A stretch of 43,688 nt of DNA from Chiloscyllium plagiosum (taxonomy: Eukaryota), in NCBI RefSeq assembly GCF_004010195.1, contig NC_057718.1, forward strand, positions 46,954,091-46,997,778, in the 5' to 3' direction. The translations under genes and the position numbers were made by a program. Every line of letters starts with the position of its first letter. Within the stretch, counting starts at the first letter, position 1. A model generated the notes under the pieces. It was not told the origin of the DNA, ran no database searches, and saw only the letters and a program-made list of their open reading frames with translations. Below are positions 1 to 43,688 of the stretch, one piece after another.

Positions 1-525
1 GGGTGCAGAGGATGCAATAGATGCAATATCTATTCCATCCTCTCCCCCCGATGTGTCCTCCTCTATATTGGGGAGACAGGCCGGCTACTTGCGGAGCGTT
101 TCAGAGAACACCTCTGGGACACCCGGACCAACCAACCCAACCACCCTGTAGCTCAACATTTCAATTCCCCCTCCGACTCCACCAAGGATATGCAGGTCTT
201 TGGATTCCTCCATCGTCAGACCACAGCGAAACGATGGTTGGAGGAAGAACGCCTCATCTTCTGGCTAGGAACCCTCCAACCACAAGGGATGAACTCGGAT
301 TTCACCAGTTTCCTCATTTTCCCTCCCCCCAGCCTGTCTCAGTCAAATCCATCAAATTCAGCACCGCCTTCCTAACCTGCAATCTTCTTCCTGACCTCTT
401 CGCACCCACCCCAGTCTGACCTATCACCCTCACCTTGACCTCTTTCCACCTATCACATTTCCGATGCCCCTCCCCCAAGTCCCTCCTCCCTACCTTTTAT
501 CTTAGCCTGCTGGAACTTTCTCCTC
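1..525 (+). mobile_element. Penelope-like element 3' part (GIY-YIG endonuclease plus pyrimidine-rich tail), with a fold-back junction at ~27
   Basis: Frame 1 reads IYSILSPRCVLLYIGETGRLLAERFREH...HFNSPS...LEEERLIFWLGTLQPQGMNSDF. Positions 1-27 are roughly the reverse complement of the sequence starting at 28. Confidence 0.85.
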
Positions 526-529
526 GTGG

Positions 530-1294
530 ACAAGTAGATAACTCATTGAAGAGGAGGCTTCACAAACATCCTCATCCTAAATGATGGAAGAGTCCAGCAC
601 ATCAGTGGAAAAAAAAGTTGAAGCATTTGCAGTAATATTCAAACAGAAGGGCCAAGTGGATGATCCATCTTGACTTCCTCCAGCAGTCCCCAGGATCGCA
701 CGTGCCAGTCTTCACCCAATTCAATTCACTCCACGTGATATCAAGAAATGGTCAGAGGCACTAGATACTACAAAGACTATGGGTTCTGACACCATTCCAG
801 TTATAGTACTGAAGACTTGTGCTCTAGAACTTGTCACATCTCTAACCAAGCTGTTCCAGTAAAGTTACAATACTGGCATCTACCTGACAATGTGGAATAT
901 TTACCAAGTGTGTCCTATACATAAAAATCAAGACAAATCTAATCCAGCCAGTTACTGTTTCATCTGTATACGCTTGATCATCAATAGTGAATGGAAGGTT
1001 TTATCAACAGTGCTATCAAGCAGCACCTGCTGAGCAAACACCTGCTCTCTGAACCCCAGTTTGGGTTCCCCAGGGCCACTCAGCTCCTGGCTTCATTACA
1101 ACCTTGATTTAAATATGGACAAAAGAACTGAACTCCAAGGGTGAGGTGACAATGACAGCCATTGATACAAAGGTCACATTCAACTGAGTGTGATTTCCAG
1201 GAGCCCTAGTAAAAGGGAAAACAATAGATATCAGGGGCAAACTCTCTGCTTGTTGGAGTCATACCTGGTTCAAAGGAAGATGGTTGTGGTTGTA
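530..1294 (+). mobile_element. Old CR1/L2-clade LINE ORF2 fragment, 5' part (continues at 3177)
   Basis: Degenerate RT motifs IPVIVLKTCALEL...KLFQ, VCPIHKNQDKSNPASY and PQFGF. It ends at gatggttgtggttgt, which joins tgttggaggtcagtcatc at 3177. Confidence 0.75.
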
Positions 1295-1492
1295 GAGTTA
1301 TAAGCACACAACATCAAATAGGCTCCTCAGCCCACCATGTCAATGGCGACAAACAAATGCTAAACTACCCTAATTATTTGCCTCCACTTGGTCCATAGCC
1401 TACCATGCCCTCGCAATTTATCCAGATGCTTCTTAAATATGTTTCGAGAATACTTGCCTCACCATTCTCTCAGGCAGTACTTTCCATTTATC

Positions 1493-1721
1493 AGTCAAAA
1501 TGTGTGGTGCTGGAAAAGCACAGCCGGTCAGGCGGCATCCAAGGAGCAGAGGAGTCGATGTTTCGAACATAAGCTTTTCGTCACGACATTCCTGATGAAA
1601 AGCCTATGCTCAAAATGTTGACTCTCCTCCTCCTCGGATGCTGCCTGACCTGCTGTGCTTTTCCAGCACCACACTTTTTGACTCTGATCTCCAGTATCTG
1701 CAGTCCTCACTTTTTCCGACC
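1493..1721. mobile_element. Short fold-back Penelope-derived element (inverted pLTR pair) with 11-bp TSD
   Basis: Inverted arms GTGGTGCTGGAAAAGCACAGC / GCTGTGCTTTTCCAGCACCAC. The TSD TTCCATTTATC lies at 1482-1492 and 1722-1732. A decayed CTGATGA hammerhead core is present. Confidence 0.85.
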
Positions 1722-2415
1722 TTCCATTTATCTACCATCCTGTGGATGGTAATTATTTTCCTCAGATCTCCACTGAAGCACTAGCTCCTACGCCTTAGAA
1801 CATTTAATATGAGGAAGAGATTCTCACAATCTACTCTCTGTCTATGCCTCTCCTAATACCTCAATTAGATCCCCCTTCAGCCTGCAGTGTTCCAAGAAAA
1901 ACAAACACAGCCAATCAGTCTCTCCTCATAACAATCCTCTCTTCTTGCACCATACTGGTGAATCTCCTCTGCATCTTCTCGAGCACAATCACATCCTTCT
2001 GATAGTGTAGCAGACAGAACTGCATGCAGTATTGCATGCGTGGCCGAACCAATTCTCTATAAGGTTGTAACAAGACTTCCTCATGTCTCTTTTCTATGCC
2101 CTATCTAATGATGGCAAGCATCCCACATGCTACCTTCTTCACCATTCGTTCTGTGCTGACATCTTCAGGCATCTATGGACTTGTACACCGAGGTCTCTTT
2201 GTTTCTCAGTACTCCTTAGGGACCTATCATCCATGTGTATCCTTCCCCAATTAGACCTTCCAAAGTGTTTCATCTCACACTTTATTAGGGTTAAATTTCA
2301 TCTGCCATTGCTCTGCCTAATTTACCAGCTCATCAACATCAAAATGTAGCCTGAAATTCATATCCAAAGTCTTTAATGTACATAACAAGTAGCAAGGACT
2401 CCAGTGCCAATCCCT

Positions 2416-2619
2416 TGATGGGATGTTTCCATCTATCTGCTGCTGTTGTCCTAGAAGGAAATAATTGTAGGTTTGGAAGGTGCTGTCTAAGGATCTTTGG
2501 TGAATTTCTGCAGTGCATCTTTTAATAATACACACAGCTGCTTTGAGCATTTATGGTGGAGGGAGTCATGTTCATGGTGTCAAGCTTCTTGAGTATTGTT
2601 GGAGCTGCAGTCATCCAGA
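2416..2619 (-). repeat. Local inverted duplicate of 3697-3936 with an internal deletion
   Basis: The reverse complement shares long runs with 3697-3936, e.g. GCAGCAGATAGATGGAAACATCCCATCA and CACCAAAGATCCTTAGACAGCACCTTCCAAACCTACAAT. Confidence 0.8.
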
Positions 2620-3176
2620 TTACTTCCAATTACAAAATAAGTCCTCCACCATCACACTTTACTTCCAAATTTGTAAACCAATTTTGATCCAGTTTGCCAA
2701 CTTGCCTTGAATCCCATGGGCTCTGACCTTTTAGACCAGCCTTCAGCCGTACTGAAGTCTGTGTAAACCACATCAACTGCACTACCCTTATCAATATATT
2801 TAGTCACCTCTTCAAAAAAACTCAAATTGGTCAGACGGAATCTCCCTCTAAGAACTCTGTGCTAAATATCCTCGATCAATCCCTGCCTTTCCAAGTATTG
2901 TTGACTCCTGTCCTTCAGAATTTTTTCCAATAATTTCCGTGCCACTGATGTCAGACTAATTGTTCCGTAATGACCTAACCTGTCCCTGCTGCCGTTCTTA
3001 AACAAATGAACCACATCAGCTATCCTTCAGTCATCTGGCACTTTTCCTGTAACCTTAGGGGATATTAAATATTTCTGCCAGGACCCAGCAATCTCCTCCC
3101 TTGCATTGCTTACCACCCTGGGATACAGCTCATCAACCCCTGGAGATTTACGCACCTGTATGCCTGCGAAAACATC

Positions 3177-4178
3177 TGTTGGAGGTCAGTCATCTCAACT
3201 TCAGGACATCTCTGCATGAGTTCCTCAGGTTAGTGTCCTGGCCCCAAACATCTTCAGCTGCTTGAATGACCTTCCCTTCATCATAAGGTCAGAAACAAAG
3301 GTGTTTGTTGATGAATGTACAATGTTCGGTATGATTTGCGACTCATCTGATACCGAAGCAATCCATGCGCACATCCATTAAGAACTGGACAATATCCATG
3401 GTAGAGACAAGTGGCAAGTAACATTCGCGCCACACAAGTACCAGGCAATAACCATTTTCACAATCTAACTACCACCCTTTGACATTCAATGGTGTTACTC
3501 ACTGAATCCCCTATCAACATCCTGGGGGTTACCATTGATCAGAAACTCAACTGGAACCGCCATATAAATACAGTAGGTAGAAGAGCAAGTCAGAAGCTAG
3601 GAATATTGCGGTGAGTAACCCATCACCTGACTCCCTGAAGCCCATCTACCATCTACAAGGCACAAGTCAGGAGTGTGATGTAATTCTTCCCACTTGTCTG
3701 GATGAGTGCAGCTCCACAATACTCAAGAAGCTTGACACCATTCAGGACAAATCAGTCACTTGACTGTCACCACATCCACGAACATGCACTCCCTCCACCA
3801 TAAATGCTCATAGCAGCAGTGTGTATTTACAAGATGCACTGCAAAAATTCACCAAAGATCCTTAGACAGCACCTTCCAAACCTACAATCACTTCCTTCTA
3901 GGACAACTGCAGCAGATAGATGGAAACATCCCATCATCTGCATGTTCCCTTCTAAGCCTCTCACCATCCACACTTGGAAAAATATTACCATTCCTTCATT
4001 TTTGCTGGGTCAAAATCCTAGAATTCCCTTCCCAGTGGTATTTTGGATCTACTTATACCACGTAAACTGCAGCAGTTCAAGAAGGCAGCTCACCATCATC
4101 TTGTCAAGGGCTACTGGGGATGGGCAATAAATGCTAGCCAGCGAGCAATGCCTATGTTCCACAAGTGAATAAAAAAAT
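3177..4178 (+). mobile_element. Old CR1/L2-clade LINE, 3' part to tail
   Basis: Motifs VPQVSVLAPNIFSC, FVDECTM (a decayed FADD), KWQVTFAPHK and TIYKAQVRSVM. It ends in GGGCAATAAATGCT...GTGAATAAAAAAA. Confidence 0.8.
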
Positions 4179-4179
4179 T

Positions 4180-4422
4180 GCTTCAACATCACCATATTGC
4201 CATGCATGATTAGCTTGAACTTATCCAAGAATCTTGTTATAATGCCTGTAGAATTAGCTTACAAATATTTTCTCTACGACAGATGGTAAGCTAACTGGTC
4301 TATAGTTTCCTGCTTTCGACCTCCTTCCCTTTTGAATAAAAGGGTTCTATTAGCTATTTCCAATCTAAAGGAACTGTTCCTGAATCTAATGGGACTTGGA
4401 AAACTAAAAACATCAACTATTT
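4180..4422 (-). mobile_element. CR1 RT fragment, inverted relative to the adjacent CR1 3' end
   Basis: The minus strand reads LDSGTVPLDWKIAN and GNYRPVSL-like motifs. Confidence 0.7.
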
Positions 4423-5031
4423 CTGGAAAAAGAAGCAGATAACCTAAATGGTGAGCAATTGCAGAACTGTGAGAGGCCGTGAGATGGGTATTCTAGTGCA
4501 CGGATGATTTAGGATTAGTGTGCAGGTATGGCAAGTAATCCAGAAATCTAAAAGAATGTTATGATTTATTGTGAAGGAAATTGATTGCAAGACTAGGAAG
4601 TTACGCTTCAGTTATACAGGGCATTGGAGAGAACACATCTGGGAGAACTGTGTGCAGTAATGGTCAACATATTTACGTATGGATGCTTGTGCATTTGAAG
4701 TAGTTCAGAAGATTCACTAAATTAATATCTGAATGAGCAGATTGTCTTATGAGTAAAGGCTAGACTGTGAGACCTGTATCCTCCGGAGTTTAGAAGAGAC
4801 AGAGTTGATATAATTGGACCACTTTCAGATCATAAGGAAACTTGGACTGATGGATGTGGAAAGGATGTTCCTCTTGTGGGCAATCAAGAATGAGAGGTCA
4901 TAGTTTTAGGTAAGGGATAATGGGGGAGATAGACAGATTTTTAATTAGTCATGGTAAAAAGGTTTTGGAGAGGGGCAGGAAAATAGTTCAGGCTGAGATG
5001 ATGTCAGCATGATTGCATTAAATAGTACAGT
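4423..5031 (+). mobile_element. CR1 3' end, interrupted by the composite Penelope insertion (tail resumes at 6794-6860)
   Basis: Degenerate LQLYRAL...HL, LSYE and FRRD motifs. The CR1 tail reads continuously once 5032-6793 and one TSD copy are removed. Confidence 0.8.
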
Positions 5032-5054
5032 TCGCCGAGCTGGAAGTTTTTGTT

Positions 5055-5094
5055 GCAAACGTTTCGTCCCCTGTCTAGGTGACATCCTCAGTGC
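5055..5094 (-). ncRNA. Minimal hammerhead ribozyme motif (left pLTR copy)
   Basis: Exact reverse complement of 6685-6724. Confidence 0.78.
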
Positions 5095-6142
5095 TTGGGA
5101 GCCTCCTGTGAAGCGCTTCTGTGGTGTTTCCTCCGGCATTTATAGTGGCCTGTCCCTGCCGCTTCCGTTATTCAGTAGAGCAGTTAGTGAAGTTAATTGA
5201 CTGAATGGGGTTAAAATGAAATTTGAAACTTAATGCATTTGTCTTTTTTCCACTATTATGTTATGTATCACCAATCTCATTGGTTTAATTTTAACTGAAG
5301 ACATTTAAATTTCCTAAAGTGATCAGTGTTAAACTCCACAGTAACAGAGGGCTTGCTGTAAGTCAGATTTACTTAGAAATTCTAACTTAGTTATTACATT
5401 AGAGGTTCATTTTCAGGTCTACACATCTCTGTAACAATGTACTTATCGATTATTCATTAGAATATATCCATAAGTTATGAACTGAATAAAGTTTTGATAT
5501 TGTTATGATAATTCTAAGTGTGGACTATCAAATATACTGCTGTCATCAAATATATCTGGGACCCGTAATGGACTAAAATTTTTTTTTGAAAGGAAGAATC
5601 ATGGACCTAAAATGGCTACAGTTGTCAGCTGACTACTGATTAAGGCAAGCTTAGTGAGATCCATGTGGCATCAACAAAACTGTCTGCACTGAAATTGCCA
5701 TCTCTTTCTAAAACTATCAATACCAGGCAACTGAATCAGAGTCATTTCACCTACATTTCGTATTTTAATTTGTACTTTCATTGGACAATGAAAGGTTCGA
5801 CTGCCGGTTAGCCTGCTTATAAAGGCATTGGGACCAGATTCAGGAATGTATACTAAACTGTGTTTCTATTTGCTACAGAGCAAATAGAAATAACATGGAT
5901 TAGTAACATCAGGGACTGAAAGGTTTTCTGCATACTGTTTATATCATCATCTTGAAAATAGCACTGAATGGATAAGCAAATTGAGGAAGCAGCCTTCATT
6001 GAACACTCAATATCTACAAACTTCACCACTATTGATGATACCAATCAATAATCAAACAAATATAGTCTCAAAGTTTGGGTGAAGATTTGTAGCTCGGGTG
6101 CTCGTTGTTGTGGTTCTGTTCGCCGAGCTGTAAGTTTTTGTT

Positions 6143-6182
6143 GCAAACGTTTCGTCCCCTGTCTAGGTGACTTCCTCAGTGC
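6143..6182 (-). ncRNA. Minimal hammerhead ribozyme motif (middle pLTR copy)
   Basis: Same as 6685-6724 except for A instead of T after CTGAGGA. Confidence 0.75.
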
Positions 6183-6684
6183 TTGGGAGCCTCCTGTGAA
6201 GTGCTTCTGTGGTGTTTCCTCCGGCATTTATAGTGGCCTGTCCCTGCCGCTTCCTGTTGTCAGTTTCAGCTGTTCACTGTAGTGGTTGGTATATTGGGTC
6301 CAGGTCTATGTGTTTGTTGATGGGGTTTGTGGATGAGTGCCTGCTATATAGGACAAACAGGAAGACAGCTAACGATCCGCATCCACGAACATCAACTAGC
6401 CACGAAGCGACCAGCTATCCCTAGTAGCCACACACGCAGACAACAGCAACATGAATTTGACTGGGACAACACTACCATTATAGGGCAAGCGAAACAAAGA
6501 ACAGCCAGGGAATTCCTAGAAGCATGGCACTCATCCACAAACTCCACCAACAAACACATAGACCTGGACCCAATATACCGGCCACAACAGCGGACAGCTG
6601 AAACTGACAACTGGAAGCGGCAGGGACAGGCCACTATAAATGCCGGAGGAAACACCACAGAAGCGCTTCACAGGAGGCTCCCAA

Positions 6685-6724
6685 GCACTGAGGATGTCAC
6701 CTAGACAGGGGACGAAACGTTTGC
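6685..6724 (+). ncRNA. Minimal type-I hammerhead ribozyme motif in the PLE pLTR
   Basis: GCA-CTGAGGA-T-GTCACC-TAGACA-GGGGAC-GAAAC-GTT-TGC. Stem I is GCA/TGC, the core is CUGANGA plus GAAA, stem II is GUC/GAC, and the predicted cleavage triplet is GUU. Minimal hammerheads are an established feature of PLE pLTRs. Confidence 0.8.
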
Positions 6725-6929
6725 AACAAAAACTTCCAGCTCGGCGAACAGAACCACAGCAACGAGCACCCGAGCTACAAATCCTCTCACAAACATTAAA
6801 TAGTACAGTAGGCGTGAGGGGCTGAATTGCCTATTTCTGCTCCTCATTCTTCTATTTCCATATATACATTTGAATTAGATGTTTGGAAATTACAAAATTC
6901 AATTAGGGTTAGCATTAAAAGTATGTGAA

Positions 6930-8210
6930 TCAGTCAGAATGTAACAAGTAGAGTGTCATTTTGAAAAGTAGGAAGCTTTGTACCTTAATGCACAAAGTAT
7001 GTGGAATAAGGTAGATGAACTGACGGCACAAATCCAGTTAAGTGGATATGATCTTATCGCTATTATAGAGACATGGTTAATGGAGATCAAAACTGGGAAC
7101 TGAACATTCATGGATATTTTGACCTTTCGGAAAGACAGGACGGAAGGTAAAGGTATTGAGGTAACACTATTAGAAAGAAATTAAATGAAGACATCTGCAA
7201 GAGATGATTTAGGCTCAGGTGATACAGAGTCGAATAGTGTGGCGCTGGAAAAGCACAGCCATTCAGGCAGCATCCGAAGAGCAGAAGAGTCGACACTTCA
7301 GGCATAAGCCTTGCATCAGGAATGCAGATGATAATGAGTCCATTTAGGTGAAGGTGAATAATAAGGTAAAGAAGACATTGGTAAGAGTAACCAGTAACCC
7401 CAAGAGTAACCCCAAACAGTAACCATGCTGTAGAAAAGACCATTAATTAATAAATAATAGGAGCATGTTTAAAAAAAGCAATAATTAATGGGTGATTTTA
7501 ATCTTCTTGCTGATCGGGTCAATTAGATTTGAAAGGGTAATTACAACAAAAATTCATAGAGTGCATTAAGGATAATTTCCTAAAGGAAAATGTCATGGAA
7601 CCAACCACAGAGCAGGCTACCTTGGATCAGGTCATGGAATGGCAGGTTTAATAAATAACTATAGAATAAAAGATCCTCTAGGAGGTAGTGATAATAGCAT
7701 GATGGAATTTGCTATTCAATTTGAGACTGAGAAACAAGTCAGAAACAACTGTATTTAACTTTTGGGAATAACAATGAAATGAGGATAGAGTTAGCCAAAG
7801 TAAACTGGACAGATAGATTAACAGAAAAATCAGTAAGCAAGCAGTGGAATACATTTAAGGAAGTAATTCATGACTCAGCAAAAATATATCCCAGTAAGGA
7901 GGATTAAATCAACATGGATAATCAATGAAGTTAGGAAGAGTATTAAGTCGAATGGAAAAGCATATAAGGAGGCAAAAGCCAGTGATAGCACCAAAGACTG
8001 GGATTAATTCAGAATCCAGCAAAGGACGACTAAGACAGAGAAAATATATTACTGGGACAAACTAGGAAGAAACTTAAAAACTGACCTTAACAGCTTCTTT
8101 AAATATATAAAAAAGTCAGTGAACCTAGGCTCCTTAAACAATTAATATGGGGAGATAGTTATCAGGACCAAGGAAATGACAGTAGCGTTAAACAGATATT
8201 TTTCATCAAG
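6930..8210 (+). mobile_element. Degenerate CR1 ORF2 5' part (APE endonuclease and linker), with a PLE pLTR fragment inside at ~7228-7325
   Basis: Motifs LYLNAQSMWNKVDEL...YDLIAIIETWL, MGDFNL, EPTTEQATLD and PLGGSDN, with multiple stops and frameshifts. Confidence 0.8.
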
Positions 8211-8329
8211 ACCTGCTGGATAGGTCTATGACAGGTGGTGAGCCAACAATAGGGAAAAACCTACATGACATTTCCTCATTAATCTACTTGCCACAGATTC
8301 ATCAAAGACACAATCATAGGAGTGACTAT

Positions 8330-8780
8330 TGCATAGTTCTTATGCGCAAGACCTGGACAACATTCAGTCATGGGCTGATAAGTGGCAAGTAACATTTGCA
8401 CCACACAAGTTCATGGCAATAGCCATCTACAACGTAAAAAAGGTTAACAATCCCCCTTGACATTCAATAGCATTACTATGGCTAATTTTCACATTTCTGG
8501 GGGTTACCACTGACCAGAAGCTCAATTTGACCAACCAAATGAATACTGTTGCTGCAAGAGCAGATCAGATGTTGGGAACTCTACAGCGAGTAAGTCACCT
8601 TGTGACTCCCCAAAGCCTGTCCACCATCTACAAGGCATAAGTCAGGAGTGTGATGGAATACTCTTCTCTTGTCTGGATGAGTGCAGCTCCAAGAATACTC
8701 AAGAAGCTTGACACCATCAAGGACAAAGTAGTCTGCTTCATTTGTACCCATCTGGTATGTCAAACATTCATTCCTTACAG
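8330..8780 (+). mobile_element. Old CR1/L2-clade LINE 3' fragment (same family as 3177-4178)
   Basis: Motifs WADKWQVTFAPHK and MEYSSLVWMSAAPRILKKLDTIKDK. Confidence 0.75.
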
Positions 8781-8953
8781 GAGACAAAATTCTTTTGAAT
8801 ACTTCAAATTATTGCTCAGAATTAAAATGTGGTGTTAAGCAGCGAGTGGAACCTTATAGCAAAATGCATCTGTTATGAACAAAGTACAACTAACTTCTCC
8901 ACTAAGATGCACCGGTAATTTCATACTACTGGTGCAGTTTCAGATACTTGTTA

Positions 8954-8959
8954 TTTATT
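8954..8959 (-). terminator. Candidate polyadenylation signal (AATAAA) for the TMEM39B 3' UTR
   Basis: TTTATT on the plus strand, about 480 nt past the TMEM39B stop. A closer ATTAAA lies at 9350-9355. These are motif matches only. Confidence 0.3.
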
Positions 8960-9441
8960 CAACAAATCATCTGCGTACACTCAAAACAAAAATGAATCCC
9001 TTTTTAGTTCAATTTTTACTGAAATTAGTGGGAGATTGTCTGCTTCAACTTTTATGGAAAGTAGGTATGGTCTAGTAAGTCTTCTCGGTGGAAGTGCCTT
9101 CATTGTCAAAGTGAATTACCAAGATAAAAAGCAAAGAGTGCGGATGCTGCAGGTGTGCCAGCATCTGTGGAAAGAAAGCAGAATCAATGTTTAGGCTACA
9201 GTGACCCTTTAGAAAATCCTCATCTTTTTTCCCCCTAAACCATTTCACATTATAAAGTACATGAACTGGATAAGGCTATTTCAGCAGTAAAATCATACAA
9301 AAATAAAACATCAGCAGCAAATAACAATGATCCAGAGATATAAAAATATTTTAATGACAGTTACATGAAAAACAAGCATTTGTAACAAAAATACAAAGCT
9401 CTGATTGCTAACAGATTTGAGGGTGTGGAAAATAGAAGATT

Positions 9442-9711
<270 letters not shown>

Positions 9712-9974
9712 CTAGAATTAGCACAAGGAATGTACAATAATGCTTACTTTCATGAGTCATTAAAAATTACGATTTGATTTGCTGCTACTGGAAATAAACA
9801 GTGGGTGAAGCAGGAACAGTGGAGAGAGATGGAGGCAAAATCTGAAGTCAATCAGAACTGAGAAATGACAGAAAAATAAAAGATTTTGAACAAGTGAAAG
9901 GTCGTGCAGGATGGGGAGAACAAAAGGCAAGGTCTGTAATAAAATAGAGAGCAGAGAGATTCAATGACAAAAAG

Positions 9975-10685
9975 TTTTATAAGGCCATTAAAAGCAGGAG
10001 CAGAAGTAGACCATTCAACAAGATCATGGCGAGAATGACGAGAACGAGGGTAGGTCCGATCAAGGACAGTAGTGGGAGACTGTGTATTGAGTCGGGAGAG
10101 GTCTTGAATGAGAGGGACCGTATTGTTGAAGAGGAGAGTGTGAAACGGACTGGTAAGCTAGAAGAGATACTTGTTAGGAAGGAAGATGTGTTGGACATTT
10201 TGAACAACTTGAGGATAGACAAGTCCCCGGGCCTGACGGGATATATCCTAGGATTATGTGGGAAGCAAGAGAGGAAATTGCAGAACAGTTGGCAGTGATC
10301 TTTTTGTCTTCACTGTCAACGGGGGTGGTACCAGAGGACTGGAGAGTGGCAAATGTTGTGCCCCTGTTCAAAAAAGGGAATAGGGATAACCCCGGGAATT
10401 ACAGGCCAGTTAGTCTTACTTCGGTGGTAGGCAAAGTAATGGAAAGGGTACTGAGAGATAGGATTTATGAGTATCTGGAAAGACACTGCTTGATTAAGGA
10501 CAGCCAGCACGGATTTGTGAAGGGGAGGTCTTGCCTTACAAGTCTTATTGAATTCATCGAGGAGGTGACCAAGCATGTGGAAGAGGGTAGAGCAGTGGAT
10601 GTAGTGTACATGGAATTTAGTAAGGCATTTGATAAGGTTCCCCATGGTAGGCTGATGCGGAAAGTCAGGAGGCATGGGAGAGAGG
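9975..10685 (+). mobile_element. Young CR1 LINE ORF2 (RT N-terminal half), truncated by the gap
   Basis: Motifs DKSPG, VPEDWRVANVVPLFKKGNRDNPGNYRPVSLTSVVGK, SQHGFVKGRSCLTSLIEF and FSKAFDKVPH. Confidence 0.93.
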
Positions 10686-11033
10686 NNNNNNNNNNNNNNN
10701 NNNNNNNNNNNNNNNNNNNNNNNNNNNNNNNNNNNNNNNNNNNNNNNNNNNNNNNNNNNNNNNNNNNNNNNNNNNNNNNNNNNNNNNNNNNNNNNNNNNN
10801 NNNNNNNNNNNNNNNNNNNNNNNNNNNNNNNNNNNNNNNNNNNNNNNNNNNNNNNNNNNNNNNNNNNNNNNNNNNNNNNNNNNNNNNNNNNNNNNNNNNN
10901 NNNNNNNNNNNNNNNNNNNNNNNNNNNNNNNNNNNNNNNNNNNNNNNNNNNNNNNNNNNNNNNNNNNNNNNNNNNNNNNNNNNNNNNNNNNNNNNNNNNN
11001 NNNNNNNNNNNNNNNNNNNNNNNNNNNNNNNNN
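10686..11033. other. Scaffold gap (348 N)
   Basis: A run of N flanked on both sides by plus-strand CR1 ORF2 sequence. Confidence 0.99.
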
Positions 11034-11535
11034 AGTTAGGAAGGCAAATGCAATGTTAAACATTCATTTCAAGAGCACTAGAATACAAAAGCAGAATGTA
11101 TTGCTGAGACTGTAGAAGGCTCCGGTCAGACCACATTTGGAATATTTAAGCAGTTTTGGGTCCCACATCTAAGGAAGGACGTGCTGGCATTGAACAGGCC
11201 TGGATACAGCGGACGTGGAGAAGATGCAGGAGAGACTAGAACCAGAAGGTACAACGTCAGAGTGAAGAGACAATCCTTTAGAACTGAGATGAGAAAAATT
11301 CTTTCAGCCCACGGGTAGTTAATCTGTGAAACTCATTCCCGCAGATGGCAGTAGAGGTTAAGTCATTGAGTGCATTTAAGACAGAGATAGATGGATACTT
11401 CTTAACTAAGGGATCAAAATTTATGGAAGGCGGCAGGAGAACAGGGTTGAGAAACATATCTGCCATGATTGAATGATGAAGCAGACTCTGAGCCAAATAA
11501 CCTAATTATGCTCTTATATCTTCTGATTTTATGAT
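11034..11535 (+). mobile_element. Older CR1 3' end on the right side of the gap
   Basis: Motifs KANAMLTFISRALEYKS and RPHLEY, with deletions and frameshifts. The CR1 tail reads CCATGATTGAATG...CCTAATTATGCTCTTATATCTT. Confidence 0.85.
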
Positions 11536-11777
11536 TAAGACAGAGAAAAATATACTTAAATTTTCACATTTAAAATTTAGGTCAAATATACTTTACTTGA
11601 TGAAAGAAATGTAAGTATTAGTCAGATCACAACACCCAGTATTTAAATAAACGAATGACGAGAGAGCATGGACGATTATATCATTCATCAGCTTCTTTAT
11701 CAAATGACAAAACATATCTATCTAGCTTGACAAATATTAATAATTTAACAATCCTCCACCTACAAATCATAACTTAC

Positions 11778-11883
11778 CTGTGCAGATGCATTGAGAAGTC
11801 CAGATGATGTCCCCTCAGGCTCTGGGTAAGTTATTTCAACACCAAACTCAAATCCCAATGGAAGATAACCAGTCATGAAAAAA
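11778..11883 (-). CDS. FLVCR1: FLVCR1 exon 7 (106 nt), the last FLVCR1 exon found in the window
   Basis: Acceptor ttatattttcag|, translation (G)[35 protein letters not shown], donor CAG|GTAAGT. Exons 1-7 total 1299 nt (433 codons), so the exon ends in phase 0. Confidence 0.95.
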
Positions 11884-14529
11884 CTGAAAATATAAAAACG
11901 TATTTAGTCACTTTGCATAGAAAACACAGCAAACAACCAAGTGTAAACAGCATTTTTGAATCCTTTGGTGACTGAACTTTCAAACAGTCCAGTTCTAATT
12001 TCAGCTGTGAAATGTTGAGTAAATACAAATTATTTTATTCAAGTACATAAATATTACCAAACATTTTAACAAGATTCAGATACTTACAATAATCTAATCG
12101 CAGTGAAAATATTTATTTTGACTTCAATACTTAGCAAGTGCAAGTTTTTAACAATGAAATAAATTTTAAGAATTAAAATGCTAGATCTGACATTGAAATA
12201 CTAAGTTACTTTCCCAGGTTATTCAAAACCCCCAAGTGTTGCATCTGTACTATACATAGATTGCCAGATCACTTTAGCTGTTAGAACTGTAAGTGTAATT
12301 GTTATCTACATTCATCTAGAAACTCAAGCTCACAATAACGTATGGACTAAAGACTTTAAACAAATGCATTTAGAAAACTATTCTTTAAAATGGGAACGTT
12401 TGCATTCATCAAACTAGAAACAAATTACTTTTATTGCAAATTCAAACTACATGTCTTGCTTTGTGTTTATGTGGTAAATATTTACTATAGTTAAACTTTT
12501 GTTGTCTGCATTAAATTGTGAATATTCTTCTAGATTGTTTGTACTGAACTTTTTTCATGCATTATTTAAGAAATATAAAAAGTAATTTCAGATATTGTCA
12601 AAAAATATGACTGAAGATTTATCATGCAACTCAACTAAGTATTGGATGAAACACTTCTACAAATGTGCATTTGCTCAGATATACCCAAGTTCAATACTAT
12701 CAAATGACAAGAAATCTCATTTTTTCCCTTCAGCAAATTTTAAAATTGAAAACTGATCTTCGAACATTATACTTAAACATCCACAGAACTGAAGTACAAC
12801 ATGCAGCCAAATTTAATTGGTAGTTAATGAGTAAAAATGCATTAAGTAATCAGATGCACTAATCATTCTCCCTCCCAGCCCCCAACAAATGTTTCCAAAG
12901 TTTCTGAAATTGTTTCCAAATTAAGTCAATGATGGGTAGGCATTAGTAACTGAAATGGTACAGTCAAAACACCTTTATATTTAGGACAAAGCTATAAACA
13001 AAGGCGCTTAACTTGAATTTAATCACAAACCTAGCTAGGTAAGGATGAGGACTTAAGGATGAGGATTGAAGAATGGCACTGGAAATGACATGGGTGTAGA
13101 TGTGTGCCTTTCAACCTTATTAATGTATCAATTGTCAATCAACATTTCCTCAGTTATATCCTTAGTTAATGGCATCAGTGGAGGAGTTATTTTCTCATGT
13201 TTGAAATTTGGATCAGATCAATTTACCCTGGCTATCCTACACCTGTTTTAAACATTAATGTCATTAGGATTAATATCTGGATGAATAAAGATGCAACATA
13301 AGTTAGCTACATAGGTATACATCTCTTAAAATTACAAACTATAGAAACATCAACGCTGCTCTGCAGAGTGTTAAAAAAGCACATAGTATCTGCAGCAAAC
13401 CACACTGCTACAAAGCCAATTTAGTTACTTGGGGAGGGGCATGCTAAATTAAAAAAGAGTAACAGATTCGACTCTGACGAAATGAAACTTTTAAATTCTA
13501 AAACCTATACTATTTGATTTACTATGGTGTTGATACTACTGAATCTATGCATATACAATTCCAACTTCTTGTGGGTACAGCAATGGCATATTAAGCACAA
13601 TCTGAAGTTCTCAATGCCAAGAATTTTACTGTATACCTTACAAGAGTCCCCAACGTCTACTAGGAAAAGTACTGATTATTTTCTTAAACTGTAAATGTGC
13701 TAGTTATTGCACACATGAATCATGCTATGCACTACAGATTCTGTCAGAACTGTAACACAGGGGTCACAAGGTGGTTCAGGACAGTTGAACTAATAAACAA
13801 AGTGGCTTTAAAAAAAAAGTGATCTGACCCCCTTCGATTTTTGGGCACGTACTGAAGTGAGAGCTTCCAGTGAATCATCTTTTTCACTTGCGGGTTTATA
13901 GTCACCGAGACGACCAAACTGTGTGCTTATTCAGCTGTTGTTCACCACTATAAATTGGGCACCACATGAAGGAAAAGGTTGGAAAACTGATAGTCAGTTC
14001 ATAATTCAACAGTGCAATTAACTAATTGAACATCATATGGTATTTTAGACATGTCACATTAAACAAAGATCACACTAAAGTGAGTGCAAAACAAATCTAT
14101 TCAATCTACATTTCACTGAATAGTCAGTAAAGTTAGTAAGTTTAGTTACTTAGCAATCAAAAAAGATAAATAAAATAACCCTGGCTAGCCACAGCAGAGG
14201 GAATAGAGATAATTAAATGAGCAATGTATTCATTTCATAAGTGAACAGAGACTGGCAAAAACACTGTCTGCAACAATAACTTGTATTTTACATCTGAAGT
14301 GGAAAAGAACAAATTTTTAAACATGTTAATAAAACATCAACCACTTTAAACAAATTAGTTTATTACAGTGTCCTGGAGCATGAGCAAATACCCTTACAGC
14401 TGTCTGGAAGAGTTCAACTGCTCCAGTGCACGCAGCTTTCAATATATGTGCGCTGTGGACACAATGCTGTATATTCAGTGTGCTCACCTCTGAATGAGAA
14501 GGTCTAACCTTCTCAACAGTTCAAAGCTA

Positions 14530-14810
14530 GGATAGGAATTATTCCACTCAGCTTTGAGAATTATCTTTCAACCTGTATGGCATAGGTTTTCCTAACTAAA
14601 GGTGGGTGACCACCTCTTCCTAAGCTTTTGTTAATAGTGCTCTTGAACCAGCTCTTTGGAGGTGTGCAATTGGCTTCCCTCCCTTGCTCTGGGGAAGCAT
14701 CTCCCCTAGACTAACTGGTTGAGATCAAGAACTCACCATACAAGGAATCGCGCGGTGAACCCATGTCCATTACTCTGTGGCGCAACATGTTAGTACACCA
14801 CTGGGCCACC
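14530..14810 (-). mobile_element. tRNA-headed SINE-like element (family not identified)
   Basis: The minus strand begins GGTGGCCCAGTGG (A-box-like, 14798-14810) and has GGTTCACCGC (B-box-like, 14752-14761). The 3' boundary is uncertain. Confidence 0.45.
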
Positions 14811-15579
14811 TACAAACATTTTAAAAAACATTATGTCCCTAACAAGTATTGAAGAACAATAAAAAGCGGATACATTGTCACAAATAAATTTGATAAAAGA
14901 TTCCATTACATCTCAATGGAGGGTTCAATGGACAAGCTTATTTATTGCATTTTATTGCTTGGAGTGATTAACTTGTATATTTGAAACTAAAATCACTGAC
15001 AAGCAGTTAAGAATATTCCTAAAATGTTTCTATTTTCAGCTTGAATGCATTATTATAAAAAAGTACATGTTTCACACAAAAAGCAAAACATTATTTGATA
15101 AGAAGCATTGGGACGCCATGTGACTGTCAGGTACACTGTAAATTTAAGCTGTTGAGGGTCTCAATAGGAATGGTAATTAATTTTTAGTACAGACCTATAG
15201 CAAACTTTGTTTATTAAAATATACACTGATTAAGAAGGATTATAAAAAGTTCTAATCATGATTCCAAGATTTTATTCTAATATCCCAATTAAGTGTTTTA
15301 AAGGCTTTTAGTCACGATATAACAGTGAGTAAGGAGCATGCAGAGAAAGAAGAGCAGCTGACAGTGTTAAGACTGCACTTGCTGAGACTCTGAATTAACA
15401 GTTCAAAGGTATATCATTCCATTCTCAAAATATATTTGGACCTCAAAAATTATCAACTTGAACTCACAACATTTAAAAGGAATGACATGGCAAAAGTAAT
15501 CTAATTATAATACTTATTCACAATACAAATACCATTCAGTAATCAATTAATATCAAGACAGAGACATCAGACTCCCCTG

Positions 15580-15880
15580 GTGACTCTGCAAGTCTGCTCA
15601 GTGACTAGTTTAAACAGATCAATAAGTTCCTGTGTTTTAATCTTCAGTCAGTGTTAGCTAATAGAGGTATAGACAATAGGATGGAACTTACTACTGTGGT
15701 GTGGAAGGGGGCAAAAAATAAGGCTGAGTTCCCAATTCTAATTGCTATCCAGTGTGTAGGTAACATATCAGAACAGGCAAGACTGAAATGTGATACCCAC
15801 TGAAGAATACCCTGATGTGCAAACCTTGATACTGATTATCAGGTTGAAACTATGCCTTAGCAAGAAGCAATTAACCAGAG
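15580..15880 (+). mobile_element. Possible ancient LF-SINE-like remnant
   Basis: The AAAAATAAGGCTGAGTTCC...TTGCTATCCAGTG...GTGATACCC pattern resembles LF-SINE as I recall it. It is highly diverged. Confidence 0.3.
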
Positions 15881-16148
15881 AGGAATGATGGCAAGGAAAA
15901 AAAAATTAGCAAAAACGGTTCACAAATTTTCATCTCATTGAATACTGCATTTTAAAAATTTAAACTAATCCTGCTGCAAAACTAACACCATTTAAGAATT
16001 AACTTAATCTGAATTATAAATAGATTTTTAAAAATCACTCCAATAAATAACATTAATAACACTTTCAATGCAATAGCATAAAAATACAGACAAAACACAT
16101 TAATGGATTCCTTTATCTATTTAGTTGAAATATAAAATGGTCTCTTAC

Positions 16149-16259
16149 CCCAAGGCTCCTGCTGTGACAAAGACTATTTGGATGTAACCAAGATTTAATG
16201 TGAAGGTGAAAACGAGCATTCCAATAAATGAGATGATGTAGACAGCAAGGGTAGTCTGT
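16149..16259 (-). CDS. FLVCR1: FLVCR1 exon 6 (111 nt)
   Basis: Acceptor tctcacttgcag|, translation (K)[36 protein letters not shown](G), donor GG|GTAAGA. Confidence 0.95.
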
Positions 16260-16440
16260 CTGCAAGTGAGAAACCAAGGAAAAGAATTACAAAAGGTAGA
16301 ACTCCCATTCAACATTTATATTAATACATTAGTTCTGGACTACTAGGAAAGACATGCATATATTTAACGAATGAAGATACAGGGTTGCTAAAAACAAATT
16401 TCTAGAAGAATTCTTCTAGTGGATTTTGAAATAAGACACT

Positions 16441-17075
16441 GGCTCAGAATTTGCTGGAGCGTGCCCTGTTAGTTAATACATCTCCCTTGCCTCCAACTCA
16501 AAAAATTGTGTTGCAAATTGCTTAAGTTCAAGCTGATAACAGCTTAGCTGGAATCCTGGTAAATGATGGGACCAACAGTTTATCTACTTAACCAATATGA
16601 TTTAAGGACAGAAAAAGAAACAAGAATGACATAAGGAAGTAGGGTAGATTAGGCACAGCAAGAGAAATAAAGAGGGGGGAACAAAAATGAGAGAGAGCGA
16701 GAGAGAGAGAAAGAAAGAAAAAAGAAAGAAAGAAAGAAAGGGGAAAGTGAGGGTTTTCTAAAAAAAAATTGTGAATAAAAACTGCCTACAGGAATCAGTT
16801 TCCATTATTTCAATTGTTCCTTTTCTGGGTCAGAGATCTAGTGGCAAAGCAGGATCATTAATCTAGAAGTTATAAATATCCTAACATCTTTAAAGTACCA
16901 TCCCCAACTTTGTGGTGAGCTTAGTTGGTGATTAAAGTGGAAATGCAGGACTTTCCTGAAACTCTATGAAGACATTTATAGCAAGCTGCGATTCTCAGCA
17001 CAAGTACAGGACAATTTCAAACTAATAATGGCATGCACCTTAAAATTCACTGATTTTCCCAGCAAATTCTGGGCC
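16441..17075. mobile_element. Non-autonomous DNA transposon (PIF/Harbinger-like MITE)
   Basis: Terminal inverted repeats (TIRs) GGCTCAGAATTTGCTGG / CCAGCAAATTCTGGGCC match at 16/17. A 3-bp ACT flanks both ends (16438-16440 and 17076-17078). Confidence 0.7.
16686..16745. repeat. (GA)n/(GAAA)n microsatellite inside the MITE
   Basis: gagagagagcgagagagagagaaagaaagaaaaaagaaagaaagaaagaaag. Confidence 0.9.
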
Positions 17076-17836
17076 ACTGGTTCATGCCAAATTAGGTACA
17101 TATAAGCAGACAGATTTCTATTAGGGTTGATACAATAAGTGTTTTTAAAAATTCCATACCTTCCACTGAAATGCTAAACACAACTGGCTGAAGAGTTGTT
17201 TCATATCAGAACGTTTTCACTATTGCCCACTAATTGACGTCAGTGAGTAATAGTCTTCAGTGACTGATGTTAGCAGACAATAGAACAGACACTGCTGCCC
17301 ACTGTCACAAAGCACAGGCAAAAAGGGTTACAAAGTTCCCCATTTTGAAAAATAAATTTAAAGTCTAGAGATGTAATAAAAACACCGAGTTTGGGCTACT
17401 AAAACAAGTTTAACTCATTTTCGTTAAAGTGATCAAGTGTGCAATAACTTGTTCAAGTTCTGGTTTAAGGTCCACATTTTACCCCTAGAGCTCTCCAGTG
17501 GAGTAAAGATGTATACAACTACACACCAATTTGAGAGAAATATCCAGATTCCTAGCCAACATTCTTCCTTTCACAAATTATAAAGTGCAACTAATTACTT
17601 GTTGCCTGTTACTAGCATAGAGGATTTGCCAAACCAGACGGGTCAAATATAATTATAGCTGTTACAATGCAGCAAGGCCTATTGAAAAGTAAATACAGAT
17701 AAGAGCAATCAATAAGGTTCATGAATTGTTAAGCTTTGAAATAAAGTGTGGATGTGATGCTTCAGTTATACAGCACCTTAGAATGCATCTACAATACCAG
17801 ATTTAAGTTTACGCACTAGGCACCAGGAAATGCACA

Positions 17837-18005
17837 GAAACAAAAACAGAAGTTGCTGGAAAAGCTCAGAACTGGAGCTCTGATGCAGGGTCACTGTACC
17901 CATAATGTTAACTTTGATTTCTCTGCACAGATGCTGCCAGACCTGCTGAGCTTTTCCAACAACTTCTATTTTTATTTCTGATTTGCAGTTCTTTCAGATT
18001 TTATT
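17837..18005. mobile_element. Older fold-back PLE-derived element
   Basis: Inverted arms GAAGTTGCTGGAAAAGCTCAG / CTGAGCTTTTCCAACAACTTC, a decayed hammerhead-like CTGATGC-AGGGTCACTGTACCC, and a degenerate TSD (caccaggaaatgcaca / tactaggaaatataca). Confidence 0.7.
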
Positions 18006-19956
18006 TACTAGGAAATATACATTGTGCTTGGAGATTATAGTGCAGATTCATCCAAAGGACACCACAATTTAAATTATAAAGACGTGTACCATTATGTTTA
18101 TATTCCCTTGAGTTTATGTAGTTTTTTTTTGGGGGGGGGGAGCGGGGTTTGCCAGTGGTGTTTGAAATTATATAAACTCATTTTCCACTGGTGGGAGAAA
18201 TCCAAAACAATAGATCATCTTAAAATTTAGCAAAGCCTTTAAAGGTGAGAACCTTTCCCAAACAACAGTGAGTAGTAAAAGCATGTAACGTTCACAAAAG
18301 AGCCTATGGATGCTGGGACAATTGAAATTTAAGTCAAAGATGAGAACAGTTTTGAAATAGGAAAATGCTGGACAATTCATCAGATAGATCAGCAGAGGAA
18401 GGAGAAAGAGATTTAACATCTGCAGTCAATTTCCCATCAACAGCATTTCTGGTGTGTTTAAAACTTCCAGTTTGCACAGTATTCTGTTTCTAGATTAATG
18501 CATAGATTTTTGTTTGGCTTCAAAGAATATGGCCAAAGGTGACAAGATAAATCATCCATAATCTAACAATAAAAGACCAGACTCTACAGAATGAATGACA
18601 CATGCTATAGACCTGGATCTCATCAAAAACTGTGAACATTCATGTGAACTAGTCTGCAGAAAGCAGTTTCATAGATAGATGTTACAGTACAAGCATGTAT
18701 CAACGTAGCAACTGAAGCAATTTGCCAAATTCGCAGGTGTACTAATTCGCAGTTTTAACTGAACCTTACCACACTTCTTGATAAACAAAGCTAGCTAAAT
18801 ATATTTATATTTTAGAAAAGGGACTTTCAGATAACCTATTAATAATTAGAACTGCAATTAATTGCTAATTACTTATTTTGTAGATTATAGCAGACAAGGA
18901 TTTTGGAGTTGGCCACAAATATTCAGATTGCTACAAGACAATATTAAGCTTTTGAACAAGAGATATAAAGGTCATTAGTCAAGCACATCATCAAGGATTT
19001 AACAGTGAAATTCTAAACATATCATGCTATTTTCTTGCATTCCTAGAACCTTTTACATTTGGATGTCAGTTGAGTCTTTGTTTACTATTGTCATTTTGTG
19101 TTATATATTCTAGTTAAGCAATCCCTTCGGAATATCAGGTATTATGCTGTAGAACAATTGGATAACTGAGAAATTGGTTCTTGAAATTCAGTTCAAAACA
19201 GCAAGCTGTTCAGTTGCCTATTCTGCAGAAAATTGACATTGAATGTTGTTATGCAGATATCTAAATCACCCAGATGATGTCTTGGAGAACTATGACTCTA
19301 TAGATTTCTAACCATAAAGTTTGGATGGTAAACTTTTTCATCTATTACTACTAAAATAGTGAAGAGTGTAGAGAAGAGAAAGAGAAAAAGAAGAAAGAAA
19401 CACATTACAGAGAAATAGATTTACATTCTAAAATATATACATATATTACCACAAAGAGAAATTAAACAGCATGTTATTTTCATGAAATGTTTATGTATTA
19501 TAATTATTGAAATCACAGCAGGAAACCTAATAATTCAAGGCTTCAGATACAGATCGAAAACATTTGGGTAGCATGCCTCAACATAGTTGGCTTAGCAAGG
19601 ACTTTAGGTGCTGGCACTAACCATCACTATTTACAGAATAGAGCTCTCCGTAGACCTAATGGTACAACACCTTTTCCTTCACTATGTTCAAGCAAACTAC
19701 GTCTAGATTGGTACAAGTCAGTCAAGTCAAGCCTGAAAAGCGTGACTTAAAAATCAAAAATTTACGTGAATAGGTTATGGTGTTATTAGATTTAGTCTGA
19801 TTTCTAGAATCATCATATTCAATGTTTGAGTTGTCCTACAGCAAGCAAATGGAAAGTGTACCAGTAAGAGTCATAAAATCAACAAGTCAGGACAAATTTG
19901 GATTCTTCGCACACTTACACAGACTGCAGTTAAGTGCCGAAAATGGTTATACTCAC

Positions 19957-20060
19957 TTGTATGTCTTTGTACGGTCCACCCAGAAACCAGAGATGATGGA
20001 ACCTACCATCCCTGATACCACTAAAGTTAGTCCAATTCTGCCAGCATTTAATTCTTCACC
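19957..20060 (-). CDS. FLVCR1: FLVCR1 exon 5 (104 nt)
   Basis: Acceptor tttgttgcaag|, translation [34 protein letters not shown](K), donor AA|GTGAGT. Confidence 0.95.
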
Positions 20061-20846
20061 CTTGCAACAAAAACAAAATTCAAATTGACATACAAAATGT
20101 TTTCCTCCTATCTAACAGGATGCTAACAAACATCCCACGGTGCTCTGCTAGCAATTATCAGGCATAAAATCCGAAATAATCCAATATGAAATCAGTCAAT
20201 TTTCACTTTCCTTCATAAAGTATTCTTACACCTGTGAAAACATGCAATATAGATGGGAGCAAAATGATACTATACGCAAGACAAATATAAATTAGCATGT
20301 GTTAAAATAAAGTGAACGGATGCAAAATAATATTAATGTGGAACTGCAAATCACAAGGAATCAATGGGGACCCGAAGTAAATCAGCATTGATTTGTTTTA
20401 CTAAAGAGTCAATTAACAGAAACAATGCAAGATCAGAAGGCAACTATGTTACAGTTAAGTAACTACTTGCAAAATTTTATCAATGGATTCCACTGTCAGC
20501 AAGGGCAAAAAAAATCAAAAAGCTATGCATGTTTGGAAACAACTGAGTTTACATGTTATTCAGTTGGTGATCACCTTGATAACTTTATACAGATGCATTT
20601 TTAGAATAAAAAGTATTAAATACTAATCTAATTAAATTAAAATCATTTCAAACCCCCCACAAATACCATCTGTTATAAAGATAAAAGTAATATTACGGTA
20701 AGGAAAGCAGACATTGAATTTGGTCAAGTAATCATGCATTTTACTCGTGAAAACAGCTCATATTTCACAAGAAAAACTTTTGTTAGGGTGATTGGAGATT
20801 GAAACTTCATATGAAATTTCACTTAGTTTGAAGATTACCAACTTAC

Positions 20847-20914
20847 CTCATAGTAAGTAATGATCATCTGATTTAATAGCGTTCCTACAGAATAATAGGA
20901 GCCTGTCAGAATAC
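20847..20914 (-). CDS. FLVCR1: FLVCR1 exon 4 (68 nt)
   Basis: Acceptor atctcttttag|, translation (G)ILTGSYYSVGTLLNQMIITYYE, donor GAG|GTAAGT. Confidence 0.95.
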
Positions 20915-21896
20915 CTAAAAGAGATAAAATAAATGTATTAGCTCAGCTACAGTAATACATCTCTTAAAACACACAATATTATTCCAAGCTTTATTCGACT
21001 GTAGACCCGCCTTGCCTGTTTATATTCTCAAGCTGGAGCTGAAACCTACAAGTCTTGGATTAATCCTATGCTCATCATGTCCACCTAATGCAGAGTGATA
21101 GTCAATAAATGTTGAATTAAAGAGTCAAAACTGTAGAGTACAAGTCCTAAACTATGAATAACTTCAAATTTTCCACAGTATGCCATTAACTAACCCATTC
21201 CAACAACAAGTTCCATGAACTGTCTTTGAAGTGAATAAGGCAATGTCAGTGCAAAACCTAATCTAAACACCCTAAGCTTCAACTTCTGCTTGCCATTGAG
21301 GTGACCCTGTAAAGCGATTCACTGGCATGAGCCTTCCAATGTTATGTTGTAAAAGATATCACAATTTCAGAGGACTGAGAACACCCTCAGACATTCTACT
21401 CTAGAGTAACCATTTACAGGAAACCAGAGTGGAGGACTGATTTAAAGGGAAATAGGTTCACCCTGATTCAAAGATTTCAAACAAATCCAAGAACAGTTGA
21501 ATGAAGGTAAAATCATTGAGAATTAAAGTCTGTTCTATGTATGAGATGGAATATATTTGTCCAAACTAATCAACTGCTGATGAATTAAGTCGTCAAAGAA
21601 AAATTAATCTGTTAATCAGGAATATTTTGATAGAAGCTCATGGTTGCGCCATAGTACTTCAGTAGTTTTTATGCCAATGAATTTTTAATTTGCATAGAAA
21701 GCTCTTGTCAATATATGATCACCAGACCCAGACCTGCAAACCTAGAGAAAATTTTGAACACTCAGTCCAACAGTTATGAAGAACATTCAACAAATTAAAG
21801 CTCAAGTACTAAACAAAGAACGAGAGTGAAAAGAAATAAATTAAATACAAAGTATCTCAAAACTAAAATTCAAATTGGAATTATTGAATTACTCAC

Positions 21897-22034
21897 CATA
21901 ACTTAGCAGTAGTAGCACAAATGGAACATTCTTGAACAAGTTTATAATTGATTGTTTATAAGAATACTCATCAGGAGTGTCCAAAAGCACAGCCTGTGAC
22001 TGACTTGGAGGAAGTGGAGGCTTTTCCTTGAATA
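21897..22034 (-). CDS. FLVCR1: FLVCR1 exon 3 (138 nt)
   Basis: Acceptor ttcttctaaatag|, translation (V)[45 protein letters not shown](G), donor G|GTGAGT. Confidence 0.95.
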
Positions 22035-23794
22035 CTATTTAGAAGAAAAAATATCAAGTGTAAGCATAGAAGGGCAAACTTCAGCCTTCCAAACCAAAAG
22101 CTAAACCAAGAATTGTGTACAACTTCAGTTTACAGCATTACAAGAATCCAAGATATAAGGGAAGATGGAGAGAAAAAGTAAATACTGTGACAAAAATCAG
22201 GAAGAAAGTTTAAATTAAAAAATTGGCAGTCACTAGGGGTAATAAAACCCCATCTTAATTCTAGAATGTCAAACTTCTAGCTTCTTGCACCACAGCACTG
22301 ATATGTATTTTCTTTAAAAACTTCCATCAACGCAAGACATTTTCAACATCTACTCCAATCTTCAGATTCCATCCGTTGCATGGGGAGAAGGGGGAAAGAG
22401 ACGTTCGAGTAGAGACCAGACCTAGATAACCTAAACCAGAAATGACTTAAAAGTTAAGGTTTACTAAATAATTTAGCCTCATTGGAAAAGTTAAACATAC
22501 CATGTATGCAGGCTAGGGTATGGACACCTGTTTCTCTAAGTTACTTTCTGCATACTATGGAGCCTTTCCAATTTTTTTTTCTAACTAATTGTTTGGATTT
22601 CTCATTACAAAATCAGGTACAGCTATTTTCCTACTACTGGGCAGAGAATAAACTTGCCCAACATAGGACCCAAACCCAATTTAACATTCCAGGATCACAA
22701 AGTTAACAATGATACCAGTTCAAATTAAAATCCTGATTAAAATGATTAATATCCATGTTTTCTCAAGTATTTTTATTCAGGCTAAAGGGGATTGAATGAC
22801 TACTAACAAGTGAAACACAGACCTATCAGCAAAGTGTACTTAAGTAAAATTACTCGCACAGTTTCTTCAGATCTGACATAGGCATGATGGACCAAATGGC
22901 CTCTTTTCATCTTGGATGACTATATTCAATAGCTAAAGAATCTTTTAATCCATGTTTAATGTACACGATAGAAAGCCAACAAAAGGCATGAATTAGGAAA
23001 GTGGATGCATTTATTAGCTACTTGGTAATCAGTTGAACTAGGATTTACATGGTTCCCAAACGAGAGTACAGAGTCAAGAGCACAAACACAATGCGAGCGC
23101 GCCATGGTACATAAAGCCCAGTTCAGATCAATTTTGACTGGGCAACAATTTTTCATTTTAAATTCCTTGTGCTTTGGAAAGTGGACATTTGTTCCTTAAT
23201 TATCCCCTATTACATGACAGCTGGGACTTGGATAATTTCTTGGAATTCATGTCCTACATTAAACAATCTATTCTACAACATCCTGTCCTAGTCAACCTAA
23301 ACTAAATTAGCTATGCTATGCACTAACTTACCCATTTAGACAAGGTTTCCACAAAGATGTATGATAGAGCTTAAATTCACTGATGAATTCATTAATTTGA
23401 TGCAGCCAAAATGACCGTAAAACATTTCGTATCACTGCAGAAACAAAGTGTTATGTTCTGCAGGTCTGATATTGCAACCACAGCAGCTTTGAAAATTTAC
23501 CAAATGCTGTCCAAACTGACCAATTGCCATGGTTAACTTGTATGCTGCCAAGTCAAGTTTGCTGAATTAAGGTTTGTTAAGGAATTGCATGATTTTAGAG
23601 TGTTATGCCAAGCAAAGTCTATTAACTAATGCAGTTAGGTGCTGACTCTAATGTTTGTTTTCAAGTGTGAAAAAATTAGTGTTTCTACCCTCTGGTCCAT
23701 CTTATTTGTATGCAAAATCCTGTGGATGCATGCTTTCACATACCAGCCATGAATACAATCAGAATTCACATTTTTTAAAACAAAATAAACTTAC

Positions 23795-23939
23795 CTGCTA
23801 CAACCAAGAAGAAGAGCACCGTGGCTACTGCTGCTGTTCCATAGAACAATATACTTATATTTCTTGCCATTAGGTTAAGATCGTCTTTAGTATTAGGCAC
23901 CAAAATTGGAGGTAAAAGAAATCCAAAAGCCACACCCAA
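23795..23939 (-). CDS. FLVCR1: FLVCR1 exon 2 (145 nt)
   Basis: Acceptor ttatttcacag|, translation [48 protein letters not shown], donor G|GTAAGT. The frame is continuous with exon 1. Confidence 0.96.
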
Positions 23940-24424
23940 CTGTGAAATAAAGAAACAATTCAAATATGAAAACATGACATTTGTTGTATTGAAATAATTG
24001 CAATTTATATTAAGTAGGGATAATCATTCAACAGCCTGGGTAGTATTTCAAAGCTCAAAACTCTTTTGTTTTATGTACAAACATAAGACTTGGGAGCAGG
24101 AATATGCCAGTCAGTCCCTGCAGCCTGCACCACCATTTAATGAGATGACATTTGATCCAATTGTGGGTTCAAAACATACATTCTCACCTACCCTATAAAT
24201 CTTCACTTCCTAACTGGAAATGCTTGCCTCTCAAAGATTGAGGAAATGAGAATGTTCTGAATTGGAGTTTGGCAGATTAAGATTAAGGTGCATACATTGC
24301 TATGGAGCTCCCTCTGCACTTGAACCTAGATAACCTATAGTCTAGATGCAAATTAATTATAGAGCTTTAAAAGATGAGGAGTTTGGTCACGAAGGAGCTA
24401 CCTGCACAACACTTATTTTTCCTT

Positions 24425-24775
24425 GTTGATAAAATGTGGAGCTGGAAACGCACAGCAGGTCAGGCAGCATTGGAGCAGGAACATAGACGTTTCGGGTTGG
24501 TACTTTTTATCAGGATGTGGGGTGGGGCGCTGAGAAATAAATAGAGGGAGGGTGTGGGGCAGTAATTGGTGGATGCAGGTAGGGGATTATTGTGATTGGT
24601 CAGTGGGAAGGGTGGAGCGGATAGATGAGGAAGATGGACAGGTTAGGTCCAGTCAAGGAGGTGGGGAAGAGAGGGAAGGCTGGACATGGTATGAGGTTAG
24701 GGGTGGGGAGATTTTGAAGCTGGTGAATTTTATGTTAAGACCATTAAGCTGTAAGCTCTCAAGGCGGAATATATT
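24425..24775 (-). mobile_element. Penelope-like element 3' fragment
   Basis: The minus strand reads IFRLESLQLNGLNIKFTSF (GIY-YIG C-terminus), followed by a pLTR with CTGATAA...CCCGAAACGTC. Confidence 0.75.
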
Positions 24776-26984
24776 TCCATCTATAGAATGTACCTTGCAC
24801 TCCAACAAATACATTCCATTGGGATGGTGGGAGATATTGCAGCATCAGGAGATTTATCATAGCCTGGCTTTGAATTACTAAGCTTCACGTGAAAACAAAA
24901 TCAATGACTGACAGGACACCAATTATAAATGCACATAAACAATAACACAGCCCAAGGTCTATTTGAAGTATAGCTTTGCTAAACCTGTGGCCTTTGATTT
25001 ATTGGTATTCCACCTGCCCCCAAGCATCCTTTCAAAACATGTCTAATCAGTGAGGCCAGAGCTAATATTCAGTATTATTCCATATTCGGTCATTTCCTTA
25101 GTGGTCTTTACCCCAACCAAAAGTGAATCTCCCACGTTCTCCAAGTAGCTTAAATTATTAGCAACCTTTTGCATTACTATTACAATTAAAAATTGAAATA
25201 ATGGATAACACTACAAGTGCCACTACTCCACAGTGAAATATTTCAAAAGGCTACCACATGAGCAAGACACAAAAGGAAACTGTGGTACAGACAAATTTGG
25301 AAATAAAAATTGGAAGATAATGCGCAAATGTATAAAATAATTGAGCACTGATTGAGGCACTTAATCTCCTTTCATTACCATATGTGCCCAAGACAAAGAT
25401 ATTGTGGTTCTCCAGATCAAAGTACAGTAACCATATTCCTGAACAACTGATGAAAACTGCAAGGATATCAGCACTGATCCCTTTATCAAATTGTTCTCAG
25501 TTGAGCTACCCATTGCCAATTACCTTAAAGGCCTACTGAATGGTAGCTGCTTCAGTAGGATACCAGAGGACAATTGGTACTTGTGGATTAACTCAGTTAC
25601 TGTTAAACAACTTCAGAACTAGCCTACAAGCACCTAGCTGCATATGTGCTTTGTGGGATATAATGTTTCTCAGAGGTTAGTATTTAATGGCAACCTCTAA
25701 CTGCCCTCAAGAAGGAGGACAGAAAATTATGAAGTCCCTTTGTTGAAGTACTTTATATAGAGAGAAGAATTCAAAATAGAGGCCATATACCTTCAAATGC
25801 CCTAAAAAGCAGGGAAAAATTAGATTAGGAAAACTTCTGGAAGCAAAAGTCTATTGAGATTTCTGCTGCTAAAACACTCAACTGAAAGAGTCAGTGATTA
25901 GAGCAGCAGTGGGCAAGTCTACAAAGGCATTTGAGCCTGGGCACAAAGTTCCCACAGCTGAGTAGATTGTGACAGTGGCTGGGTACTGGACCATATTAAC
26001 ATTAAAAGTAATCTTCCAATATCCTAAGGAAGGAAAGATCTAGATTGCCAAAATTCCAATGATTAGAGGATATGCATGTCACATTTTTGTCTGTCATTAA
26101 CAGTGAGATCACCTCTCTCAACTACAGATCAACAAAGCCCATAGGCTCATTATTCATTTTTGGGAGAAGGGGAAATGCACATCTGGCAGCGATATCGGCA
26201 CATTGCTCCTAGGTTGCAATTTATTTTCTAATATGTACTATCAGCCTCTTTTCACATCTATGTTCATTTTATCTTCACCCGAGCAAGTTGATCTTTCTTT
26301 TATTCTCCTCAGTTCGGGTACGAGGAAAGGGAGTTATTATTTTACTTTGCTGGGGGAAAAAAAAACTTCTGGAACATTTGGGGAGGCAATGTCCATTGAG
26401 TGAATTTAACTTGATTATTTGTTCTTTAAGGTTTAATTGAAGCCTCATTTTATAAACAAAAATATATTTTAATTGGCTACATTCATTGTTTCCCAGTGTT
26501 ACAAATTCTAATAACTGTGTTTTGATCCCTTGCATGTCAATCCCAAAACAGAGTAAACAAAGTTGGACTTTTTCTTTTAGAAAAGTGCATTGACCAGTTT
26601 GCACGATTGTAAATGGGTTTAAAAAACCTCTAGAATGAAGTACAGGCCATTTATAATGAGAAACTATTAATTTATACATACACAGGTATAATAATCTATA
26701 GATATACACATATACATTCTAATTGAAGCACAACTGCCAGCAACAACAGGCCAGAGCCACTTGATGTGATTTGAATGTGTTTAGATTGCAGATTCCCCAT
26801 ACAAATTGATATGAGGGTGCACTAATAAACTTAGATAATTTGAGTTTATGGATGTGCAGTTAAAAGGATATCTGACCTGAATGACGTTGAGTAAATGAAC
26901 TGGCTTAGGATTTCCAGGAGATATTTGAAGAGATACACTAAGGTACTTGCAGAAAACATGTTTGCAGAAAACATGTTTATAGTG

Positions 26985-27830
26985 TACAGAGTAATGTAGT
27001 GGTATGAACAGATAATTTGCTGTCCAAGAAGGATGAGCATAGGCATACATTGGTCATTTTCTGGTTGACAAAACATTATAAGTGATGTGTTTCAATGATC
27101 AGGGTCACAGTCTTCAGAATTTTATACAAGTCGGATGACGGAACCAAAAGGTATGATTAGATCCAACAAGTCCTCATCGACCCTCCGAAGAGCAACCCAC
27201 CCTGACCCATTCCCCTACGGGCAATTTAGCATGGCCAATTCACCTAACCTGCACATCTTTGGACTGAGAGGGGAAACCGGAGCACACGGACGAAACCCAT
27301 GCAGACATGGGGAGAATGTGCAAGCTCCACACAGACAGTTGCTGAGGTGGAAATTGAACCCGGGTTGCTGGCACTGTGAGGCAGCAGTGCTAACCACTCA
27401 GCCACCATGCCACATGTCAGCTAAATTTGCTGGACGACAAAGATAGGTCAGAAAATATGTTGGGGAAAAGATGACAACAAAGTAGAGATCTGGTAACTTT
27501 GAGTTATAACACAGGAAAATCTGAAAGTGTTCATTTTGACAGGAAGAATAAAAAAGTAACATATTATCTCAACCGCAAGAGATTGCAGAGCTCCAAAATA
27601 GAGGGATCTGGATTTGTAGCACAAGATTTGCAGAAATGTATTATGCAGGTACAGCAAGTCATTAGGAACGAAAATAGAATGTTCAAATTGTGAGAATTGA
27701 ATCCAAAAGTAGGAGGTTGTACCTCAAGTTATACAAGGCAGTGGCTAGACCACATCTGGGGTACTGATGTAAAAGCACTGGAAGCAGTTCAAAAGTTCAC
27801 AGAGGATTGCTTCTCTTTAAGCAGAACCTA
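26985..27830 (+). mobile_element. Degenerate CR1 RT fragment interrupted by a SINE
   Basis: Motifs GHFSGWQ, (SINE insertion) AKFAGR (a decayed FADD), HFDRKNKKVTYYLN, MQVQQVIR and LYKAVARPHL. Confidence 0.75.
27157..27413 (-). mobile_element. HE1-type / V-SINE tRNA-derived SINE
   Basis: Head GTGGCATGGTGGCTGAGTGGTTAGCACTGCTGCCTCACAG...GGTTCAATT, V-domain-like TGTGGAGCTTGCACATTCTCCCC...TCCAAAGATGTGCAGGTTAGG, and a CR1-like tail. Confidence 0.88.
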
Positions 27831-28424
27831 GACTAGGGGTCACTCTTTAGTATGCAATCTTGTACTTCAGAAACGCACTTCAATAATAAAATATGCAGTG
27901 TGCCTGGTTCCACTCATGTCACGATCTTCTCAGATCCTCACAAACCACATTTGGCCTCCTGACTTGACGGCGATGGAAGACTAGGAGATATATTTGGCTG
28001 CAATTATAAATTGTGAAAGAGTTTTTCTGCCGATTGTCCTCAATCTCAGGGATGTCCAGCTTCAAGCAGCTGCATTCTGTACTTTCCCCCACTTTACAGC
28101 AGTGGGACAAAACAACACAAAAGACGTCTCATTCTGCAGATGCAGCATAGTTTCCAAAAGGACACTGCAGTGGTCTCTCTTGGCTAATGCATCTGCAATA
28201 GGTATAAACGTGAGGAGGTGATCAAGTATACTAACCAACTCCAGCTATGACATTCAGAGCTCGAGTCAAGAGTGTTGCTGCTAAGCTATTCTTGATCTTG
28301 GACATTAACAACCCTAAACTCAGTACCTTTTCAGCTTTTGATACCACAGTGCTTCTCAATTTTGAATACAATTTGGAAGTAGTACTTAGCTAAGAGCATT
28401 GTAGGCAATAACATGAGGTGGCAC

Positions 28425-28650
28425 TGAACAAAAACAAAGCATTGGAGAAACTCAGCAACTCTCGCTTTTCTCTCTACAGATGTTGCCAAAGTTAATGTGG
28501 AGTCCAGTAACCCTTTTCAGAACCCATCCAGTACTGAAAGGTCACTGAACTTGAAACGCTAACTCAGTTTTTCTCTCTACAGAAAAGGCCAGATCTCCAG
28601 TGGTTTGTTTTTGTTTCAGATTTCCAGCATCCACAGTTCTTATTGTGTTT
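28425..28650. mobile_element. Decayed PLE-derived pLTR / fold-back remnant
   Basis: GGAGAAACTCAGC...CTGAAAGGTCACTGAACTTGAAACGCTAACTC...TTTCAGATTTCCAGCATCCACAG. Confidence 0.6.
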
Positions 28651-29487
28651 CCTTGCCCAGATTTGAGCTGATTTTGAGGGGCTTCATAGATTTTGAAATC
28701 ATGCAGAGAACACCCAAGTTCACTCCTTCTTCACTACGGCACTGTTCAGCTTCCGCTAGAGGGAAAGGACATTCCCAGAGAAGAAGATAAAAATCTGGGG
28801 ACTAGTCAAAATATGTTATTCTATGAGAACTGCCAAATTTTTGCATGGCATGTCTATGAATAATTCTCCCAATTCTGGCCAAGCACCAAACCAAGAGTGT
28901 TTTTAGGAGTTGACTAGGCATGCTATGTGGTGCGTGAATCAGATGCCTAGGAGTTGATGCCAGATGGTCCACACACTCTTAATTTTATTACAGCAATTGG
29001 GATAGTTGAGTGTCTCACTAGGTCGTCTCAAAACAGAGTTAACACAGGACTGGTTGAGCCACACAAAGCAGAATAGGACAGTTATCCTTCAAGTATATTC
29101 AGGAATTTCACACTACCAGTGTTGACACTACTAACTTATTGCAGATCTATGTAAGAAACTGAATTTAACACCGACTCAAGCTACCATCTTTGAATTTGAA
29201 TGAGCTTTGGATTACCGGCTCAGTAATCAAAACAATGTTAATATTCTCAAAATCAAATCTCTACTCAAGGCTGTCCATTTTCCCTTTCCAACTAAAACCA
29301 ACATCACAGCATGCTCAGTCTCAGTGAGTCCCATCAAGCCAGTTAAACAGTTGAGCATGGAAAAGATCATGTCTTCATATTTTTCTGTATTTCTATTTTG
29401 GATTGAAATGAGAACTGTTTTAAAAATCAAGGATTACAAATTACTGCAGTTTTGAAAGCAATAACCAACTATTACTGAAACCAGCAG

Positions 29488-30196
29488 TGTCATAAGTGTA
29501 GCTTGCAGGTAAGCTGGTGCAAAAGCTTGTGAATACTGAGATTCAATTAGCAATGAACAACTGATTAGTCTGTGGACTAGTAACCAGTTATCCATGAAGA
29601 TCTTCTGCCTGCTAACTACAATTCATTTTAAATAGCTGAACAGTTTGGTGCCTTGAGCAAAACAGAGAGAAGCTACAAGATCAGGAGCTCTCTGCAGTTA
29701 ATGCCACTTTAAGAAAGCCAGTTTATTATTTCTTCTGCAGTTGCTCTTAGCTTTGATTTTCAATTAAGTCAGAGCTTTTTTTATAGGTGTGAACCAGCCA
29801 CCTGTATCTCCTGCAAGCAGTGCAGTATGACGCAGCAATTTGATCAGCACAAGAATTATCTCAGCAGGTCCTGTTTAGAGGACAATGAACTGCTTTCCCA
29901 GATTATGCCCACAAAACCCAAGAATTTTTTTCCATCTCTATGGGTGTATGCGCATGCATGCATAAGGGAGAGGTTTATAAACGGGTTAGAGTTTTAACAA
30001 GTGGAATTTATGCCAATGGATCATTTTATTTGTAGTTAGTTTATTTACTTGTAATAATCAGTAATTTGTGCATTCTTTTTAAAGTATGCAAAGTTTCCCC
30101 ATTTATTGTTGCTTTAGATACAGGTTGACAATCTTTTATGAAGACTCCTCAAACAGTGGGGCTTAATTTCTAACGTATCAAGATTGAGATGTGACA
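29488..30196 (+). mobile_element. Candidate solo LTR
   Basis: TGTCA...TGACA termini about 710 bp apart with LTR-like composition. The TSD is not clean (GCAG vs AAAG). Confidence 0.35.
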
Positions 30197-30949
30197 AAAG
30201 TGGAAGTGGAGATACACTCACCTTTGCAGAACTGGACATGGTGGAGGTGCTAAGTACATGCTATCATTATACTACCTCAATTAATCAAATCTTAAAATAT
30301 TCTCAACTGATATCAGTAACCCCAACAAAAATAACACTAACAAACATTTGTTAAATCAACTGGACTGCAGTTTGAATAGTGACAAATGCACACCCAATTC
30401 TAGAATTGAATCCTTATTCCAGGATCCTGCTCTCTCAAACTACAGCATATTTCAAACTAAAATTAGCTTTTGCTGAAGATATTGAATTTTGATATAGATG
30501 TAGAAGGAGGATGTCTTCAAGTTTCTGCAAATACCTAAAGGTCACTTCTGAAACTTCCGATACTTCATTATATATGACAATCCAATCTCACCTCACTTGC
30601 GCAAAACACTCATGCAAAAATGAAGAGACAATCTATTGTAGCTAACTGAAGGTAATTATAATACCAAAAACATAAATGATTACCTAGTAGGAAAGAATGA
30701 CTGAAATGTATAATACTGAAACAGGAATGGACAAATACCTAAGTAGACCTATGATGAATGCACAGGCAGTGAGGTGCACAACAATTAAATTCAGAGAGCA
30801 CATACTGAAACAACTGAATAGATCCTCTTCTGATCAGTGCACCTCATCCATATTGAACATCTACATGTTGAAACCTAGTGATGGGTATCAGGATTCAGTT
30901 AAGTTCCTGAATGCTACATAAAAAAAAAGTGTTGAACTCCCATGTGCTG

Positions 30950-32350
30950 ATCACTGCTTCATATTCTATTTTTAAATAAATGCTGTTCAAAAGATTAGCA
31001 AAGACCGAATAATCCACATCAGCTGTAACCTACAGAAATCTTTGGACGAAAATGAACAGCTTCTCGTCTGATTAGATTTGCCTCTATCATAACATGCAGT
31101 CAACAGTAGATATGCTATTACTGTAATCTAACTATTTGGTTCTGTAGTATCTGAAAAAATTTCAGCTCCCAGACTGAACTAACACCTTTTCTTGTTAAGT
31201 CCTGTAATGGGCTGGGTGATTGTGGCAAAATCAGGTGTAAATCTGGCACAATCATTCAACTATTTCCAGTTAGCTTCTTACCTCACTTGGGTTGCATGAA
31301 GCACTGATATCCAGGTATGCCAATTATGTATGAAGAATAGCATTTGAAATGTTGCTGAAGGAATTCCATTATTGCGTTGTTCATAACCTTTGCAAAAAAG
31401 ACCATCTACCTGTGTTTGGGAGCTAATTTTAAAGTATTGCGAGGAGGTCAAGTTTCAAAAACTGTGGCTCCACTTGAGATGTATCATTCTTTTGAAGCTG
31501 GACACCATCAGATTCTAATGCTCGTTTGTTATAGGCACGCTGGTTGAATAAGCTTGCACTTACCCCGGTGTCTATCATTTCTTGCACAGTTATAAACAGC
31601 ATGTTCATTTCAATCATCAATGATCTGGATAGATTACAGCATCACATTCATCATTTGTGTTGCATTAGGGTCTGGGTGGAGTGATTATCGCCCTCTAGCT
31701 GTGTTGTTTAGTACATCTTCTGAATTCTTGGATTCCGTCTTCCTTACAGGACAGTCCCATGATTTACAACGACAGGAAACTGCAAATCCATTTTGGTTAA
31801 TGCGCAATGATCTGATTTTACCTTTGAAAGGAAAGGATCCTTTGCGTATTACAATTGGGATCATTTGAAGACGCTGCTATTTTGTTCCTGGAAACTCTAT
31901 ATATACTGTCATAAGACTTTCTGTTTATGGATGTTATAATGGCATGTTTGTTCAATGTCTGAAGTTTGCAAGTCAGAAGTTCCAAATGTTCAGTCTATAC
32001 TCAGTATGTTGTGATGATACTGCATTTGAGAATTCTCATGCATGTTCTAATTCATGAACATTAAAAAGATGCATGCCTAGTGCCTCACTCAGTTTGTCTA
32101 GCTGGCTAAACATTTTGTTTCTTCAGCACAAAGTCTGCTCACAAGTTTCATACAGTTTGCCTCACCTTTTTCTGTTACTGTAATATTAAAAACAGAATGG
32201 CATACTTGTTAGTCCTGTCTGTTATGTCTGAAGCAATCAGAAAACTCAAATCGTCTGAATCCATTTTCTCCTTAAATCCGAGAGGACTGATCAACATCTG
32301 TATCAGCTGGAAAAATGATGGAAATCCTTGTTGCCTTTCCTTGAGGTTTT
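30950..32350 (-). mobile_element. Highly decayed Gypsy-type gag-pol relic in FLVCR1 intron 1
   Basis: Minus strand, in the expected order: gag-like KWI/RRFEF/IASDITDRTNKYAIL (~32200-32270), protease EMIDTGVSASLF (~31550-31585), and RT-connection NDCARFTPDFATIT/PLQDLTRKGVSSVW (~31165-31260). Confidence 0.7.
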
Positions 32351-33299
32351 GTTTTTAAAAGGTATTTATGTTCAGCAAAATTGCACAGAAATGTTCTGGA
32401 ATTGTCCTTTCACAGAAAGTTTTTATTGTTCAAAATTTTTAAGAGAAAATAGAAGACATGTTAAAGCATACACAAATAGTAACAAAAATGGCATCTCAAA
32501 CGAATAGCAGACACCAAATACTTAGTGATGGATTAAGCCCCCAGTTTTCAGAAGTAATATTGGGGGTAAAAAGGGGGGTGGGGGATGGAAGTCAGGAAAT
32601 AAAAGGCCTGAACTGAAATGGTCTCCTTTGCTAAGAACACTAAAGAGGGCATTGCAGGATGACAAAGCTGCCACTGCCCAATGGCATGGGGAGGGCTTCT
32701 GCCAATATACTGTATTCACCAACCACTCAAAAATAACATCCACCAACCATGCCATAATTTCAAAGTGTAGATAAGAGGATGAGATCTGGAAAAATCAAAG
32801 AAAAATCAAAAAGATCAAGTCAAGGGTTATTACACAGACTCAGATCATCAACCATTGAAACAGAGGAAAGAATTTTCACTGAACAAACTGGCTCCAATAA
32901 ATTAAAACCAGCGTTTCAGGAACCGCACTTCCTCAAAGAAAGGGTACACAACTTGTGCCACAAGAGCTGCCAATTTCAGACTGCCTGATGCCAAAAGGTT
33001 AGGCTGCAGTTCACCATAATGATACTTTTCAAGGGGGAAAAAAGGGGCTGTCTTGCGCAACATTTCCCATGTCTTCAGTGATTTCTTAGTCAAGTGAACG
33101 AACGATGGAATGAGACACCAGTTACAAACTTATAAAAAGTGTATTGCAAGACAGGACACCATTTTCTTCTGCCAAGTTCCCTTAACTGTAACTGCCATTT
33201 TTGAAGGTTTCCTGCTTGAATCACTACGTGATGAAATCCACATTGATGAAGTGCATGCGTTTGACTGAGCTACGTGCCCCAGCTCGAAGGGGAGTAAAT

Positions 33300-35120
33300 A
33301 TGCTTTTCTTTAAATGCAGAAAAAATGCTTTATTTGTAAGTTATCTAGAACTAGAGCTGTCGGATGAGCTGGCACCGTGGCCGAAAAGGGAACGCAACTG
33401 AATCCAAGGTAAAGGCAAATTCGAATATATGCGAATACAAAAAAAACTCAAGGCCGCCAATTTCCTTCACGGGGTTCGGGCGGTGTTTTAACTGGAGCTC
33501 CAGAACTACGTACTTTTGACGGTTTGGTGGGGCAAGGGGGGGCGGGAGGATTCGAGGTGGTCGGTGTTCAACCGCGATCGGGTCACGGGGAGAGGAAACG
33601 GCAACAATAACCGAGCCGGCTGCAGTCCTTGGGGAAGCGCGTTTTCCGGAGCACTCGGTAACCCCCCCCCGGGGGGGTGGGTAGAGGGACGGAGAACGGG
33701 ATGGAGAACGGAAAGGCAGCGGAAACGTGCCAAGTGGCGGCGAACCCGCCAACGGGCGGGGCACACCTCTGCAGCGGCGGGAAAGGACGAAGGAGACGGA
33801 GCGCCTCCGGCCCGCCCGTCCCAGCCGCTCACGCCCCTCTGCGGCCCCTGGAGCACCCCAAACCCAAACACCCCCTCCCCAAATTCAGACCCAGCCCCCA
33901 CCCCACCCCACCCCGATGCTCCTTACCTGATTGCCCAGGACGGCGGTGGCACACGCTGTGGATACCTCCTTGGGCCCGAACCACACTGATGCTACTCGAG
34001 AGGGCAGGCCAAGGATGAAAATCTGAGCGATGGAGCAGACCGTCTGGGCGAACATGGTCACTCCGAACAGGTCCTGCCTCACGCTGGCGATTTTAATCCA
34101 GGCTCCGATACAGTTGAGGCCGGAGCCCAGCAGCGCCACAGTCCGCAAGCCCTTCTTGTCGAGCAGCCAGGCGGCGGGGAAGATGAGGGGGACGTAGACG
34201 AGCATGTAGACCACCGAGAGCCAGTCGATCTGCTCGTAGGAGACTTGGTAAAAATGGCAGAAGATGTTGGCGATAATGCTGTACTGGATCCACTGGAAGG
34301 CGTTCACCATGGAGTACAGGCTGAACACGACCAGAATGACGAAACGGTTCCAGTAAAGGCGCGTCTGGATCGGCTTCACATCGCCGGTCAGCATCGCCTC
34401 CCTCTCCTCAGGGGACCTAGCAGTTTTCACACATTTTCCGTCCTGTATAACACCGTCTATATGGCCAGTAATACCGTTTATAACCACTTCTTTACCGCAG
34501 GCGGTAGGTATTGCCTTTGTGACAGGGCACCCAGTTCCATCGGCATCCACCATTGTTAGCTTTTGTTTTATTTATTTTCTTGATACACAAAATATATGGC
34601 TTGTTCAACTTGCTTATAAACTAAAATATATATTTTTATATGTTACACTTTAGATTTTTCGAAAAAAAAGCTTTGAAATTCGCAATTAGGAACACGCACA
34701 ATTCCTGATTGAAGATGTTTCCTAAGCGACTGAGAGCGGCTCTGGGATGCAGCGGTTTATGAAGTCGCCTCGCGCATTCCTGAAAGGTGGGGCGACAATT
34801 GATGCACCTTTGGTCCAATAAGGACTAGGATCATGGGGGAGTGTATGATTGACGCGGGCTCTGTCCAGTTGTCTACCGTAACAGGCGGTGCGAGGCTTAA
34901 TCCACCAACCGGTTTTCAGCATCGGAGGGTAGTACCGACCAATCGAATACAGTGGTAAGGCGGGACCATAAAACGATTGGCACCTCAATCGACCAATTGG
35001 CTGCCGAGCATCGCACCGATGTGGAAAATGCGCAATCTTCGCTAGAGAAAAATTATTTTTTTGAGAATGTCAAAATATTAGCACGGACAAAGGACAAATC
35101 CGCTTGCCAATTGGAGAATT
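33300..35120. promoter_or_regulatory. CpG-rich region spanning the FLVCR1 promoter, exon 1 and start of intron 1
   Basis: GC content and CpG density rise sharply compared with the AT-rich, CpG-depleted introns (judged by eye). Confidence 0.8.
33927..34553 (-). CDS. FLVCR1: FLVCR1 (SLC49A1, MFS choline/ethanolamine transporter) coding exon 1, 209 codons
   Basis: The translation MVDADG...[25 protein letters not shown]...[20 protein letters not shown] carries the FLVCR1-type [17 protein letters not shown] motif rather than the FLVCR2 type. The ATG is in a strong Kozak context (ACAATGG) with an in-frame TAA 7 codons upstream. The donor is CAG|GTAAGG, phase 0. Confidence 0.96.
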
Positions 35121-35460
35121 AAAATTAAATAAAACTTCAGTTTAATCCGATCTGAAAACATAAGAAGCGCAATGGAACTCGTGTCTTGGCTTTCAGTAAG
35201 CCAATTGAAAAATCTGCTGATGTGACATCATTTTTCCGCTATGGTTAGTTTGAAAAAAAATCTTCGAAATGTTCTGTTTAGGATTTTAAACACACCGTAA
35301 GCAGTTTGTATGAAAATATAAAGACATGGTCCACATAAACACGTTTAAATGTTTTAATGGTGTTTTGCCACAAGTTTTTTTTCAAACTGTCGACGTCTAA
35401 AGCCCCTTCCCTTTAGCAAATATATTCACAAAATGGCTGTTGGTCATGTGATTTCGTATC
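34780..35460. promoter_or_regulatory. FLVCR1 proximal promoter motif cluster (CCAAT/NF-Y boxes, GC/E2F-like box, YY1-like site, M-box)
   Basis: CCAAT at 34815, 34939 and 35201; ATTGG at 34976; palindromic CCAATTGG at 34993 and 35107; GGCGGGA at 34959; AAAATGGCT at ~35430; GTCATGTGA at 35443. Confidence 0.6.
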
Positions 35461-35764
35461 CCCTTTGACTTCCCCCAATGGCAAAAATGATTAACAACCG
35501 CTGTTTGTCTGAGAAATATCACATAAGCAAAACTGTAATTCAAGATTACCGTTCTTTTACCGCAGCCAAACGTGAAACAAGGCCTGCAACATAATTTTAA
35601 TGTAAAGTGTTAAAGCTAAATATGGCACACAGAGAATGATAATCTGGTAGGCAATGAATACTCAGATGTGGTATCATTTCAATAATAGCAAGTTTCTCGT
35701 GCTGCTTTTGCAATCGTATGAATTTTTTCCCCTCTTACCCTGAAAAAAATTGATAAAACTACCT

Positions 35765-35895
35765 AAACAGAGAATGCTGGAGAAACTCAACAAGTCTGGC
35801 AGCTTTTATGAAGATAAATAGAACTAATGTTTCGAGTCTGGAATGACGCTTCTTTGTTTCCGATTTCCAGCATCTGCCGTTTTTTGCTTTTATTT
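35765..35895. mobile_element. Decayed PLE-derived fold-back remnant
   Basis: AATGCTGGAGAAACTCAACAAGTCTGGCAGC...TTTCCAGCATCTGC. Confidence 0.6.
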
Positions 35896-36009
35896 GAGTA
35901 AAATTACACATCTTACTACCAGTTCAATACAATTCTGCAACAAGTATGGAAGGAATAAAGAGCCACAGATATATATTTGATGACAAACTTTACATTAGAA
36001 GGCACAAGT

Positions 36010-36780
36010 AGTATCAATGGAAACAGAAAGTTACAAAGGAGCATGACCTGAATAAGTGCACATTTTTAAAAAAAACTGCAGCAAGCAGAATTCAGTGGTG
36101 AAATATGAGGTCATCAATTACAGACCGACGGATGCTTAATGGTAAGAACCCAGGACCTGCGGAGGAGCAAAGAGATTTAGAAGTCCGTGTACAGAGCTCA
36201 CTAAAAGCTACAATGGACAGATGCAAATTGTAATGTATCCAAAGGGGGTTGAAATGCAAAGGAACATGAGTTATGTCTGTCAAGAGTACTGATTGTATCA
36301 CATAAGGTGAGAAATGAGAGTGGACTTTGGGACAGAGATGTCAGAGAGAAGGGGCACAACGTGCACTCATATCACCAGAATGATACATGGCCTTGAAAGG
36401 GTTAAATAATGAGGACAGTAAAAACTAGGCTCTAGCGTCCCTGCCTATAGAAGATTAAAAGATGATCTAAGTGAGGTTTAAGGTGATTAAAAGATTTGTA
36501 GGCTAAATAAAAAATGGTTCCTCTGTTGAGATAGTTCAGAACAAGTCCAATTAGAACGAAGCAAAGAAGCATTTCTTCATAATGGTCATGAAAATCTGAA
36601 ACATTCTTTCTCACAGCTTTGAGACTAGATAAATTGAAAGTCTAATATCAAGATAGATTACTCGTGAAGTGAAAATGTCCAAAATTTGGAGCAAGGTAAG
36701 TAAATTGAGTTCAGGTAGAAATCTAATTAAATGGCATAATGATTGAGGGGCTAAATATTCATCTTCTATTCCAATGTCTA
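36010..36780 (+). mobile_element. Highly degenerate CR1 3' fragment
   Basis: Motifs EEQRDLEVRVQSSLK and GLNNED, with a GAGGGGCTAAAT tail. Confidence 0.6.
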
Positions 36781-37069
36781 TTAAAAAGCCCAAGATATTC
36801 AATGTATTAAATGCAGTATTTGGTTTCATAAGAATATAAGAAATAAATGTTTAGACCATATGGTCAAACATACTCTCCTGTTTACTACAAAAGTAGCTGA
36901 ACACTTACCATGAACTTTACATTGCTGAACTGTCCCAAACCTTATACACAAAAATCTATTGCACCAGCTAGTATTAAATATAATCTTCGGCTGAGTAATC
37001 CCAAGAGAAGAGAATGCCAAAAATTCACAGCCCTATGAAAGATACGTTCCTCCACAGCCTTGATTTTAT

Positions 37070-37548
37070 GGAGTTATAGAGTTACACAGCACAAAAACAG
37101 ACCTTTCTGTCCAACTCATCTTTGTTGACCAGATATCCTAAACCGATCTAGTCCACTTGCCAGCATTTGGCCCATATCCCTCTAGACCCTTCATATCCCC
37201 ATCCAGATACCTTTTAAATGTTGTAATTGTACCCTCTCCGCCACCTCCGCTGGTAGCTCATTCATGCATGCACTACCATCTTGTGAAAAAGTTTCCCTTC
37301 AGGTTCCTTTTAAAGATTTCCCCTCTCACCTTAAATCAATAGTTTTGGACTCCCCGAGCCCGGGAAAAAAAGACCTTGGCTATTCACCCTATCCATGCCC
37401 CTTAGGATTTTATAAACCTCTGTTAAGTCACCCCTTAGCTTCTGATGCTCCTGGGAAAAAAATATCCAGCCTATTCAGCCTCTTCCTGTAGCTCAAATGC
37501 TCCAATCCTGGCAACATCCTTGTAAATCTTTTCTGAACCCTTCCTTGA
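37070..37548 (-). mobile_element. CR1 (HER1-like) 3' end
   Basis: The minus strand reads RVQKRFTRMLPGLEHLSYRKRLNRL. A short tandem tail lies at ~37070. Confidence 0.85.
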
Positions 37549-37758
37549 AGCTCTGTAGCATGTCTAAAATGGTAAATGGATGTCACATGGCTCGCATGTG
37601 AGGCAATCCAGAACTCAGTAGAGTATTTAGACTTGGCTCTGAGTTCAGATATCAGCTCTTTGAAAATGTAAAAAAAATCTGCCTGGTTGTGAATGCGAGA
37701 GGACAAATATATTGTTGTAACATTTTTTCAGCAGTTTGTTGACACAGTTATAAGTGCT

Positions 37759-37943
37759 GAAAATGTGTTGCTGGAACAGCACAGCAGGTCAGGCAGCATC
37801 CAAGGAACAGGAGAATCGACGTTTCGGGTATAAGCCTTTCTTCAGGAATCTCCTGTTCCTTGGATGCTGCCTGACCTGCTGCACTTTTCCAGCAACACAT
37901 TTTCAGCTCTGATCTCCAGCATCTGCAGTCCTCACTTTCTCCT
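37759..37943. mobile_element. Short fold-back PLE-derived element with 16-bp TSD
   Basis: The TSD CACAGTTATAAGTGCT lies at 37743-37758 and 37944-37959, around long inverted arms. A minus-strand hammerhead core CTGAAGA...GAAACGTC lies at 37813-37850. Confidence 0.88.
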
Positions 37944-38718
37944 CACAGTTATAAGTGCTATCAACATAGTATTAATAATGCTTGACTGCTTTTCACAATC
38001 CTCATTACAATGACAATTTGTATATTTACAGCTTCACTGACACTAAAAGAAGTGTTTAAAGGATTAGCTGTTTTTGATGTAGGTTTATACATACAAATTT
38101 TTGGTTTTTTCATAACAAACTAGAAAGTTAGTGGGAATTAAATGCATTGGACAGTCTTCCATCGATGCAAGTGTTTTTTTATGTAGTGAAGTAAGTACTC
38201 CATATTTAGAACTCTATTTGATTTCATCTCAGCATGGTGGATACCTAAGGTGGCATAAGGGCTATTAAGAGCCGGGGGATGGGTTGGCTTGATTTGGCAC
38301 CACATTTGTTAGGAAACATAAGGAGCCATGGAGGTGGATGAGAGGTGTGTGTTTTTACTAAGCTGGCATCAAGGCTATAAGGGTCCATAAGTGTTGCTGG
38401 AGTATTAGGGTGAGCATGATTTAGAACTGTATTTTTTGAGTGGCTGTAAGGGGCTCTGGAAATGGATAAGAAACATGGTTTGTGACTTTGGTTTAACTCT
38501 CAATGAGATCTTGAGTGACCATTTGGTATCTGGGATTAATTATGTAACCATGCAAAAGCACCTACTAACTGAAGCCACACTGGACTTCAAACAGGCACTA
38601 CAAGTGGCTTTATCATTGGAAAATGCAGCAAGTTTCAGGGTAAACCAATTCAGGACACCCTAGTCAGCCCAAATGATCTTGGCGAACACCAGGATAAATC
38701 CTGCACAGGGAGACTTAG

Positions 38719-38905
38719 TCTAGATTAGAGTGGTGCTGGAAAAGCACAGCAGGTTAGACAGCATCCGAGGAATTCCTGATGAAGGACTTTTGCCCGAAAC
38801 ATTGATTTTCCTACTCCTCGGATGCTGCCTGACCTGCTGTGCTTTTCCAGCACCACTCTAATCTAGACTCTGATCTCCAGCATCTGCAGTCCTCACTTTT
38901 GCCCG
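38719..38905. mobile_element. Fold-back PLE-derived element nested in the Gypsy gag
   Basis: Inverted arms AGTCTAGATTAGAGTGGTGCTGGAAAAGCACAGCAGG and its reverse complement. The TSD is GGGAGACTTAG / GGGGGACTTAG (38708-38718 and 38906-38916). CTGATGA...GAAAC lies at 38776-38800. Confidence 0.85.
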
Positions 38906-40952
38906 GGGGGACTTAGGTCAGCCCACAGCAAAACACCAAAACAAAGTAAGCCTTGGCCAAATGATTAAAATTTTCTTCAGGATCTGGGCCATAAGGCCAT
39001 TGTAATTGCTGCTGGTGTGAGACAGTAAAAGAGTCCCACTAGATCTAAATTGAGTAAAAGAATTCATAGGCCTTTATCCATGTGAGTGCATGCTTGGAAA
39101 GACCACCTCTATCTGGCCTGGAACAATTAAATTGCTTAGCAACATCCAAATCAGAACCAATCAAAATGGTCACCCACTTTTAATGGAAGTTGATACCAGT
39201 GCAGCCGTTTTAGTGATTGCAGAACCAATCTTTAAGAAAATTCGCTTTAGGCTCCAACCCTTAAGTTTGCACAAGACCTTGGCTAGACTGAGAACCTATA
39301 GTTTTTTCTCTAACCTATACCAGGGAACCTTTACAAATTAAGGGCATAACTTTGGTTCTAGTATCTTATGAGAAGGAGCTGGTTCAATTACCATTAATTG
39401 TAGTAAAAGACTCGAGCCCAAGCTTGATGGGGAAAAATTAGTTGAGAAAGATTCATCTGGATTGGCTCAACATCTTTTGATTAGAAAATGACTGCCTGAA
39501 TGAAGTCTAATTAAATACCTGGATATTTTTCATGATGGTCTAGCGTCTATCCAAGGAGCCAAGGTCATCTTGCATGTTGACCAGGAAGCAATTCCACAAT
39601 TCTGAAAGGCCCACCCAATGAAATTAACCTGACGGGTAAAAGTAGTGTCAAAAATCAGAAGCTGGAAAGGCATCATCAAACCAGTCCAGTTTGCAGAATG
39701 GACAGCATCAGTCGTATGGATTGTGAAGCCCAATGGATCGGTTCATCTTTGTGGGAATTTTAAACAAATGGCAAACTACTTTTCGCAGCTAGATAAATAC
39801 TTAATCGTTCACATTGAGGATTTATATGCAAAGCTGGCGGGGGGTGTTGTTCTTCATGAAGCTGGACTTGTAATTATGGTTTGATTAGCAATCCCAGAAG
39901 TATGCTACAATTAATTCCCAAAAGAGTTTGTGCCAATATATGAGATTGCCATTTGGGGTATCATCAGCCTGTGCAATTTTTCAGCGATGATGGAGAACAT
40001 TTTGGAAGGTCTCCTCCAGTTCGCCATTTATCTAGACTGTGCTAATGACAGGGAAGACCAATAAGGAGCACTTGGAGAACTTGGACATAGTCCATAAACA
40101 TTCTTCCCAGGTGGGGTTATGCCTTAGAACAGAAAAATATGTGTTCAGGCACCTCAAGTGACCTACTTGGGCTTCAGAGTCGACAAAACTGGGGTACAAC
40201 CATTGGAAGATAAAGGGAGGGCAACGAAAGGTGCCTTCGCTCTCATGTCTGTATTGGAGCATAGGTCTCATAAGCAGTCACTGAAAGTGATTAGATGTGC
40301 ATGGAGTTCATTGTCAAATATGGGGACGATAATACAAAACCTGCATGCATCTTTTCTAATACATGGACTCCCGGAAGTGTTAGTCACAGATAATGACCAA
40401 TCATTTGCCAGCACAGAATTTGAATATTTCCTAAAGTCAAATGGCATCAGGAACATCAGTGCCAGACACAAGGCTCCATTAAGCGAGAGAGATTGGTGAT
40501 TAACTTTTGTATAGGAACCATGGGAATAGCCTTGCAATGGTAACAGGCATGGTCGACTTGAGGTCAGTTCTACATAGAAAGTTTGGGTTGGTGCTACAGT
40601 CCTGAACAAGCATGTGGGCCATATCAAAGCTGCAAACTCCAACTGGGCAGGAGCAAAACATGCCTGGCTCCTCAGAAGAATCAGAAAGGCTGGCAGAACC
40701 CCTGGTCTCTCCCCTCAGATAAGCATTGAAGAAACCTTGGAACCTGAGAAGGACATGGCTAATGACGTGTCTTTGATGCCTTAGCCACCTGAAGAACAAG
40801 ATTAATTTCTTCAGAGATGTTCAGAGTGCAAGAGGCGGGCTACTGTGTGCTACACACTGTCCATATCCAAGTCAGAATCAGAGGAACCTCACCCCTGGAG
40901 GAGCTACAAGGAAAAGAACCGACCTATGTCCTCAGACTCAGAGTGGGAGGGA

Positions 40953-41181
40953 TGTAGTGATTGTAAGGTCAGCCAACTGGACCTCATCGAATATGAGTTT
41001 CCTGATTGGGGCTGTTAATTTGGTCCAATTAGGGAGCCCTGGCTAACAGATAAAAGCAGGTGTTTCAAACATCCAGCCTTGAGAGCTGGCTCTGAGGAAG
41101 CGAGATCAGAGTCAAGGAGTTTCCAAGTGTAAATAAAGGATGACTTGGTGATGGAATACAGGCCTTTGTGCAGTTATTTCA
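40953..41181 (+). repeat. 3' LTR of the Gypsy element
   Basis: Preceded by the polypurine tract GAGTGGGAGGGA (40941-40952). It starts TGTAGTGA, ends TTATTTCA, and has AATAAA at 41132-41137. Confidence 0.8.
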
Positions 41182-41964
41182 GCCTCCTTCCCTTCTGCCA
41201 AGTGAATAAAGAAGCAAGCATTCTTATCTTCCTAACTGTTTATGGTTTACTCAAATAGATCCACTTGTCCACTGAAAAGGTTAGCAAAAGGTGGAATAAA
41301 GTTAAACTGTCAAACTAAAATATCCTATTATATTGTAATTTTAAAAAGAGTCTTAATTAATTGCTTTGAGAATGTTTGCCTGCCATTTCTGCTATTTTGT
41401 GTCGATTCACAATGACCCAGACCTAGTCAACTGCCACCTACGAAGTTTGCTGCAGCTTGCTGAAATTATCACTTTTCAGCAAGGACTCCTAATCCCTACT
41501 GAAATAGTTCTCCAGGTCCAGTAAGTACAGGAGAGTGGATGACAAAGGAAGACACACCCAATTTTTAAGCTGCTCCCTGCCATATTGAAGTTAATTTGTA
41601 AAAGCTTCAGTCTTTTAATGAATAGATGAATGAGTGAATAAATGGATTGATGGAGTTGGCAATCAAGTCAAGGGTACTCTGGTTAAGGGGTAGTGAGTTG
41701 AGCAGGTAGTTCAGGTGGTTGGGGCATTCGTGTCAGGAGGAGTTTGAAGATCGAATGGGCATTGGGTTGGGTTGGGTGGTTGGATTGGTAGGCAGTCAGT
41801 ATAGGTGTGCAGTTGGGTTGGGTGGAGTAGTCGGTTCAAGTGTGTGATTGTTTGAGTTGGTAATCAGGCTGGTAATCAGGTTGAGTGTGTAGTTGGGCTG
41901 GAGGTGTGCTTGAGTCGGCTGGGTAGTTGAGTTAAGATGTACTCAGGTTCAGTGGGTAGTTGGG

Positions 41965-42200
41965 TCAAGGAAGCAGACAGAGATAAAGAGAAGCTTCTTC
42001 AGCCAGAGAGTGATAAACCTTTGGAACTCGTTGCAGCAGAAGGCTGTGAAGGCCAGGTGATTGAGTATATTTAAGACAGAGATAGGTAGTTTCTTGATTG
42101 TTAAGGGTATCAAAGAGAGAATAGGGTTGAGAAACCATGATTGAATGGCAGAGCAGACCTGCTGAGCCAAATGGCCTAATTTCTGCTCCCGTGTCTTATG
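41965..42200 (+). mobile_element. CR1 3' tail fragment
   Basis: TTCTTCAGCCAGAGAGTG...CCATGATTGAATGGCAGAGCAGAC...GGCCTAATTTCTGCTCC. Confidence 0.85.
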
Positions 42201-42649
42201 ATCTTGCCTGGGTGATTGGAATAGTGGAGCTGAATTGCCGGGGGGGGGGGGTGTAGTTTGTTGGGTCAGGTTGAAGGAGATGGTTGGGGAGGGCCAGTTA
42301 TGATGTACAAATCTGTTACACTGATTAAACATGGTGCTAAGCCAGGTATTAACCTACCTAACATTTTCTTGCGAAATATCCATGTATTTACCAAAACTAT
42401 TCATGATTTTGAATACCTGTCAATTCTTCCCCTAACTTTCTTGGTCTCTCAACGTAACAAGTATTTGAATCTCAGTACCATTTGAATAAATTTCTTCCAT
42501 ATAAAAATTTAGCATAGTTTTCTTGCTTTAGTACTCATACTCCTAATTATAAAGTTAATAATCTAGTATATCTTTTAAAATACTTCTTAACTGGCCTCCT
42601 GCTTTCAAAGATTTGTGCACATCTACTCAAGTCTCTGTTTTTACTCATC

Positions 42650-43170
42650 TAGTCTACGGTATTCGCTGCTCACAATGTGGTCTACTCTACTTTGAATAGA
42701 CGAAACGCAGGCTGGGTGGCCGTTTTGCAAAACACTGATGTTCTCTCAAAAAAATTACCCTGAGCTTCGTGTTGTCTGCCAGTTAAACACACTGCAGTGT
42801 TCCCTAGCCAGCATCTCTGTCTCAGGCATGCTGCAGTACTCCAGTGCGAGCTGGTAGAACAGCACCACATTTTCTGCTTGGGACCCAACAGTCTTCAGGC
42901 CTCAATATCAAATTCAGTAATTTTAGGGTCTGAGCACTTTCTCCCATGTCTATACCCCAACCCCTACACACTAGACCTTGTCATCACATGGGCTGCTCCC
43001 ACAAAAAGCCCACTGTCAGCCACTCATGGTCCCCATTAGTAGCTATTGATTATCTCAAGTTCACCTTTACCCATTCCTTGGTCTGCCCAATTATTTTTCT
43101 GTCACTTTCTGGGCTTCATCTCCACCACTGTTTACCGTATTCCTCCTCCTCCTCTCTCCCCACTCTTTTT
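42650..43170 (+). mobile_element. Decayed Penelope-like GIY-YIG 3' fragment
   Basis: IRCSQCGLLYFE*TKRRLGGRFAKH (a decayed YIG motif), ELVEQHHIFCLG, and a pyrimidine-rich tail. Confidence 0.75.
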
Positions 43171-43194
43171 TCTCATGAATCCATGCTTTAATTT

Positions 43195-43688
43195 AATAGA
43201 CAATAGACAATAGGTGCAGAAGTAGGCCATTCTGCCCTTCGAGCCTGCACCACCATTCAATATGATCATGGCTGATCATCCTTAATCAATATCCTGTTCC
43301 TGCCTTATCTCCATAACCCTTGATTCCACAATCCTTGAGAACTCTATCCAACTCTTTCTTAAATGAATCCAGAGACTGGGCCTCCACTGCCCTCTGGGGC
43401 AGAGCATTCCACACAGCCACCTCTCTCTTGGTGAAGAAGTTTCTCCTCATCTCTGTCCTAAATGGTCTACCCCATATTTTTTAAGCTGTGTCCTCTGGCT
43501 TGGCACTCACCCATCAGCGGAAACATGTTTCCTGCCTCCAGAGTGTCCAATCCTTTAATAATCTTATATGTCTCAATCATATCCCCTCTCAGTCTTCTAA
43601 ACTCAAGGGTATACAAGCCCAGTCGCTCCAGTCTTTCAGTGTAAGGTAAGCCCGCCATTCCAGGAATTGACCTCGTGAACCTACGCTG
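43195..43688 (-). mobile_element. Young CR1 LINE 3' end (runs off the window)
   Basis: MAGLPYTERLERLGLYTLEFRRLRGDMIETYKIIKGLD, with the tandem tail AATAGAC-AATAGAC-AATAGG. Confidence 0.92.

Follow-up and report, generated by a model that had tools for sequence, protein, structure and literature searches.

A recent Penelope-type insertion carrying captured single-copy host DNA between pLTRs in a shark genome

How does a piece of ordinary host DNA come to be framed by the pLTRs of a Penelope element? The question is raised by a block at 5016-6809 of the 43.7-kb stretch of shark DNA that was analysed here (the window). Published accounts still call it undefined how Penelope elements form their inverted and tandem ends and how they come to capture host DNA (PMC8557442, PMC11167929). 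Framed host DNA has been described from the rotifer Adineta vaga, where it lies between Penelope pLTRs within a TSD and where an empty allele is present (Arkhipova, Yushenova, Rodriguez 2013, PMC3846280); the same account includes non-coding captures and captured spacers of 0.9-1.5 kb (PMC3846280). In the literature that we searched, with most subscription journals outside its coverage, we found no account of host DNA captured by a PLE in a shark or any other vertebrate. A preliminary description of the shark block proposed that an older pLTR and its flanking genomic DNA had been mobilised together in one recent event, possibly via ribozyme-delimited RNA.

The block is bracketed by a perfect 16-bp duplication, which was confirmed: the left copy of the TSD (5016-5031, plus strand, 75% AT) is exactly equal to the right copy (6794-6809, plus strand), the match cannot be extended, and both strands of the window hold only these two copies. 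By chance, an exact 16-mer is expected at ~9e-10 per place. The final 2 nt of the left copy also match the adjoining pLTR piece (arm A, see below). The target was the tail of an old LINE, of which the left part of the 3' remnant occupies 4702-5015 (plus) and the continuation 6810-6856 (plus). When the block is excised in silico, the flanks align across the join with a copy of the LINE tail at ~43202-43603 (minus), 43 of 60 columns matching in the join block and the join itself being gap-free, and a blastn match to a second copy at 11384-11529 likewise spans the empty-site join (62%, E 2e-5). Removal of the block does therefore restore a continuous LINE tail, as had been claimed; from a motif, we presume that LINE to be CR1. 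Copies of another LINE 3' end are located at 2416-2577, 3380-3936 and 8348-8733, one pair being inverted and 93% alike.

Further evidence on the site comes from public read runs. The stretch is present in 18 of 24 listed runs (6 studies, three organisms), the shares of 0.00 in runs X22-X24 and of 0.18 in X14 having no evidential value. Four runs were compared over the region 4300-6117, namely X1 (possibly the source of the window and not independent of it), X15 (same species, other study), X5 (organism B) and X6 (organism C), with the coordinates of minus-strand records calibrated on two contigs that share an end at 4897. In both other-species runs, contigs of the left flank leave the window exactly past the TSD, after 5031, and continue for 286 nt (X5) and 222 nt (X6). 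From where these single contigs depart, not from the letters beyond, we read a putative empty site in organisms B and C, which agrees with the continuity of the LINE tail at the excised join. The filled allele is taken from the window assembly, because among the 8 pieces listed per run no X1 or X15 piece crosses the junction between arm A and the host DNA or the span 4897-5031. The assembly contains a 348-nt N gap at 10686-11033, which is entered by an RT-bearing LINE piece (10178-11033) and which could hide sequence, including a nearby donor.

The right part of the block, arm C (6345-6793, plus), is a 5'-truncated Penelope/Poseidon-type copy that consists of a GIY-YIG C-terminus, a pLTR and a 44-nt tail. 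Its translation corresponds to the C-terminal part of the GIY-YIG domain and is 71-82% identical to five shark proteins (among 9 matches), some of which also carry an RT. The GIY-YIG identity given in the preliminary description holds through these relatives, which yield RVT_1 at E 3e-6 (below the gathering score), a weak GIY-YIG match at E 0.03 and a CxxC before YIG; Pfam on the window fragment itself, which retains only the nuclease part from YIG onward, returned nothing except an unrelated weak match. The relatives display the single ORF of an EN+ Penelope-like element, with an RT followed by a C-terminal GIY-YIG domain and a Cys pair between GIY and YIG, and the locus contributes direct and inverted pLTRs, an optional tail and the TSD. 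No Cys-rich linker between RT and nuclease is visible in the relatives, which would fit Penelope/Poseidon rather than Neptune. Other traces of such elements are scattered through the window. What remains of a more distantly related GIY-YIG domain is found at 28-243 (plus) and shares 30% identity with the family protein. A fold-back element of a second family lies at 1482-1732, with arms ~83% alike and an 11-bp direct repeat at 1482 and 1722, and further fold-back pieces of that family were found at 7213-7334, 17827-17991, 24431-24515, 37721-37942 and 38709-38903; a hammerhead-like core occurs in the last of these, at 38776.

All three pLTR copies of the block (A, B and C) contain a motif of the minimal hammerhead type (min-HHR), defined by the conserved core, an extra base after position 9, the G10.1-C11.1 pair, a palindromic 15.2-16.2 and an NUH triplet (features from PMC4209133). 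With a helix I of only 3 bp, these are motif matches and predicted ribozymes. Rfam gave no hammerhead, and no match at E up to 1, and the fold of the monomer is not favoured (z 0.02-0.93), so that the hammerheads of the preliminary description stand as motifs and gain nothing from Rfam. The predicted cut sites at 5058, 6146 and 6721 (core starts 5091, 6179 and 6688) coincide with none of the boundaries at 5030, 5166/5167, 6070, 6344/6345 and 6793; each copy spans its own, and the proposed ribozyme-delimited RNA is not supported for that reason.

Arm A (5030-5166, minus) is a tail-less pLTR piece, and the reported identity of the outer pLTRs was reproduced over its entire length (137/137 against 6613-6749 of arm C). 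Were A and C as far apart as B and C, such identity would have a chance of 0.002. B and C each fold into a stem-loop with an AC-rich loop (z -3.2 and -1.9), and the end of A falls in this loop of the 3' stem-loop, 44 nt short of the tailed end of C. B and C are both tailed. By analogy with the one-sided tail that is the published pattern for inverted pairs of PLEs (PMC8557442), A and C have the appearance of an ordinary pair of arms from a single insertion. Among loose contig ends, the tailed end is evident at 6068 (124-194 contigs per run with unlike flanks); at 5030 the ends are a mixture of tailed and untailed copies, and a cluster of tail-less ends is weakly shown. Arm C is already decayed, presumably with two small compensating deletions. 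At position 5124, the three copies have the same base, the other letter accounting for between about one half and four fifths of the depth across the four runs; from this common base, A, B and C may belong to one subfamily.

Between A and B lies the captured host DNA (5167-6070, no strand assigned), ~0.9 kb long, with 33% GC and a largest ORF of <=64 aa. It had been described as AT-rich non-repeat DNA, and its composition and depth bear this out, donor contigs refining its limits to the coordinates given here. Its depth is mostly 5-14, like that of the unique flank, in all four runs, that of the pLTR being ~1e6 (contig depth is a rough measure), and it is therefore neither part of the element nor amplified cargo; a non-autonomous PLE family amplified with a fixed cargo was rejected on the same grounds. 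The cargo is accordingly no standard part of the element consensus, and it is absent from this site in the two relatives. No significant second copy was found elsewhere in the window, and neither a poly(A) signal near 5167 nor a poly(A) tract was found in the cargo. Exact-motif scans for the cargo start in metagenome contigs and for the pLTR motif in viral and metagenome contigs gave no match, and neither did a comparison of the cargo with phage records, collections that are not expected to contain shark DNA.

A donor was partly traced. In all four runs the match of a contig starts exactly at 5167 and is preceded by other sequence (1,517, 62, 49 and 8 nt); had this been arm A, it would have aligned there. 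The X1 contig (2,444 nt) shows 0 differences over the 927 nt of 5167-6093, which places an upper bound near 0.3%, and its 1,517 nt to the left are not pLTR; the X15 contig, from another sample and another study, shows 2 differences over the same 927 nt and has 62 loose nt on its left. These few differences indicate that the capture from the donor was recent. In organism C, a contig of 3,067 nt follows the host DNA to 6070, with 32 substitutions, and then continues for 2,151 nt without pLTR, and in organism B a contig likewise follows it to 6070 and then runs for 52 nt without pLTR. The host DNA is ~96-97% conserved in these two related species, where it stands without an adjoining pLTR and not beside this site. 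The native source of the cargo is thus seen with a non-pLTR left flank in four of four runs (8-1,517 nt) and with a native right flank in both other species. Taken together, the contigs indicate that the host DNA is an old single-copy sequence from elsewhere, that copy B arrived beside it later, in the lineage of this species, and that the block in the window is younger still. Relative to the flank, the X1 donor contig reaches a depth of 0.90, 1.19 being expected for one extra copy and 1.38 for two, and gives no sign of duplication at a depth of ~5; in the other three runs the ratio scatters from 0.59 to 1.05. In X5, the orthologue of the captured DNA in organism B is split at 5658-5661, where one contig continues for 272 nt, probably because of another insertion in organism B.

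Copy B (6070-6344, minus) is an older, tailed pLTR with a GIY-YIG end and a stop codon within its reading frame. It differs from both A and C at 6131, 6172 and 6202, the three sites named in the preliminary description. Over the whole overlap with C there are 16 differences in 272 positions (9 transitions, 3 at CpG), somewhat too many for an identical birth after the species split (P 0.005-0.04); without the tail end, the 12 differences in 258 positions are compatible with a joint insertion after the split (P 0.06-0.21). By our own assignment, ~9 changes are private to B and 4 to C (P 0.27). The donor contigs of X1 and X15 enter the tail of B as far as 6093, i.e. over 24 nt of B, where they cover four positions at which B differs from C, and there is no such entry in X5 or X6. 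Copy B came from the donor together with the host DNA, their adjacency being seen for the first 24 nt of B, and it landed beside the host DNA within the lineage of the window's species. This supports the proposal of a joint, recent mobilisation of an older pLTR and the DNA that flanks it, and the predicted donor locus, with host DNA abutting the tail of the middle pLTR, appears in both same-species runs (one possibly the source of the window); their contigs end at 6093, short of the three named variants and of the B/C junction. An origin of B as a fold-back of C on itself in this event was rejected on the 16 differences in 272 positions, and an in-register recombination of A or C with B was rejected since neither joint is in register.

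Our preferred reading, to which we assign a probability of roughly 0.6, is that both target strands primed the outer arms and that a template switch copied donor DNA and the older pLTR between them. The element nuclease would have nicked both strands of the AT-rich site, 16 nt apart to judge from the TSD, and both 3' ends would have primed reverse transcription on the RNA of one decayed family member that was mobilised in trans. The bottom strand would have primed from the tailed end, giving arm C, and arm A would stem from priming of the top strand at the tail-less site within the AC-rich loop; by analogy, the outcome would be the usual inverted pair with a one-sided tail (PMC11167929, PMC8557442). 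The PLE protein of an anole is reported to nick and extend both target strands and to initiate at two sites within the RNA, by which the optional tail is defined, ribozyme cleavage not being needed, and uncut RNA is reported as the main PLE substrate in vitro (PMC11167929). Before the arms were joined, one new strand would have switched to the donor locus, where the host DNA lies just downstream of copy B, or to its read-through RNA, and would have copied 1,178 nt; finally, the ends would have been sealed at either junction of the filler, where the sequences match briefly and imperfectly. On the minus strand, the 1,178-nt piece consists of the end of B and the 0.9 kb downstream of it, which is the content of a read-through RNA. 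Its orientation would fit a B-sense read-through RNA copied from arm A, and DNA-templated synthesis would fit equally; the hammerheads would have been carried along uncut.

The junctions were compared with what such a switch should leave behind. At the joint of A and the host DNA, the likeness to the arm's next sequence is matched or beaten by 6 of 892 positions, or by 20 of 883 with slack (0.7-2%), and exact microhomology amounts to 0-1 nt. At the joint of B and C, it is matched or beaten by 14 of 439 antisense positions in a conservative test (1-3%); a first test of this joint (0.0002) was partly circular, as its first bases may derive from B (six of six shark relatives have His, not Cys, there). 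Both joints are thus more like the next sequence of the neighbouring arm than most positions are, as expected from imperfect annealing and template switching. The copy, with its partly traced donor, suggests that the pLTR frame around captured DNA need not pre-exist and can be built during insertion.

The main rival to this template-switch reading is a 5' transduction of an existing composite, in which host DNA, B and C stood together at the donor beforehand; a transcript of the plus strand across them would have been reverse-transcribed from the tail of C back to 5167, and a second priming on that RNA would have produced arm A, so that only the joint of A and the host DNA would be new. This would explain directly why A equals C, with a single new junction; C was already decayed, the element's own sequence would naturally fold back at the joint of B and C, and the divergence of B and C and the split of their private changes are compatible with co-insertion. 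However, it requires a donor pair with tails at both ends, though the tail is often one-sided in published pairs (PMC8557442), its RNA would presumably fold as a 272-bp, 94% hairpin over the start signals, and the differences between B and C are somewhat many for an identical birth after the split. We consider it unlikely, yet a serious competitor. Far less credible is a two-step history, in which the A/C inverted pair was inserted first and a later break at its centre was patched by host repair copying the donor (a templated insertion), the element enzyme having no role in the capture. The filler does lie where the arms meet, and the short imperfect matches at both joints resemble end-joining repair, but both steps would have to be very recent (A equals C at 137/137 positions, and the filler matches its donor at 0/927 differences), and the filler contains a pLTR of the same sense as A.

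Two further explanations are more improbable still. One holds that a unit of pLTR, host DNA and pLTR (B to A) existed beforehand at the donor or an intermediate locus and was freed either in the form of hammerhead-released RNA or as a retrozyme-like circle. A and B do form direct repeats at a distance of 1,088 nt, the minimal hammerhead core being intact in both (as a motif), and two direct copies plus one inverted copy recall the Adineta NRPS case (PMC3846280). The reading is nonetheless largely refuted by the donor contigs of X1 and X15, whose DNA to the left of 5167 is not pLTR, and by single-copy depth, and the framed donor unit implied by the preliminary description is likewise not supported. 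Moreover, no boundary lies at a predicted cut site, a circle would yield identical repeats, yet A differs from B to either side of the cut, and uncut RNA as the main in vitro substrate also speaks against it (PMC11167929). The other explanation, a chimera of the assembly or host DNA that was moved instead of copied, might draw on the absence of filled-allele junctions among the listed contig pieces and on the X1 donor contig depth, which is not raised. Against this, no overlap between repeats could have led an assembler to join A to 5167, the TSD is exact and the ends are typical of the element; low depth and the pruning of contigs could explain the missing junction. We regard it as very improbable.

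As regards known systems, the block resembles the captures of Adineta vaga most closely: non-element DNA lies between two direct pLTRs with an adjacent inverted pLTR, the whole unit inside one TSD, and the minus-strand order of inverted pLTR, direct pLTR, host DNA and direct pLTR is the layout described for the Penelope-moved NRPS gene (PMC3846280). The host here is a vertebrate and the cargo is non-coding, unlike that gene; the donor is partly traced and shows only one direct pLTR beside the host DNA. Since the other direct pLTR (A) is identical to the inverted arm, it seems to have been made during the event. With canonical EN+ PLE insertions, as they are described (Craig et al. 2021, PMC8557442; Frangieh et al. 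2024, PMC11167929), the block shares the 5' truncation, an inverted copy, a one-sided tail and an AT-rich target, and, on our reading, the nicking and extension of both strands, a start in an AC-rich stem-loop and dispensable ribozyme cutting. It departs from them in the 1.18-kb foreign filler between the arms and in a tail of 44 nt, compared with the 30-40 nt described (PMC8557442, PMC11167929).

Published work on L1 describes templated insertions as well as twin priming combined with template switching (10.1101/2024.08.27.596794, PMC11702581, PMC13174262). The twin-primed chimeras of these accounts likewise combine two opposed cDNAs from both target ends with a foreign third piece between them and a normal TSD, whereas the enzyme is different here and there is no poly(A). 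In the same accounts, templated insertions in tumours are typically <250 bp and come from within 15 bp of the site; the donor here lies outside the 43.7-kb window. As in L1 3' transduction (summarised in PMC6431247), DNA downstream of the element's 3' end was duplicated with part of the element, but the flank lacks a poly(A) signal near 5167 and a poly(A) tract and ends on a second pLTR piece, and an L1-type 3' transduction was rejected on this account. The minimal type I core in each pLTR is like the minimal hammerheads of metazoan PLEs and non-LTR retrozymes (PMC4209133, 10.64898/2026.07.22.740005). Unlike the retrozymes of those accounts, the locus has no tandem array of like units and its boundaries ignore the cut sites; a ribozyme-delimited or non-LTR retrozyme unit was rejected accordingly.

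Seven coding exons of FLVCR1 were located at 34553-11775 (minus), 84-97% identical to a shark homologue and covering residues 1-434 of 514; the last 80 residues were not found in the window. Assuming that the remaining exons lie to the left of position 1, the insertion is probably situated in an intron of this gene, and A and B lie in its sense. It is a very recent, single event, probably intronic, with a non-coding cargo and no sign of function or spread. The suggestion that PLEs shuffle host DNA in shark genomes is borne out by this one event, as a single, non-coding case.

With its identical arms and a cargo that matches a donor allele without a difference, the copy is young enough that the donor sequence would make the order of events legible, and what it adds to the known rotifer capture is a partly traced donor that suggests a frame built during insertion. 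As a tentative extension, which we think doubtful but somewhat less so than the strongest rival above, one pLTR stub may suffice to mobilise the host DNA downstream of it: a Penelope particle holding more than one pLTR-bearing RNA would switch from the family RNA to the read-through RNA of any old stub and so build the frame of pLTR, cargo and pLTR anew. The finding would gain weight only if such units prove common genome-wide. If single-stub mobility is true, kilobases of DNA would be duplicated on a running basis from the very many stubs in shark genomes, with no dependence on poly(A), and the origin of the framed host genes of rotifers would also be explained.
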